Of a DNA stretch of 64,000 nucleotides, positions 1 to 64,000 are shown one piece after another. Where the stretch lies: contig RQSC01000028.1 of the NCBI GenBank assembly GCA_013416795.1, positions 995,568 to 1,059,567 of the forward strand, given 5' to 3'. The notes under the pieces are model-generated. The model ran no database searches. It was not told the DNA's origin and saw only the letters and a program-made list of their open reading frames with translations. The stretch comes from Prasinococcaceae sp. CCMP 1430. Its lineage: Eukaryota; Plantae; Prasinodermophyta. The position numbers and the translations under genes are program-made. Numbering within the stretch: position 1 is the first letter of the stretch; each line of letters starts with the position of its first letter.

Positions 1-135
1 CCGCCGCCGCGGCCGCCGCGGCGCCCCCCGCGCACGCACCCGCAAACCCTCAATGCATTTTGATGAGCCCCGTGGGTACAGAGCTGACATGTCGCTCGCG
101 CGCCGCTCACGTCTGCGCTCGTCGACCTGTGGGGC

Positions 136-1333
136 GTGGGCTCGGTCGCGCCTCGGGCGCAGCAGTCGGCCCTTGTCGGGTCCACCGCGCCCCGTGCTGC
201 ACGCAGCGCTCGCGCGGCGCGCGTCGCATGCCGCCGCGTGGCCGCACGCGCCGATGCGGACGCCGATGCCGCACCCGCCCGCACGCCGCGGCAGCGCACA
301 CGCGGCGGCAACCGCGGCATGGAGGTGACCATGCAGCTGGAGGACGTCTCGGTGGGCGCCGAGTACGACGGCAAGGTGACATCGGTGCGCGAGTATGGCG
401 CTTTCGTCTCCTTCGGGGCGAACGCCGACGGCCTCGTCCACATCTCGCAGATCGCTGACTCGTTCGTTGAGGACATCAGGTGCGTGGTGCCCACGAGCGT
501 CCGGGCGCGTGCGTGTGCGCGCTCGCGCGCGGTCGCTCCGTGCGTATTCTCTGCACCTGTGGCGCTCGCTGACGCGATGCCCGGACACTCGCAGCGAGGA
601 GGTGAAGGTGGGTCAGGAGGTGCGCGTACGCGTGCTGAGCGTTGACTTGGATTCCAAGCGCGTGGGCCTGTCGATGAGGTCGGAGAGCGCCAACGCCGGC
701 GGCGACGCGGGCAGTTACGATGGTGACGAGGGCGAGGGCGGGGAGATTGCCGCGCCGCAGCGGCGCGTGCACTTTAAGCGCGGCCGCGGTGAGGAGCGCG
801 CAAAGCTCAAGGTGCGCGTGGGCGACAAGCTCACAGGCACCGTGAGCAACTTGGCGGACTTCGGCGCGTTCATCACCATCGCCGAGGGGACCGACGCCCT
901 GCTGCACCGTTCCAAGATTGAGGGAGACGGTGAGCGCAAGCGCACGGCCGCGCGGGTTGCGCGAGCACGCTAATTGCAACGACGCGCCCGCGGGCTCGGA
1001 TCGCGTGCAGAACATGCTTGTGCGCTGCGGCGCGCACACCTGCTGACCCACGGGCGTGTGCGCGGGCGCACCGACCCAGGCGATTGGACCGAACAGGTGC
1101 CGCCTGGTCAGGAGATAGAGGTGTACGTGGCTGAGGTCAACGGCAACAAGATCAACCTTTCCCTGAACGATCCCAATGAGCACCAGGAGACGCTCGCGGA
1201 GGACGTTGACTCGGCTCAGGTGGACCACCAATGGAACGACATGATGGTCGCGCTGAAGGAGGCTGGGCTCGAAGTGCAAGTGCCCGCGTCTGCTGAGGAG
1301 TCCGCGGAGCCGGAGCCGGCGGTTGTGGCGTAG
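136..1333 (+). CDS. Plastid-targeted protein with two S1 RNA-binding domains (PSRP-7 / bS1c-like); introns about 480-594 and 930-1079; true start uncertain
   Basis: The Ala/Arg/Ser-rich transit-like N-terminus is followed by S1 motifs GKVTSVREYGAFVSFGANADGLVHISQI...VRVLSVDLDSKRVGLSM and GTVSNLADFGAFITIAEGTDALLHRSKI...VYVAEVNGNKINLSL. GT-AG junctions restore the frame; stop TAG at 1331-1333. Confidence 0.85.
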
Positions 1334-2176
1334 GGGGTGCGCTCCTACTCGCTGGGCAGCGCTCGACGCTGGAGCGCGTCGCGGCGCGCACATGGCATGC
1401 ATGAAGCAAGCGCCGAGCAATCCTGTGCGCGCGCACTAGAGACTAGATCGTAAGCACACCAAAGAATTACACGCAAGCTCGTTCGCGCGACATTCATGTG
1501 ATTATTATCATCAGGGAATGCAGTAGTACCTCGAATTCTTGCCCATGGTACGCAATCCAGCGACACCTGCGAACGCGCGCACGCTGCTGAAGAAACGAGG
1601 AAGCGTGCAGGCAAAAGCGTGCAACGCATTACAGGACTAGCGGAGCTACACAGCAAGCTGGGGCACGCGACCCGCGAGACCATCCAGCGCACCCTAAATC
1701 CCAAAACACACACCAAAATCCACACAGCCATGCAAGGGGCGGCGCCGACAACCCTCGCGGCACGTGCTCCACCCAGACGAATGGATCCGGACATGAACTG
1801 AAATATCGAGGAACAAAATGGGCGCAGGTACGCGTGTGTGTGCGCCTGCGAGCATCTAGACGGATGTGGCGCTCGTGGAGCATCGTTGGGCGATTGGTTG
1901 CTTGGTGATCAATGCGTGCCCTGTGCAGGCTTTGGGTACCGAGCTGCCCCCTCCGGTCTTGGTCAGGTAGAGTGTGTCGTGTAAGGCGATGATTCAATGC
2001 TTTGCGCGCGTGCTTCAGACGGCGTCGCCTCGCCGTAGCTTTGATGCGTCGATGCATCACTCGTGCGATTGCAATGCCATGAATGCGTCGACCGCAGTGT
2101 GCTCGCGTTGCGTTGCGTCGTGCGTGGTGGCTGATGAGTCACAACGCAGGCCTCTCTGCCACGGGGTGATCACAAT

Positions 2177-3950
2177 TCAGCAGTGCGATGGCAGGTGTGC
2201 CGCTGGCGTCTCCGCCAGCAACAGGGCGCAGCGCTCTTCCATCTGCTTGGCGTCGTCAAGCATTGCTGCGAGCCCTTGCTCGAGTTCGCGCATCGCGGTC
2301 TGCTCTTGCGCGATGCGTAGAGGCGAAGATGTTGTGAGAAGAAGCGAGGTCGCCGCGAAGGCGGCTCGCAAGCGCGTGTCCTCGGTGGCAAGAATAAGCT
2401 CCTGAGTGCGCGTACCGAGGCGCTCGAGACGCTTGGTGGACTCGGCGATGATGTCGTCCATCGTCTGGCTGTGTTCGACCCCGCCATCGTCGTCGTCGTC
2501 CTTCGAGGACGCCTTGTCGACGGGCCCGACGGCAGTAGTACCCTGAGGTATGGACGTTGGTAGACCTTTCTCATTGGGAGCAGATGGCTGCTGATTCGTG
2601 TGAGTGGCAGGCGGGCAATCCTCCTGATTCGCGTCTCGAGCTGGCGCGTCGCGCACCGAGGTGGTCATCTGAGGCTTGCATGGTCCCGCCGTGGGCATAC
2701 TCTCCTCCTGTCTGGGAGCAGTCGGGGTCTGCTTTGATTCACAGGCAAGCATAGTAGGCGCGCTCCTCGCCTCAAGCGGTGTGCCGTGCGTACAGGTAGC
2801 GCTGGCGTACGCAGTCGTAGCGGTTGCAGGTACCCCGTGCTGATGACACGCGTCGTGGACGGGCTGCGACGGAGGCGATACCTGGTTCGTGCCAACATCT
2901 GGTGACGCGCCGCTCTTGGGGCGGGCATCGGCCGCATCGCAGCTTGGCTGCGCTGGGTCGGCATGTCTTGCATCGTACGCTGCGCCATGAGCAAGTTGCT
3001 CGATGCCGCACACTTCGGGCTCGTCAGTGACGTCCGCAGCGTCCATCGCAGGACCGCCGCTCGCAAGTGCGGCCCTGGCATCGGGCGTACCGTCCTCTAC
3101 CTCGGTGTGATTGGCTGTCGCAGTCGCTCGAGCTGGGGCAGGGTGTCGGTGGCGTGGCGCGTTGTCTTCATCTTCGTCCCCTGCGGACATGCCACGACCG
3201 TGAACGGGCGCCTGACCACACGCCCGAGGCGCTGGTGCTACTCTCGTACGCTCGCGAAGGGCGGTGGCAGGGAGCACCTGCGCAGTGCCTGCCTGGCTAC
3301 GTGCGGCTGGGTCATGCAACGCCGAGGGCCCTGACGATGGCGCCGGATTGTCGGGTGAGGTGCCAGAAGCTGCGACGCGATCGGCGACCCCTGCAGTCCC
3401 CACAGTTTTTCCTTTGCTGCGCGTGTCAGTTGCCGGTCGTCCACCGGCCCTACCAACCGGTGTCTGGGCAGCATCGGCACGAGGGGCACCCGCCTGCGGC
3501 GCGCCTGGAGCTGCTGCACCTATCACCGTCCCCCCATAGCCAGGTGCGATCGCGGCGGCAGGCGTCGCGAAGCACCCTGCATTGCCATCGGTGGGGAGAT
3601 CCTTGGGCTCCGGCGTTGGAATCAGGGAGGTGTCTGTTGCGGAGGGCGAAGGGCATCGTGCGACTGAAGGCGCCTCGCATGCGGGGGGCGCATGCACAGT
3701 GCCTGGCGCAGCGAAGGAGGCTACATTTGTTTGGATTGCCGCTGGGACGGGCGACTGCGCCGCCGCTGTTCCTGCTGTTGCTGCCTTCGGCTGATGCTCG
3801 GCTGCCTTAGCCTTCTCCTTCTCGGCCATGGCGTTCTGCTCGCGTACCACGCTGGCTACATCCCCGAGCATGAAATCATCGTCGTCATCCGAGATCTGGC
3901 AGTGCACACCGGCATCAAAGTCCATCGCGCCCATTTTGAGCGTTGCCATG
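2177..3950 (-). CDS. Low-complexity protein of unknown function with a C-terminal predicted coiled coil; 3' end uncertain
   Basis: Long open frame from MATLKMGAMDFD (ATG about 3950). It has an Ala/Pro/Thr-rich middle and a helical tail (MDDIIAESTKRLERL...MRELEQGLAAMLDDAKQMEERCALL). No family recognised. Confidence 0.6.
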
Positions 3951-4544
3951 GCGGTCGGCACGAGGGGGGCGCACCCCGTGTGAGGACGCCGCGCGATGCG
4001 CGGAGGGGCTTTCCACGCGCCCCTCCTCCAGACGTTCCCGCGCGCGTGATTCCAAGTCCAGCGGAGGCCCGCGACGCCCCCGTGCGCGCGCGCCCGGGAG
4101 CGCGTGAAGGAAAGGAGGGGCCGCGGTGCTGGGCGCGGCGGTTGACCGTGCCGCTGGAGGGACGGGGCGGCGGGGCCGGCGGCGCGCGCGCACGCGGTGT
4201 GGCAAGCAAAGGCGCTCGCGCACACCGAAATTGAATCGCAACGGATTTCTGGCGCGATAAAATGCGCCCGCGGCCTTTTCCTTTTCAGCGCGCGTGCGGC
4301 GCGCACGCGAACGGCGAAAAAACGAGAGCAATGAGGTGAAACTCGTGTCGTAGATATGAAAGGGCGGCGCATCATCATCGCGGGGCCGGTGGTCGCCATC
4401 CCTGCGCACATCGGTGTGCTCGCAGGCGACGGATGCATCCCTCGCGGCTCGCTCGCATCTCACAGCCTCACGGGGAGCTCCGCTCGCACGACAGTGCGCG
4501 GCGCCCCGACGCCATGCTCCCTCCCTCGCCGGTGCGCGGGCGCA

Positions 4545-5534
4545 TCAAGCCCAGTCTGGACGCCGGGATGAGCGACGCGGCGGCGAGAAGATGTCCTCCG
4601 CGCTCGCAATCTGGGGCATCTCGATCTCCGAAGCATCGCGCGAGGGGGCGGTCTGGCCTCCACCAGGAGCCGATGGTCGGTTTCCTGACGACGAGCCCAG
4701 CATGCGTCCCGCGCTGAAGTCACGAGCGTTGGTCGCCGCAGCCGCGCGCAGCGGAGAGATTATGTGCTCGCCCGGCCGCTCCTGGCGTGCAACATGCCCT
4801 GTAGTCCGAGCGCGTCGGGAGGTCCGCGGGGCCAGATCATCGTGACTGCGACTGCGCGCATGATGCAACGATGGCGTTGGAGTCGACGGCTCTTCGCTCA
4901 GGCGGGGCAAGCGGCCGTTAGGGACCGACGCCATGCGGAGAGACCTGTCGCTGCCGAGACTGCGTGTCGAGCTCGGTAAGCTACCGTTGCCGCTGTCGGA
5001 GCCGCCATCTGCTGTCGACCGCTGCGAGCCTGAACCGAGGCTCGTCCCAACGGACGAGACGCGCTGGAGTGCCTCCAGGCCTCCGCGTGCACTGCGGCGG
5101 GAGATTCTGAGCGATATCGTCACCCCGGCCACTAGAGCGACCGCCGCTGCAACGCAGATCGCCACTATGACCCCCGTCGATAGCCCGCCTCCACCTTTAG
5201 CGTCACTCGACTCGCCAAGGGTGCCGTCAGGCGAAGGCACGCTGCTGTTTTCGTTGGCGGCGCCACCGCTCGCACCGCCGCCACCGCTTCCTACGAACAC
5301 CCCCGAGGGCGCGCTGCTCGCCGGGCCGCTGGGTGGGCCCCCAGGCAGCGCTAGCGTCTCATCACTGAGTTCACCACCACTTTGCACATTCGGCTGCGTG
5401 GATGTTGCCGTCATCGGTGCTGGCAGCGGTGCGCGTGCCGGCTGCGCCGATGTGAGCACCGGCTGCAGCATCACCACCAGGGTGACAGCGACTGCTGCCA
5501 CCAGTGCAAGCCCGAGCGCCCCGCGCCCCCCCAT
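4545..5534 (-). CDS. Type I single-pass membrane protein: signal peptide, Ser/Pro/Gly-rich ectodomain, TM helix, Ser/Arg-rich tail
   Basis: Signal-like MGGRGALGLALVAAVAVTLVVMLQPVLTSAQ; TM GGGGLSTGVIVAICVAAAVALVAGVTISL followed by basic RISRRSAR. Confidence 0.7.
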   Translation of the reverse strand: MGGRGALGLALVAAVAVTLVVMLQPVLTSAQPARAPLPAPMTATSTQPNVQSGGELSDETLALPGGPPSGPASSAPSGVFVGSGGGGASGGAANENSSVPSPDGTLGESSDAKGGGGLSTGVIVAICVAAAVALVAGVTISLRISRRSARGGLEALQRVSSVGTSLGSGSQRSTADGGSDSGNGSLPSSTRSLGSDRSLRMASVPNGRLPRLSEEPSTPTPSLHHARSRSHDDLAPRTSRRARTTGHVARQERPGEHIISPLRAAAATNARDFSAGRMLGSSSGNRPSAPGGGQTAPSRDASEIEMPQIASAEDIFSPPRRSSRRPDWA

Positions 5535-6083
5535 CGCTGCCCCCACCCCGGCGCTGGCGAGCCCCCCCTCCGGTAGGCGCGCGCCATTTGGCGCGTGGGA
5601 AGTGGCGCCGCGTCCCCTCCCCTCCCTCCCCAGCGCAGCGCGCCGCAGACGGCCGGCCCGCAGGGCCGCAGCGCCGCGCCACTCCTTCCCTTGGGAGCAT
5701 CGTTTTCCGGACCGCTCGAGCGAGTGCCAAGTGCGTTGTTTGCGCGCCGCGGTTCGCTCCGAACCCGGCGCGGAGTGCGCGCGCGCAAAAAAACACCGGA
5801 ATGACATCCACGAAATTGCGCTGGCTGTTCAGTTCACCCTTTTTTGTTGTGGTCCCCCACGCCATTCGCCGCGGTTTCGAACGCGACTCCGGCGGGAGCG
5901 CACGTCTCTGCGATACCAGCGAGCCAAAAAAGCGTCTGCTGCAGACGCTCAACAAGCACAGCTGCGGGTGCGCCACAGCGCGCGCGCCCCGCGGCGCAGG
6001 GCCGCGCACGCCGCGCAGAAACTCCCCCAACCAAGTCTTCCCCACACGGCTGCCTACGTGTGCACGCAAGGGGGGATTCAACG

Positions 6084-6993
6084 ATGGGCCAGCCGTTGCT
6101 CGCCGCGGCCGCGGCCGCGCCGGTGACCTCGCTCACGGCGGCGGCGCTCGTGTGCGTGCACGCCGCAATCGCACACCGCGGCGCCGGGTACGAGGACGTG
6201 GGGTGCTCGTACGCGCTAATCGCCGAGCGACGGCTGTGGCACCGCGCTGTGCTCGCGGCCGTCTCGCACGTTAGCACTCTGCACCTCGTGATGAACTGCG
6301 CCGCCCTCTGGGCTGTACGCGACCTCGAGCGTGCGCTTGGGTCTTCGGCGTACGCGAGGGCGAGCCTGCTGCTCGTGCTGGGCGTGGCAGGCGTCTCGCA
6401 CGCGACGTATTGTGTTCTCATCAGAAAGCTCGGCAGGGAGGAGTACTCGCGCCACGTCGTCGTGGGCTACTCGGGCGTCGTTTTTGGCCTGATGGCGCTC
6501 GCTGCGGCGCGTGCTCCATTTGGCGCGACTATCTCTCTTGGGGGTCTGCACGCGCCAGCGGTCCTCTCGCCATTCGTCTCGCTGGTGATAACGCACATGC
6601 TGATCCCGAACGCGAGCTTCGTTGGGCACGCATCAGGGATCATCGTAGGTGTGTGCGCGTGCTACGTTCTTTGTGTTTGCGCGCCCGCGCCTCGCGACAA
6701 TGGCGGGGCATTCCTCGCTAGTCTAACGGGCGTTCACGTGCCGCGGCCTCGCCCGTGTAGGCTACACGCTCGCCACGGGGCTGCTCAAGCTCGTGCACGG
6801 ATGGCTAGCCCTCGCGTTGGCACTGTGTGCGTCTGCGGCGTGCGTGCACAGCGCAGGGCTGCTATCGCACGTGCGCACACCGCAATGGCTGCTCCGGCGG
6901 CTCAGTCCGAGCGGCACGCAGGTCGTGGACGGACTGGGCCCCGCGCGTGTGGTGGATGGCCGGATCGTGCGCGAGCCGCTCGAAAAACTGTGA
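6084..6993 (+). CDS. Rhomboid-family intramembrane serine protease (plant RBL13/14-like); intron 6649-6760
   Basis: HxxxxHLxMN motif (SHVSTLHLVMN), catalytic GYSG and GHASG motifs, and multiple TM helices. The intron has a GTGTGT donor and GTAG acceptor. Confidence 0.9.
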
Positions 6994-7064
6994 AACGCGA
7001 TGTAAATCCAATCATGTACTGTACTGTGCCGACACATTCACAGCGCCCGACCACCCCGAGAGCC

Positions 7065-10000
7065 TCACAGCAGACCAAATGTCAAATCGACGGGGCTATC
7101 GCTGCACGGCTCGGCGTTGGCGCGCCGCCATAAGTCCCCCGAGCGGATGGCAGCGCCCTTTCGCACCAGCGATTCCAGGGTCTGCTGGAGCTGCTTCGCA
7201 TTGTATTCTTTGTATAGCTTCCTGAGATGCTCCAGGGCGAGGCCCTCAGCCGCAGAGCTGAGAGCGGCGCTAACCTTTAGCTCTGCGTCATTCAACCCGC
7301 CACTCGGAGGTACACGCGGCGCTTCTCGCGGCGGGCTTGCGACCACGCGCGGGGTGGCGTCCGGCCGGACCTCCTCGTGCTCGTCCTCCGAGTCGTTCTG
7401 CTGAGACTCGCGAGCCGCAGCGGTGAGACTGACGTGTTCGAACATGGCCGTCGCATCATCAGCCGAGATCACTTCGGACGATTCCAGAATTTCACGGTAC
7501 AGCTTCGAGCGTCTGAGCTTGTCGGCCCGCCCCAGCACGATCAGATGGCGGCGCGCGCGAGTGATGGTCACGTTGAGGCGTTCGGGCGCCTCGACGAACT
7601 TGAGATCACCATCTGAGCGTCCCACAGACACCAAGATGATCTCCCTCTCCTGCCCCTGAAAGGCGTCGACGGTAGACACATCCACGCCTGCCACATCCCC
7701 ACCGAGAGCATCGAGTGCTCGCCGCACGAGGTTGACCTGGGCTCGGAAGATGCATATCACTCCCAGCTGCTCGGGATTGAGGCCTGCTTCGACCATTCGC
7801 TTCAGGAGGAATGCAGCCGTGTCAGCCTCTGCGGGAGAGCTGTTGAACTGCTCCTGCCTGCCACTGGGCCGACTTGGCGGGACGTCAACGAAGGTCGAGG
7901 GCTCGAGACCTTCGATCAGTGCAGAGCGGTCATCTGCAGCGGCACCACAGCGCAGTCGTCGTCCGTAAAAGAGCACGTTTGGCACGCGCAGAAGCGCAGG
8001 GTGGCAGCGGTACGTGCAGGCGAGCAGGGTCGGGACGGCGCCAATCTTGGCCAGGCGTGAAAAGAGCGTGCGCGACAGGCCGCCGTTGTGGTCCGAAGCA
8101 GGCGGCAACACCTTCAGAATCGGGGGCAGCTGCATCGGATCCCCCGCGGCGAGGACCCGCTCGGCGCCGAATCGAACGATCGGGAGCATGCTCTGGGGTT
8201 CGATCATCTGCGAGGCCTCATCGAGGACCACGATCCTGAAGCGCTGCCCCTCGAGCGAAGCGTTGGACGCCGACGCGATCGTGACGCCAACAACACGGGC
8301 GGTAGCCACTTGGCTGCGCCGCGAAGACGCTACGTCCGATCGCGCGTTCTCGAGCTCCCGCATGAGGGCGGCACGCTGCCGGCGGCTGCGCGCCTCACGG
8401 AGCGCGGTCTGAATCTCCTTGATGGCATCCGCGGCCGTCGCCTTCTCATCCCCGCCAGTTGCGGAGTGGACGGCGTGTGGCAGAATGTCAGTGTGAATGC
8501 GCCTCATTGAGCCCACGCGAACAAAGCCGGTGTAGCCCGCTCGCTGCAGCCCGCGCAGGACTGTGTCCACAGCAGAGTTGGTCGCCCCAGCTACGAGGAT
8601 ACGCGTCGTGTCGTCCTTCGCGTCGTCGAGAGCTCGAGCGAGCATCGTGACTGCGGCAGCAAGCGTGTGGCTTTTGCCGGCGCCGAACGCGCCATGCACC
8701 AGCTGTGCTGCACACACAGACTCACTCGCGTCGGAGGAGCGCCGCGGGGCAAAGCCCACTACAGTGCTCGAGCTCAGCCAGCTGGAGCAGTCCGACAGGA
8801 CCGACTTCTGCTCTGGATTGAGATCTCGGTCGACTGCGAGCTGCGCGAGATGGTTGCTCGCAGCTGTCGACGCCCGCGACGCAACGCCCGGTGGTAGCAG
8901 CGGCGGCAACGTTTGCTCGTCGCTCCGTCGCATCAGCATCTGCACGATCGGAGCGAACTGCGCGACACTAGGCAGCCTCTCCAGCATCTCCATCAGCGCA
9001 ATTTCGTTCTGGATGTTGGCGACTCGGATCGCGGCGCACGGGATGCGTCGGAAGTTTGGGCCCTGGGAGAGGTCGCATGGCGCGCGGCCCAGCGCCAGCA
9101 AGCGCACCGTCGAACCCCCGTCGAGGGCGCCGTGGAAACTGTTTCGAAAGAGGCCGCACCAGCTCGCGCCGCTGGACGTGAAACTGGCGTCACTCGCCAC
9201 CACCCACAGGTCGTGCAAGCCCATCGCGGCGCTGCTCTCGAATGCGTTACCCAGGTGGAGAGAGTAACCTCCCGCCATCGCACCAGGGGCGCGTTCAACA
9301 GAGGTGCCGGAGCTCAGGTACAGCTTGACATCGCTCTTGCGGGCAGCGCTCTCGAGCTCCTTCATTTGGGCCCCATTGAGCGAGCGCAGCGTCTCCGCGA
9401 GCTTCGAGTGATCCACCTCGGCGGGTTCTGGCTGCCGCCCACGATGGCCCTTGCCTTTGGGCGCGTCGGCCCACTCGAAGAAGCACTTGGGGCCGTCCCC
9501 CTGCGCGCACATAAAGTACGGCCGTCCCTTGTTCTTGCCCTCTTTCTTTGTAATGCCGAATCGGGTGGCACCGTGCTTACATCGCGGAGGTGCACGCTTC
9601 GCTGCACCGGACGCGAGGTGCTTGGCCACGGCAGCATAGCGCCTCGCCGTGTCCGCAAGGTGGGCGGTGACCTCGGCAAGAGTTGCCACTGCAAAGGTTC
9701 GTGCATACTGCAACGGCCCATCGTATTCCACGGGGATGTCACGCGAGGGTGGCGACGAAGTGGGCGGCGCGGCACAGAAACGCAGCTCGCCTAGCGTCGC
9801 AGGGGCGCAATGCAACGAATGCGGCGCCGATGGGGGGCCGGCGGCCACATTCGGCACCACAGGGCCCCTCAACGACGGCACCGCGAAGCTAGCAGGCCTC
9901 GACGGCGCAGAGCTGTTAGGGCTCCGAGCGCTCACATTGACTGAACGCTCAGACAATGGCCTAGCCACGCCTGACGTGCGCGGTGGCTTCCAGTCGGACC

Positions 10001-10760
10001 CCACTGCAGCAACACCAGCAGACGATGCTGGCGCTCTCGCCATCGGCGCTCGCATTGCACAACGCGGCCCGGGTGCTCGGCCCGCCGGACCAGGGAGGGG
10101 TCTTCCGGCGGGCCCTGGCACAGGCTGTCCGGCGGGGCCTGGAATTCCTGGCGCAGCCTGCTGGTTCCCTGTCGGCCTCGGAGCGGATTGCACGGGCTGG
10201 CCACCGCCAGCTGTGTCTGCCTCGGCGGACGGGCGGCCGCCTCCGACAGCGCCCAATAGCATGGCGTGCACCTCCGCAAGAGAACGTCCTTCGGGTGGCG
10301 CGGGCCGCAGAACGGCTTCGGACCCCATCGGCGTTGCCACGCTCAAAGGCTGCTCCGATGCGCTCGGTGCACGGGGTCGCTTCATTGCAGTTGTGGCGGC
10401 CCCAGCGGTGGCGTTCGGGCGCTTGAACCCCCGCCCCGCGCCTGCTGCGTATGCCGGCGAGGCCCTGCGTCTGAAGGCGGGGACCACCGCCGCCGTGGGC
10501 GCCGGCGCTGCCTCCTTTCCGATTCCATCACCTCCTTCCACGGGGGCATCGACTTCGATCTCCACGCCCGCGTGCGAGATGTCCGCGCCGGCCTGCACGT
10601 CTTCCAGCTCAACACCGGCGAACACGACTGAACCATCCTCGCTACGCAGCGTCCAGCCATCGCCTTCGGACCCGAGCTCGCCGTCCAGCCAGCGCTTGCG
10701 ATGGCGCTGCTTCTTGTGCACGTCTCTGGTGTAGAGCACCGTCCACCTCGTGCTGGCCAT
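7065..10760 (-). CDS. ZGRF1: ZGRF1-like DNA helicase (DUF2439 N-terminus, GRF zinc finger, UPF1-like SF1 helicase); intronless
   Basis: N-terminal WTVLYTRDVHKKQRHRKRWLDG; GRF finger CKHG...GKNKGRPYFMC...CFFEW; helicase motifs HGAFGAGKS, VLDEASQMIEP, GDPMQLPP, YRCHP, TVDAFQGQERE, RLNVTITRARR. Confidence 0.9.
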   Translation of the reverse strand: MASTRWTVLYTRDVHKKQRHRKRWLDGELGSEGDGWTLRSEDGSVVFAGVELEDVQAGADISHAGVEIEVDAPVEGGDGIGKEAAPAPTAAVVPAFRRRASPAYAAGAGRGFKRPNATAGAATTAMKRPRAPSASEQPLSVATPMGSEAVLRPAPPEGRSLAEVHAMLLGAVGGGRPSAEADTAGGGQPVQSAPRPTGNQQAAPGIPGPAGQPVPGPAGRPLPGPAGRAPGPRCAMRAPMARAPASSAGVAAVGSDWKPPRTSGVARPLSERSVNVSARSPNSSAPSRPASFAVPSLRGPVVPNVAAGPPSAPHSLHCAPATLGELRFCAAPPTSSPPSRDIPVEYDGPLQYARTFAVATLAEVTAHLADTARRYAAVAKHLASGAAKRAPPRCKHGATRFGITKKEGKNKGRPYFMCAQGDGPKCFFEWADAPKGKGHRGRQPEPAEVDHSKLAETLRSLNGAQMKELESAARKSDVKLYLSSGTSVERAPGAMAGGYSLHLGNAFESSAAMGLHDLWVVASDASFTSSGASWCGLFRNSFHGALDGGSTVRLLALGRAPCDLSQGPNFRRIPCAAIRVANIQNEIALMEMLERLPSVAQFAPIVQMLMRRSDEQTLPPLLPPGVASRASTAASNHLAQLAVDRDLNPEQKSVLSDCSSWLSSSTVVGFAPRRSSDASESVCAAQLVHGAFGAGKSHTLAAAVTMLARALDDAKDDTTRILVAGATNSAVDTVLRGLQRAGYTGFVRVGSMRRIHTDILPHAVHSATGGDEKATAADAIKEIQTALREARSRRQRAALMRELENARSDVASSRRSQVATARVVGVTIASASNASLEGQRFRIVVLDEASQMIEPQSMLPIVRFGAERVLAAGDPMQLPPILKVLPPASDHNGGLSRTLFSRLAKIGAVPTLLACTYRCHPALLRVPNVLFYGRRLRCGAAADDRSALIEGLEPSTFVDVPPSRPSGRQEQFNSSPAEADTAAFLLKRMVEAGLNPEQLGVICIFRAQVNLVRRALDALGGDVAGVDVSTVDAFQGQEREIILVSVGRSDGDLKFVEAPERLNVTITRARRHLIVLGRADKLRRSKLYREILESSEVISADDATAMFEHVSLTAAARESQQNDSEDEHEEVRPDATPRVVASPPREAPRVPPSGGLNDAELKVSAALSSAAEGLALEHLRKLYKEYNAKQLQQTLESLVRKGAAIRSGDLWRRANAEPCSDSPVDLTFGLL

Positions 10761-11396
10761 CGCCTGCAGGCGAGCTGGCGAATGGCCAGGCTTCGCAGAG
10801 CGGCGCCAAGCCAGCCGGTTGCTTCGAAATCGCCTCTTGGGGCGCGAAACGTGACGCCCACACAACCGCGCGGTGGCACTCTCGCCGGGTCACAGCTGGG
10901 ATCGGACCGTGCGCCCCTTCCTTCTCCCCTTCACCCCCCCTCACCCCTCCCCTCCACTCACCCGCACATACACTACCAACTCTCTTCCCACCTCGCGTGC
11001 CGCGCCAGCGCGGCGCCCGCTCGTGCTGTGGCACCGCGGGCGGCGCCGCTGGACGCGCGCGCGTTTCGCGCAAAGGCGGCAGCCGTGGTATCATTGGGGG
11101 GGAACGTCGCAGCGGTCCCGGTTCCGAGCGCGCGCTCGACCGCGGATTCAGTGCTGAATCAACCCCTCGCTGGAGATCTGGGACTGCGCGAAGTCACCCG
11201 CACCACGGGCAAGAACCCAGTGTGTGCGATGCGGTGCGGCGTGCGTGCGGTGCGGTGCGGCGTGCGTGCGGCCGCGGCCACAGCGCGCGCGCGAGGCGGA
11301 GGGGGCTGGGAGAGCGTCCCAGAGTGGTTCATCAAGGCAGACGACGACAAGGCGCCGACCGCCGCTGCCGCCCTCCGCTGCGGCCGCGCGGCGGCC

Positions 11397-12134
11397 ATGG
11401 ACCTGGACGCGGAGGACAAAGACAACCTCAACACCAGCGGCCGACCCATCGTCAAAATGTGCGTTGCGCCGCGCGCCGGGCGCGCGCGCGCGCCCCCGTA
11501 GCAGGGGGCGGCAGCGCCGCAGCATGTTAGGGCTGGCGAGTAGGGTGGCGGCACGGAGGCTGCGCGCGCTCTGGGTGCCTAGGGGCCTTAGGACCAGGCA
11601 GATCCGCAGCATGCGGCGTCGGGGGGCTTGCGCGTGGATGCGTCGCGCGTTGCGCGCGGATGATGGTCGTGGGAAGCGCGCGTGCGCGTGTGCCGTTACC
11701 ACGGAGCATCCCCCGCGCGCTCCCTGGCTGGCACTAACGCGAGCGTTCCCCGCGGGCTGCATGATCGCCGTGCCTTTCTGCACACACCGTGCCCATGCAG
11801 GAGGTTCTGCCCGAATACAAACAACATCCTGTACCCGAAGGTCGACGCCGCGCAGAAGAAGCTTAAGTTCGCATGCCGCATCAGCGACTACGAAGAGGAG
11901 GTGCCGGAGAGCGAGTACTGCGTGAACCGCAAGATCGTCAACCATTCGATAGCCGAGCAGACGACGTTTGTGCACAACGTGCGCAACGACCCCACGCTGC
12001 CACGTACGCGAGACTCTGTGTGCCCGGCGTGCGGGGCGAAAGAGGCCGTGTACTTCTCCGTGTCGACCCCCGAGGGCATGCTGCTCAAGTTCCAGTGCGT
12101 CCCGTGTGGCAACCGCTGGAACGACAGCGTGTAG
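11397..12134 (+). CDS. RPB9: RNA polymerase II subunit RPB9; intron 11459-11800
   Basis: Spliced product MDLDAEDKDNLNTSGRPIVKMRFCPNTNNILYPK...DPTLPRT...CPACGAKEAVYF...CVPCGNRW matches the RPB9 NNILYPK, DPTLPRT and C-terminal ribbon motifs. Confidence 0.92.
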
Positions 12135-12380
12135 CGGCTTCTGGCGGAGTGGTAGGGGCGCAGCGTCGCGCGGGCGCGCCGGGCACACGACGCGCTTGCT
12201 TGGATAGACACACACACAAGTACTTAGCTCATTTGAGAAGTGATTCATAATAAGGACGTGCCAGGGGAGGCAGGTATCCAACGGCCAGCCCGTTCGCACG
12301 AGCGTCCGTTGCCCTCGCGTCCGACGCGGTCACATGCGAGACAGCGCAAGCTCGTGCGAGCAATATAGGCAGGCGTACAT

Positions 12381-13784
12381 TTACAATTCATCGCGCGCAA
12401 CGCTCGCGCTCACCTCACTCGCGGCGGATGTAGATGCTATCGAAGGCGTACCAGCTGCGTGCGTGCCCGGTGAGGCGTCGGGGAGCATCTGTGCCGGCCG
12501 CAGGTGGACCGCACGCGCGCTCACAAGCTGTGCCATGACGTTGGCCCACGCCACAGACGCCACATCGCCGTCTTCCGCGCGGAGCGGCAGTACTTGCCGC
12601 AGTCGTGCCGCCTCTGCAACCTCAGCGGACAAAACCTCCTCGAACGAACGCTCGCTCCGAGCGTACTCGGCGGGGCCTTTTCTCCCCGGCTCACCAGCAG
12701 GGTCGAGCGCGCGGGCGCCAGCCGCACCCGTACCCTTGCCCTTTGTGGTGTGCATATGCAGTCGCAGCCTGGCAAGATCTTCGAGGTCCTACGCGTGTAG
12801 AGAGGTGCGCGTGCGGGTGTACCCGCGGGCAAGCGAGTTAGCCAACATGCGCCAGCGAGTCGCGAGAGCACAACTAATCCAGCGCACGCAGGTCAAGGGC
12901 ACACACGCATCGCGCTGCACTCGCGTGCGAGTGCGCACCTGCAGCAGGCGGTGCTTCTCCTCGTGCTCGTCCTGTCGCTCTGCGTTTGCTGCTACACGGC
13001 GCACGCTCACTCGGCGCTCAAACACGTCCAGCGCTCCTTCCGCGTCCCCTGCCGCGAGCTTCGCCGCACCGACGACGCCGAGCGCCGGCGCTACGTCGGC
13101 ACCAAGCGTCTCGAGCACCTCGAGAGCTGCTGTTGCACGCTTTAGTGCCTCGGCGTGCTCGCCGAGCTCGAGATGCGCCACTGCGAGGTTGAGCACACTC
13201 GTCGCGTGCGCTGCGTGCCTCTTCCCGACCGCTCGCTCCCAGTGGCGCACCACGTCGATGTAGAGTGGCAGCGCGCCACGCAAGTCGCCTGCCGCTTGCT
13301 TGCTAAGCGCGAGGTTGTGCAGAGTGGTGACGTAGCCCACGTCACGCTCCGTGGCTCCCATGCGCCCATACACCTTCGCTGCCTCGCGGTAGATCTCGGC
13401 GGCGTCGGCGTGGCGACCGAGCGTGTAGTGCATGCCCGCCAAATTCGATGCAGCGGCGGCGGTCGCTGCGTGCGCCCCGCCGTGCACGCGCTGCGCGACC
13501 ACGAGCGCGAGCTTGTACAGTGGCAGCGCGTCGGCCAGCTCGCCCGTCTCGGCAGACGTGGCTGCCACCTGGTGCACGCGCCTCAGCCCCTCGGGCGTGA
13601 AGAGCGTCGCACGCTCGAACTCGCTCAGCCGCACAGCATCAAGCGTGGCCGCATCATCCCCAGTGCCCACCCCTTCCCCCCCCCGTCCTGCCGCGACGCC
13701 TGCCGCAGCCTCTGCAGCGGCAGCGATCGCGGCCGCGGCGGCCAGCAGCAGAGCTCCGAGCGCCGCCGCTGCGCGCCACCTCAT
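12381..13784 (-). CDS. TPR-repeat protein (kinesin-light-chain/NPHP3-type repeats) with a hydrophobic N-terminus; intron about 12789-12938
   Basis: Repeated TPR units ALPLYKLAL...HAATAAAASNLAGMHYTLGRHADAAEIY and TTLHNLALSKQAAGDLRGALPLY. The N-terminus resembles a signal peptide or anchor. Confidence 0.8.
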
Positions 13785-14074
13785 CGGGCTCGCGCCACCA
13801 CGAGCGCCGGGAGGGAACTGCCCTCGGTCCGCGAGCGCGCACGAGCCCGCGCTCGCGCGCGCGGGCGCGCAATTGGCGCCCTCGGGGAACAGACAGGTAT
13901 CGCAGCCGCGGCGCCGGCCGCGCCGCGCAGCACCATCTCATGGGGAGAGCTGGCGCCGACCGTCACTGTCAGCTCGGGAGGGGCTGCGTGGTATAAATCA
14001 TCCGCGCACACGATAAATGTACCAACGGGAGAGTCTTCGAGGTGTTTTTGAACGTCCCACAGCACATCCGACAA
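13781..14074 (-). CDS. Possible small ORF, or an upstream exon of the TPR gene
   Basis: Protein-like stretch DLSDVLWDVQKHLEDSPVGTFIVCADDLYHAAPPELTV. No ATG was resolved and no family recognised. Confidence 0.3.
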   Translation of the reverse strand: MSDVLWDVQKHLEDSPVGTFIVCADDLYHAAPPELTVTVGASSPHEMVLRGAAGAAAAIPVCSPRAPIARPRARARARARSRTEGSSLPALVVARAR

Positions 14075-14593
14075 ATCGTGCTTTGCTTTGCGTTTTGAGG
14101 TGCGCGCTGCGGCACGAGAGAGCGGGCGGGTGCTGGCTGGGCGGCCCAGAGCGCGCGCGCGCGCGCGGCGACCAGAGGGCTTTGCGGGGCGGGGGGCGGC
14201 GGGCCCAGCCCGGCAGTGGGCGAGGGCACGGACCGCAGCAGGCCCCCATCCGCTCGCTCCCCAGCCCGACGCCGCGCGCGCCGCTCCCGCCGTTCCCCCG
14301 GGCGCCCCCGCGGCCCGCCCACCGTCTCCGCGATGCCCGCATCTGCCTGAGGTACGTATGATATACCCACGGGAGCGTCAATCGCCATCAAAATGCAATG
14401 CGATGCGCGCGGCGCCGCCGCCCCCCCGCCCTCTCGCAGGTTCCGCCGCAGCAGTCAGTCACCCCCTCGCCGGCCGGCTTAACGCGCCCGGAAAACGCCC
14501 CGGAAAACGCTTCGGGTCCGCGGCCCGATCGATCGGCCGCGGAGGGGCGTTTCGTTCCGTTTTTTCGTCGCGGCGCGCGGCGCTCCGTCCGTT

Positions 14594-14644
14594 GATTGGT
14601 TGGTGGGAACCGACTCCAACAACCGAAGCGAGGCACCAACCAAT
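14594..14644. repeat. Inverted repeat with a 12-bp stem, inside a palindrome-rich intergenic block
   Basis: GATTGGTTGGTG near 14594 and its reverse complement CACCAACCAATC near 14633. Confidence 0.75.
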
Positions 14645-15215
14645 CGGTCGGTCCGACCGAGCAAACATCCGCCAATCCTCGGAAAGGAGGGGCCGGCCGA
14701 TCGCGCGATCGCTCGCGCGCCGGAACCCGCGGAATTCCCCAATTCCAATTCCACGACAATTCGGCGTTCGTCGCGGGACGCCGCGCGCGAGACCGGACCG
14801 GCCCACCAAATCTGCGCGCGCCGCGCGCGGAAAGGACGGCGAAGCGGACCCGCCGAAAAACCCGCGCGCGCCGACGCGGTTCGAGCCCGTAATGATACCC
14901 TTTTTTGCTTTCGAATTCACCTATTTCGCATGATTATTGTGGACCTCAACGCAATCCGTTCTTTTTTTTTCGAGGCGCGACGCAGTGCCGGTTGTGTCCG
15001 CGCGCGCCGGCGAAAGCGCGAAAGCGCGCGAAAGCGAAAGCGAAAGGACGCAAAGCTTTCCCGCCGCAAAGCGCCGCGGGCTGACCGACAGAGAGGGTCT
15101 GGACAAAGCACCCAAAAAAAAAAGCAGACGCAACCCCAACCAACCGAGCGAGCGCTCGGTCGGTCTCCGGACCGACCGACACGACCCGCCCAAACCCGGT
15201 CGGACGTCACGCGTG

Positions 15216-15224
15216 TTAGGGTTT
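15216..15224 (-). promoter_or_regulatory. Telo-box (AAACCCTAA) upstream of the LRR-hydrolase gene
   Basis: The plus strand reads TTAGGGTTT about 200 nt before ATG 15430. Telo-boxes are known promoter elements in plants; function here is inferred. Confidence 0.4.
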
Positions 15225-15429
15225 CATCGATGTTTTTTTAAGTCTCTTGCCCGCCCGCGCGGCGCGCGTCCGAGGGGCGGTCGCGCGCATTTTCCTATGT
15301 TTCGTCGCACGGCAGCGCGCCCTTCGAGGCGCCCACCTGCGAGCCCGCGAACCCTCCGGCGGAGTGCCGCGGCAGCGGCGGCGGCGGTGGGCCGCGCGTG
15401 CGCATGTGGCGCGCGGGGGCTGCGCCCCC

Positions 15430-17292
15430 ATGGACGCCGACGCTGCCCTCTCGACGGCGCTCGAACGCATCGAGGCCGCGCGCACGGGATCCGGTCGCAG
15501 TATCGACCTGAGTGGTCTCGGTCTGCGCTGGTTGCCCGAGGAGCTCTTCGACGCGCTGGGCGGAGAGTTGTCAATGCTGGAGGACATCTCGCTGGCCTCA
15601 AACGCGCTCACGGAGCTACCGGACCGCTTCGACGAGCTTCCCGGGCTAAAGCGCCTCGCACTCGCGGGAAACGCGCTCGCGGAGCTGCCGGGCTCGCTTT
15701 GCCGCTGTGCGCGCCTCGAAGGGCTGTGGGTGCACGGCAATGCGCTGCGCGCGCTGCCCGAGGACATCGGCCAGCTGCGAGCGCTCTCGCAATTGAGCTG
15801 CGCAGGCAACGAGCTCAGCACCCTGCCGGACTCTCTCGGCGAGCTGCGCGCACTGCGCTCGCTTTCGGTCGCTGGCAATCGCTTGCGAGCGCTGCCCGCC
15901 ACGCTCGGCAATCTGTCTTCGCTCGAGACACTCGAGGCGCACGGAAACGCGCTCGAGGCGCTGCCAGAGTCGGCGTCCAAGCTCTATGCTCTGCGCAGCC
16001 TCATGCTTCAGGGCAACGCGCTGGGCGGCCACGGCTGCCTTGATGCGCTCGGGGGCATGCGCGGGCTGGAGGTGCTCAACGTGGCGTCGAATGCGCGGCT
16101 GGAGGCGCTGCCATGCGGCGCCGCACTTTTGCCGCGGCTGGTGGAGGTCACTGCATATGGCACGGCGCTGTCGCGCCTGCCGGAGGGGATGCTCGTGCAG
16201 GACGGCGGAGCTGCTGACGCGAGGCGCCTCCGCGCGGTATGGCTGGAGGGCTCATCGCTCGACCCCTTTTGGACTGCGTCGGTGGCGAGCGCTTCGGTTC
16301 AGTCGCGCGTGGGCGCCGTCACGCTCGGGCTCGACGAAGATCAGTGGGAGGCCGCGGCGGCGGTGCTGCAGCGAGAGGCGGGAATGAGTGGCGTAGCGCC
16401 GGCAGCGCGTGGCTCGCACGTGCGAGTGTGCGCTATCCTCGGCCACGATGCGGCGACGCGCCGCGCGGCCGCTGCCGCCGGATATTTCAAGCTCGAACGG
16501 GGCGCCGGCGCGACGGACAGCGATGCGGAGCCACCCTCGCGGCGCGCTCTCGTGGTGGCGCTGGGAAGTGCGCCCGGCACGCCCAACTGGGCGGGCGCGC
16601 TGTCGCGCGCGCGAGTGGCAATGGAAATCGGCGCGTCCGTGTCTTGGGATGTTTGCTACGCAGTGGATGCGCGCCGCGACTGGTACCGCGCGGAGGAGTT
16701 TGCGACTTTTTTAGCCGAGGCGACGGACGCCTACGCGCGCGTGGTGCTGCTGGGCGACTCGATGGGCGGCAGCGGTGCGCTACTGCTTGCGCCGGCGGCC
16801 ACGCGCGTGCTAGCATTCACGCCGCAGGTGGACCTGCTCAGCAGCGCACTGCGTCCCGGGGGTGGCGACCGCTCGGGCGACGCGGAGAGGGCCTACGCAG
16901 AACGCATGCTAGGGGCACTGCGCGTCGCGGGGGAGCGCGGGACGCTCGTGGACGTGCACACGGGCAACTGGCAGAACGACCTCGCGCAGGCCGATGCGGC
17001 GGGCAGCGCGGGTGACCATGTGGACGTGGTTGTACACCCTTACAATTCACACCGCGTAGCGAAGGTACGTGAGCGCGAGCAAGCGCGAGCAAGCGCGAGC
17101 GCGAGTGCAAGCGCGCGCGAGCGTGTGAGCGCGAGCGCGCAAACTCGCCTCAGCTCTGACGGACGCGATGTGCGTCTGCCGCCGCGTTCGTAGGCACTGC
17201 TGGACAACAGCCAGCAGCTCGTCCAGATCCTCTGCGAAGCCATCGGTGACGAGGTCGCCGCCGCGCAGGGCACAGGCGTGCCTGCGTGGTGA
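15430..17292 (+). CDS. Leucine-rich-repeat protein fused to a C-terminal alpha/beta-hydrolase domain; intron 17065-17193
   Basis: About 9 LxxLxLxxNxLxxLP repeats, then VVALGSAPG, the nucleophile elbow LLGDSMGG, FTPQVDL and a HPYNSHRVAK segment. The last exon is ALLDNSQQL...AW*. Confidence 0.85.
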
Positions 17293-17622
17293 GCTCAGAC
17301 GCGTGGGCAGCCATCGCGTGTTCGCTCGGATTCTCATGAGCTGTAGCAGAGAGAGTTTGATGGAGCGCACCCAACAGCGCGAGCGCGAGCCCAGTGCCTG
17401 TAATATTGGGCTTGTAGCACGCGTTCGCAGTACGCACACATACGAGGCGACGGGCACATGTGCAAGGCGTGCAAATGATGCAGTTACACCGTCACCGAGA
17501 AAGCACTCACTTAGTCTCCGAGGTCGCACAGACTAAGCCCCGTGGTGCGTGGTGCCCCCCCCCCAATCTTAGTGGCCCATGCGAGTCAGAGAATGGGGCC
17601 TCTCGCGTAAGCTGCTCCCGCT

Positions 17623-18351
17623 CTAGACAACATGGAACGCGAAAAGGCTGAGCATGATCAGCGCAATGACGAGCATGATGACCAGCAAGAGCGTCCAATT
17701 GGACGTCGCTTTGGACATGAGATTTTTGAGTCGACGCTGTGCGCGCTTGAGTGTGTACTGTGTCGCCTCGGCGTCGCGGTCGAGGTCATCGAGCAGCGCG
17801 TTGTGGACGTCGAGCTCCTCGTTCACCGCGAGGGCGATGTGGCGCGTCGAGCCAACAATTCTGCTCAGCTCATCTAGCTGTCCATCTTGCTCCGCCATGA
17901 CCTGCTCCTGCATCGCCAGAAGACCCTGGTTGTCGAGACCGGCGGTGCGCTCCGTCTCCTCCGCGGGCCCGCTGCTGAGCGAGCTGCTGCCGCCCACGAG
18001 GGCGTCGCGATCCCCTCCCCCGCCGCCGTTGCGAGGGCGGGCGATGAGGCCGCCAAGCGCGTCCGCCCGCGCACGCATGCGCTCAACCATGTCGGCTCGT
18101 CGCTGCAGTTCACGTTCCGTGCACGCACCGGCGAGGCGTGGCGAGCGCAGGGCCGCCGCGAGGGCGTCGAGGCGCGCTCGCAGCGCATTGCACCGACGCC
18201 TCGCCTGCGACGCAAGTTTGGCGGCCTGCTGCTCATCGTTCGCCGCCAGCGCAGAGCTACGCTGGCCTAGAGCAGCATTCGCCTCGGCTTCCAGGGCCTT
18301 TGCTTCGTCCAAGTCACGAAGCCACGCCTGCGCGGCGTCCTGCGACGACAT
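17623..18351 (-). CDS. SYP51: Qc-SNARE syntaxin SYP5 (SYP51/52, syntaxin-8-like)
   Basis: N-terminal WLRDLDEA helix; SNARE motif QEQVMAEQDGQLDELSRIVGSTRHIALAVNEELDVHNALLDDLD; C-terminal TM helix. Confidence 0.92.
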   Translation of the reverse strand: MSSQDAAQAWLRDLDEAKALEAEANAALGQRSSALAANDEQQAAKLASQARRRCNALRARLDALAAALRSPRLAGACTERELQRRADMVERMRARADALGGLIARPRNGGGGGDRDALVGGSSSLSSGPAEETERTAGLDNQGLLAMQEQVMAEQDGQLDELSRIVGSTRHIALAVNEELDVHNALLDDLDRDAEATQYTLKRAQRRLKNLMSKATSNWTLLLVIMLVIALIMLSLFAFHVV

Positions 18352-18359
18352 GGTCGGTG

Positions 18360-18800
18360 CTACAGTCGCTCCTTCACCGACTTCGGACCGTGCGCAGCTT
18401 CCACGACCGTGCCAGTCGCAGCCGAACCCTTCGGCGTCTCGTAGACTACGGTCCCGTCAAGCGGAATCGTCTATCCAAAGGCGCCCAGCAGCGCGCACGC
18501 GGGCGCGACAGGCGCGGCGCAGGCAGGAGACAAGAACCAGAAAGCGACAGCGGGGAGCGCGCCGGTCAGACACGCCATGCATCTCCGCTCGCGGCACGGA
18601 TCTACGCACAAAAAAAAGAGCGCGCGCCGCGTTTCCTTGCGCGCAGCACGCGCACGGTCCTGCCAGCCCGCGGCGGCGACCCCTTCCACCCGTCCCGCGC
18701 GCGCCCGCGCGCCACCCACCAGGTCGGGCTTGTACACCTGGTGCACCACCGCCGCCCCGCTCAGCAGCGAGCCCAGCGCGACCGCGTACGCGCGCAACAT
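18360..18800 (-). CDS. 63-aa mitochondrial-type microprotein, BRAWNIN/UQCC6 (DUF4516)-like; exons 18720-18800 and 18360-18470
   Basis: Spliced MLRAYAVALGSLLSGAAVVHQVYKPDL|TIPLDGTVVYETPKGSAATGTVVEAAHGPKSVKERL*. The hydrophobic helix followed by VVHxxYKPDLTIP matches the BRAWNIN signature. The intron is GT-AG, phase 0. This gene is absent from the supplied ORF track. Confidence 0.8.
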
Positions 18801-19191
18801 GCTCACGCAGTGGCCCCCGCCCCGCACCACACAGACGTGTACACCACCCCCGCGCAGACCGACGGCCCGTGCGCGCGCGTGCTTCCGCGGCGGCGCGCAT
18901 CGCCAAAGGTCAAAACGCATTGATGCACTGCGTCCAGTCAAAACGCATGGATGCACGAAGGCCAGGGAGACCTCGGGTGCCCGCGCGGAGGCGCGCGCGA
19001 AATCGCGCAGAGGCGGTACAAAAACCGGCGGAGGCGCGCGCGCCACTGCGTGCACGTGGGACGCGGCGGGTCGAGGACGCGACGGCCCCGTTTCCCCCTC
19101 GGCACTCGATCCCGTCGGTCTCGGCGGCGGAAAGCGCCGGGTCGGTTCCGTGCAGCACGGGAGGGTGGCGGCGCGAGCGGCGCCCGGGGCG

Positions 19192-20331
19192 ATGGCGCGC
19201 CCCAAGCGCAGTGCGGCGGCAGCGGCGCGGGAGGGGATCGCGGAGGCGTCGGCAGCGGCGGCGGCGGCCGAGGAGGGCGAGCCCTCGTCGCCCAAGGCCA
19301 CGGCCGAGGAGAGCGACTTCGAGGCCGAGGACGATGACGATGAGGAAGAGGAAGATATGGACGACGAGGCGAGCGACGAGGATGGCGACTTCGAGGATGA
19401 CGCGCCACCAAAGAAGAAGGCGAAGAAAGCGGCGCCAAACGGCAAAAACAAAGTTGGACCGAAGAAAGCCGCCGCCGCAGCTACTGCAGCGACGAGGGCC
19501 GCACCGGCCAAAGCAGCGCCAAAGGCCAAAGCTAAGGCTGCTCCAAAAGCGAAGCCCGCCGGGAAGGGGAAAGCGACGACAAAGGCGGCGTCGCCGGAGG
19601 CCACCTACACGCTGGTGCAAGAGCTGCTGGAGTCAGGGAACCGACCGTACAACGTTCAGATCTGCATTGACATGCTCCAGTCGAAGGGCGGCAAGAAGGC
19701 GGCCATCGAGAAGGCGCTTGCCAAGCTGGTCGCTGAGGGGCGCGCGAACCTCAAGGAGTATGGCAAAGCGAAGGTGTACCTCGCGGCTCAGCCCGACAAT
19801 GTCCTCTCGGAGGAGGAGATCGTAGCTTTGCGCGCGGAGGTGAGCGAGGCCGAGAAGGTCGCCACCGTGGCCGCTGCCGACGCGAAATCGGCTGCAAACG
19901 CGGAGCGGGCCCTCCACGCCGAGCCGACGGACGCCGAACTTGCGCAGCAGCTGGAGGCGATTAGGGAGCGCGTGAACAGCAACGAAGAGAAGCTGGCGAG
20001 CCTCCGCGCGACAGGCGAGAAAATCGACCTCGAGGACATGTCCAAGGAGACGAAAGCGACCGCAGCCGCTGTCGCTGAGTGGAAAAAGCGTCGCCGCATG
20101 TTCCTCGACGTCGAGGGTTTTCTTCTAGACGCCGCTGCCGAGGGTGGGCTAACGAAACAGAAGTTGCGTGAGGACGCTGACATCGAGGACGACGAGATGC
20201 ACGGCGTGGACTGCAAGGCGGCCGAGGCCATGATCAAGACGCACGAGGCCAAGACGAAGGCGGCCGTGCGCGGTACCGGTGCTCCCGCTGAGGGTCGCCT
20301 CAACCAGCGCATGGGATTTTTGCGCAGGTAG
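19192..20331 (+). CDS. HOP2: HOP2/TBPIP meiotic recombination factor with a long charged N-terminal extension
   Basis: Winged-helix motif LLESGNRPYNVQ...KAAIEKALAKLVAEGRANLKEYGKAKVYLAAQ, a coiled coil, and C-terminal EWKKRRRMF...ADIEDD. Confidence 0.85.
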   Translation: MARPKRSAAAAAREGIAEASAAAAAAEEGEPSSPKATAEESDFEAEDDDDEEEEDMDDEASDEDGDFEDDAPPKKKAKKAAPNGKNKVGPKKAAAAATAATRAAPAKAAPKAKAKAAPKAKPAGKGKATTKAASPEATYTLVQELLESGNRPYNVQICIDMLQSKGGKKAAIEKALAKLVAEGRANLKEYGKAKVYLAAQPDNVLSEEEIVALRAEVSEAEKVATVAAADAKSAANAERALHAEPTDAELAQQLEAIRERVNSNEEKLASLRATGEKIDLEDMSKETKATAAAVAEWKKRRRMFLDVEGFLLDAAAEGGLTKQKLREDADIEDDEMHGVDCKAAEAMIKTHEAKTKAAVRGTGAPAEGRLNQRMGFLRR

Positions 20332-20638
20332 GTGCAGCGCTATGCCTGCTGCTGGCATCAAGTCCTGCGAGAGATGCCGCGATTGGACGGCGAGCGATAG
20401 CGATGCAGTGCGAGGACCAACGATTGCGGTGCGCTCTGCGCACTCGCTGCCACATACTCGCGCCGTCAGGCTTCGGTTCAGACATGCTCGTAGGAACCTC
20501 CTGAAGTATCGCCACTCATACAACGAAGCGGATGAGGCGGAGGAGACGCAGCGCTGACGCCAGCCCATAATAGGACGCCACGAGCGGTCGGCGTTCACCA
20601 TGATAATGAATTAATGATTTGTGATGCGGCGCGCTGAA

Positions 20639-23419
20639 TTACGCACGTTCGAGGCTCGCGTCGCAGGCGAGTGTGTGGGTGCCATCAACCCGCTGTTGGT
20701 AATCATGGAAGCGCTCGGACGCGCGGTTGCGCTCCTCAGTGCGTCCGAGCGCATTGGCGATGACGGCAGCAAGATGGCTCGCCTCCATCGCGCCCTTGAG
20801 GCAGCCAGACTGAACGTAGCCCTCCTCCGCATGTAGCGCAGGCGCGAGGGCCTCGTCACCGGAGCGCACCAGTCGCCGTCGCCCCCACGCGCACAGCTGC
20901 GCGCGCGCGAGTGCCAGTTGGCAGCGCGCACTCAGCAGTGCCCCGCAGTGCGCGGCACAGCGCGGCGCCATCGCCCGTAGTAGCGGGAGGGCCAGGCGGT
21001 GGCCCTTGGTGGCCTTGCCCAGCGCCAGGTAGAGCTCAGCTGCCGACACCGACGCCTCGGCCTCGAGCGAGTCCATGTGCAACAAGCGCGCGAGCGAGAT
21101 GGCACTGAGAGCGTATGGAAGGGCCACGATCGGCGCACCGGAAGCGGCGTGCACCGCGCACAGAAGAAGAAGCGCGCGCGCGCACGCCGGCTGGGCGTTT
21201 GCTGAGTATGCCTGCGCGTACAGCAGCGCTCCGGCTTCACATGCAGCCGTGAGCGCACCTGACGCCAGCAGAGCCGCACAGCGCGCCTCACCCGCCACCG
21301 CCGCTACCTCATGGCCGCCATCGCGCGCCGCCAGGGCTGCGAGCTGCGATGCCGCGGTGATCGCGCCACGCGCGTCGCCAATCGCCAAGCATCGCTCTGA
21401 CTCGAGTTTCCGCTTCACCCACTCCTGCCGCGCGCTTTTCTCCCGGCGCGTATCTCCTTCGCCAGCGCCAGCCGCAGAGCAGGCCATTGCATCGAAAGTA
21501 GATGCACCGCCGGCCTTTTCCCTCCGCAACGAGAGCTGCGCCCATGCCGCATCGACGTCCTCCTGGTCGGCGACAGTACCGTGCACCTCCAGGGCAGCTT
21601 TCGCACACACCTCCGCAAGAGGCGCAGAGGCGTAGTGCTCCCAGGCCTCGGAGCGCACCACGAAGGAGGTGGCACACAGAGCACCGCCGTCGGCCGCCGC
21701 CCCCCCTTCATCGGCGGCGGAGGACGCCGCAGCGGCGCTGTGAAGCAGCTGCCAGGTGAGAAGCGGTGCCTGCCCGCGCGGCAGTAGCTCGCCTGTATCG
21801 CTCCCGATCGATGCGGCCTTATGAGGGAGCGGTGCTGCTGCCCCCTGACTGAGGAACGCACGCGCGAGCGACATCTCGGCAAATGCAGCAACTGCAGGCA
21901 TGCCGAGCTCGTACGCCCGCCGCCGACAGCGTGCCTGCAACGAGGAGAGTGCCCTGGCTCGCTCAACCGCGCCCGATGCGTCCCGTTCGCCTTCACCGCC
22001 TGCGGCCGCCACGCGTGCATCCGACAACAGCCCGCACACCGCCGCCAGAGCGTGTGTGAGGCATACATCATCGCAGTGCGCTTGTGCCAGGCGAACGCAC
22101 TCATCCAGAGCCCGCAGCGCCTCACCAGTGTGCCCGAATATGGCATGCGTGGAGCCCAGCGTCAGAAGCGCGCTCTGCCAGCGCCCAAGCCCCCCAACGC
22201 CGCCCCCGCCAGCGCCAGCGCCCACTCCGCCGCGCCCGTTGCCGGCCGCGCCACTCGCATCTGGCATGCTCAGCGTGTCTGCAAAAATGCCCATCGCACC
22301 GACCACCTCGTCAGTGCGCGCCGCACGCTGGCCGGCGGTGTAGTCGAAGTACTTGTGCAGCGCGCCTATGGCGGAGGGAAAGTCGCGCTGCCTGAGGAAG
22401 TTCGTGTACCGCAGATAGTGTGTCTGCGCGACCGCGGGCACTGCTTCTGCCAGCGACGAAAGAAAGGCCTCCACTCCCTGGGCGCCATCGCCCGCGTGAA
22501 GTTCGGCCCCGTGGCGCAGCAGGTAGGACTCGACTTGCGCGACAGTGCGCGCCTGCCTCTGAATCGCCAGCAGCGATGTAACGCCCAGCCCATCCACCGC
22601 TCCACCCACTTCCGGCAAGGGCGAGGCGCACGCGCCGGCAGACGGCAGCCGAACAATCCCCTGCGGGCTTTCGTTTTCCCCTGCATTGAGCTCCTCGTCG
22701 TCGTCATCAGACTCGAGCTGCATTGAGACGTCGCTGTCGCTGTCCGCGGCGCCAGTGGGGCTGGCGAAATCGTCGCGCTCGTCGGGCTGTTGTGCGGCCG
22801 TGGCCGCAGCCGGCGACGTCCACGACCCAGCCCCTAGGCATCCTTCGTCGTCTACGGTGTCCACATGGGTAAGAGCCTGACCGCCCCCGGGCAGCGCGCT
22901 GCCCACGTATTTCTGCACGGCCCCGAGCAGGCGGCACGTCGCCTCGAACGACATCACCGCGAATGACAGCGCGAATCCGCGCAGGAGTTCGCCGAGGACC
23001 GAGGCGCCATCGACGGAGCCCCGGCCCGCTTCGCTCCCCCTGTCGGCGTGGTCAGTGCCGACCCATTCGCTCGCCACCTCGCCCGGCTCCGCCAGCAGTG
23101 CCTTGACGTCGGCAGCGAGCACGACCAATGCGTCGGGCGAGTCGATGGCGCGGAGCTCCTCGAGCAGCGCGGCAGCGACCGCGTCACCCGCTGCCCTCGA
23201 GACGCATGCACGCGCACCTGTGAGCAGCTCGGATAGCGCAGGCTCGTAAACGCCATCGGGTGCGCGCATCTCGGCCACAAGCATCGCCCCTAGCGCCGCG
23301 CGGTCCGCCTCGCCGAGCGCGTGCTCGCCCGCCCGCCCGCCCGCGTACGCGCGCGCCAGCAACGCGACTGCCACGCGGTGCGGGGTGAGGCACTCCATCG
23401 CGGCCGCCTGACCCCACAT
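20639..23419 (-). CDS. APC5: Anaphase-promoting complex subunit 5
   Basis: LTPHRVAVALL start; SVLGELLRGFALSF...SFEATCRL; HYLRYTNFLRQRDFPSAIGALHKYFDY; ALLTLGSTHAIFGHTGEALRALDECVRLAQ. Confidence 0.9.
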   Translation of the reverse strand: MWGQAAAMECLTPHRVAVALLARAYAGGRAGEHALGEADRAALGAMLVAEMRAPDGVYEPALSELLTGARACVSRAAGDAVAAALLEELRAIDSPDALVVLAADVKALLAEPGEVASEWVGTDHADRGSEAGRGSVDGASVLGELLRGFALSFAVMSFEATCRLLGAVQKYVGSALPGGGQALTHVDTVDDEGCLGAGSWTSPAAATAAQQPDERDDFASPTGAADSDSDVSMQLESDDDDEELNAGENESPQGIVRLPSAGACASPLPEVGGAVDGLGVTSLLAIQRQARTVAQVESYLLRHGAELHAGDGAQGVEAFLSSLAEAVPAVAQTHYLRYTNFLRQRDFPSAIGALHKYFDYTAGQRAARTDEVVGAMGIFADTLSMPDASGAAGNGRGGVGAGAGGGGVGGLGRWQSALLTLGSTHAIFGHTGEALRALDECVRLAQAHCDDVCLTHALAAVCGLLSDARVAAAGGEGERDASGAVERARALSSLQARCRRRAYELGMPAVAAFAEMSLARAFLSQGAAAPLPHKAASIGSDTGELLPRGQAPLLTWQLLHSAAAASSAADEGGAAADGGALCATSFVVRSEAWEHYASAPLAEVCAKAALEVHGTVADQEDVDAAWAQLSLRREKAGGASTFDAMACSAAGAGEGDTRREKSARQEWVKRKLESERCLAIGDARGAITAASQLAALAARDGGHEVAAVAGEARCAALLASGALTAACEAGALLYAQAYSANAQPACARALLLLCAVHAASGAPIVALPYALSAISLARLLHMDSLEAEASVSAAELYLALGKATKGHRLALPLLRAMAPRCAAHCGALLSARCQLALARAQLCAWGRRRLVRSGDEALAPALHAEEGYVQSGCLKGAMEASHLAAVIANALGRTEERNRASERFHDYQQRVDGTHTLACDASLERA

Positions 23420-23895
23420 CCTCTCTCTCTCTTTCCCTCCCTACTCCTGCCCCTGACCCCCCCCGCCGCAGCTGCTCCCCGCGCTGGTGTGGCAGGTCTG
23501 CGCCGCGGCGTCCCCTCGTGATTGATCGCATTCGAATGGCGCCGAGGAGGCCCCGGAGAACAACGTCGCGCGCATTTCGATGAGCGCAAGATCGGCGCGG
23601 GCCACCTGCGCGCGTGCTGCCGGCGAATTTCTGCTCTGGTGAGATACGATGTCCGCCCGGGCGCGCCGCGTGGCGGGCAAACTTTCGGGAAATGGAATTT
23701 TGGGGTGCGGTTCCGCGATTTGTTCGAACCCCGCTTCGCGCCAATCGGCGAGGTGCCGGGCGGCCTCGTGCGGGTGTTGGCGTGCGCGCGCGCGGGCGGC
23801 ACATGGCGTGCGCGGAGGGTGTCACCACCCCCGCCGCCGTTGGCAGCGCGAGGAGGCCCGCGTGGTGAGAGGGGGATTGGGGGTGTGGAGCCGCC

Positions 23896-26313
23896 ATGGC
23901 GGAGGCGGCGCAGCAGCTGCAGCTGGTGGACCGCGGCGGCGCGTGCGACGAGGGCGCGCTGGGCGAGTTCTGCGGCGGAGCGGGACGCGTGGGCGTCGCA
24001 GGCCACGCGTACGCCGTCGTGGCCGTCATGGGGCCGCAGTCGAGCGGCAAGAGCACGTTGCTCAATGCGCTGTACGGCACGCGCTTCGTGGAGATGGACG
24101 CCATGAGTGGACGCGGGCAGACCACCAAGGGCATCTGGCTGGCGCAGGCGGTGCCAGCGCAGGCCGGCGGCGTGCTCCCGCTCGTGATGGACCTCGAGGG
24201 CACCGACGGGCGTGAGCGCGGCGAGGACGATGCCGCCTTTGAGGCGCAGAGCGCGCTCTTCGCGCTGGCAGCTGCCGACGTCCTGCTGGTCAACATGTGG
24301 ACGCACGACGTCGGTCGCGAGCACGGCGCCGGCAAGCCGCTGCTGAGGACGGTGCTGCAGGCCCACACTCGGCTGTTCGCGCCGACGAAGCGCTCCACGC
24401 TGCTCTTCGTGCTGCGCGACAAGACGCGCACGCCGGTGGAGAGGCTCGAGGAAATACTGCGCGAGGACCTCAACGCCATCTGGGAGGGTGTGACGAAGCC
24501 TGATGACAGGCAGGACGCCGCGCTTGCGGACTACTTCGACGTGCGCGTCGCAGCTCTCTCAAGTCTTGAGCACGCCGAGGACGCCTTCCGCACCGACGTG
24601 GCGGCGCTGCGCGCCCAGGTGGACGGCTACATTGCCGACGCCGCCGCGCGCCAGGCGCACGTGCCCGGAGACGCCTTTGCGCTCAGCACCAAGTCCCTGT
24701 GGGACCAGGTGGCCGCAAACGACGACCTCAACCTCCCCGCGCACAAGGTCATGGTGGCGACTGTGCGCTGCGCGGAGATCGCCAGCGCCCAGCTCGCACT
24801 GCTGCAGGCGGACGAGGACGTGGCCGCGATGGTGGCGAGGGCGATGGGCGCTAATGTCCCAGACTTTGGGGTTGTCCTGAGTGCGGCGGTGGACGCCGCC
24901 CAGGAGGCCTACGACGAGGACGCAAAGTACTATGATGCCGCGGTGTCGCAGGCAGCGCGTGAGAAGTTGCGCAAGGACGCTTTCGCTGCCTTCTCCCGCG
25001 CGCACGGCGCTCAGCTTCGCTTCGCGGCCGCGGCCGCGGAGGAGAGGCTTGTGGAGGATCTCAAGGCCGTCGGCGAGGAAGGCTTTGCCGACGCCGCTGC
25101 GGCGGCTGTCGCGCGTTGCCTGGAGACATTCACGGAGGCTGCGGTGGCGGCCGAGCCCCAGGGCTCGGGCTGGGAGCACACGGAGGCCTACCGCTCGCTA
25201 GTAGACGCCACCAAGACGCGGGTGCACGCTGCGACTGAAGCGCTGGTGGACCGTGCGACTACTGATGCGCGCGGAGCGGTGCGCGAAGTGCTCGAGCCTG
25301 CCGTTGCTGCCCTCCTGGAGGATCTGCCTGACGATCTATGGGAGCAGATCCGCGAGGTCGTCGCTAAAGCCGGGGTCGAGGCGAGCGATCTCGTGCGCTC
25401 AAAGATCGAGGGCGCAGGCGTCGACGCGCAGGCCATCAAGAAAGCGTGTGCAGCGGCAGAAAAGCACGCGCGCGATCTCGCAGAGGAGCTCGTTCGCCGC
25501 GCATCTAAGTCCGCGGCGGCGCTTATGCGCGACCGCTTCTCCGCTGGCTTTCACCGCGACGAGCGCGGCTTGCCCCGCACCTGGGGCGCCTCAGACGACG
25601 TCGCCAGTGTTGCCGAGGCGGCGCGCCGCTCGGCGGCGAAGGCTCTCTCGATCATGGCTCTCCTGCGCCTCGATACGAGCGCAACTAGCGCGGAGTCGGA
25701 GGAAGCAATTACCCGCGCCACCTCCGCACTTGCCCGAGGCGAGACTGGGGCGTGCTCGGGGCTGGCGTGGAAGGGTGTGGATGCGTCGGTGGTACTCCTG
25801 CAGCCTGCCGCGTGCCGGCAGGCGTGGAAACGCTTCGACTCGGACGCCGCAGCGCAGGTGTCGCAGGCGTTGGCAGCGCAGGAGGCGCGCCGCAGCGCCG
25901 CAGGCGTGCCAGCGTGGGCTATCGTGGCCATGCTTGTGCTCGGCTGGAACGAGCTGTGGGCTTTGCTGACCAATCCGTTGCTGCTTGTCTTCGTCGCTGT
26001 GCTCGCATACGTCGGCTCGAAGCTGTGGATCGAGCTGGACGCGCAAGAGAAACTCAAGAAGGGCCTCATTCCTGGCGTCGTCCTCCTTTCGTGCGAGGTG
26101 GTGCCCGCGCTCACCAGGCTGATGGGCGAGTGGCTCAGGGCGATGGCGGACAGCGCAGAGGCGGCGGGACAGGTTGACATCGCCGGCGCCGCGGGCAAAG
26201 CAAAGGTGGAGCCGCCCGTCGAGCGCCATGCAGGAAATGCTGAGTCTATCGCCACAGCCGGAGGGGGCGGCAACAGCGATGGCGTGCGGCGGCGAACCAA
26301 GCGTGCCGACTGA
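23896..26313 (+). CDS. RHD3: RHD3/SEY1 atlastin-like ER-fusion GTPase
   Basis: GPQSSGKSTLLN P-loop, RGQTTKGIW, DLEGTDGRERGEDD, NMWTHDVGRE, LNLPAHKVMVATVRC, and a C-terminal TM hairpin. Confidence 0.96.
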   Translation: MAEAAQQLQLVDRGGACDEGALGEFCGGAGRVGVAGHAYAVVAVMGPQSSGKSTLLNALYGTRFVEMDAMSGRGQTTKGIWLAQAVPAQAGGVLPLVMDLEGTDGRERGEDDAAFEAQSALFALAAADVLLVNMWTHDVGREHGAGKPLLRTVLQAHTRLFAPTKRSTLLFVLRDKTRTPVERLEEILREDLNAIWEGVTKPDDRQDAALADYFDVRVAALSSLEHAEDAFRTDVAALRAQVDGYIADAAARQAHVPGDAFALSTKSLWDQVAANDDLNLPAHKVMVATVRCAEIASAQLALLQADEDVAAMVARAMGANVPDFGVVLSAAVDAAQEAYDEDAKYYDAAVSQAAREKLRKDAFAAFSRAHGAQLRFAAAAAEERLVEDLKAVGEEGFADAAAAAVARCLETFTEAAVAAEPQGSGWEHTEAYRSLVDATKTRVHAATEALVDRATTDARGAVREVLEPAVAALLEDLPDDLWEQIREVVAKAGVEASDLVRSKIEGAGVDAQAIKKACAAAEKHARDLAEELVRRASKSAAALMRDRFSAGFHRDERGLPRTWGASDDVASVAEAARRSAAKALSIMALLRLDTSATSAESEEAITRATSALARGETGACSGLAWKGVDASVVLLQPAACRQAWKRFDSDAAAQVSQALAAQEARRSAAGVPAWAIVAMLVLGWNELWALLTNPLLLVFVAVLAYVGSKLWIELDAQEKLKKGLIPGVVLLSCEVVPALTRLMGEWLRAMADSAEAAGQVDIAGAAGKAKVEPPVERHAGNAESIATAGGGGNSDGVRRRTKRAD

Positions 26314-26410
26314 GGGGCGCTCTGCTCGCTGCCCCCCACCGCACTTTCGTAAACGAAGCGTGCACCGAAATTTCACAGGGGAATTTACACATTGCACAGC
26401 TGATCTTCCT

Positions 26411-27019
26411 TCAGAGCTCTATGGGTGAGCCAGGCAACGGCGCCTCTCGCGAGGCAGCTGCCGCAACCGTGGCCATCGGCACCCCCGCCTCCGCAGCGAG
26501 CCTCGCGCAGTCGTCGTACTCAGGCTTTGCACTCACGACGGCGCCGTGTAGCGCGGCGACCTTGACGCGCACCACGCCGTATTGCGTTTGCACTGTCTCC
26601 ACGCGGCGCGGGGCGGACAGCCGCTCAACGCGCTGCACACGCACACCGAGCGTGGTCGTTTCGGCGACCATCACCGCCGCGAGCCCCTCTGCCATGTCGT
26701 CCCCATTTCCGCTGTCGCAGAGTGCATGCAGGAACATCGCCGGCCGACCCTTCTTCATGACGCCGTGCGTGACCCACGCATCGAGCGCGCCGGCCGCGAG
26801 CAGCGCATCGATTGCATGCGCAGCGGCTTCCCCGGTGCAGTCGTCCAGGTTGCACTCCAGCTCCGTCAGCACCTCCGACTGTAGCCCGCCAACGGCGCCC
26901 GCGCCCACCGCCCGCGCGCGCCGGCGTGGGCGCCCCTGCGCGAGACGTTGCGAGCGAGACCGCCGCGGAGGCCCCGGTACAGCCGCGCACGCCGCGACCC
27001 GCGCGCGCGCGCGCAGCAT
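26411..27019 (-). CDS. larC: LarC (NPN cofactor nickel insertase) C-terminal domain only, with a transit-peptide-like N-terminus
   Basis: ELECNLDDCTGE...LLAAGALDAWVTHGVMKKGRPAMFLHALC...ETTTLGVR...VQTQYGVVRVK...AKPEYDDCARLAAEAGVP matches the LarC/DUF111 C-terminal motifs. The leader MLRARARVAACAAVPGPPRRSRSQRL is Arg/Ala-rich. Confidence 0.85.
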   Translation of the reverse strand: MLRARARVAACAAVPGPPRRSRSQRLAQGRPRRRARAVGAGAVGGLQSEVLTELECNLDDCTGEAAAHAIDALLAAGALDAWVTHGVMKKGRPAMFLHALCDSGNGDDMAEGLAAVMVAETTTLGVRVQRVERLSAPRRVETVQTQYGVVRVKVAALHGAVVSAKPEYDDCARLAAEAGVPMATVAAAASREAPLPGSPIEL

Positions 27020-27239
27020 GCCGCGCGCGATGCGGAACCTGCGGCCACCGTGAGCGCCGCCCACACAGCGGGTACCACGCGCTCTCTGCCACACCCGGGC
27101 CAGCCCCGCCCACCCTTGTTGCGTGCACGCCGAGCGCGCGCGCGCTCTGGCGCCGGCACTGGCACACTCCGCACCGCGGTGTTTCTGGGTAGAAAAGAAT
27201 CGACAGATGAATTCAAAGAATCGACAGTTTGCACAGGCC

Positions 27240-28876
27240 TCAAACGAGGCGCTCCATGTAACGCATGGCATCGAACGGCGGTCCGTGGCCGTCCTTGAAG
27301 GGCGACGCCTCGCTGCGGATGGCACGCCGCACCTCATCCATCTCACCGCGCTCGCGGCCGATGGCGCGGGCGATAGGCTGCCGGAAGCGCGGATCTCGCA
27401 TGTAGTGCGCCGACAGTGTGGGGGCCGGCAAGTACCCCCTCGCGAGCTTGTGCTCACCCTGCGCGCCAGCCTCAACTGCAGAGCGCGCGAAGTCGCGATG
27501 ACGGGTCAGCACGCGCAGCACGCTGGTCTTTTGAGAACCCTGGCACGCATGCCATGCGCGCGGCGACGCACCCCTGTCGAGCCCGAGATCGATCGCCGCG
27601 GCGATGGCCTCATAGTAGCAGACACACATGTGGAGCCCCTTCACTTCGAGGCCAGGCTTGCAGCCCCAATTCCGTCCGTACAGGCCCTCGGCGCCGACGA
27701 TGTTGAGCGCTGCGGCCACCACTTCGCCACTCTCGTCCTCCTGTGCGACGACGAGCATCACACTGTCGCCCATGGCCTCAGACAGGCCCAGAAAGAACTC
27801 GCGAGTGAGGTAAGCTCTTCCCCACTTCCTCGACGTCGTATCTTGGTAGAAGGTGTAAAAGGCCTCCCAGAGCGCGGGCGTGATCTCTGTGCCGCGCAGC
27901 CGCCTACATGAGTAACCCGCGCGAGCCACTCCGCGCCTCTCCTTTCGAATCGCGTTGCGGCGTTTCTGAGTGAGCGCGCCGAGGAAGTCGTCGAACGACG
28001 TATACTGGGTGCCGTCCGCCTTGGCGTTATGCCAGTGGTACTGCATGCCGGTGCGCAGCAGCATATCCGGTTTAGGGCCGCCGCGGCCACGGCCGTCGCC
28101 CGTCAGTGTGCTCGCGTCATCTTCCGAGCAAAAAGTGATATGGACGGAGGACGCGCTGTACTCGTCGGCCAGCCATGCCATCCCCCGCGCGAGCGCGGAG
28201 GCAGTCGCCGCTGGCGCGCCCTCGCGGACAAGGACGCGAGGGCCGGTGACAGGTGTCATGGGCACGCAGCACTGGAGTTTTGGGTAATAGGGGCAGTCAT
28301 GGTCATCGTAGAACTGATGTCGGTGTGGTGGGCATTGAGGAACAGGAGGGGGGGACGGGGGGAGGGGAGAAGGGCGCGTTAGGATGCCGCTCGTCAACGC
28401 CCGCGCTGGTGCTGGCGCGCGCCGGGGAGAGCACGGACCTGCGCCCAGCCCTGGTCGAACACGTACTCCCCCATGGAGTGACCCTTGAGATACAGTGGTA
28501 CCACGCCAAGCACCTCGTCGTTCCCCGCGTCTCTGGCGACAAGATGGGTGGGCAGCCACCCCCTGTCCCGGCAGACGCTGCCGGACGACTCGAGAAGCCG
28601 CATGAAGGCGTGCGAGAGGAACGGGTTGCTGCCGCGCGCGCCCGGCCGCGCGCACGCATCCCACACCTCCGGATCGAGCTCATCAATAGCAGAGATTGCT
28701 CCCACGCTGATCTGCGCGAGCGCCTTGTCTTCGTCCCCGCCTGAAGAGAGCGAGAGGTCCGCACCGCCGGCCGCCTGTGGCGCACGCTGCCTGAGCCTGT
28801 GCCCGCGGCGCCGCTGCGCGCGCGCAGGGGAGCCCGCAGCGCGCGCCGCGACGCGCGAGAGCGCCTCCACCATCAT
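27240..28876 (-). CDS. DUF482 / FemAB-like GNAT-fold acyltransferase, probably plastid-targeted; two introns (about 28314-28438 and 27476-27571)
   Basis: NPFLSHAFMRLLESSGS, PLYLKGHSMGEYVFDQGWA, YYPKLQCCVPMTPVTGPR, SFDDFLGAL..KRRNAIRKERR, LYGRNWG, CYYEAI, VEAGAQGEHKLARGYLP. Confidence 0.92.
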
Positions 28877-29018
28877 CGCCGCAACTCCTCTGCCCCCCGC
28901 TCACCTGCCCACCCCCCCCTACCCCACCCTGCCGCTCCCGGCCAGCACCGCGCGGCGTGTGGCCTCGCGCGCCGCGGCGGCGCTCGCCGAAGTGGATAAA
29001 GCGGTGCTTTGGGTGCAA

Positions 29019-29033
29019 TTTTAGGGTAGGGTT
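29019..29033. promoter_or_regulatory. Telomere-like / telo-box motif TTTTAGGGTAGGGTT upstream of the DUF482 gene
   Basis: Seen directly in the sequence, about 150 nt 5' of the minus-strand ATG and at the edge of the transposon-derived block. Confidence 0.35.
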
Positions 29034-29221
29034 CATACTATATGTTCCCCACGCAGATGACAGAGGAGACTAGTGACTACACACAGTAGAATGGTCAACC
29101 GAGTGTTTATTGGCATATTCAGCCTCGGTTAATATGGGTTATCGGGACAGAGGAGGGTCTGCACACGAGCGCGTGTTGGAATTGCAGTGTTGGCCGGTCG
29201 TTCCCCGAGCGCGTTCCCTGA

Positions 29222-29416
29222 GGAGAGCCCGCCTGCGCGCCACCTGTGCACGGCTCGGTCTACTCTGACAGGGTGACCGAGCGGGTGGCGGCATGGCGAC
29301 GCCTGGGGGCGTCGTCGCGTGTGTTGGACTGGATTCAGAGGGGCGTGCCGCTGGAACTGGTCCGGCCGATGGCCGCGTTCGATCGGGGAGAGTCGCTGGT
29401 GACACCGCCCCTGTGA
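29222..29416 (+). mobile_element. Remnant of a DIRS-like (tyrosine-recombinase) retrotransposon: region just N-terminal of the RT core, truncated
   Basis: The frame reads VAAWRRLGASSRVLDWIQRGVPLELVRPMAAFDRGESL, resembling the W..LGAS..VL.WI..GV segment that precedes DIRS-type RT. It stops just before the MITE. Confidence 0.55.
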
Positions 29417-29424
29417 AAAGCTAA

Positions 29425-29857
29425 GGCCGTTCCTTAATAGCATCCATAAATTTTGTACGTAAATTCTGGCGTCGGCAGAGGATTTATGTACAAAATTTAT
29501 GGATGGGGGGGCTTCCTTAATAGCTTCCATAAACTTAAATTCTTACATGCGTTTTTGACATGCATTTTTGATATGTCGGTGCCCTTCATTTCTGGGGTTT
29601 GGGGTCACCGTACGGAAGCCGACATTTCGGTTTCAAGGGTTTATCTCTAGATCAAAATGAATTAAAAATTTATGTACAAATTTATGTACACCCCCCCATT
29701 TGTACATAAATTCGGCGAATTTATGTACAGCGCGCGGCCGTACATAAATTTTTTGGGCCGAATTTACGTTATGTACCCTATTAAGGAAGGGGTCTGTACG
29801 TAAATCCTGACATAAATCGCTCAAATTTTTATTTATGGATGCTATTAAGGAACGGCC
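29425..29857. mobile_element. Tourist/PIF-Harbinger-like MITE, 433 bp
   Basis: Perfect 27-bp TIRs (GGCCGTTCCTTAATAGCATCCATAAAT at 29425-29451; reverse complement at 29831-29857), TAA target-site duplication (29422-24 and 29858-60), AT-rich non-coding interior. Confidence 0.9.
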
Positions 29858-30394
29858 TAAGATCTTTTATTGGTGACGCCGCGTCTGGACGTGCATTTGC
29901 AGCTGTTTCGAAGCGCGCGTCGGCGCGTTTTTGAACGGATCTCGACGAACACGGCACGGCACACTCACCCTCAGAAGAAACAATATCAACAACGAACGCG
30001 GCCACAGCGCAGTACTGTACCATCATGGTGGTGAGAGGCCTCTGCTTCGAAGCGCGCGCGCGGGGCGGCGCGCGCGCGAGCTGCTGTACGATCCTCACGG
30101 GGCTACGGCGCGCGCGAGCTACGGCGTGCGCAGGATGAACGGCGCGGAACGCGCAGTCGCAGTCGCAGTGATACTGAGGGACATGTAAGAAGCCTCTTCA
30201 TACTACAGACTGTATGATGGTACAGTAGTGCCTACAGTACCATCGGATGGTACTGTCGTCCAGTACAAAGCGAGGATCACCTCGACCGGCGTCGACACCG
30301 CCGCCGCCGGAAAAGGTCGTTTCGCCACGTTTCGACCCGAACCTGGACGCCGCCCCGCGGCGCGGCGCGGCGCGGCGCGGCGCAGGGGCGTGAA

Positions 30395-33096
30395 ATGGTA
30401 TCACGACTCCGCGTTGCGTCGGCCCCGGCCGCCCGCGTCCGCGGCGCGGGTTTTTGCGCGCGTGATCATGGTTTTGATTCCGGAGGAGGAGGAGGAGGCG
30501 GGGGCGGCCGCTCGCCGCGCCTAGGCGAGCGGCGCGGCAGGCCAGCGGCTGCGCGGCCGAACTCGGGCGGAGGGGCGCGGCGCTCGCGCTCGGGGCGGGA
30601 TGCGCCGCCGGTGTACTGCATGGGTCATCGCACGCTGCGCGTGGGTGCCGAACTCTTCCAGCAGAACAGGCGCAGGCTCACGCACATCGCCAGGCGATGT
30701 CACACCGAGGTGCGCGAGTGGCGCTGGCGTGAGCAGGGGCGGCAGGCGCACGCGCCCCGCGCCCCGCGGCAGCCACCTGCCGCCCACGCTCGCGCTCTGG
30801 GGAGCGTCTTCGCGCGAGTATGAAGTGCGCGCACGCATTTCGGTGAGACGCCGACCGAGGAGTGCTGACACCAGCGTCCACGGGCGCTCTGTGGCCGGGC
30901 TCGCACCGGCCGTCGCTGCATGGGCCGCACTCGTGCAAACAAATACGTTGCTCGCCCCGCACTGCGATGCACCGCGCCGGACCGCACCGCGCTATGCCAC
31001 ACGCCCGCACGTAGGCCGAGGCGGGAGGTGCGCTAGTGATGCCTCTGGGCGTGGCGCTCTTGCAGGGAGGGACCTCCTCGATGAGATATGACACTGACGT
31101 GGAGAACATATTCCGCCAGGAGAGTTTCTTCGCCTACCTGTTCGGTGCCCTCGAGCCCGGCCTGATGGGCGCGGTCGACCTGCGCACAGGTATGAGCCTG
31201 CTCTTTCTGCCGAAACAAGACGAGGCGTATGCTGCATGGACCGGCACACAGAGGTCGCGCTCCCACTACAGGCAGCGCTACGGCGTCGACGAGGTGTACT
31301 ATCTGGATGAGATGGTACGTGTTTTCAAGGAGATCCAGGTGCCAACGCTGCACGTGCTAAATGGCGTGAATGGTGACAGCGGGGGACGGGCGCGCCCAGC
31401 CACCTTTGAGGGTATCTCAAACTTCGTCGTTGACGAGGGCCTACTATACGATGCGCTCTGCGAGTGCCGCGTCGTCAAGAGCGAGGCGGAGATCGAGTTG
31501 ATCGCGTACACCAATAAGGTCTGCTGTGCCGCGCATGTGGCCGTCATGCGCGAGATGCGCCCTGGTATGTACGAATACGAGTCTGAGGCGCGCTTTCTCT
31601 TCGAGTGCTACCGCCGCGGGGGCATGCGCTCGACTGCATACACGCCCATAGTCGCCAGCGGCCGCCGCGCCGCGCAGCTGCACTACGGCCACGCGGGCGC
31701 CCCGAACGCGGGGCTCATGCGCGACGGTGAGATGGTGCTCCTCGACCTCGGCTGCGAGTACTGCTGTTACGGCGCGGACATCACCTGCACTTACCCCGTC
31801 AACGGCCGTTTCACAGCTGACCAGCGTGGGCTCTATGAGGCCGTGCTTGGTGCGCAGCGCGCGGTATTGGCGGCCATTCGTCCAGGCGTCAGCATGGAGG
31901 CGATGCACAGGCTCAGTGAGAGGCAGCTGCTGGTGGGGCTCAAAAGTACGCGGGAGGACGCGGGCACAGTGCGCGCGCTCGCGCGCTCGCGCGCGTGCGC
32001 CTACCGTCCCGCGCGCAGTGTGGTCGCACGATCTCGCGCTGACCACCCATCGCATGCATCAAATTCCCACCCCCACCCCGTTTCGGCCCAGACGCAGGCC
32101 TGCTCGTCGGTGAGGTTGACGACATGCTGAGCGTGGGAATTGCGGCCATTTTCATGCCGCACGGAATGGGCCACCTTTTGGGCATCGACACGCACGACGT
32201 TGGCGGGTATATCAAAGACCAAACGCCTGCGCGGCCGCGCCGTGCTGGCGCGTGCTATCTGCGCACGGCGCGCACGCTCCAAACTGGCATGGTACTGACG
32301 GTGGAGCCGGCCGTCTACCTCATTGAGCCGCTGCTCTCCAAGGCATTGCGCAAGCAGTCCATGGCGCGCTTCATTGACCTGAAAGTTCTCGAGAGAATGC
32401 TGCCCATCGGAGGTGTGCGCCTCGAGGATGATGTGGTGGTCACGCGTGATGGCTGCTTCAACCTCACGAACCTGCCGAGGGACGTGGAGGACGTGGAGGC
32501 TGTAATGGCGGGGGCGCAGGTGCGAAGGTGCCGCTGTGGCTGCGTGGCTGCGCTACGAAAGTCGAGGAGGCGCTGTGCACGCGCGTCTGAGTACGCGTCC
32601 CGTGACTGACGCTCACGCCCGGGCGCGCATGCTGTAGTGGCCGCGCGAGGTCATCCGCACGGGTGAAGGCAGCGCGGCAGCGGACAAGGGTGCCGAGCAA
32701 GAGCTCGGGGAGAGCGTGGAGGGCATCCGGCGCGTGCGCTCGTTGACAGATATTGTGATCGTCGAAGAGAAAGAAAAGGAGGCGCGCGTCGTCGAGCAGG
32801 CGCAACAGACGGCAGCACTGGCGCAGAACGATGCCGATGCCACCAGTCCCGCGCCGCCCCCCTCCCCGCCCGTGCAATACTCGCACCCGCCCGCTGAGGC
32901 CTCTCACCCGCCGCCTATTCGGCTGCATGCGCGCGCCGGTGAGCTGGAACGGCCGGGCAGCGAGGAGGTAGAGGTTGCACCGACGGACAGCCCGACCGCC
33001 CAGCTCGCCAAGCGTGTGAGGGAGCTCACCGCGCAGGAGGGTGCCGCCGAGAACGGGCCCGCGCCGGAGGATGAGGCTGATGGCCCCTTCGTGTAA
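30395..33096 (+). CDS. PEPD: Xaa-Pro dipeptidase (prolidase, M24B) with a C-terminal extension; several introns (from 30710, 31946-32097, 32520-32637); start uncertain
   Basis: YCMGHRTLRVGAELFQQNRRRL, FRQESFFAYLFG, LHYGHAGAPN, LDLGCEYCCYGADITCTYP, FMPHGMGHLLGIDTHDVGG, LTVEP, GGVRLEDDV. Confidence 0.92.
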
Positions 33097-33344
33097 GAGC
33101 GAGCTTTGCAGTGCGCGGCGCCATCTCGGTGGGGTGAGACTTACTGATTAAAAAAAACAAAACCGTCGATGTGAGACAGTGCAGATCGCCACCCGAAACC
33201 TGCGAGCATTTTGTCCGCTGCCTGCGATGCGCATGACAACAGGGCCACACACGCGCTCGCCCGCGCCTCAGCCTCCTGCCTTGCCGACGAGGCCACGCCC
33301 CGCGCAGCCGCCCCCGCGACAGGCCTCCCCTCGCCTCTGGGCGC

Positions 33345-33601
33345 ATGCAGCCCCGCGCAGCCGCCCGTGTGGCGCCGCCCGCGCGTGCAGCGCAGGCAGC
33401 ACGCGCCGGACGCTCGCAAGCCAGTGCGCGCCGGACGCGGCGCGCGGCGGCGCGCGCTCTCTTCGGCGGCGGGAAGGAGAAGGAGCTCGCCCTGCGGATC
33501 GAGGTGCTCGAGGCCGAGGCGACGACACGAGAGGAGCGGAATGCGGCGCTTCTCAAAGAGGTGCGATGAGCACGCCCGCGCCGGACCCCCCCCCCCCCCC
33601 C

Positions 33602-33638
<37 letters not shown>

Positions 33639-33917
33639 AGCAAGCGGGCCGCGCGGCGAACGTGCGGTTGCGCGCGGCATGGTGCAATGGCTGACATCGC
33701 TGGCTCCTATGCGCGCGCCCCGCAGGCAGCGGAGCTGCGCGAGCGCTGCGAAAAGGCCGAGGCCGAGAGCAAGCGACGCAAGGAGCGCATCGACCGGCTT
33801 GAGAGGGAGGTCTTCGCCTTAGAAAAGACCGTCGAGGAGAAGGACGCCAAGTTCTCGTCCTTTGAGACCACCGCGCGCAAGCAGATCAAGATGCTCGAGG
33901 GAAGGCTGGCAGAGTGA
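33345..33917 (+). CDS. Small plastid-targeted coiled-coil protein of unknown function; intron 33561-33725
   Basis: Transit-like MQPRAAARV...AAARALFGGGK, then heptad-rich ELALRIEVLEAE...|AAELRERCEKAE...IKMLEGRLAE*. Confidence 0.65.
33586..33637. repeat. C18 immediately followed by G34 homopolymer, inside an intron
   Basis: Seen directly in the sequence. Confidence 0.9.
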
Positions 33918-34072
33918 ACGCCCAGCGCGGGCTCGCGCCACGCTTCGCGGGCGCGCGAGGCTAGCCAGCGGTGTGCGGGATCGAAGTGTACAATACTGTA
34001 TACGGATGAGAAACTGGCAACACACGCGGCGCGAGAGTGGGCAAGGCGCGCACGCCGAAATGCGTCGGCGGG

Positions 34073-35567
34073 TCACGACGAGTCGAGCGTGACGGAGAGC
34101 GCGAGCTCGTCGCTGTCGCGCAGAACGCCTAGCGTGACGGTCTGGCCAGGGTTGAGCTTGTCGAGCGTCTTGTACAGGTCGCCCGCATTCTTGATCGTGT
34201 CGCCGTTGATCTGCACGACGATGTCACCGAGCTGGAGGCGTCCATATCGGTCCCGGCGAGTGGGGCGTACGCCCGCACGGCCTGCGGGTCCCTTGCTGGG
34301 TGCGTCGAGCACGAGCACGCCGTCAACGCCGAGCTGCGCCGCCGCTTGATCGGGGGCGAAGCTGATGCCTAGCACGGGCCGTGTCACCTTGCCGAAGGTG
34401 ATAAGCTGGTCGACGATGCCCGTCACGGTGTCGACCGGCAGCGCGAAGCCAACGCCCGAATTGGCGCCGCTCGGCGAGTAAATAGCCGTGTTGATGCCGA
34501 TGAGCTGCCCACCCGAGTTCAGCAGCGGCCCCCCGCTGTTGCCCGGGTTGATGGCTATTCATAAAGCCACGTGTGGGAGGGGAAGGGGGGCGCGCGCGCG
34601 GGAGCGGCGGGGGGCGCGGCACGCGCGGGAGCGCGCGCGTGGGGGCGGGGTGGGGGGTGGAGTGGGGTGGGGTGGGGTGGGGGTTGAGGGCCACGCGCGG
34701 GGATGCACGCGTGTGTGAGTAAGAGGGGTTGGGCGGTGGGTGGTGGTGGTGTGCGAGGGGCCGGGCGAGGGGGCGGTCAGCACGCACGGAGTTGCTGCCG
34801 ACGCGCGCCCGGCGCTGTGCAGGCTTTGTGCTCCGCGGGCGCGTGCGCGCACACGCACCCGCGTCGGTCTGGATAATGTCCGAGATCGGCCTTCCCGTGT
34901 TGCCGCTCGCGATCTCCCGCCCCGTTCCCGAGATGATGCCCGTGGTGAGCGTGTGATCGAGACCGAACGGGTTGCCGATCGCGAAGACCTTCTGCCCCAC
35001 CTGCAGCATGGACGAGGAGCCGCGCGGCAGCGGCGTGAGCGTGCCGTTGCCGTCGATCTTGAGCACCGCAATGTCCTTATCCTTGTCAAAGCCGATCACT
35101 TGCGCCGGGTAAGTCGACTGGTCGTCCAGAGTCACGCTCACCTCAGACGCCCCTTTGATGACGTGGTAGTTGGTGACGATGTGGCCTGACGCATCCCACA
35201 CGAAGCCACTGCCGGCGCCCTGCGGCACCTCGGTAACATTCATCGTATAGGCATCGCGCCGCTGGGTGAGGTTGGTCACGAAGACGACTGACGGCGTCGA
35301 GCGCTTAAAGAGGGCCACATTCGCAGACTCCTCGGCATTGAGCGGCGCGGCCACTCCCTGCGCCGGGTTGCGTTCGACGAACGCGCAGGCCGGCTGCGGT
35401 GCTGACAGTAGCAGCGCCGCCCCGAGCGCTGCGCCGGAGAGTGCGACCCCCGCGCGGCGCGCGCACTCCGCGAGCGCGCCAAATTTGCCATCATCGCCGT
35501 CGCGCCTCGCCGCGCGACCCTCTCGTCCCGCCCCGCCGCTCGGCGCAGCGCAGCAAGGCGCGCGGCG
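34073..35567 (-). CDS. DEG1: Thylakoid-lumen Deg/HtrA protease DEG1; 5' end lost in the N-gap; intron about 34555-34858
   Basis: PSVVFVTNL...VPQGAGSGFVWD..GHIVTNYHV, AIGNPFGLDHTLTTG, QTDA|AINPGNSGGPLL, a PDZ domain, and a lumen signal ending ACA. Confidence 0.95.
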
Positions 35568-36029
35568 NNNNNNNNNNNNNNNNNNNNNNNNNNNNNNNNN
35601 NNNNNNNNNNNNNNNNNNNNNNNNNNNNNNNNNNNNNNNNNNNNNNNNNNNNNNNNNNNNNNNNNNNNNNNNNNNNNNNNNNNNNNNNNNNNNNNNNNNN
35701 NNNNNNNNNNNNNNNNNNNNNNNNNNNNNNNNNNNNNNNNNNNNNNNNNNNNNNNNNNNNNNNNNNNNNNNNNNNNNNNNNNNNNNNNNNNNNNNNNNNN
35801 NNNNNNNNNNNNNNNNNNNNNNNNNNNNNNNNNNNNNNNNNNNNNNNNNNNNNNNNNNNNNNNNNNNNNNNNNNNNNNNNNNNNNNNNNNNNNNNNNNNN
35901 NNNNNNNNNNNNNNNNNNNNNNNNNNNNNNNNNNNNNNNNNNNNNNNNNNNNNNNNNNNNNNNNNNNNNNNNNNNNNNNNNNNNNNNNNNNNNNNNNNNN
36001 NNNNNNNNNNNNNNNNNNNNNNNNNNNNN
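35568..36029. other. Assembly gap (N run)
   Basis: Run of n. Confidence 1.
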
Positions 36030-36121
36030 GCGCGGCCGCCGGCGGGTGCGCGCCGCGCCCTTCCCGCCGCGACCTTTGCCACCCCGCTCTTCACGGTCCG
36101 CTCGCGCGCACGTGGGCGGTC

Positions 36122-36928
36122 ATGCGCCCGGGTCGCGGCGGCGTAGAGGGTGGCACAGGCGCCCGGGTGCAGGGAAAGGCGGAGGGTTTGGGCGAGAGCG
36201 TTGCGGCGTTCTATGGTGAGCTCACAGACACGGGTGGGCGCCACGCGAGGGAGAAGACTGACGGCAGTGGCGGCAGCAACGGCGGCGGCGATAGAGCGAG
36301 CTGGGCCACAGGCGGGGCGAGCTGGGGTGCGGGCGGCGCGGGCGGTGTAGGTAGCGTTGGCAGGAGTGGGGCGGCGCGTGTGCACGCTGGCGTGGGAGCG
36401 TCGCGCCGAGCACTTGCGACGGCGCCCGAAGCTCGCATGCCTCCCGCTGGCGGCGCTGCGCTTGCTGCGAGCAATCGCGGTTTCAAGATGCTCGCGGCCA
36501 TGGGGTGGCAATCTGGCAAAGGGCTCGGAAAGGCTGAGCAGGGTCCGACGGAGGCGCCAGGCGCGGTGGTCAAGGGCGATCGTGCAGGCCTTGGCGCGAG
36601 CGCCAAGGATGATCGGCTGGTGGGGGACGAGTCCTCCGCCGCGGAGAAGGCGAAGCGCGAGCAGGCGCGCAAGCGCATGCAGCAACGAAATGCCAGGCAG
36701 GCCGACGCCGACGCCGAGCTCGCCGCGACAGGCGGGATCGTCGCCAAGGAAGCACGTCGCCTAGCCGAGAGACGAAGGCAGCGCGAGGAGGCGGTCAGCA
36801 AGGCGCTTTACCGCGAATTCCGTGATGGCGTCAGCGTTGCCGACATGCTCAGCGGAAAGGCCCCACCGCCGCCGCCACCCAGGGCGGGCCCAGCGCGGCC
36901 GAACCCCCTTGCATTTCACGACGTCTGA
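36122..36928 (+). CDS. G-patch domain protein
   Basis: SNRGFKMLAAMGWQSGKGLGKAEQG...KGDRAGLG followed by a charged helix. The start could extend into the gap. Confidence 0.8.
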   Translation: MRPGRGGVEGGTGARVQGKAEGLGESVAAFYGELTDTGGRHAREKTDGSGGSNGGGDRASWATGGASWGAGGAGGVGSVGRSGAARVHAGVGASRRALATAPEARMPPAGGAALAASNRGFKMLAAMGWQSGKGLGKAEQGPTEAPGAVVKGDRAGLGASAKDDRLVGDESSAAEKAKREQARKRMQQRNARQADADAELAATGGIVAKEARRLAERRRQREEAVSKALYREFRDGVSVADMLSGKAPPPPPPRAGPARPNPLAFHDV

Positions 36929-37052
36929 CAGGGGCGCACGGCGTCGGACGGCGCGGCATGGCCGCGCGCATGGCTGGACACCTGAACACATGCACACTGT
37001 ACAGTACATACTGTACCAAAATTAATATTAAGCAGCTGCAGCGGTCTCGCAT

Positions 37053-38138
37053 TCACAGCTCCATGCCGTCGCCGCCGTCGCCAGGAGGCGCTCGCCCGCT
37101 GGGCGGCAGCGCGGCACTGCCAAAGTGCTGCATGCGCTGTGTGAACATCTGCATGCCTCCTCCCGCGTGCTGCTGCTGTTGCTCCCCACCACCGCTCGCG
37201 GGTAGGTTTGCGACCGCTCCCACGCTTCCCTGCGGGCCGAAGATGGAGGGCGGCAGCACAGGCGCCACGTCCTCCCCAGCAGCCTGCTGCTCGGGGAAGG
37301 CGCTGATCGCCTCGCCTTCCAAATCGAACAGCTCGGCTTCATAGTCCTGCAGCGCACTCGCTGCCGCGGGCGCGATGTGCGCCTGCACGTGGCGCTCGCG
37401 CAGGTACGCATACGCTGCAGGCAACCGCCAGCGCTCTCGCCACATGAGGTACGCGACGACCGCCGTGGGGCCCCTGCTGCGCCCGCTCATGCAGTGCACG
37501 AGGATGCGCTGGCCCTGGGCACGAGCGCGCTCGATGGCCTCGTTGAATTCCGCGAATGGCCAGCCCTTGCTGGACGCCGTTGTGTATTCATAGCTATTCT
37601 TGTACAGGTTGTCGCACGTGGGCACCAGGTTGAGTATGTGCGTCACCGACAGGATCTTGAGCAGGTCCGAGCGTGATGCGTGGTCGTACCGCCCAAGGAA
37701 CAAGAAGCCGGGTAGAATTTCCGATGGAAAAGCAGCCGTGCTGTTGCCTCCCATCGCACCCGCACAATCGTGCGCGCCACCGCCTACCGCAGGGGCGTGC
37801 CCGCACACCTGGCACACCTCCCCCTCCTCATATCTGCACGAGTGGTATCAGATCACCGGCAGCCGCGCGCCGGGACGCAGCGCAGGCGCGAGCTGCGTTA
37901 GCTCAGAGCGCACCAGGAGGGGTGGCGCGCGATGCCCTGACCCACAAGTGCTTTCAAGCACCTCTTAGATGACTCAGCTGCACCCAGTCCCTCCCTGTCC
38001 TCGTCCGCGGCGCGAGCGGCGGGCCTACAGTGTGCGCCAGCTGGCGCAATGTGCCTGCCCCCTACGCTGCGACGTGCACACGCACCTGTGGAAGTGCCCG
38101 CAGATGAAGCATGGATTTTCGCGCCCACGCTTTGGCAT
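37053..38138 (-). CDS. IBR5: Dual-specificity phosphatase IBR5-like; exons 38086-38138 and 37053-37833
   Basis: Spliced MPKRGRENPCFICGHFHRYEEGEVCQVCGH...AFPSEILPGFLFLG...HCMSGRSR matches the plant IBR5 N-terminal Cys/His motif and PTP loop. Confidence 0.93.
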
Positions 38139-38426
38139 CGACTCCCCCGCCCCACGCTCCCCCCGGCCCTTGTCCTCCTTTCCAACCGGGGCCAACCCGC
38201 CTTGAAGCCCCTCCCGTAGGCCCTCCTCTCCCTCCCTCGTCCCCCTTCAACACCTCAGGGCAGACCACACACGCCTACACACAGAGCGCCCCGCGCTGCC
38301 GCGCGGCGCGGCGCCCGCGCGGCACCCCGCGCCCTTTTCGCCCTCCACTCCCACCCGATCCTCTGGTTCTCCGCTCTCCTCTCTCACAACTCCCCCCGCC
38401 CCCCTCCCTCGCCCCCGATGCCAGCT

Positions 38427-38729
38427 TCAAGGGCTGCATTGGCCGCCACCACGCTTGCGTTTGGGTTTGGGCGAGGCATTGAACGCGCCTATGTCCATCA
38501 GCGGCAGCGGGCGAACCACGGGCCGCGGCCGGGCGTCGGCGGCAGGGCTGGCGGCAGGCCGCAGCCCCTCGAGATCAGGCAGGGAATCCCAACCACGCCG
38601 CAGGGCGTCCCGCTCTCGCAGCAGGGGCGGCCCGGCACGCAGCAGGGTGGTGGTGCGCGCGTGCGCCAGGCACCGCCGCTCTCCCCCGGCGGCGGCGCGT
38701 GGAACGGCGGCGCGTCCCCGGACAGTCAT
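38427..38729 (-). CDS. Possible 100-aa ORF with an NLS-like tail
   Basis: MTVRG...LRRGWDSLPDLEGL...PLPLMDIGAFNASPKPKRKR; no family recognised. Confidence 0.25.
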   Translation of the reverse strand: MTVRGRAAVPRAAAGGERRCLAHARTTTLLRAGPPLLRERDALRRGWDSLPDLEGLRPAASPAADARPRPVVRPLPLMDIGAFNASPKPKRKRGGGQCSP

Positions 38730-39427
38730 CGCGCGCGACTGCAAATCGCGCGGTACATCACGCGCGGGCGCCCTCGCGCGGCATGCGTCGCGAGGACAAG
38801 ACTCCACGGTTTTGCATCCAAATCTGTGCCTTCCGCACTCTCGAAAACGGCGCCGCGTTCCCCCGAGCGCGCGCGCGCGCGCGCGCGGAATTGCGCGCGC
38901 CTGCGCCTCGCGCCCGCGGCGGTTGGCGCCGGCGCAGCAGATGCGTTTTGATGGCGCCCTCCGAGCGCGAGCGCGGGATGAACCGCGCACGGGGGGCGGG
39001 GCGAGGGGGAAAGAGCGCGTGCGTGTGTGGGGGGGGTGTAAGTGGGGGGTGGAGGAGGCGGTGCGCGCCAGCGGCGCGTGGCGTGCCACAGCACCTTCAC
39101 GGGGCGCGCTCGAAGAGGAGGTATGCGCGCACGCGAGAGAGGGGGAGCGGGCGCCACGGGCCGCCCCAGGGCAAAACGCGTGCGGCGGTAGCGGCAGGTT
39201 TCTCTGCTCCCCCCCTCCCCTTTGGGGGGGGAGGGAGCGAGCTTGTTCCTTGCTTCGCGTACAAGCGAGCCGAGAGCGCGCTCGCTCTGCCCCACTCCCA
39301 ACCCCACCCCGCAGCAGCAGCAGCAGCAGCAGCACTAGCCACGGCGGCCGCGTGCTGTGCTTGGATGCTGACGCCATGCGCACGCCCTTGCAGTGCCCGT
39401 GGCGCCTCGCCCTACACCGCAGCAGCC

Positions 39428-39522
39428 ATGGTCATGAAAAAGATCGACGAGTTTTTCAAGCTGAGCGAGCGCAAGACGTCGTTCAAGACCGAGCTCCTTG
39501 CGGGCACGGCAACGTTCATGAC
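39428..39522 (+). pseudogene. Isolated first exon of an AzgA/NCS2-type purine permease; rest of the permease absent
   Basis: MVMKKIDEFFKLSERKTSFKTELLAGTATFM(T) is the conserved AzgA N-terminus and ends at a GTGCGT donor. No MAYIL..N continuation or TM segments follow. Confidence 0.6.
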
Positions 39523-39899
39523 GTGCGTGTCGCTGGCGAAAAGCGTCGCGCGACTCGTTTTCCCTGTAGCTGCTCGCCCTCCCACTTCGCTCGCGCTGAC
39601 TCTTGCGAGTGCACGCCCCTCCTCCCCCCCCTTCCCCCCTCCCCGCAAGCGCGCGGCCGACCCGCCCACTGCCGCCGCATACGCGGGGTGCGCTCTGACA
39701 CACTAGCACCATCTTCTCGACGCTCGACGCCACCGTCACATCGACATCGACACAACATCGTGTCGTCGCGGCGTGGGCGCGAGCGGAAAAAGGAAAAAGA
39801 CGAAGGCGTCGCCGCTGCTTGCGCGGCCGCCACACTGTGCGCAGCGCGCGGGCGGGGGACTTAGGCTGGTGCGGTGGGCGTCGGAGTGTCGCGAGCGCG

Positions 39900-40777
39900 A
39901 TGGGGGTGGAGGCAGGAGACAGCGTGGCAACGCTCAAGGCCACGGCGCTCGCGGCCGCCGACGCGCGCGCGGCCGCCGAGCGCGAGATTGGCGCGCTCGC
40001 CGGCGCGCTCGCGGCTATGCCCTGCGGCATCGATGGGCCGCTCGTGGACGCAGAGGGTTTCCCACGGGACGACTGCGACGTGCTGCAGGTGGGGCGCGCT
40101 TAGGGCAGCCTGCGCCGGAGCAAGCGAGTGCTGCTGCGCCGCACTTCGACCGCTCTCGCCTGTGCTTGCTAACGCACGCCGCCCGCGCGCCGCCTTGTGC
40201 CTGCCGGCCACCCCTGCAGGCGCGGACGATGAGGCACAGGCTCGCATGCCTACACACCGACCACAAGCAGCTGGAGCGCAACCTCGAGAAGGCCTTGCAC
40301 GCCCTTCACGCGGCAGTGCCGCGATCGACGAGTGCTGCGCCCGCGTCCGCACCAGCGCCGCTCCCGCCGGCAGCGTCCGTGCCAACGGACGGCCCCGTGA
40401 CTGCCACTGCCGCTGCAGATGCAGCAGACGCTGTGGCGTCTACCACAACTGCGGCGGCGGCGATGCAGCTCGACGACCCTTTCGGCGCGGCGATCGCAGT
40501 CGTCGGCGACGTCGCGCCCGGCGGCCCCGCAGACGAGGCGGGCATGAAGCGCGGTGACAGGATCACGCGCTTCGGTGCCATAAGCGGCAGCGGCGGCGGC
40601 GGCCTGGCGGAGCTCGCGTCGGAGGCGCGCCTGAACGAAGGCGGGGCAGTCGGCGTGCGCGTTCTCAGGACGGAGGCGTTCGGGGAGGTCTCGCTGGTGC
40701 TGTCGGTCACGCCCAAGCAGTGGCGCGGTCGGGGGCTGTTGGGCGCGCAAGTTCTGCCGCTCGACAGCGCAGCGTAG
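39900..40777 (+). CDS. PSMD9: 26S proteasome assembly chaperone PSMD9/Nas2 (p27); intron 40089-40219
   Basis: PLVDAEGFPRDDCDVLQ|ARTMRHRLACLHTDHK; PDZ VAPGGPADEAGMKRGDRITRFG; C-terminal TPKQWRGRGLLG. Confidence 0.9.
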
Positions 40778-40838
40778 CCGCGGCAGCTCCGCCCGGCCGA
40801 TGACCAGCTAAATTGTATTTTATATGTGCACAGTGACG

Positions 40839-42356
40839 TCACGCGTTGTAGCTCGTGGTGGTGACACTGTCCGCAGAGTTCCCAGGCCACAGCGTGTGGA
40901 ACGTGCCCTCCTTATCAGTGCGCTCGTAGCTGTGCGAGCCGAAGTAGTCGCGCTGGGCCTGCACGACGTTGGCTGGCATACGCGCGCGGCGGTAGGTGTC
41001 AAAGTACTGCAGGGAGGCCGACATGGCGGGCGCGGCCACGCCGGTGGAGGCGGCGATGCCCACCACGCGGCGCCAGCTCGCTTCTTTGTCGATGATCTCG
41101 GCGGCAAACTCGGAATCGAGGAAGAGCGCGCGCAGCGACGCGTCGCGGTCGTACGCCTGCTTGATGCGATCGAGGAAGCCAGCGCGGATGATGCAGCCAC
41201 CCTTCCAGATGCGGGCGAGCTCGCCGAGGCTAAGGCCCCACTCCTGCTCAGCGCTCTTGGCGCCGATGAGGTTGAGCCCCTGAGTGTAAGACATAATCTT
41301 GGCCGCGTAGAGCGCGTTGCGCACGTCCGCGATGAGCTGCTCCTTGCCGGGGTTGGCCGAGGCGGCGTTGGCCTCCGCGGGGGGCATCCCGAAGCCGTCG
41401 AGCGCGCCGGACACGTGCATGCGGTCCTCCTTGAGGCCCGAGAGGAAGCGCGCGTCGAGCGCCGCCGCAATGGTGGGAATCGCCACCGAGAGCTCGGCGG
41501 CCTGCTGCACCGTCCACTTGCCGGTGCCCTTCATCCCCGTCTTGTCGAGGATCTTGTCGACGATGTAGCCCTCGGCCTCGGTGTCGGGCATGCCAAAAAT
41601 GTTCGAGGTGATCTCGATGAGGTACGATTCGAGTTCGCCCAAGTTCCATTCGGCGAAGACGTCCTTGAGCTCGTCGTTGGACAGGCCGCCGACGTGCTTC
41701 AGGATGTCGTACGCCTCGGAGATGAGCTGCATGTCGCCGTACTCGATGCCGTTGTGCACCATCTTGACGAAGTTGCCCGCACCGCCCTTGCCGACGTACG
41801 TCACGCACGGCCCGGAGTCGACCTGCGCCGCGACCTTCTTGACGATGTCTTCGACGTAGCCGAAGGCCTTCTCTGAGCCGCCGGGCATCATCGAGGGGCC
41901 GTTGCGCGCGCCTTCCTCGCCTCCGCTGACACCCATGCCGAGGTAGAGGAGGCCCTTCTCCGCGACCTCCGCCGCGCGGCGCTCGGTGTTCTCGTACCAC
42001 TCGTTGCCGCCGTCGATGATGGCGTCACCCTCCTCGAGGTGCTCGCTGAGCGCCGCGATGGTGGCGTCGACCGGAGCGCCGGCCTTGACCAGGATGATGA
42101 TGGAGCGCGGCGTCTGAAGGCTCTGCACGAAGTCCTTGATGTCCTTGTAGCCGCTGACCGAGTCGCCCAGGCCCTCCTTCTCGGCCCGCGCGAGCGTGTC
42201 GTCGACCTTGGACGCCGTGCGGTTGTAGACGGAGATCGGGAAGCCCTTCTCGGCGATGTTCAGCGCCAGGTTCTGTCCCATGACGGCCAGGCCGACGAGG
42301 CCGATCCGCGACTTGGCCACGGCGGCGTCGAGCTTCTCGTCCTCGGGTGCCATCAT
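40839..42356 (-). CDS. PGD: 6-phosphogluconate dehydrogenase (decarboxylating)
   Basis: IGLVGLAVMGQNLALN, GVSGGEEGARNGPSMMPGG, VKMVHNGIEYGDMQL, KGTGKWT, IWKGGCIIRA, QAQRDYFGSHSYER. Confidence 0.98.
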   Translation of the reverse strand: MMAPEDEKLDAAVAKSRIGLVGLAVMGQNLALNIAEKGFPISVYNRTASKVDDTLARAEKEGLGDSVSGYKDIKDFVQSLQTPRSIIILVKAGAPVDATIAALSEHLEEGDAIIDGGNEWYENTERRAAEVAEKGLLYLGMGVSGGEEGARNGPSMMPGGSEKAFGYVEDIVKKVAAQVDSGPCVTYVGKGGAGNFVKMVHNGIEYGDMQLISEAYDILKHVGGLSNDELKDVFAEWNLGELESYLIEITSNIFGMPDTEAEGYIVDKILDKTGMKGTGKWTVQQAAELSVAIPTIAAALDARFLSGLKEDRMHVSGALDGFGMPPAEANAASANPGKEQLIADVRNALYAAKIMSYTQGLNLIGAKSAEQEWGLSLGELARIWKGGCIIRAGFLDRIKQAYDRDASLRALFLDSEFAAEIIDKEASWRRVVGIAASTGVAAPAMSASLQYFDTYRRARMPANVVQAQRDYFGSHSYERTDKEGTFHTLWPGNSADSVTTTSYNA

Positions 42357-43234
42357 GGCCGTCGCAGCGGGGCGCGCGCGCAGCGTGCGGGTGCCTGCGC
42401 GCCCCCGGCACGCACAGCACATGCGCGGCGCCGGGGTGACGCGGAGGCGACGGGGGTTGAGCAGTGTGCCCCATGGCCCGCTCGGGGTGGTAGGGGCTGC
42501 GTCGCGCGCGCTGTGGCGCCGGCAGCAGTCCCACGCCAACACAGCGCTGCGCGCGCGTGCGCCGCTCCGTACTTTTTGCCGCCGACGAAAAGGACAAAAA
42601 AAAGACGCCGGGCAATTTCATTCGCCACTAAAATCAGTTGCAATCAACCCAAAACAGATCGGAAACGACGGATGGTTCTTAATTTCGACCGCGGCGGCCC
42701 GCGAAACACAAAAGAAAAAAGATCTCGCGGCCAGAGCGCACGCGTGGCACGAGCCCCCCACCGAACTCCAACTCCGCCATGTTCTTCAACCAGTGTGCAC
42801 GGACGGGCCAGCCTGTAGATGCTCCCCGCTCCTTGCCCCCCCCTCGTGGGTCTTCCCCCGGCCCCCGTGGGTGTTGCGGCCGCCACTCTTCGGGCCCCAA
42901 GGGGTGCGCGCCTGGGTTCAATCGTAACCTATCGCTGTCGACCGGGATGACCTGCCTGTGGCTCGACACGAACCGAACCCAAAGCTGGAATAACCCTACA
43001 AACAAACCTAAATCAGGCTCGAGCCTTAACCCAAACACAGCGCGCACGCGTACGCGGCTGCTCGCGGCGGCTGCGGCTGGCTGTGCCAGCTGCGAGGGCG
43101 CGCGGGCGGGACGGCGCGCGCCACAACGTGCGCGGGGGGCGATCTCGCTCCTGGTCTCGGTCACGTTCGCGCAGACAGGGGGCCGCGCGTGCGCAGCACG
43201 CTTGGCAGGGCCAAGGCGGCCGCAGGCGGCTGCG

Positions 43235-43810
43235 ATGGGCGGCGGCGAGCGCAAGCGTGCGCGCGACGATAGTGCGGAGGCACCCGCGCCCAAGACGCCC
43301 AAGACGCCCAAGGCGGTGAAGAAGGAGAAGAAGGAGAAGAAGGAGAGGAAGAGCGAGAGGAAGAGCGAGAGGAAGAGCGAGAGGAAGAGCGAGAGGAAGA
43401 GCGACGCGAGTACGGAAAAGAGCAGAAAGAAGGGTGGCAGACAGTCAGTGGCCGCGGAGGCCGCCGAGGGCGCGGCCGGTGGCGCGCGCGCTGCGGAGCG
43501 CCTTGAGGCGGACGCGCCCGGCGGCGCAGGCGGGGGCGAGCAGCAGCGGGAGCGCCCGGGCAGCTTCAAGGAGCTCTACATGGACATGTTCACCGAGGAG
43601 TTCGGCGATGACCTAGACGCGCTGCGCAAGGCAGAGGCTGACGCGGCGACCGCCGGTAGCGGGAGCGGCCTGCGCGTGGCGGCGCTCGTGGCGGCCATCG
43701 AGGCAGGCGCGGATGTGTTCTCCCCTCTGGAGAAGCAGCTGTACGTCGACCACCTACGACCCCCCACGCGCCGCGCCGCTCCAGCGGTGCACTCAAACGC
43801 GCTGCTGTGA
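43235..43810 (+). CDS. Lys-rich protein with an RSA3-like (ribosome assembly 3) C-terminal motif
   Basis: FKELYMDMFTEEFGDDLDALRK...LVAAIEAGADVFS resembles the RSA3 domain; the N-terminus is basic and low-complexity. Confidence 0.7.
   Translation: MGGGERKRARDDSAEAPAPKTPKTPKAVKKEKKEKKERKSERKSERKSERKSERKSDASTEKSRKKGGRQSVAAEAAEGAAGGARAAERLEADAPGGAGGGEQQRERPGSFKELYMDMFTEEFGDDLDALRKAEADAATAGSGSGLRVAALVAAIEAGADVFSPLEKQLYVDHLRPPTRRAAPAVHSNALL
43343..43402 (+). repeat. Five tandem copies of a 12-bp unit (GAGAGGAAGAGC), coding ERKS
   Basis: Seen directly in the sequence. Confidence 0.9.
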
Positions 43811-43984
43811 GCCCTTGTGCCCGCGTGCGCCCCGGCCCACCGTGTAATCCCGATTGTGACAATGTGACGAGATTTCTAAAGATTAGATGCGACGGAATGC
43901 GGGGGTGTAGCTATTCACCGCGCACCCGTCCTCTCTCTACCAGAGAGCCCCAGAGGGCGCGCGACGTTCACGCGCTGCCGCCGC

Positions 43985-46470
43985 TCAGGTTTTGCTGATC
44001 CAGTCGCTCTCGCTCACGAGGCTCTTCTCCATGCCGACGGCGCTGGCTGGCCTTGAGAGGTGCTTGACCTGCGCCGCAGCAGGCATCTTGGACTGGTTGA
44101 GGAAGCGCTTGAGCAGCTCGTCGAGCTGGTCGGGGTCCTGTTCGCGGTCCTTGCCCAGCTGCTCGAGGTTGCTCAGGCGCTCCAGGTTGCGCTTATGGAT
44201 CAGGTCGAGGTTGATGCTCTGAGGCGTCTGCGCACCGCTGGGCAGCTCGTCGCGCTGCGCTCGCGCGTCGACGCTCGCCGCGTCTTTCACGCTGTCGCCC
44301 AGAGGGGGCAAGTCGAGCGAACCCAGGCCGAGCGAGCCGGCTGACGTCCCGCGCGCGTCACCGTCACTCCCCTTGGCGGCCGGAACCTTGGGCGGGAGCG
44401 CGCCACCCTTCGTCGCCGCCTTCTTCGGAGGCGTCGTCGCCCTATTCACGGGGATGAGGGTCGACTCCGCGACCAGCGAGCGGGACGTCATGTTCACGTC
44501 GACCTCGCTGGGCTCAGTCGGTAGCGGCGCGAGGTTGACAAGGCCGCCCGACTGCAATACTGCACCGTCATGTCCATCTGACGGCAGTGGCCGCTCACTG
44601 GCAAGCGCGCGCTCCGCCGGCGCGCGCTCTGGCTCCCGCGCCTCATGCTCGGGTGCGGCAGCCGCTGCGTCGAACGGAATGGTGTCCCTGAGCCTTTCCG
44701 GCAGCATTCGCATCTCGCTGCGCATCTCGGCAGCGGCCGCCAGCATGTCCTCCCCGTACTTCTCGCGGTGCTCGCGGTCCCGCAGCGCCTCTCGCAGGTT
44801 TGCCGCCTCAATCTTGGCGCGCTCTGCGCCCGCCTCGGCTTCCATTGCTTGGGAACGCAGCACGTTGACCTGCTCCATTTGCTCGGTCATCGCCACACGC
44901 ATGGCCTCCTGCTGGGCCTGAAACTCGGCCTTGATCTGTCCCATGATCTCGTCCACGGGGAGGGCAGCCGCCGCTGCCTGCGCGAAGCCCTTGGGATCGC
45001 CGGGATCGCGCTCGTCCATTGGCAGTTGGTCGGTCATGCCACCTACGCGCATGTCTGGCGCCATGTTGAGCGGCGGTGGCTGCTGCAACGCTGGGTGCGG
45101 CTGAAGGGGTGGCGGATCGGCAGCCCGGCCAGGCACCTCGGGCTCGGGCGGCGGACGGTAGCCAGCCACCGCCGGAATCTCGTCATAGTCGGCGCCCGAC
45201 GCTTCTGCGACGCGCTGCTGGTATGGCGGCGGTTTATGATGCGGCCTGGGCCCATCGGCCTGGAGGCGGTGCCGGTGCAGCCTCTCGTGTTTCCTGCGCC
45301 TGGCCTCCTCCTCCTCGCGCAGCTTTTGCTCCAACGCGTCGCGCTCCGGGTCATGCGTCACGACCGGCGTCGGCTCCTGGCCGAGCTGCAGCTTGGCGTC
45401 TCGCTTTTGCCTCTCGCGCTCCTGCTCGCGCTCGAAGACCTCGCGCATTTTCTGCTGCTCGCGCCGCAATCGCTCCTCCTCGCGAGCCTCCTCGGCACGC
45501 TCCCGCTCCTTCTCTGCCTTTTTCCTGCGGCGCTTCTCCTCGATCTGGTCCTGGAGGTCGCGTTGGATCTGCTCTGCCCTGCGCGCCTTCGCGTTCCGCT
45601 CCTCAGGCGTCAAGTAGCCGTACAGGTCGCGCAGGCCGTCATTGCGATCGAACTTGCCGACGGCGTTGCCGCCAGGCACCTGCTGCTCGGCCTGTCCCTG
45701 CCACTGCGAGTAGTCCTGGCCACCATCAGGCGGGTATCCATCCCCGCCGTCGCCGCCGTAGTCCGGGGCGTCAGAGCCCTTCGGGCCCACGGCGCGGTTG
45801 TACGCACCAGGCTGGACGTCGGCAGGCATACCATCTACCGTGTAGCCAGCCCCCATGTTGTGCGCCTTCTGCAGCGCCTTCAGGTCGTTCAGGTCATTCA
45901 CCACGTTGCCGCCGTCGTCCTTGAGCGGCGCTCCGCCACCACCGCGGCCCCAAGGGTTGTAGTTGGCGGCCTCGCGCGCCTTGCGCTCATCCGCAAGGCG
46001 CTCCTGCTTCTTTCGAGCGAGGTCGCGGTCTTTCTTCTCCTGAATCTGCTGTTGCAGGACGCGCGCGTAGTCGGCCTTCTTGGCGTCCTCGCGGGCCATC
46101 GCCGCCTGCGTCACGGGGTCGACCGGCCCACCGCGGCCGTAGGAGTGGTGCACCAGCGCACCGCGGTAAGCGCCCAAGCTGTTGACGGCGCCACCCGTGC
46201 CCGCCCCGGGAGGAGGAGCGTACTGCTGCTGCGGTGGGGGCTGCTGCTGCATGTGCTGCTGCTGGTGCGTCAGCTGCGGTGGACCCATGCCCACCATCAT
46301 GCTCGGCTGCGGGAAGCCACCCGGCTGCTGCATCTGCTGCTGTGCGTGCATCCCTGCCTGCGGTTGGCCGGCCTGCTGCATGTGCGGCGCATAGGCGCCG
46401 TACTGCTGCTGCTGCTGCTGCTGCTGAGGCGGCTCCACGTGCCGGTACATTTGCTGCTGCATGTCCGGTG

Positions 46471-46511
<41 letters not shown>

Positions 46512-47182
46512 CGCCATCCGCCAACCTGATCCCGCCCACCGCCCGGGGCCCACGCGTTGCCCCCACCAGCTCCCCCGCCCAGTGGCGGGGGAGGGAACGC
46601 CTCCTCGCCGCCCATGCGCTGCTGCAGGAGCTCACGGCTGCGCGCGCGCGCGGCGTCGTCCTGCCGCTGCTTTGCAGCCGCGCGGTCCGCAATCTGCCGC
46701 TCCAGGTCGATAGCATACTGGCTCTTCTGCTTGGTGCTCGCGAGCGACCCCTGGCCCTCGCCGCCGCTCCCCAGAAGGCTGGCCACGTGGTCCTCGTGCC
46801 CCGGCGCGGCGTTTGGAGGCGGCTGGATGTAAGCAATCGCGCCGCCGCCCCCGATGCCACCCCCGCGCCTGGATGACTTCTGCTCGGCCTCAGAGGCCAT
46901 CTTGTTCCTGAGGAACTCGTTGTACTCCCTCGCTCGCTCGCTCCGCAGCTGCTGCGCGCGGTTCTCGGCGCGCGCGCCAAAGCCGCTCAGGAAGCCACCT
47001 CCGTCCCCCGCGCCCGCGTCCGCGAAACGAAGCTGCGAGCCTGCCGCCGGCGGCAGCGCTCGCTGCTGCGCCTGCGCCTGCTGGTGCTGTTGGTGCTGCT
47101 GGTGCTGCTGGTGCTGCTGCGCGGCGGGCGCGGCGCCGGCAACCATGCGCTCGCGCACCTTCGCCTCCCACTCGACGTCCAT
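43985..47182 (-). CDS. CSPP1: CSPP1-like centrosome/cilium protein; Gln-rich, with CCDC66-type coiled coils
   Basis: Hallmark YNPWGRGGGGAPLKDDGGNVVNDL, repeated LxxQIxEKK coiled coils, and polyQ tracts. Confidence 0.75.
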
Positions 47183-47348
47183 CGCGGAGGGCCGGTGGGC
47201 CCCTGCGCGCGGCCCTCTTGATTCTCGCCGCCGCGTGTCCGGCCCGCAGGGTGGACTCCGCGGCGGCAGGAGGGGGGTGGGGGGAGGAGGGGCGGTCCGG
47301 CCGCGCGGTCCGCTGGATGCGACCCGCCGGCGCCCGCCGCGAGGGCGC

Positions 47349-47771
47349 NNNNNNNNNNNNNNNNNNNNNNNNNNNNNNNNNNNNNNNNNNNNNNNNNNNN
47401 NNNNNNNNNNNNNNNNNNNNNNNNNNNNNNNNNNNNNNNNNNNNNNNNNNNNNNNNNNNNNNNNNNNNNNNNNNNNNNNNNNNNNNNNNNNNNNNNNNNN
47501 NNNNNNNNNNNNNNNNNNNNNNNNNNNNNNNNNNNNNNNNNNNNNNNNNNNNNNNNNNNNNNNNNNNNNNNNNNNNNNNNNNNNNNNNNNNNNNNNNNNN
47601 NNNNNNNNNNNNNNNNNNNNNNNNNNNNNNNNNNNNNNNNNNNNNNNNNNNNNNNNNNNNNNNNNNNNNNNNNNNNNNNNNNNNNNNNNNNNNNNNNNNN
47701 NNNNNNNNNNNNNNNNNNNNNNNNNNNNNNNNNNNNNNNNNNNNNNNNNNNNNNNNNNNNNNNNNNNNNNN
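47349..47771. other. Assembly gap (N run)
   Basis: Run of n. Confidence 1.
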
Positions 47772-48299
47772 GGCGCCGGCGGTGGTCCGGGCGGGCGCAC
47801 GCACCGCAGGGGCCCGGGCAACAGCGGCGGAGGCGACGTCGCCTTCTCGCGCACGCGGCGGGGCGCGCTGACGCTCGACGAGGTGCACGTGGCCTATCTG
47901 GACGCGGTCGAATCCGCACAGGGCCATCGCGGCGTGGCGCTCGCGACGGTCATTAACGATGCGGGCTCGCGCGCTGCGGACGAGGGCGGCGCCGATGAGG
48001 TGTTCAACACGCCAAGGTGCGCCGTGCGGAGCTCTCCGGGTTCGCCCAAGGGCAAGAAGAGAAAGGTGCGCCGACCAGAGCGACGCTTGGGCGCGCGGCG
48101 TCATGCGCCGTCTTGCGTGCTAACCCGCCACGTCGCTTTCGCCTAGGTCGAGGTCGAGCTCGAGATGCCGGAGGGATACTGGGAGAAGCTCTCGTCGTTC
48201 TGCGAGCAGCACGGAGTCGCGGATCCCGGCAAGGCAGCGCGCGTCGTTGTCGACTGGGCGAGGGACAGGGACGCTGGGCGAACCTCACAAGAGAGCTAG
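47772..48299 (+). CDS. 5'-partial small protein with two ribbon-helix-helix-like repeats; intron 48066-48146
   Basis: LTLDEVHVAYLDAV...GVALATVINDA and VELEMPEGYWEKLSSFCEQHGVADPGKAARVVVDWA. A GTGCGC...CCTAG intron restores the frame. Confidence 0.6.
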
Positions 48300-49931
48300 C
48301 TGGTGAGATATCGATTGAGCGAGCAAAGCGCTGGTTTGCTCGCTTCTCCCCGCTGGCCGCACGTGCAGCGTGCTTAATACCAACGAAGGCGCACACTCGG
48401 CCGTTGCCGATCGTGCACGCATCGCGCGTCGGACCGTCTGCGCGGGCTGCCTCTCTGCCGCAAAGTTTAGGAGATATGCCAGCAGAGACCCAGCGGCGCG
48501 CACCGCGCGCACCCACATCCGCGCTTGTCACTTGCGCGTCGACGACAAAAAAGGGAATTACAAGAGGCCTCTCACGACGGCGCGTGGCGTGCTTGAGTAC
48601 AGGGTGTGAACAGACAGAGGGTGCTTGCCGGACGTGGAGCTCACCCTCGTAGCCCAATGTAGGCCCATAGGCCCATGCCGCCGCCGCCTCTATCGCCACT
48701 GCAGCTGTCGGGGTCGCAGCCCATGCCGTTGAAGTTGGCGAGCTTGAAAATCACGTCGCGTTCGTTCTCGATGTCGTCGAGGGCATCAGTGGTAGCCTCT
48801 GGCACGGTGAGTGCCTCGGCGGCCATCGTCGCGCACGTGGCGGTGTTGCGCGGTGTGTCACCGTCCTCTTCTGCCGCGACGAACGTGCGCGCGACGCGCA
48901 GGCCGCCGTGCAGCGAGCCGCCGAGTGCGCCTGCGCCAACGCGGCTCATCGCCCAGAGCGCAGCGTGCCGGTCTGGAGCTGCGTCGGTTTCCCGCGGCGC
49001 CCTCCCCGCATCGCTCCGCCCGGCGACCGGCACACCCGCGTGCTGCATGCCGGCGGCCTCGACGCGCCGCCCGGCGTCGACACTCTGCGCGGCAGGCGCC
49101 CGGGCGTAGCCCATGCTTGTGCCCCCGCCGCCGCCGCTGCCGCCTGCGAACGGCGCCCGCCAGCTGCACTCTGCTCGCCGCCGCCGCGTCTGCCGCGCAA
49201 TGCCGAGCGCAGTGGGTGCGTACGCGACCTTGGTTGCCAGCCCAAGTGTGGCACCCCCACCGGCGTCGTCGCTCAGCCCCACCACGAAAGGCCTTGCGTC
49301 CTGCAGCACATGTGTCTTGTCTTCGCGATCCCAAGGCATCACCGACGCAGATCTGCCGAACGGGTCCTTGAAGTCGGCCGGCAGCCACGCCACGTTNCCC
49401 TCATCCGCGCGCGCGCGCGAGGCGCCCGGCGGCGGCGCGCGTTTTCCGCAGCGCAATTTCGTTGCATGCCGTGGGAGGCGACCGGATGCGATGCGATGAA
49501 TGAATTTTGCGCCCCGCGTGCGCAGCCGCGGCGCGATTTCGAGCGCGCGCGCGCCCTCAATGCCCCCGCGGCTGCCCAGTCAGCGCGCGCGCGGCCGCGC
49601 GCGTGCTGGCTGCCAGCACGTGCAGTGCGAGGGGCTCAGTCCGGTCGCGCCCTCGGTGTCTCCCTCTCATCCCTCTCACGACATCCGCAGGGCTGTGCGC
49701 ATTGTCGACCGCTTCGTGCGCTCCGAGCGAGAGCAGAAGAGGACTGAGGAATGCGGACCGCCGCGCGGCCGAGGCCGCGCGGGTGCTGAGCTGGCGGCGC
49801 GGCGCCGCCCGCACACCAACAGGCAGGAAGCCAGCGAGCCGGACCAGACCAGGTGTGGCATGCACACTCGAAACCGAGGTACCCGTACCTTGTCCCGTGG
49901 TACCAACCAACCAACCAACGACCAAGTTCAA
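48285..49931 (-). CDS. Probable gene of unknown function; exon structure unresolved (N at 49397, overlapping protein-like frames)
   Basis: Protein-like segments WLPADFKDPFGRSASVMPWDREDKTHVLQDARPFVVGL, DALDDIENERDVIFKLANFNG and RPLVIPFFVVDAQV. Confidence 0.35.
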
Positions 49932-50386
49932 CCAACCAAGTCAACCCCCACGAGTCAGAGTCACTCCTTTGATCCGCCGTAGTGGTAGTATGCAAAGGAG
50001 GAGGTGGGGACACCACGTGCGCGGGGGACGCATGCTTTTTTCGGTCGAAATCAAAATCAGCAAGCGGCAAAGTGCTGCAAGTTGCGGGCGTCCCGCTGGC
50101 GGCGAGGGCGCGTGCCACAGCGCGCGTGCGGGCGCGAGTGCCGTGGGGCGACCTCCCCACCCCCCCACCCCTGCACGCCCTCCCGCCTGCCGGCCCGCCC
50201 GCACCCTACTCCCGACCGCCCGAAAACCAAGGGCGGGGGAAATCTTGGTCCCGCCGCTGCGTTCCGCGTGCGCGCCGGCCGCCACGCGCCAGCTTGAGGG
50301 CCGCGACGCACGCAGGCGGGCGCGCGAGCTCGGCGCAAAGTCGGTGGTAGAGGCGACCTTGACGCCCGGGTGCTCACGCGAGCACC

Positions 50387-51594
50387 ATGCTCGTGGCGAT
50401 CGGCACGTGCGTCGCTTCGCGTGCGATGGGCGCGCACCACCCTGCGCGCGCGCGGCGCCGCGGGGCGTATGCGTCCGCGCAGGCGCCGCGCAAAACGCCG
50501 GGCACGTCCGATGAGTACAACGAGATGATGAAGAAGGTGCGAAGGACGCACACGCGTCGTGATGGCGTTGATCGGCGTCTCTGCGCTTGGGTCCGCCTGC
50601 GTGCGCGCGGCTGACCTGTCCGCGCCGCCTCCCGGGATGCGTGCTCGAGCGCGCGACACAGGCGATGGCCAACCCCTACGAGTACCGCCACGAGGATGGC
50701 ATATACTACACCGTCATGAATCCATCCCTAATCGTCGGCGGCCAACCGCAGAGCGCGGCTGACGTCGAGATGCTCGCGCGTGAGGAGGGCGTCACGCACG
50801 TTATCAATCTGCAGCAGGACAAGGACATCAAGTACTGGGGCATTGACTACAGCGAGATCTCAGACGCGGCCGCGCGTGAGCGCGTGGCCATCGTTCGACG
50901 CCCTGCGGTGGACTTCGATCCAAACTCGCTGCGAAGCATGCTGCCGACGGCTGTCGCGAGCATTGATGCGGCCGTATCCAGCGGTGGGCGGGCGTATGTG
51001 CACTGCACGGCGGGCCTCGGGCGTGCACCGGGCGTGAGTATCGCGTATCTGTACTGGTGTCAGAACATGACGCTCGACGGTGCGTCTGCACTCACGAGTG
51101 CGGCGCGAGGTTGCACTCCACATGCATGCCCCCCCCCCCCGCCGCTCCCTGCCACCCTATCTCTCTCGTGTTCGCGCATGTTCGCGCTCGTAGATGCGCT
51201 GACACGCCAGACGCCACCAATCATCGCAGAGGCGTACGAGTACCTCACGTCGCGCCGCCCCTGCGGCCCCAAGCGCGAGGCCATCCGCGGCGCCACGCAC
51301 GACTTGCTCCGTGTCGAGGGTGCCGCCTCGGCGCTGGCGCACGCAAACTTTGAAGAGGCGCCGGCCGACGCCTTCGCTGAGCTCTCAGAGACAGACCGCG
51401 CTCTCATTTTGCGGAGGCTCAGGGCATCGCCAGAGGCTGCAGAGGTGCTGGTGGCGTCCGCGGACATTGAAGCTGCCCGCGCCGACGCGTACCAAGCCTT
51501 CGCCGCGGCCGACTCCACGCCCTCGCGCCAGGACGACAGTGGCAGGCTGGGCAGCCTGCTAGGCAGGCTCTTCGGCGACAAGCGCGATGTTTGA
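50387..51594 (+). CDS. LSF2: Glucan phosphatase LSF2 (Like SEX4 2); introns 50537-50661 and 51080-51229
   Basis: Transit peptide; DEYNEMMKK|AMANPYEYRHEDG; LIVGGQPQ; NLQQDKDIKYWGID; DFDPNSLR; HCTAGLGRAP; RPCGPKREAIRGAT. No CBM48 domain. Confidence 0.93.
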
Positions 51595-53146
51595 GCGCGA
51601 GGCGGCCGAGCCGGCCTCGCGTAAAATTCGAGCGTATCTTTGTTCTGGACAGTCCTAGCACTCGGGCTGGCTGGTGCTCCGCCCCAGCCCCAGGGCCGGT
51701 CAGGTTGGCATCCGACCGGGTCTATCCTTGCAAGACCCGCAATATCAACCGCAACCTCGCGCTCAGTCCGTGTTCGACACGGGCGGACCCGGGATCGGCG
51801 GCGCGGGCGTCCCCCCCGCCGCGCCGCGCGCCGTCATCCACAGAAAAGCCGCGCCTCGGAATTTCGGCGCGGTACCTTCCCGCGATACCTGTGCGGTCGC
51901 ATATTTCGGAGGTCCTTACGGGCGCGTGTTTCGCGCCGGCGTTTCCGGAGGCGCCCCGCGGTCGCGCCACACGCGCTCCCCCGATCCGCACCGCGCGTGA
52001 TGCCGCGCGCACCGGCGACGCGCCCCCTGCGGTCCTGCGCAATTCATAAATCAAAAGACAAGTCTTACGACTGGAGGGATTCCAATGGAATCCTATTTTT
52101 TTTACGAATCAAGGCAGGCGCAGCACGCGGCGGCGGCGTGCGCGCGCGGCGCGCGCGCGCCGCTCGCGCCGGCGATCCTGAGCGGTGAACGAGGGGAGGG
52201 TGCCACTCTGGTTGGGGGGCCTCGCGGCGTCGTCGGGGCGCTACGCTGCGCTGCCACCGCGGCGGCGGAGAGGGAGGTCGAGGAGACGCAATGGCGTGCG
52301 CGATGGGCGCAGCGGCGCGCGCGGCCGCGCGCGCGCCTGAACTTACACGACCCTGATCCATATGTAAGTCGTCTGCAAAGGATTTATCGCGGGCGCCGCC
52401 GTTTCATCCTTTCGGTGTCTGCGGAAGGCCGTCCGAATTCTCACACCGCGCTTTTCAGTCGCGTCAAGTCTGTGGTGCCACAGGGAACGGCGGTGTAGAA
52501 ATGTGCGGAGGCAATAAGATGAAGACGCGTCGCCGGCCGCCGCGCGCGCGCGCGTGGCGCGCGCGCGGACCGATCGGGGAACGCGCGCGCGACCGTTCGG
52601 GGAACCGCGCATTGGAAATCATACACTGTACGCATTCCAACGTCCACAGACAGGGCATTTTCACACCCTGCAGAGCAGCCACATTCATACGTACTCATCG
52701 GACGCGATGGACCTGGAAAAATCGGTTGGAAATCCACGCGCACGTGGCCTTCCACCCACGCACCGACCGTCGGCCGGCCCTCGTGCGACGCTCGCGGGCG
52801 ATCGCGCTCCTGCGTACAACACGCTCCACCGGCTCGACGACAGAGCACCGGGCTGCGCGATGCGAGCGAGGCTGGGGCGCGCGCGCGCGGCGCCGTTGTG
52901 AGGAGGTTGTTATCGTATCTATCGCATCCCGCAGAGTTCCTCCTCGACCACCCCACCCCCCAACCAGCTGTCTGTGCACTGCACTGCACGTGCGCGCTGC
53001 ACACCACGTGCGGGGCGACGCAAGCGGGCGCGGTCCACCGGCTACTGATGTGGATCGCTTGGACGGCGTCGCGGCGCGCGGCGCGCGGCGCGCACCCCCC
53101 GCACGACTCGCTCGTTGTGCGCGCGCGCCCGCCCGGCCGCGGCCGG

Positions 53147-54528
53147 ATGGCGGCGCGGTCGGTCGGGGAACAACGCGTCCAACCAACGCACGGGCTCACC
53201 ATCACATCAACAGGGTGGCGTCCAGCCACGCCCGCACACCAGCCAGCACACGGCAGGCCGTCGCGTCACGTGCCCGTGACACCGGCGGGGCCCCGCGCCC
53301 CTGCCACAGGAACGCCCTGCGCCTGCGCCGCCGCGCCGCCCGCCCACGCCTTCCTAGGCTTCGGAGAGAAGGAGCCCGCGGCGTGGGAGCGCATCCCGCT
53401 GCCCATCGAACCTGAGGTCGTGCTGCTCGACATCGCGTTCGTGCCAGACGAGCCGAACCGCGGCTATCTGCTCGGCACGCGTCAGACGCTACTCGAGACG
53501 GTCGATGGCGGGCGCACCTGGGACAGCATCCCCATCCCGGGCACCGAGGAGGGCTTCAACTACCGCCTTACCTCGCTGGCTTTCAGTGGCAGCGAGGTGC
53601 GTGTGCCTTGAAGGCTGCTTCGGCGCTCGCGCGCGCTCGCCACTCGCCGGCACCGGACGCGCGCGCGCATGACTGGCCCATCTGACCGCGACCCCCCCCC
53701 TCCCCTCCCCCAATCCCTCGCGCGCGTCGGCGCGTTTGCGCGCGCAATTGCCTTTCTCGCGCTTCTGTGCGCGCGCGTCTGCAGGGCTGGATCATCGGCT
53801 CGCCTGCGATCCTGCTCCGCACGACCGACGGCGGCAGGAACTGGTCGCGCACGCCGCTGAGCGCGCGGCTGCCGGGCAAGCCGATCGTTGTGACCGCGCT
53901 GGGCGAGGGCCTGGCGGAGATGACCACCGACGAGGGCGCCATCTACACTACCTCGGACGCGGGGCTAAACTGGAAGGCGCAGGTGCAGGAGACCGTCGAG
54001 GCGACGCTCAACCGCACGGTGTCCTCGGGCATCTCGGGCGCGTCATACTACACGGGCAGCTTCCAGAATATGGCGCGCAACGCCAAGGGCGAGTACGTCG
54101 CCGTGAACCAGCGTGGCAACTTCTTCCTCACGTGGTCGCCCGGCGACGCCTACTGGACGCCGCGCAACCGCAACTCGGCGCGGCGCATCCAAAACATGGG
54201 CTGGACGCCCGACGGCGGTCTGTGGATGACCACGCGCGGCGGTGGCATCTTCTACAACCAGGGAGGCCTGTCGGAGGAGTTCGAGGAGCGTCGCATCGCC
54301 GCGCGCGGCTACGGCCTGCTCGACATCTCTTACGCCGACGAGGACACCGCCTACTGCGTGGGCGGCAGCGGGTCGCTCTTCAAGTCCACCGACAAGGGCA
54401 ACAAGTGGACTCGGGAGAAGACCGAGGGCAAGGTCGGCGCCAACCTCTACGACGTCAAGTTCGCGCCCGATGGCACGAAGTACGTGCTGGGCAACGCTGC
54501 GGTGCTGCTGCGCTCCACGGGCTACTAA
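53147..54528 (+). CDS. HCF136: Photosystem II assembly factor HCF136/YCF48; intron 53597-53784; start uncertain
   Basis: WERIPLP...VVLLDIAF...GYLLGTRQTLLETVDGG, GWIIGSPAILLRTTDGG, TVSSGISGASYYTGSF, RRIQNMGW, VLGNAAVLLR. Confidence 0.95.
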
Positions 54529-54739
54529 GACGCGCGGGCGAGCGCGAGCGAAGGCTAAGCTAAGGGATCGTGCACCACATGTATCGAAAATAGTATGATC
54601 GTTGGCTACGCTGCCTACCCTAGCTCTTTTGCGAAATCAGCCGCGCACTATGTGAGCTCCTGTGCGTGCACGCGCGCGCCCGAGCTCCGCACATACCCGC
54701 GGCGAAAGACTCTGTGCGCAGGACCGGCGGGGCGAGGAG

Positions 54740-55621
54740 TCACTTCGCCGCCTTGCTGCTGGCCACCTGCGCCTCCTTCCTGGCGAGGTATGTAGGATTC
54801 TCCTACGCACGCGAGGATGGATGCAGCGGTGCGGAGAGCGCGTCAGCCAAACGCCTGCTCGTCTTGGCAAACACAGCGGCGAGCGAACGCACGGCGACAT
54901 CCCCAAGACGGGGATGCGCGAGCGCGCTCGAGCACGCACCTCGATGTCGTCGTCGCCTGGGAGCATGGGAGTATTTGCTGTGATGGCAGCCTCAAGGGCG
55001 GGTGTGTTGGCGCTGCGGATGGTCGCGTTGAGCCGGCCGTTGCGGTACACCAGGAAGGTGGGCTCTGAGCGCCCCTTGAACTCCTCGAGCATCTGCAAGC
55101 GCAAGCGAGCGCCAAGCGCGTGCGGCCGCGTCGGATCGTCGCCACGTGAGTGGGAGCGCGCAGGTATGGATGGGTCAGCCCACGGCACGCAGCCGTGCCC
55201 GTGCGCCCCGCGTATGCCCGCGCGCGCACTGGTACGGACGCAAGCGCGCGCACCATGCACGCACGAACACGCACGCACGCATGCGCACACGTCCTCGCCC
55301 TCTCTTCACCACACTCATCTGCACACCGCCTACCGCTTCTGGCTCGGCGCGGTCGCTCCCTGCGGACACGAGTATACACACGCGCCGCACTGGCCAGCCG
55401 ATTCGCACCTCGACGCTGTCGGAGAGGGCCGTGATAAAGGTGAGCGGGCGGTCCTCGAGATCTGTAATGAGCCTCCGGAACAACGGTAGCACCGACTGAC
55501 ACGGCCCGCACCACGCGGAGTAGGCCTCAACGACCTTGCAGCCAGTGCTGCAGAGCTGTGCGTGGTACTCCTCGCTGTCAGAAATCACCAGCGGGTTCCA
55601 GACGTCCGCCTTTGGCGGCAT
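54740..55621 (-). CDS. DLX1: Thioredoxin-like outer-arm dynein light chain (Chlamydomonas LC3/DLX1 type); exons 55409-55621, 54940-55092, 54740-54802
   Basis: EAYSAWCGPCQSVLPLFRRL, F.GRSEPTFLVYRNG, and tail DDDIE|ENPTYLARKE. The ENPxYLA tail and GRSEPxFL motif are as recalled for LC3. Confidence 0.8.
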
Positions 55622-56849
55622 CGCGGCGTGCTGGGTCGGGCTCACTCCTGCTCTGCGGCGGCGACGGCGCGCAGCCGCTGCGCGCTGTGGCGCGCGGCAC
55701 AGAGCGCCGCCCCGTCCCGGCCTGGCGCCTACCACCCCCTTCGCATGCAGGCCCGCCTCAACCGGCCGAACTGCCGCCCGATGACCAGCCGCGCTGCGCC
55801 ACACCTGCTGCGGACGGGCACTCGAGGTCCCCACGCGCGTGCCCGCTGCATGCTGCGGGGGGGCTCCCCTCGCCTGGGCGGGCAGCGCCGGCCGAACGCG
55901 GGGAACGGGCGGCGCGCACTCAAAGCAGATTGGGGTCAACTCAGGAAACCAGATGTTCGGAGCCGCTCGCGCCCGCCCGTCCGACCCACCCAACGCATTT
56001 GGAGCAACCTTTGATCGAGCCCCGTCTCCCCGGGGGCGCCCCGCTGATGTTCGACGAACCCCCTATCTATCGTGCGCTTGTGCCATCGATCGATCGATCG
56101 TCCGCATCGTCGTGCAAGCACCACACCAACCATCCTCGTCGTCGGTCGGTGCGACCGGACGGGTGTCGGGGTGGTGATGTCTGTCTCATCGATCTGGAAG
56201 CGGACCGGGACCGAGGGTGGAATGCGCCTTTCCTGCCTGGCTCGCAGCCGCAGGCGGGGGGGTGCGCAAGGAGCCGCAGAGAGCCCTGGCTGCTTGGTTG
56301 CGCATTGGGCTTGGCGGGGGACACCTCGCTCGGCCTCATGCGTGCTGACTGACTTCTGACTGAGCTTTTGATGGCGCCCGTTCCCGCGACGCAGCGGGCG
56401 ATGGTTGACCGGCCCGGGCGGGCGCGCGCCGATCGCCGGGCGGGGCCGTCGGAGTGCGTTTTGACCTGCGCTGCAGCCGCCGCGAAAAAGGTGGGCGCCG
56501 GGCTCTCCCTTTTTTTTCTTTTTTTTTTTTAACGGCGCGCGTTCGAAACCGAAACCGCGGGCGGGCGTCGTTTGCGCGCGTGCGGTTTGGTGTGCGCGCC
56601 GCTGGGTGGCGTTTTTTCTCGCTTTTTTTTTTTGCCGCGGGGCGGGCGGACCAGTCCGATCGGGCACGCGCACGCGCACACGCGCGGCCCCGGTGCTGGC
56701 GCCGATGGCGGCGCCAGCGGCGTGGTGCCGCGCACGCGGAGGTGGCGCACGACGATCTATCGATGGAATGAGCGTCGCCGCGCTCGAATTGCCCGTCGTA
56801 CTGACCCACCGCCCCGCTGACCCTGCCGTACGCCGTGCCCCCCCCGCAG

Positions 56850-58439
56850 GCGATGCTCAAAGACGGGCACAAGCACCTGAGCGGCCTCGACGAGGCCGTG
56901 CTGAAGAACATCGAGGCGTGCAAGCAGCTGAGCGAGATCACGCGCACGTCGATGGGCCCCAACGGCATGAACAAAATGGTGATCAATCACCTCGGGAAGC
57001 TCTTCGTCACAAACGACTGCCACACGATCATGACCGAGCTCGAGGTCACCCATCCGGCCGCGAAGATGCTCGTGCTCGCCGCGCAGTCGCAGCAGGCTGA
57101 GGTAGGCGACGGCACGAACCTCGTGATTACGCTCGCCGGCGAGCTACTCGCGCAGGCGGAGGAGCTGCTCAAGGACGGCTTGCACACGAGCGAGGTCATC
57201 GAGGGCTACAACAAGGCCAACGCCATGGCGCTTGAGCACCTCGAGTCTCTCGTGCTGCCGGGCTCGGACAAGGTGGACGTGCGCGACCTCGAGGCCGTCA
57301 CGAAGCGCCTCAAGTGCACCATCGCCTCCAAGCAGTACGGCTTTGAGGATGTCCTCGCGCCGCTGGTGGCCAAGGCTTGCATTGCGGTGTGCCCTGAGAA
57401 CCAGGCCAACTTCAACGTCGACAACGTGCGCGTCGCCAAGATCCTGGGCTCGTCGCTGTACGACTCGTCGGTGGTGTCGGGCGTCATCGTCCAGCGCCCG
57501 ACCGAGGGCTCCGTCAATCACCTCAAGGACGTCAAAGTGGCCGTCTTTGGCCAGGGTGTGGAGGCCTCGAGCACCGAGACCAAGGGCACCGTGCTCATCG
57601 AGAGCGCTGAGCAGCTGAAGGGCTACTCGCGCACCGAGGAGGACCAGATGGAGACCTACATCAAGTCGATCTACGACGCCGGCGCGCGCGTGGTGGTCAG
57701 CGGCTCGAGCATCTCCGAAATGGCGCTGCACTTCTTGGAGCGCTACGGGATGATGGTCATCAAGATCGTGTCCAAATTCGAGCTGCGCCGCTTCTGCAAG
57801 GTCATCGGCGCCTCGTCGGTTGTGAAGGCGGTGCAGCCGCGCCCGGAGGAGCTTGGCTACGTATCGGCGATCGACGTGGAGGAGATCGGCGGGAGGCGGG
57901 TCATCGTCGCGAAGCAGGAGGCGGGCACGGGCGTTACCACTGTGGTGCTGCGCGCGGCGACCCAAAACATGATGGACGACGTGGAGCGCGCCATCGATGA
58001 TGGCATCAACACCTACAAGGCGATGTGCAAGGATGCACGCCTCACGGCGGGCGCGGGCGCACCCGAGATTGAGATTGCTAGCCGTCTCGCCGCCGCCGCC
58101 CGCAAGGAAACCGGGCTGGCGCAGTACGCGATTCAAAAGTATGCCACATCGTTGGAGCTGGTGCCGCGCATCCTGGCGGAGAACTCGGGCGCGGATGCGA
58201 CAGACGTTGTGAGCCAGCTGTACGCCGGCCACGCCGCGGGAGATCAGAATGTTGGCGTGGACATCGAGAATGGCTGCGTGGCGGACATGTCCGGCAAGGA
58301 CGTTGCGGACTTGTACACTGTGAAGCACTGGGCGATGAAGCTGGCGACGGACGCCGTCACGACCGTCCTGCGCGTGGATCAGATAATCATGAGCAAGCAG
58401 GCCCACGGCTCGAGCAACCAGGACCAGCCGTACAAGTAG
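56850..58439 (+). CDS. CCT8: Chaperonin CCT subunit theta; short first exon upstream not resolved
   Basis: MLKDGHKHLSGLDEAVLKNIEACK, TSMGPNGMNKMVINHL, EVGDGTNLV, DNVRVAKILG, TVLRVDQIIMSK. Confidence 0.96.
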   Translation, partial: AMLKDGHKHLSGLDEAVLKNIEACKQLSEITRTSMGPNGMNKMVINHLGKLFVTNDCHTIMTELEVTHPAAKMLVLAAQSQQAEVGDGTNLVITLAGELLAQAEELLKDGLHTSEVIEGYNKANAMALEHLESLVLPGSDKVDVRDLEAVTKRLKCTIASKQYGFEDVLAPLVAKACIAVCPENQANFNVDNVRVAKILGSSLYDSSVVSGVIVQRPTEGSVNHLKDVKVAVFGQGVEASSTETKGTVLIESAEQLKGYSRTEEDQMETYIKSIYDAGARVVVSGSSISEMALHFLERYGMMVIKIVSKFELRRFCKVIGASSVVKAVQPRPEELGYVSAIDVEEIGGRRVIVAKQEAGTGVTTVVLRAATQNMMDDVERAIDDGINTYKAMCKDARLTAGAGAPEIEIASRLAAAARKETGLAQYAIQKYATSLELVPRILAENSGADATDVVSQLYAGHAAGDQNVGVDIENGCVADMSGKDVADLYTVKHWAMKLATDAVTTVLRVDQIIMSKQAHGSSNQDQPYK

Positions 58440-58584
58440 GTTGCGACCAGCAATGCCCCCTCTCCCCATCCGCCCCCCCCCCGCCCCGCCCAACCCTTAA
58501 TTCAATACTTTTCTTGGTTACATATTGTACTGTACAGTACAAGCGCTCGCATCATTCCTCGGCGCTCGAGGCCACCTCTGGGCG

Positions 58585-60639
58585 CTATATGGGGCTCTCC
58601 GCGGGCACCATCGCTGCCAGGATGCCCGCCTGCTTGAGCTGCGCACTGAGCCCTTCATTGCTCCTCTCGAGAGCGTCCATGCGCTCGAAGAGCCCGCACA
58701 CACACATCTCTATCTTGGCGTCGAGCCTGTCCCGCTCGCGTACTTCGTTGACGAGCTTGTCGATCCGGTCCCCGAGCAGCTCGCGTTCGACGTACCAATT
58801 CGCGCTCTGCTGCTCCTTCTCATTGAGCTTGGCCTGTGACATGGCCGCCTCGCTCTCGCGTTCGACGCTCTCCTGCCTCAGACGGGCGCGCAGGTCATCA
58901 ACGAGCGCGCGTGCTTCCGTACTCATGCCGCCCGTCTTGCGCACCACCTCCACGCGCCGCTTGAGCAGCCGGCGATACTCACCGCGGAGCGCCTTGTAGC
59001 GGGTAGAGTGCGTCGCACCCTCAGCGAGCGCTTGGCGCAGGCTGTCGCCGACCTCACCGCCGGCCTCCGACACGATCGACTCGAGCGCCGCGCTGCGTCG
59101 TTGCTGCGACTCGAGCGCTTCCCGTAGCTGTGTGATTGTGGCATCGCGCGAGCGCAACGCGGCCATCGCGGGCGAATCTGCCAGGACTTCGGGCACCGTC
59201 GGCACGTCTGCATCAATGGGCAGAGCCTCGCTCCCGTCCACAGTAGCACCAGCCCCTGCCCCTTCGCCGCCGCGAGCGAGCCTGAGCTCCTTCTTGAGCT
59301 CAACGTTCTTGCGGTAGAGCTTGCGCATAATGCTCTGTGACATGGCCAGGCGCTCCTGCAGCTGGTGATCCTTCAGATGTACAAGCGAGCCCGCGCTCGC
59401 GCCCGCTGAGGCAACAAAGTCACCGACCGCAATCGTCGTGTCGGTCCCCCCTCTGAGTGCGCTGCCGCTGGCGCGTGCCTCCGACGCGTCCTCCAAGTCC
59501 GTCGCGCGCTGCTGCGCCTCGATGCGATTGAGCTCGTCCAGCGCGCTCTGCACCTTGTCGCGCAATCGCAGAATCTCTTCACTTGGCGGCTCCGCCTGCT
59601 TTTCTTGCCCTTGTACCTGCGGCAGGTGTTGCTGCCCTACCTCAATGGACCCGTCGAGGCCAGCCCGGGGAGGCGCGGACTGTGCTTCCTCGCCAGCGCG
59701 GTACGCCCGCGTGGCGGCCTCGCCGGCGGCGTCTGCAGCAGCGTTGACGCTGGCGGTGATTGCCTCATGGCGCGCGTGCGCGACGGCGTCGCGCATGGCG
59801 ACAGCGTGCTGCTGTGCGATCATGGCGCTCTCTGCTTCGAGGCGCGCGTTGGCTACGCGCAGTACCTCTAGTTCGCGCGCGAGCGCGTCCATCTCTGCGA
59901 TGGCGCCGTCTCGTTCGCGCGCGACGGCCGCCACAGCCGCCATGGCGTCACTTGCGTCGATCAGCGCGGGAGCCTGCTGGGCCACCGCGTCGCTTCTTTC
60001 GTCGAGGCTCATAGCATGCTCGAGCGCTCGCCTCGCTGCGTGGCTCGCGCCACGCGCGGCGATGGGCCCATTGGCACCGAGCCCCATGGCGCTGGTCATG
60101 ATGGGCTCTCCGTCTCCGGCTGCCGGTGTGCCCTGTGCGCTTCCTGCCACAACCTCGGCGAGAGCGAGCGCGCCCGCGCCATCGCCGTCGTTGAGAAAGC
60201 GGTCAATGTGGCCTGGCCGCTGCTTGTAGCCCCAGCGCTCGCCAGCGCGCGGGCGCGCGTCGCGCGTCGCGGCCGGGGACCCATGCGCCGCGCTGCCGCT
60301 GCCAACCCGGCGTGACTTTCCACGCTGCGACGCTGGACGCACCGACACGCCTGGCGGCGGCGGCGGCGGAAGCGGGCTGCCGCCGTCGCGACCCTCACCC
60401 TGCTTTGCGCCCCCCGAGCTGCCCGCAAGGGCCCGCCGCGCTCGCGAAGCGCCGTGCGGGGAGCTCGCGCCCCTGGGCTGCATTTCGCTGCCCGCGGGGT
60501 CCAGCCAGCTCTTGGGTTTGGCCGTGGGCGGCGTGGTCTCAGTCGGGCGTGGCGAGCGCGACGTCGGCGGTGCTGAGTGCGCCTCGGGCAGCGGCAGGCC
60601 ACCGCCGCCCGCTCCGCCCGGAGACACACGGCGCACCAT
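58585..60639 (-). CDS. Long coiled-coil protein of unknown function
   Basis: 684-aa ORF with a disordered N-terminus and several heptad segments (QERLAMSQSIMRKLYRKNVELKKEL; LFERMDALERSNEGL). Confidence 0.7.
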   Translation of the reverse strand: MVRRVSPGGAGGGGLPLPEAHSAPPTSRSPRPTETTPPTAKPKSWLDPAGSEMQPRGASSPHGASRARRALAGSSGGAKQGEGRDGGSPLPPPPPPGVSVRPASQRGKSRRVGSGSAAHGSPAATRDARPRAGERWGYKQRPGHIDRFLNDGDGAGALALAEVVAGSAQGTPAAGDGEPIMTSAMGLGANGPIAARGASHAARRALEHAMSLDERSDAVAQQAPALIDASDAMAAVAAVARERDGAIAEMDALARELEVLRVANARLEAESAMIAQQHAVAMRDAVAHARHEAITASVNAAADAAGEAATRAYRAGEEAQSAPPRAGLDGSIEVGQQHLPQVQGQEKQAEPPSEEILRLRDKVQSALDELNRIEAQQRATDLEDASEARASGSALRGGTDTTIAVGDFVASAGASAGSLVHLKDHQLQERLAMSQSIMRKLYRKNVELKKELRLARGGEGAGAGATVDGSEALPIDADVPTVPEVLADSPAMAALRSRDATITQLREALESQQRRSAALESIVSEAGGEVGDSLRQALAEGATHSTRYKALRGEYRRLLKRRVEVVRKTGGMSTEARALVDDLRARLRQESVERESEAAMSQAKLNEKEQQSANWYVERELLGDRIDKLVNEVRERDRLDAKIEMCVCGLFERMDALERSNEGLSAQLKQAGILAAMVPAESPI

Positions 60640-60964
60640 GCCCGCCCCCGCCTAGTCACCCCACCCCCACCCCCCAACCCCAGCCCTTCCCGGCGACAAG
60701 CGGCGGCAATCGCCCCGCTCAAGAGCGCGCCGTGTGCGGCGCGCGCCCGCCTCTGGCAGCTCCTCCCACTTCGGACCTCCCAACCAGGGGGCGCGTTCCC
60801 CAGCCGACCGACCGCGCCCCGCGCGCGAGTCCCGACAAACAGCGAGTCGCTGATCAGCTGAATAGCTGGTCACGGCCGGGCAAACCACTTCTGAGACCCT
60901 GTGCGCGCGCGTTTCGCCTGCTGCGCTGCGGCGTGCGTTCCCCGAACGGCCGAGCGCGCCCCGA

Positions 60965-61527
60965 GCGTTCGACTCGAGCACTGCGTGGCTCGGCCAACGC
61001 AAGTGCTGGCATGGCATCGCCATCGAGCCCACGAACAACGAATACCCCAAGCTCAAGCGCCAGCGCCTCGATGCGACGACCGTGCACGGCGCCGTCTGCG
61101 AGCATGACAACACCGCCGTGCTCAACGACATCACCCTCAACGGCCTGTGGACTGGGTGGTCGGGATTCGATTCTTCTAAAACGAGCATAATAAGGACAAG
61201 ATCGAGGACATGCTCTCACGAGAGCAGGCCGGATGGGAAAGCACGTACTTGGAAGTGCAGTGCTACAGGTTGGACACGTTGTTTTCTAAGCATGGCATCA
61301 CTCGCGTGGACTTCCTAGCGCTCTCCACAGAAGGCCATGAGATGGTCGCGTTGCAGAGCATCAAGTGGGACGCTGTGGAGATCTACCTCATCATGGTGAC
61401 TGTCAACGAACACACCGCGGACAGCATTGACGCCTTCCTGCGCTCCAAGGGCTTCGAGCACAAGGCGCTGGGCATGGATGGAAGGGACCGCATGTACGTG
61501 TCGCATGCTGTGCCGGCCGAGCCGTAA
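60965..61527 (+). CDS. FkbM/Methyltransf_21-like protein, frameshifted at about 61178-61181; 5' exon(s) unresolved
   Basis: WHGIAIEP...LKRQR...VHGAVC in one frame and VQCYRLDTLFSKHGITRVDFLALSTEGHE...SIKWDAVEIYLI in the -1 frame. Confidence 0.6.
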
Positions 61528-61709
61528 GCAAGCCGGTCGTCCGAGGCTTCGGCAGGCGATCGCTTCCGCACTCCTCTCTTCCTCGCGCCTGCGCAGCAGC
61601 GGCAAAAGCCTCGCGCGACAGAGCCTATCTAATCACCAGTATTAACACTGCAGGGTGTGCCATGAAGGGGCCATGAAGGGGAAGAGGGGATTTGGGAAAG
61701 GGTTGGCAC

Positions 61710-62611
61710 TCAGAGCGCCTTGCCCGCCACCGCAGCCTCCTCCCGCAACGCCTCGAGCATCTGCTTCTCCTTCGCCCACCGGAAGAGCTCAGCCTGCAAG
61801 CGCCCGGCCGCCCAGCCAGCCACGCCGCCGACGGTCAGGCCGATCGTGGCTCGCCCTGCGCGCATCGCAATGCTCGGCGCCGCGAGCGAGGCATTGGCGA
61901 GGCCGACTGCGCTCACACGGGTAGGGCATTTGCGAACGGACACGGCGAGGCGCGCACGGCATCCACGTGGGTCAGCTCATCGTGGGGGGCTTAGTTCTTT
62001 GTTGGGCGCCTGGCTAGCGAGTCTGGCGAAGCGCCGCACGCACCGATGACCGCTGCTGTGGCGCCCGCTGCCAATGCGTGCGGCTTACTGTCACCACTTT
62101 CCCCTCGCGCGGCGCTCGTATCGACGCCGAGCGCGTCAAGCCCGCCGCCAAAGCGCAGGGCGTCGAACAGGCCTGCGTACGCCAGACTCGCACCGCCGTA
62201 GACTGCTGCGCCGCGCACGGCGCGGCTCAACATGAAGGAGAGGCTCTGCATTTTGTACCCCGTGAAGAGCCCCTCCGAGAGGGGCTGCTGCTTGACGTGC
62301 CCAGCGGTATGACCAGAGCGCGCGGCCGCAACGGCGGCGGCAGCGCGCACGCGCTCGTTCACCTGCAGCTCGTGGCGGATGCCGCGCACCTCGCGGAAGC
62401 CGCCCCAGGCCGCGCCAATGACGGCGCCGAACCCAGCCCCAGCTAGCGCCGTGTGTGCGACATCTTTCGCGCGCTCGCGCGACCCCTGCGTGACGTGGGG
62501 GCGCAGCAAGGCCCCCAACGCATCAAGCGCGCGCCCCTCGGCCTCCTCCTTCGCGCGCCGCCGCTCCTCTCGCGCGCAGTCATCACCGCCGCCAAGTAGG
62601 GGCGCCCCCAT
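61710..62611 (-). CDS. Tim17/Tim22-family-like membrane protein; intron 61907-62043; possible extra upstream exon 62806-62961
   Basis: Gly/Ala-rich TM helices ALAGAGFGAVIGAAWGGF, AVRGAAVYGGASLAYAGL, ALAAGATAAVI|VGL and IGLTVGGVAGWAAG. Confidence 0.5.
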
Positions 62612-63419
62612 CGCCTGGCGCCGTGCCCCGCGCTCCGCGCCCCGCACGCCGCGTGCGCCCCGTCCCCTGCAGGCCTTCCTCCCGAGCCCCCGCTCCCCCG
62701 CACGCCGTCGCTGGGGTGCGTCGGCAAGCGCAACGCGGCGCGAGGGCGGGCACGAGCGCGAGGGCGCGCTGCCCGTGGCGCGTGCTGTTGCGCGCTCGTC
62801 GCCACCTGCGCCGCTGGCAGCAGAGGACCCGACTCCCGGCCGTGGCTCGTTGTACCATCCGGATGGTACTGCCCAGCCAGGCAGCGAACCCGGTTCGAGT
62901 CGGGCCTGACTATGTAGAATCCCGTCAGACCCCGGGTGAGCGATCGAACCGTTGAATGCATTCGCGCCCCGTCAATGCTCGGATTTGACAGGTGGCGACC
63001 CTTTGAATTTGACAGACTCTTTGTCTGCCCGAAACGTTTGAGGTGATCTCCCGTGGCTGAGCGTGACCATAAATGTATTCAGCCTCTGGGCGATTGCGGG
63101 GCATCCGCGCGCTTCCCAGCGACAGCGAGTCAGTGCGCGCGCGCAGGGCGCCGCAGCCTGCCCCCTTCTCCCCCCCCCCCGGCGCGCGTGCGCCGCAGGC
63201 GCAGCCTTACCCCTCCACACATCTTTCAACGGTTCCCTCCCGTCTCACGCTCTCCTGGTGAGCCGCACCTCATGCGCATGCGCAAAAACTCGGACAGCAC
63301 GTGGGAGACAGTGGGCGGCCCACGCGGTGGCGATGCGCCCGGTTCGCCAGGGGCGGGGGTGAAGGCCACCGCTGGCAGGCTCACGGCCGACGCGCTGCTT
63401 GCGGCGTGCGGCGCGGCGC

Positions 63420-64000
63420 CAGGATCGCGCCGGTGGCGGGGGGCCATCGCTGAGTCGTTTGCTGGCGAGGCTGGTGCGGACCACATGATCCAACGAGGCC
63501 CCGCGGTCGACGTGCTCGCTCAGGTGGCCGTCGCGACTGCTAACGCGCTCCGTATGCGTCACCTGCCTTGCCCGCCGGTGCCAACGGACATGGCGCTCGG
63601 CGCGAAGTTCGACGCGGCAGCGGCAGCTTCAGTTGCCCATGGCGTCGGACGCGGGGACCGACTCGATGTGGATGGCTTCGAGAAGCTGTGCGCGTCCGTC
63701 GCACGTGAGGTGGCGGCGTCTTCGCTGAGCATGTTTGTGCACCGGCATCGATATCCGCTGGCCGCCATCGGTGGCATACTCGCCGTGAGTACCACCAAGA
63801 AATTCATCAGGTGCACACCCGCGGTGGGGCCTTTGCTGGGCTTCGTGATGGGCTTGCTCCCGACTGTGCTCCTTGGGCCACCCGTGGGGTTGGCTGCGCT
63901 GTACGCGTCCGAAGGTGCGCAGACTAGGACGCTGCGATGCAGGGCTGGCGCTGCTCATGGATGCCGCCGGCGCCGTCCACACCATCGCCTCGCAGCTGAC
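63420..64000 (+). CDS. 3'-partial membrane protein running off the window; resembles an uncharacterised plant/algal family with a degenerate EF-hand
   Basis: Open frame ...GDRLDVDGFEKLCASVARE...LAAIGGILAVSTTKKFIRCTPAVGPLLGFVMGLLPTVLLGPPVGLAALY. Start unresolved. Confidence 0.45.

Follow-up and report, generated by a model that had tools for sequence, protein, structure and literature searches.

A probable bicistronic nuclear gene of Prasinoderma carrying a BRAWNIN/UQCC6-like microprotein ORF and a SYP5-type Qc-SNARE ORF

In the 64,000-nucleotide stretch of contig RQSC01000028.1 analyzed here (the window, to which all positions refer), a short ORF and a Qc-SNARE ORF are found on one mature spliced transcript, in the sense in which polycistronic mRNA is defined in PMC7896298, as read from short-read contigs that leave the ATG of the first ORF uncovered. 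Some nuclear loci of Chlorophyta are transcribed exclusively as polycistronic mRNAs (Gallaher et al. 2021, PMC7896298), and leaky scanning, of which the depletion of AUG codons before the second ORF is a hallmark, has been shown in vivo in Auxenochlorella, in a study that also dealt with Chlamydomonas (PMC11291117). In Prasinoderma, a marine green alga of an early-branching lineage, the locus is probably one more bicistronic nuclear gene like those of the Chlorophyta, and its second ORF is probably translated by leaky scanning. The assignment to this genus is supported by the present analysis, and the species is presumably P. coloniale.

The upstream ORF (ORF1) comprises 63 codons in two exons on the minus strand, 18800-18720 and 18470-18360, as obtained by reading and translating that strand. 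Exon 1 (18720..18800) provides 27 codons from the ATG, which encode a hydrophobic segment and the H-x2-Y-x-P-D-L motif of DUF4516 (BRAWNIN/UQCC6-like), and is flanked on its 3' side by GTGGGT, the beginning of a 249-nt GT..AG intron (18471..18719, minus strand) that is in phase 0 and directly follows the P-D-L codons. Exon 2 (18360..18470, minus strand) supplies 36 codons, begins with T-I-P-L and ends at a TAG stop codon (18362-18360). An earlier, sequence-only reading of the window had proposed this two-exon ORF and the SYP5 ATG downstream of it, and every one of its positions was reproduced. With the exon 1 piece as query, PF14990 (DUF4516) is matched at 29.7 bits (E 5e-07, profile positions 11-36 of 46), above the gathering cut-off of 27 bits. 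This match, which agrees with the family proposed in that reading, identifies ORF1 as a member of the DUF4516/BRAWNIN/UQCC6 family. Exon 2 on its own has no Pfam match, and a PDB sequence search with exon 1 returned no match to solved structures. The best 17-residue Kyte-Doolittle mean of ORF1 is 1.55, over AVALGSLLSGAAVVHQV, which is moderately hydrophobic. The microprotein is indeed missed by splice-blind ORF calling, as had been anticipated: metagenome contigs receive read-through artefacts of 77-151 aa with weak DUF4516 matches, and the product of unspliced read-through, used as the query of a word search, retrieved two more such calls over exon 1 but not the spliced protein in full length.

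BRAWNIN itself (UQCC6, C12orf73) is a vertebrate microprotein, described as conserved in vertebrates and absent from yeast and nematodes; a site in the mitochondrial inner membrane and a requirement for complex III assembly are known for this vertebrate protein alone (PMC7066179). It shares its Pfam family with ORF1, is slightly longer (71 aa versus 63 aa) and likewise has a hydrophobic N-terminal segment ahead of the H-x2-Y-x-P-D-L / T-I-P core. On the other hand, BRAWNIN is a stand-alone small gene in vertebrates, whereas ORF1 would be the first ORF of an algal bicistron, has an unrelated C-terminal tail and has a role and location predicted from its family.

The stop codon of ORF1 is followed by a spacer of 8 nt, CACCGACC (18352..18359, minus strand), which is read directly from the sequence, recurs unchanged in 10 genomic copies from the environment and is crossed by the spliced contigs of X1 and X5 described below. 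Beyond it lies ORF2 (17623..18351, minus strand), an intronless ORF with its ATG at 18351 and a TAG at 17625-17623, whose 242-aa product shows an N-terminal helical region, then a SNARE motif and then a C-terminal membrane anchor. The ORF2 ATG is 11 nt past the first base of the ORF1 stop codon and therefore out of frame, so that stop-codon read-through cannot fuse the two products; such a fusion was ruled out in both Prasinoderma species. Judged from 113 relatives, their alignment and PDB SNARE-motif matches, ORF2 is a Qc-SNARE of the SYP5/Syntaxin-8 family. Its closest named relatives, which match it over nearly its full length and substantiate the SYP5 identity first suggested for it, are syntaxin-51/52 of many plants, a Volvox protein named 'Qc-SNARE, Syn8/Syntaxin8-family' and a Chara protein (E 1e-38 to 1e-26, coverage 80-100%), and its start Met coincides with theirs in the alignment. 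In the PDB, the SNARE motif of syntaxin 8 and the C-terminal one of SNAP-25 match residues 152-212 (E about 2e-4), and the hydrophobic tail spans residues 221-239 (mean 3.19). The Pfam SNARE model reaches 20.6 bits, below its cut-off of 26.8, and the Use1 model is likewise below cut-off. Plant SYP51/SYP52 and Syntaxin 8, which are Qc-SNAREs of the route through endosome, prevacuole and vacuole, present the same architecture and are 33-41% identical to ORF2 over nearly full length, with 23 invariant columns among the aligned relatives. They differ in that ORF2 is intronless and lies downstream of another ORF, and its location in the cell is a prediction from the family. The column aligned to the central Gln of SNAP-25 holds a His in ORF2, as in the aligned streptophyte SYP5 sequences; this zero-layer His was considered as a peculiarity of ORF2 and dismissed, since these relatives and Nephroselmis share it (Volvox and Polytomella have Gln).

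Contigs from four sequencing runs map to the locus, of which X5 is a declared marine metatranscriptome and X1-X3 are guessed to be RNA; all are short-read contigs, from which single molecules, starts, ends and abundance are not readable. A 989-nt contig of X1, a culture run, covers 18774-18720, skips 18719-18471 and continues unbroken from 18470 to 17536, into the 3' UTR of the SNARE. The 308-nt contig of X5 covers exon 1 at 18762-18720, presents the same 18470/18720 joint and reaches 18206 within the SNARE ORF. In these two independent studies the joint corresponds to the exact loss of 18471-18719, a segment with CT..AC ends on the plus strand. Hence, the intron is spliced, and one RNA spans both ORFs in so far as short-read contigs can tell, with the junction-bearing contigs crossing the 8-nt spacer into SYP5 and that of X1 running through to the 3' UTR. 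Both points had been put forward from the letters alone, and neither of the contrary outcomes named at that time, independent SYP5 starts without read-through or an unspliced intron, was seen. A single low-depth contig of X2, which may be RNA or DNA, keeps the intron and reaches 18789. The ORF1 ATG (18800-18798) is in no contig, the furthest ends being at 18789 (X2, unspliced), 18774 (X1) and 18762 (X5).

The interval 18802-19171 has zero depth in all four runs, and the contigs of the plus-strand neighbor begin at 19186; this lack of depth argues for a transcription start close to the ORF1 ATG. The bicistronic mRNA must begin at the low end of the upstream region (18801..19185, delimited by depth and contig ends) that separates ORF1 from a divergent plus-strand Hop2/TBPIP-like gene with its ATG near 19190, for which PF07106 (WHD_TBPIP) is called on metagenome copies. 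Within this shared region, a 28-nt unit is repeated in tandem (18909-18964), and positions 18837-18844 form the palindrome GTGTACAC. At the opposite end, the 3' UTR (17470..17622, minus strand) has an approximate low-end boundary based on the RNA contigs, the low ends of which are at 17536, 17569 and 17575. It contains the sole TGTAA of the transcript strand (17488-17484, 135 nt past the SNARE stop codon), none being found between the ORFs, and the 3' end of a convergent plus-strand gene reaches about 17391.

The same RNA data bear on an incompletely polycistronic locus, in which the bicistronic mRNA would exist but most SYP5 would be made from a shorter monocistronic mRNA, started from a promoter inside the intron or inside exon 2. 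The SNARE contig of X3 covers 17569-18446 at high depth and ends inside exon 2, with nothing from this run on 18447-18800, a T-rich stretch of the intron near 18611-18618 stands amid a GC-rich context, and many loci have been reported to produce both mono- and polycistronic transcripts (Gallaher et al., PMC7896298). However, the X3 break is 2 nt from a strain-variable site (18444) and may be an assembly bubble, no contig begins in the intron and then enters exon 2, and the sole intron-containing contig, that of X2, takes in the entire intron together with exon 1. An ORF1 that is not scanned would, moreover, leave the absence of ATG described below for two species without need of a cause, and we regard an internal start as the main source of SYP5 as unlikely.

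The collinear ORF pair is conserved in a second Prasinoderma species, as judged from P. singulare-type contigs (L011-L018) that present the same gene order, strand and intron position, with ORF2 again out of frame. Their intron is 692 nt long (versus 249 nt) and their spacer 70 nt (versus 8 nt). In both species, the stretch from the ORF1 start codon to that of ORF2 is free of further ATG triplets, whatever the frame. The chance of such an ATG-free stretch is modestly low, being 0.14 against background in one species and 0.04-0.06 in the other, with shuffles giving 0.12 and 0.04. The start contexts at the window locus are GAGC-ATG-T for ORF1 and GACC-ATG-T for ORF2, and those of P. singulare are GCGC-ATG-C and CAAA-ATG-T, respectively; three window ORFs passed the coding filter for a genome-specific start consensus, and the ORF1 context, with A at -3 in the window, is not obviously weak.

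It seems reasonable to postulate from these features that the SNARE is probably reached by leaky scanning. One promoter in the roughly 390-bp region shared with the divergent Hop2-like gene would drive the pre-mRNA, and removal of the single 249-nt intron would leave a mature message of about 1.1 kb, the leader of which is short and in which the 63-codon ORF of a predicted single-pass membrane microprotein, the 8-nt spacer and the 242-codon Qc-SNARE ORF in another frame would follow one another. Ribosomes starting at the first AUG would make the microprotein, while scanning 40S subunits that pass it would meet no other AUG before that of ORF2 and would thus make the SNARE. The first AUG may be often bypassed because of the short leader and a non-optimal context. 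The predicted sites of the two products probably differ, the mitochondrial inner membrane for one and the endosome or vacuole for the other, and the pairing therefore looks like a matter of gene architecture and not of shared function.

The same bicistronic mRNA could instead yield ORF2 by termination at the end of the 63-codon ORF1 and reinitiation at the AUG 8 nt downstream, for which the very short spacer and the shortness of ORF1 speak; on the other hand, 63 codons is long for efficient reinitiation, the spacing is not conserved, given the 70 nt of the P. singulare-type contigs, and reinitiation gives no reason to expect that ORF1 is free of ATG in the two species alike. Spacers of only a few bases favor this mechanism, but the in vivo tests in Auxenochlorella favored leaky scanning (PMC11291117), and reinitiation is here, too, an improbable route to the SNARE.

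Leaky scanning would yield two proteins from this mRNA, and the conservation of ORF1 is in keeping with a coding first ORF. Nucleotide identity to P. singulare is 77% in exon 1, 53% in the upstream 100 nt, 30% in the intron and 53% in the exon 2 tail. The exon 1 protein is 85% identical in the P. singulare-type contigs, where its DUF4516 score is 26.5 bits (cut-off 27), and two more exon 1 pieces of algal origin reach 28.8 and 27.3 bits. The codon changes in exon 1 relative to P. singulare comprise 8 synonymous ones, among them a serine switch from AGC to TCG, and 4 replacements, and in exon 2 T-I-P-L is kept and the tail has diverged. Coding is preserved from the very first ORF1 codons in several algal lineages, and the ORF1 intron occupies the same position in four. 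Taken as a comparison of sequences, this pattern shows purifying selection on ORF1. Ten Tara/Logan genomic copies, with 0 variable sites in exon 1, 3 in exon 2 and 7 in the intron, are too alike for a selection test. ORF1 might nonetheless be a regulatory upstream ORF, or an untranslated leader, that gives no stable functional microprotein: it sits at the position of a uORF, its exon 2 tail is poorly conserved (the 53% above) and its ATG is in no RNA contig. Plant CPuORFs offer a parallel, in that they too are conserved coding ORFs, lie within the leader that precedes a main ORF and likely lower the translation of the latter, but their peptides act in cis and are without stand-alone homologs, whereas the family of ORF1 also has independent genes. 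That ORF1 passes the Pfam family cut-off, that its exon 1 changes are mostly synonymous and its first codons kept across algae, and that a DUF4516 gene apparently stands alone in another alga (L107) make this reading very improbable. Least credible of all are assembly chimeras or DNA contamination, with the ORFs on separate, non-overlapping transcripts: a contig across two genes does not show a single transcript and the RNA status of X1-X3 is a guess, but the exact deletion of a GT..AG intron is impossible from DNA, the same joint was obtained in two studies independently, with X5 being a declared metatranscriptome, 8 nt is too small for a poly(A) site plus a promoter, and depth is limited to transcribed parts.

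Like the chlorophyte polycistrons, the Prasinoderma locus presents a short ORF1 before a longer ORF2, in different frames on one spliced mRNA, a very short spacer (in Auxenochlorella, a median of 40 nt between the ORFs, with overlap in some cases; PMC11291117), depletion of AUG codons before ORF2 and collinearity kept in related species. Also in common are an ORF1 that is often a small protein of the mitochondrial assembly type and partners that are often functionally unrelated. The Prasinoderma locus differs in that its host belongs to the Prasinodermophyta, outside the Chlorophyta, and in that it is known here from sequence and short-read contigs. The DUF4516-SYP5 pair is named in the text of neither PMC7896298 nor PMC11291117, and the supplements of the latter that were examined contain no syntaxin, SNARE, DUF4516 or UQCC entry.

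Within the loci compared, the DUF4516-SYP5 pairing is found only in Prasinoderma. No DUF4516 ORF was found upstream of SYP5 in Volvox, in 6 transcript-like contigs (three homologs) or in 80 JGI metagenome loci, the results of this last scan including no Prasinoderma-type contig. In other algae the DUF4516 gene apparently stands alone (L107) or lies 23 nt ahead of a RING-finger-like gene (L109). Examples of a possible repeated capture would be SYP5 in Prasinoderma and this RING-finger-like gene in another alga. The suggestion in the sequence-only reading that one mRNA functionally couples complex III assembly to a SNARE finds no support, given the restriction of the pairing to Prasinoderma and the occurrence of DUF4516 alone or before a different gene in two other algae.

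Two-gene messages are known in other green algae, and within the literature searched none has been reported before in the Prasinodermophyta; the same search returned no link between Prasinoderma and polycistrony, and the genome paper makes no mention of it. A well-supported Prasinoderma case would extend polycistronic nuclear mRNAs to a third green-plant phylum. It also places a BRAWNIN/UQCC6-type microprotein in early-branching green algae, hidden from ordinary gene calling, and such genomes may therefore under-report small respiratory-chain factors. For annotation, it is a warning that the '5' UTR' of SYP5 is coding and, with its 8-nt spacer and ATG-free ORF1, the locus lends itself, as a small natural example, to the testing of leaky scanning. 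More tentatively, leaky-scanning polycistrons might be regular in the Prasinodermophyta too, and not a chlorophyte specialty, with DUF4516-type microproteins repeatedly captured as ORF1 before unrelated genes. If this were true, given that the Prasinodermophyta split before the Chlorophyta and Streptophyta, leaky-scanning polycistrons would be ancient or would have evolved repeatedly in green plants.

The minus strand of the locus carries an ATG at 18800 that opens a 27-codon exon (ORF1 exon 1, to 18720; ending YKPDL, followed by GTGGGT), a 249-nt GT..AG intron (18719-18471) with AG at its 3' end, and a 36-codon exon 2 (18470-18360) that starts TIPL and closes with a TAG at 18362-18360. Only 8 nt (CACCGACC) separate this stop from the ATG at 18351 of a second, uninterrupted ORF of 242 codons (ORF2, to 17623), the start of which lies 11 nt past the first base of the ORF1 stop and hence in another frame. 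Re-reading and translation reproduced to the base the anatomy proposed in the sequence-only reading for 18800-17623, namely a two-exon ORF ending 8 nt before a SYP5 ATG.

The RNA evidence consists of short-read contigs, in which single molecules, starts and ends are not visible. A single 989-nt contig from X1, a culture-type run of organism A, aligns to 18774-18720, skips exactly 18719-18471 and continues unbroken over 18470-17536, taking in exon 2, the spacer, the entire SNARE ORF and 87 nt of 3' UTR, while a 308-nt contig from X5, a declared marine metatranscriptome of a separate study, has the identical joint and extends to 18206 within the SNARE ORF. Since an exact intron deletion cannot derive from DNA and a poly(A) site plus a promoter would not fit into 8 nt, RNA starting at or above exon 1 must extend into the SNARE ORF, which the X1 contig crosses in full. 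The predictions that the intron is spliced, that transcripts read through from ORF1 into SYP5 and that the gap has no room for separate transcript ends are thus borne out, the read-through by spliced short-read contigs. A bicistronic mRNA is well supported; we infer its exclusivity, its transcription start and the translation of both ORFs. In run X2, a low-depth contig (18364-18789) retains the intron, and its restriction to the transcribed part suggests unspliced RNA. Run X3 yields a SNARE contig (17569-18446) and no contig on exon 1; the end at 18446 could reflect either an internal start or a break in assembly next to site 18444, which varies among strains. A run of about ten G in the SYP5 3' UTR (17555-17565), just short of which two RNA contigs stop, is one base shorter in one contig, varies in length among environmental copies and probably gives rise to assembly breaks.

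The ORF1 exons were searched one by one, not as a joined protein. On its own, exon 1 reaches 29.7 bits with the Pfam DUF4516 model (PF14990; cut-off 27 bits), covering profile positions 11-36 of 46, and exon 2 alone has no Pfam match; exon 2 would be expected to supply the last ten positions. The exon 1 score agrees with the proposed membership of ORF1 in the BRAWNIN/UQCC6 family, and places it in the same DUF4516 family as the vertebrate protein, a 71-aa inner-membrane peptide required for complex III assembly (PMC7066179). For ORF2, a homology search found 113 relatives at E <= 1e-5, the best named being plant syntaxin-51/52, a Chara t-SNARE and a Volvox 'Qc-SNARE, Syn8/Syntaxin8-family' protein; in their alignment the start methionines coincide and 23 columns are invariant. 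A PDB sequence search matched residues 152-212 to the C-terminal SNARE motif of SNAP-25 and to that of syntaxin 8, and the tail at residues 221-239 is strongly hydrophobic. The SYP5-type identification stands; because the Pfam SNARE and Use1 models score under their cut-offs, assignment to the subfamily depends on the homology search. A His at the column of the SNAP-25 central Gln was considered as an anomaly and rejected, since aligned streptophyte SYP5 sequences share it. ORF2 and a protein of Prasinoderma singulare (MMETSP1315) have 77-79% identity, and the GC content of the window, about 0.67, is near the 69.8% published for P. coloniale (PMC7455551). Assignment of the DNA to the genus Prasinoderma is supported, and the species is presumably P. 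coloniale.

Ten near-identical environmental genomic copies (Tara, Logan) all keep exon 1 and the spacer invariant, and P. singulare-type contigs (L011-L018) share the arrangement. In the latter, exon 1 has 85% protein identity to that of the window (26.5 bits against DUF4516), a 692-nt GT..AG intron falls at the same codon position, and exon 2 starts TIPL, the 47 codons after it having diverged; a spacer of 70 nt (L012:2931-3000) then leads to the SNARE ATG, out of frame. This spacer holds a 20-nt tandem duplication, GTAGCTGAGGGCGT[T/A]AGGC, by which it grew while staying ATG-free. The two exon 1 versions differ at 12 codons, 8 of them synonymously (including an AGC-to-TCG serine switch), and at the nucleotide level exon 1 is 77% and ORF2 74% identical, as against 53% for the upstream 100 nt and 30% for the intron. 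This pattern of substitution indicates that ORF1 is protein-coding and that purifying selection acts on it from the first codons on, which argues for the presence of its ATG on the mRNA.

No contig reaches the ORF1 ATG (furthest points 18789, 18774 and 18762), and depth is zero over 18802-19171 in all four runs. The nearest upstream ATG lies at 18900 in P. coloniale, where 9 of the 10 environmental copies lack it, and at -36 in the P. singulare type; these positions and the zero depth above 18802 both speak for a short leader on the bicistronic mRNA. A further ATG, at 18920, shares the ORF1 frame and is not separated from it by a stop; were it transcribed, ORF1 would gain 40 Arg/Gly-rich residues. 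Its position probably lies outside the mRNA, since no run has depth there and P. singulare does not conserve the extension. A tandem 28-nt direct repeat (18909-18964, 82% identical, core GTCAAAACGCAT[T/G]GATGCAC) in the upstream region shared with the divergent gene may be a promoter element. So may the palindrome GTGTACAC, which lies some 40 nt before the ORF1 ATG (18837-18844) and has a single copy in the window, where 0.25 would be expected. The divergent plus-strand neighbor (19186-20600), for which three of the four runs show expression, is Hop2/TBPIP-like, with an acidic N-terminal stretch and, on metagenome copies, a PF07106 winged-helix domain. Hop2/TBPIP is a meiotic recombination factor, and we know of no sexual cycle described for the host alga.

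A short leader by itself promotes bypass of the first AUG. Part of the scanning subunits would then pass the ORF1 AUG and, meeting no further AUG until the ORF2 start, make the SNARE. Between the two starts there is indeed no ATG in any frame in either Prasinoderma species (about 197 nt of mature sequence in the window and 292 nt in P. singulare, scanned piece by piece; the 4-base junction, TG joined to AC, adds none). Stretches of equal length are ATG-free at a frequency of 14% in the window and 4-6% in P. singulare contigs (shuffles, 12% and 4%); the absence, which recurs in both sequences, argues modestly for leaky scanning. Such AUG-free inter-start stretches are a reported signature of leaky-scanning bicistrons in Chlamydomonas and Auxenochlorella, and in vivo mutagenesis there favored this mechanism over models of reinitiation or an IRES (PMC11291117). 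Reinitiation, in which ribosomes resume after the ORF1 stop, is possible and especially suited to an 8-nt spacer, but it leaves unexplained both the ATG-free ORF1 and the variable spacer (8 versus 70 nt). Start contexts are not decisive, that of ORF1 being clearly weaker than that of ORF2 in P. singulare only. Of the two mechanisms first proposed, we infer leaky scanning.

Near SYP5 homologues of Volvox, 6 transcript-like contigs (three homologues) and 80 metagenome loci, no DUF4516-like ORF was found. Synteny in related algae hence extends to the P. singulare-type contigs and not to these loci; the pairing is not general, and the suggested functional coupling of a complex III assembly factor to a SNARE finds no support. 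When the unspliced read-through product served as query, a word search located exon 1 of a DUF4516 gene in two further GC-rich algae. In one (L107:155-560, also L108), exon 1 is 89% identical to that of the window, exon 2 has 11 codons, and TGTAA about 100 nt past the stop precedes a convergent gene, so that the gene looks monocistronic. In the other (L109:1812-2595, also L110 and L111; GROS21 metagenome), exon 1 (27.3 bits, with one out-of-frame ATG at 1833) is followed by a putative exon 2 of 10 codons, the stop of which lies 23 nt ahead of the start codon of another multi-exon gene, one with a weak RING-finger match; the two may form a second bicistron, in which this ORF1 family has a different partner. 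Each of the four algal lineages seen has the intron immediately after the P-D/N-L codons.

Polycistronic genes are a known class in green algae (PMC7896298, PMC11291117), and the locus fits this class in having a short ORF1 before a longer ORF2 in another frame, a tiny spacer, functionally unrelated partners and an ORF1 of the mitochondrial assembly type often found there; it differs in its phylum, Prasinodermophyta. A literature search found no link between Prasinoderma and polycistrony, the genome paper (PMC7455551) making no mention of it, and the DUF4516-SYP5 pair is absent from the text of PMC7896298 and PMC11291117 and from the searched supplements of the latter. The emphasis of the BRAWNIN paper is on vertebrate conservation (PMC7066179). 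What is new here is the phylum, the DUF4516-SYP5 pair and a BRAWNIN-family microprotein in early-branching green algae.

What the first reader, a model, noticed from the sequence alone, without database searches (positions are those of the whole stretch)
26411..27019. Stand-alone LarC C-terminal (CTP-binding) domain with an organellar transit peptide in a eukaryote
Seen: a 202-aa ORF made of an Arg/Ala-rich leader and only the C-terminal LarC domain. There is no N-terminal domain or His-rich nickel-binding tract, and the upstream neighbour is DUF482. Known: LarC is the CTP-dependent nickel insertase of the nickel-pincer nucleotide cofactor pathway (LarB/LarE/LarC, LarA racemases); some bacteria split it into LarC1 and LarC2. 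Inference: either a split, plastid- or mitochondrion-localised NPN pathway in an alga, or a repurposed nucleotide-binding domain.
Basis: partly seen in the sequence, partly recalled or inferred. Interest (0 to 1): 0.7.

Follow-up and report, generated by a model that had tools for sequence, protein, structure and literature searches.

The report
Stand-alone algal LarC2 nickel-cofactor subunit
A marine green alga carries an intact nuclear gene for only the CTP-binding half (LarC2) of the bacterial enzyme that puts nickel into the nickel-pincer cofactor. The gene has an added N-terminal leader that may send the protein to an organelle, so this is a sound but only moderately novel lead to an unstudied nickel pathway in phytoplankton.

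Summary
The minus-strand ORF 26411-27019 (202 aa) is a complete LarC2 domain and nothing else. It matches Pfam PF01969 columns 239-374 of 375 and the NCBIfam LarC2 model end to end. It is 40% identical to the solved L. plantarum LarC2, and the predicted fold agrees (target TM 0.90). It keeps all 21 invariant or near-invariant family positions.

The gene is nuclear and correctly assembled. It lies between an intron-containing DUF482 gene and RHD3/Sey1. An independent contig set and a TARA Oceans scaffold (98.7% identical) show the same gene order. No LarC1, LarB or LarE lies in the 64 kb.

The 44-residue Arg/Ala-rich, acid-free leader is required to reach the only usable ATG. It is predicted disordered. 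It tolerates an in-frame 11-codon indel. Equivalent leaders occur in related stand-alone LarC2 genes, including Chlorokybus. Stramenopile LarCs have none. Targeting itself is untested.

This scan already noted a LarC1-only gene and a LarB homologue elsewhere in this genome (AI notes, not re-tested here). LarE and LarA remain unknown.

Lar genes in unicellular eukaryotes and stand-alone bacterial LarC2 are both known. I class this as a new member of a known kind, interest about 0.4.

The parts
26411..27019 (-). LarC2 gene: single-exon CDS of 202 codons plus TGA stop
   Evidence: ORF and sequence. Pfam PF01969 E 2e-44. NCBIfam LarC2 E 4e-41. A gene caller found the same start on TARA scaffold L001.
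26888..27019 (-). N-terminal leader, codons 1-44: Arg/Ala-rich, no acidic residue, candidate organellar targeting peptide
   Evidence: Composition and 84% GC against 67% in the spacer. pLDDT 57-68, meaning disordered. No other in-frame ATG lies before the domain. Equivalent leaders occur in L002, P0146, P0151, P0212 and Chlorokybus P0143.
26414..26887 (-). LarC2 catalytic domain, residues 45-202, including the NLDD and MKKGRP motifs
   Evidence: PDB 6bwo E 9e-23. AF2 pLDDT above 95. Foldseek hit 6bwq_B with target TM 0.90 and rmsd 1.8 A. All 7 invariant and 14 near-invariant columns are kept. Predicted trimer ipSAE 0.78 against a best control of 0.00.
26943..26981 (-). 39-nt segment of the leader that other sources replace by 6 nt (an in-frame 11-codon length polymorphism)
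   Evidence: The X9 contig skips 26943-26981 and has 6 letters between. L001 has the same 33-nt net gap, giving the 191-aa form P0286.
27020..27239 (-). 220-nt spacer between the DUF482 stop and the LarC2 ATG. It must hold the DUF482 3' end and the LarC2 promoter and 5'UTR, unless the two genes are co-transcribed.
   Evidence: Sequence. No RNA contig bridges it. Its function is inferred.
26385..26389 (-). TGTAA pentamer 22 nt after the stop: candidate polyadenylation signal
   Evidence: Sequence. TGTAA as the green-algal poly(A) signal is my background knowledge and was not tested for this alga.

Best explanation
This is a functional nuclear gene for a free-standing LarC2 subunit. Like bacterial LarC2, it would assemble into a trimer-of-dimers (hexameric) core. 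The composite pockets at its subunit interfaces would bind CTP and CMPylate the pyridinium-3,5-bisthiocarboxylate mononucleotide precursor. A separately encoded LarC1 would then insert nickel to give the nickel-pincer nucleotide cofactor. LarC1 lies on another piece of the genome, so the two halves must act in trans with no covalent linker and no frameshift fusion. The 44-residue basic leader most likely imports the protein into a plastid or mitochondrion. Shown here: domain identity, fold, residue conservation, nuclear location, conservation in wild populations, and presence in an RNA library. Inferred: the oligomer, CTP use, the partnership with LarC1, and the targeting.
For: HMM matches lie far above the curated cutoffs. 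The protein is 40% identical to solved LarC2 and has the same predicted fold. All 21 invariant or near-invariant positions of a 106-sequence LarC2 alignment are kept, including N57, D59, D60, K89, K90, R92, G125, R127 and E167. The predicted homotrimer scores 0.78 against a best control of 0.00. That mark was reached by 21 of 30 proteins solved as pairs of one chain and 0 of 23 solved as single chains. The three runs agree in at least 96% of their contacts, and partner pLDDT is at least 88. The interface includes residues 80-89 and 124-136. Between the window and a 98.7%-identical TARA population, the domain has 4 synonymous changes and 1 conservative change (D107E), and the leader has an in-frame indel. 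A 61%-identical relative on GC-72% marine contigs has the same architecture. A marine metatranscriptome holds a 216-nt contig of the CDS that carries two of the TARA synonymous variants. The same run holds spliced contigs of the neighbouring gene. A bacterial precedent for trans-acting halves exists: an Anaerolineae larE-larB-larC2 cluster with no adjacent larC1. Earlier notes of this scan report LarC1-only and LarB genes in this genome. The mechanism follows PMC13510736.
Against: I could not fetch or test the LarC1, LarB, LarE or LarA of this genome, so the partners rest on AI notes, and no note mentions LarE or LarA. In fused Moorella LarC, deleting or altering the interdomain linker strongly reduces activity (PMC13510736), so a linker-free pair is not guaranteed to work the same way. 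Two culture-derived, transcriptome-like runs showed no LarC2 contig (a gap proves nothing). The exact protein is absent from the 15-billion-protein collection although its neighbour RHD3 is present, so the gene appears unannotated. The RNA contig has no intron and could be carried-over DNA. The trimer pass may be the model's memory of 6BWO. The leader's composition is also what GC-rich DNA yields by default, and its codon-position GC shows no coding periodicity.
Confidence: 0.68

Rival explanations
1. It is a working LarC2 subunit but cytosolic. On this view the N-terminal extension is not a targeting peptide: it is a disordered tail, or translation starts at a non-AUG codon nearer the domain.
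For: Stramenopile LarC and LarC1-only proteins start directly with the catalytic domain, which suggests a cytosolic pathway there. The leader's codon-position GC shows no coding periodicity, and its Arg/Ala/Gly/Pro bias is the default product of 84%-GC DNA. No targeting predictor was available.
Against: The only in-frame ATG that yields a complete domain is 44 codons upstream. The indel between populations is a multiple of three. Acid-poor leaders of 45-70 residues recur, without sequence similarity, in at least five related stand-alone LarC2 genes and in Chlorokybus. A leaderless eukaryotic LarC2-only clade shows that such an extension is not automatic.
Confidence: 0.2
2. It is a repurposed or orphan LarC2-like nucleotide-binding protein, for example a PII-like sensor, that no longer serves nickel-pincer cofactor synthesis.
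For: Its ferredoxin-like half resembles PII/SbtB nucleotide sensors (ranks 4-40). Stand-alone LarC2-like proteins of unknown role exist in archaea (MK0293, PDB 3c19). LarE and LarA are unreported for this genome.
Against: All LarC2-specific invariant residues are retained. The NCBIfam equivalog-domain score is 139.7 against a cutoff of 50. LarC1 and LarB are reported in the same genome.
Confidence: 0.09
3. It is a decaying or silent relic of a horizontally acquired bacterial gene, or bacterial contamination or misassembly.
For: The protein is missing from public protein sets for this organism. No contig appeared in two culture-derived runs. The nearest labelled prokaryote relatives, Anaerolineae and an Anaeromyxobacter MAG, are 51-54% identical.
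Against: The ORF is intact, and the substitutions between populations are mostly synonymous. The same DUF482-LarC2-RHD3 order is seen in an independent contig set and in a TARA scaffold. The flanking genes are eukaryotic, one of them with two GT..AG introns seen spliced out in RNA. An RNA-library contig lies on the CDS.
Confidence: 0.03

Closest known systems
LarC2 domain of Lactiplantibacillus plantarum LarC (PDB 6BWO/6BWQ/6BWR) and of Moorella thermoacetica LarC (12bi)
   Same: Same domain, 40% identity, with target TM 0.86-0.90 and rmsd 1.8-2.1 A. The same invariant motifs are present, and it is predicted to oligomerise.
   Different: In L. plantarum, LarC2 is joined to LarC1 by a programmed frameshift. 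In Moorella it is joined by a 13-residue linker that is needed for activity (PMC13510736). Here it is a separate nuclear gene, unlinked from LarC1, with a 44-residue leader.
Stand-alone bacterial LarC2 (NCBIfam NF052512), e.g. an Anaerolineae MAG with a larE-larB-larC2 cluster
   Same: A free LarC2 polypeptide of about 150 residues, 54% identical, presumably acting in trans with a LarC1.
   Different: The bacterial gene sits in a lar operon and has no leader. The algal gene has no lar neighbour within 64 kb.
Chlorokybus atmophyticus 209-aa LarC2-only protein (EukProt, P0143) and unnamed marine eukaryote homologues (P0146, P0151, P0212, L002)
   Same: Stand-alone LarC2 with a 45-70-residue acid-poor N-terminal extension. 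A single clade of these with the window protein is not rejected (p-AU 0.674).
   Different: Only 45-61% identical. The free tree does not join Chlorokybus to the Prasinoderma group. None has been studied.
Stramenopile LarC ('Nickel insertion protein' of Phytophthora, Ectocarpus, Nannochloropsis, Tribonema, Hondaea; LarC1-only proteins of pennate diatoms)
   Same: Eukaryotic nuclear LarC genes already in the databases. Oomycetes have a characterised NPN enzyme, the GntE of P. nicotianae (PMC11770544).
   Different: Mostly fused LarC1-LarC2, and they start directly with the catalytic domain, so they have no leader.
MK0293 of Methanopyrus kandleri (PDB 3c19)
   Same: A free-standing LarC2-like protein (E 5.5e-11).
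   Different: Much more distant (33% identity, TM 0.55-0.61), archaeal, and of unknown function.

Membership tests
LarC2 (CTP-binding domain of the NPN cyclometallase LarC) | Sequence match to the curated family models above their cutoffs, over the whole domain | tested here: met
   NF052512 scores 139.7 bits against a cutoff of 50, profile 2-118 of 118. PF01969 scores 152.7 bits against 22.1, columns 239-374 of 375.
LarC2 (CTP-binding domain of the NPN cyclometallase LarC) | LarC2 fold: a ferredoxin-like N-terminal part plus a C-terminal protrusion | tested here: met
   AF2 mean pLDDT 88.8, above 95 for residues 45-200. Foldseek gives 6bwq_B at E 9e-15, target TM 0.90, rmsd 1.8 A.
LarC2 (CTP-binding domain of the NPN cyclometallase LarC) | Conserved pocket residues (NLDD, MKKxRP and GVR motifs) | tested here: met
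   All 7 invariant and 14 near-invariant columns of alignment A1 (106 sequences) are present. I could not map them onto the CTP contacts because the 2018 structure paper is not held.
LarC2 (CTP-binding domain of the NPN cyclometallase LarC) | Homo-oligomer (hexamer of two trimers) that forms composite CTP sites | tested here: inconclusive
   Three copies score ipSAE 0.78 against a best control of 0.00. The mark was reached by 21 of 30 proteins solved as pairs of one chain and 0 of 23 solved as single chains. The pass may be the model's memory of 6BWO, and the hexamer was not modelled.
LarC2 (CTP-binding domain of the NPN cyclometallase LarC) | CTP binding and CMPylation of P2TMN | not testable with these tools
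   Biochemical assay needed.
Nickel-pincer nucleotide (Lar) biosynthetic system | A LarC1 partner encoded in the same genome | not tested
   Absent from this 64-kb window. Reported on another piece by note s1-389845. My attempt to fetch it returned only stramenopile and bacterial proteins.
Nickel-pincer nucleotide (Lar) biosynthetic system | LarB, LarE and an NPN-using enzyme (LarA/GntE, NphT-type or other) in the same genome | not tested
   A LarB homologue is reported only by first-reader note s1-396526. No note mentions LarE or LarA. None lies in the window.
Organellar (plastid or mitochondrial) transit peptide | An N-terminal extension absent from prokaryotic homologues, basic, acid-free and unstructured | tested here: met
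   44 residues with 12 Arg and no Asp or Glu. pLDDT 57-68. Bacterial LarC2 starts at the domain.
Organellar (plastid or mitochondrial) transit peptide | Predicted or observed import and cleavage | not testable with these tools
   No targeting predictor was on hand. The composition is confounded by 84% GC.

The most novel reading that the evidence does not exclude
Green-lineage algae (Prasinodermophyta, Chlorokybus and several uncultured marine picoeukaryotes) may share an old, organelle-located nickel-pincer cofactor pathway. In it, LarC1 and LarC2 would be separate, unlinked nuclear genes that must cooperate without the interdomain linker that fused bacterial LarC needs. The pathway would feed a still unidentified NPN-dependent enzyme, a third use of nickel in marine phytoplankton beside urease and Ni-SOD.
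Probability: 0.3. Interest if true: 0.65.

Novelty: new member of a known kind. Interest (0 to 1): 0.4.

Why it matters
Nickel behaves as a nutrient in the sea, and the known algal uses are urease and Ni-superoxide dismutase. A working nickel-pincer pathway in picoalgae would add a further demand for nickel and point to an unknown NPN-dependent enzyme. I found no open paper that discusses this pathway in algae.

Mechanistically, the 2026 cryo-EM study concluded that the LarC1-LarC2 linker is important for activity. A natural pair of unlinked halves, possibly imported separately into an organelle, is a ready-made test of that model.

The gene also seems to be missing from public protein sets for this alga, so it is an annotation gain.

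On the other side, Lar genes in unicellular eukaryotes are acknowledged in the literature (PMC11770544) and are widely annotated in stramenopiles, and free-standing LarC2 has its own NCBI model. The surprise for a specialist is therefore moderate.

Tried and rejected
1. Looking for the missing half nearby. tblastn of seven LarC1 domains, and of LarE and LarB from an Anaerolineae cluster, against the window and five eukaryotic contigs gave nothing below E 0.15.

2. Fetching this alga's LarC1 through the LarC1 region of Tribonema. The best 120 hits were all stramenopile or bacterial. A look-up of earlier findings by sequence was blank.

3. Finding named green-algal LarC2 through the Chlorokybus protein. 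Only bacterial and unnamed hits came back.

4. Reading the CTP-contact residues from the 2018 JBC paper and two reviews. None is held, so I used family-wide conservation instead.

5. ESM Atlas feature search. It only returned bacterial PF01969 clusters.

6. A cyanobacterial (endosymbiotic) origin. No cyanobacterium appeared among the labelled relatives. The 150-column tree is too weak to name a donor.

7. A functional link to the DUF482 neighbour. The adjacency is kept only in the near-identical TARA population and not in L002, L005 or L007, so it is probably incidental.

8. Bacterial locus L008 as a model of a 'split' LarC. Its LarC1 ORF ends in out-of-frame-looking sequence, so it is probably an assembly frameshift.

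9. Codon-position GC as a test of leader translation. It was uninformative.

10. A literature query with optional terms was badly designed and returned irrelevant papers.

Full report
**The observation**

The minus strand carries an ORF that stays open from 27475. The first ATG that is not inside the upstream gene is at 27019, and the stop is at 26413-26411, giving 202 residues. Pfam PF01969 (Ni_insertion) matches at E 2e-44, but only with residues 45-185 against profile columns 239-374 of 375. NCBIfam has a dedicated model for the free C-terminal half, NF052512 'nickel pincer cofactor biosynthesis protein LarC2'. It matches end to end (2-118 of 118) at 139.7 bits against a cutoff of 50.

The solved LarC2 of L. 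plantarum (6bwo) is hit at E 9e-23. Full-length Moorella LarC (12bi) is hit only over its residues 255-406.

**Is the missing half an artefact?**

No. The same-strand upstream gene ends 220 nt before the ATG. It is DUF482/FemAB_like.

Marine metatranscriptome contigs skip 27476-27571 and 28314-28438, with GT..AG ends on the minus strand. The three resulting DUF482 exons, searched one by one by reference, cover Pfam columns 2-78, 80-307 and 310-368. Downstream, RHD3/Sey1 converges on LarC2.

A 5.6-kb contig from a separate run of the same organism label spans RHD3, LarC2 and DUF482. A TARA Oceans metagenome scaffold (L001) is 98.7% identical over 4865 nt and has the same three genes in the same order. 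Seven LarC1 queries, and LarE and LarB from a bacterial cluster, find nothing in the 64 kb.

The gene is therefore nuclear, eukaryotic and truly stand-alone. Earlier notes of this scan name the organism as the green alga Prasinoderma coloniale. I did not verify that name independently.

**Is the domain intact?**

I aligned 106 LarC2 domains from the exhaustive search. The window protein has all 7 invariant residues (D59, G77, K89, R92, G125, R127, E167) and all 14 near-invariant ones (N57, D60, A78, D80, M88, K90, P93, R133, R138, T145, G148, K153, P166, A175).

AlphaFold2 gives pLDDT above 95 for residues 45-200. Foldseek places the model on 6bwq_B and 6bwo_A with target TM 0.90 and 0.86, and rmsd 1.8 and 2.1 A.

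Three copies are predicted to associate: ipSAE 0.78 against a best control of 0.00. That mark was reached by 21 of 30 proteins solved as pairs of one chain and by 0 of 23 solved as single chains. The runs agree in at least 96% of contacts, and partner pLDDT is at least 88. The interface includes the conserved stretches 80-89 and 124-136. This fits the composite CTP pockets at subunit interfaces described for LarC2 (PMC13510736). Because the LarC2 hexamer is solved, this pass may be the model's memory, so I count it as consistency only.

**Selection and expression**

Against the TARA population, the domain shows four synonymous changes and one conservative change, D107E. The C-terminal tail has L195S. 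The leader has V8A plus an in-frame 33-nt length difference.

A marine metatranscriptome holds a 216-nt contig on 26443-26658. Its two differences from the window (26555, 26627) are two of the three TARA synonymous variants in that span. The same run holds spliced contigs of the neighbouring gene, so it contains mRNA of this alga. The LarC2 piece has no intron, however, and cannot by itself be told from DNA.

Two small culture-derived runs cover the RHD3 3' end but not LarC2. The exact 202-aa protein is not in the 15-billion-protein collection, although RHD3 from the same locus is there, with MMETSP, EukProt and UniRef as sources. The only near-identical entries are two TARA-derived ones: P0136, a 108-aa fragment, and P0286 of 191 aa. 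The gene thus appears to be unannotated.

**The leader**

Residues 1-44 hold 12 Arg, 11 Ala, 5 Gly, 4 Pro and no acidic residue. They are predicted disordered. No in-frame ATG lies between codon 1 and the first strand of the domain at about residue 46, so an extension is obligatory unless initiation is non-AUG.

The window carries 39 nt (26943-26981) where the other organism-A run and the TARA scaffold have 6 nt. That is a net 11 codons, in frame.

The nearest non-self relative is 61% identical and sits on GC-72% TARA contigs L002-L004. Its frame is open upstream to an ATG that adds about 70 Arg/Ala-rich residues. Other stand-alone homologues carry dissimilar but equally acid-poor extensions of 45-65 residues. 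These are P0146, whose contig also encodes eukaryotic ribosomal protein L6e, together with P0151, P0212 and P0261. The Chlorokybus atmophyticus protein (209 aa, EukProt) carries one as well.

By contrast, stramenopile LarC and LarC1-only proteins begin directly with the catalytic domain. A eukaryotic LarC2-only clade (P0188, and P0205 on a contig with SNF2 and bromodomain genes) has no leader either.

This pattern favours a lineage-specific targeting peptide. Two caveats remain. Any 84%-GC stretch encodes Arg/Ala/Gly/Pro, and the leader shows no codon-position periodicity. No predictor or experiment was available, and I cannot choose between plastid and mitochondrion.

**Relatives and origin**

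The exhaustive search found 7027 homologues at E up to 0.001. In a 158-row tree, the window protein, P0286 and L002 form a supported clade (SH-aLRT 98). That clade joins P0146/P0151 and P0212/P0261 only weakly (SH-aLRT 80). Chlorokybus falls elsewhere in an unresolved region.

I then constrained all nine leader-bearing stand-alone sequences into one clade. The constraint is not rejected (p-AU 0.674), and the constrained tree had a log-likelihood 23.8 higher than the quick free tree. This does not show a clade, and part of the group was chosen after I had seen the tree.

The best labelled prokaryote relatives are Anaerolineae/Chloroflexota and an Anaeromyxobacter MAG, at 51-54% identity. No cyanobacterium appeared, but the method is not a proper test of donor.

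**How it would work**

Following the current model, LarC2 CMPylates P2TMN with CTP, and LarC1 then inserts Ni and releases CMP (PMC13510736). I propose that the algal LarC2 forms the hexameric core and cooperates in trans with a separately encoded LarC1.

I could not re-test these. No note mentions LarE or LarA.

A bacterial precedent for unlinked halves exists. An Anaerolineae MAG has larE-larB-larC2 with a free LarC2 and no adjacent larC1. In L. plantarum, in contrast, the two ORFs are fused by a programmed frameshift. In Moorella, altering the 13-residue linker strongly lowers activity. Unlinked algal genes exclude a frameshift fusion, which makes the pair a natural test of how far the linker is needed.

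**What is already known**

The literature states that NPN-biosynthetic genes and LarA homologues occur in some unicellular eukaryotes. It also states that all eukaryotic LarA homologues fall in the gluconate 2-epimerase branch, with the Phytophthora nicotianae enzyme characterised (PMC11770544).

My searches show LarC widely annotated in stramenopiles. It is fused in Ectocarpus, Nannochloropsis, Tribonema, Hondaea and the oomycetes. It is LarC1-only in the pennate diatoms Pseudo-nitzschia, Fistulifera and Cylindrotheca. New NPN-dependent enzyme families are still being found (PMC13524815).

I found no open paper that links the nickel-pincer pathway to algae. I therefore class this as a new member of a known kind. 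What is new is the green-lineage setting, the unlinked genes and the leader.

**Verdict**

- Real gene, real LarC2, correctly described.
- The split-pathway reading is the best one (0.68).
- Organellar targeting is plausible but unproven.
- Pathway completeness is unknown.

Noticed in passing
window 27240-28876 (-): The DUF482/FemAB_like neighbour is a three-exon gene (28876-28439, 28313-27572, 27475-27240). Its two GT..AG introns (125 and 96 nt) are seen spliced out in a marine metatranscriptome. Its first 63 residues precede the domain and are Arg/Ala-rich, so it may also be organelle-targeted.
   Followed up: partly
window 26943-26986: This 44-nt stretch inside the LarC2 leader also matches, with one mismatch, another genomic contig and two transcript contigs of the same organism label. 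39 nt of it are absent from the other run and from the TARA scaffold. It looks like a short sequence copied in from elsewhere, or a local assembly difference, and it stays in frame.
   Followed up: partly
window 26313-26411: The stops of the convergent RHD3/Sey1 and LarC2 genes are only 98 nt apart. RHD3 transcript contigs reach 26330-26377, and a TGTAA lies at 26385-26389 on the LarC2 strand. The two 3' UTRs therefore nearly touch.
   Followed up: no
L002-L004 (TARA and other marine metagenome contigs, GC 71-72%): An unidentified, very GC-rich marine organism encodes a 61%-identical stand-alone LarC2 with a leader of about 70 residues, next to amidase and fatty-acid desaturase genes. It may be a second prasinodermophyte-like lineage.
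   Followed up: partly
P0333, P0344, P0414, P0426, P0384; L029:4392-5102: Pennate diatoms (Pseudo-nitzschia, Fistulifera, Cylindrotheca) have LarC1-only proteins that end exactly at the domain border. A leaderless LarC2-only clade sits on eukaryotic contigs. LarC therefore seems to be split in some diatoms too, while centric diatoms, brown algae and oomycetes keep it fused.
   Followed up: partly
L008:7238-8435: A bacterial 'LarC1 + LarC2' gene pair 8 nt apart on a 206-kb contig has a LarC1 ORF whose last 40 or so residues look out of frame. The split there is probably an assembly indel or a frameshift site, not two genes.
   Followed up: no
L009:4388-6477: An Anaerolineae MAG has an overlapping larE-larB-larC2 cluster with no larC1 next to it. 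It is a clean bacterial example of a free-standing LarC2.
   Followed up: partly
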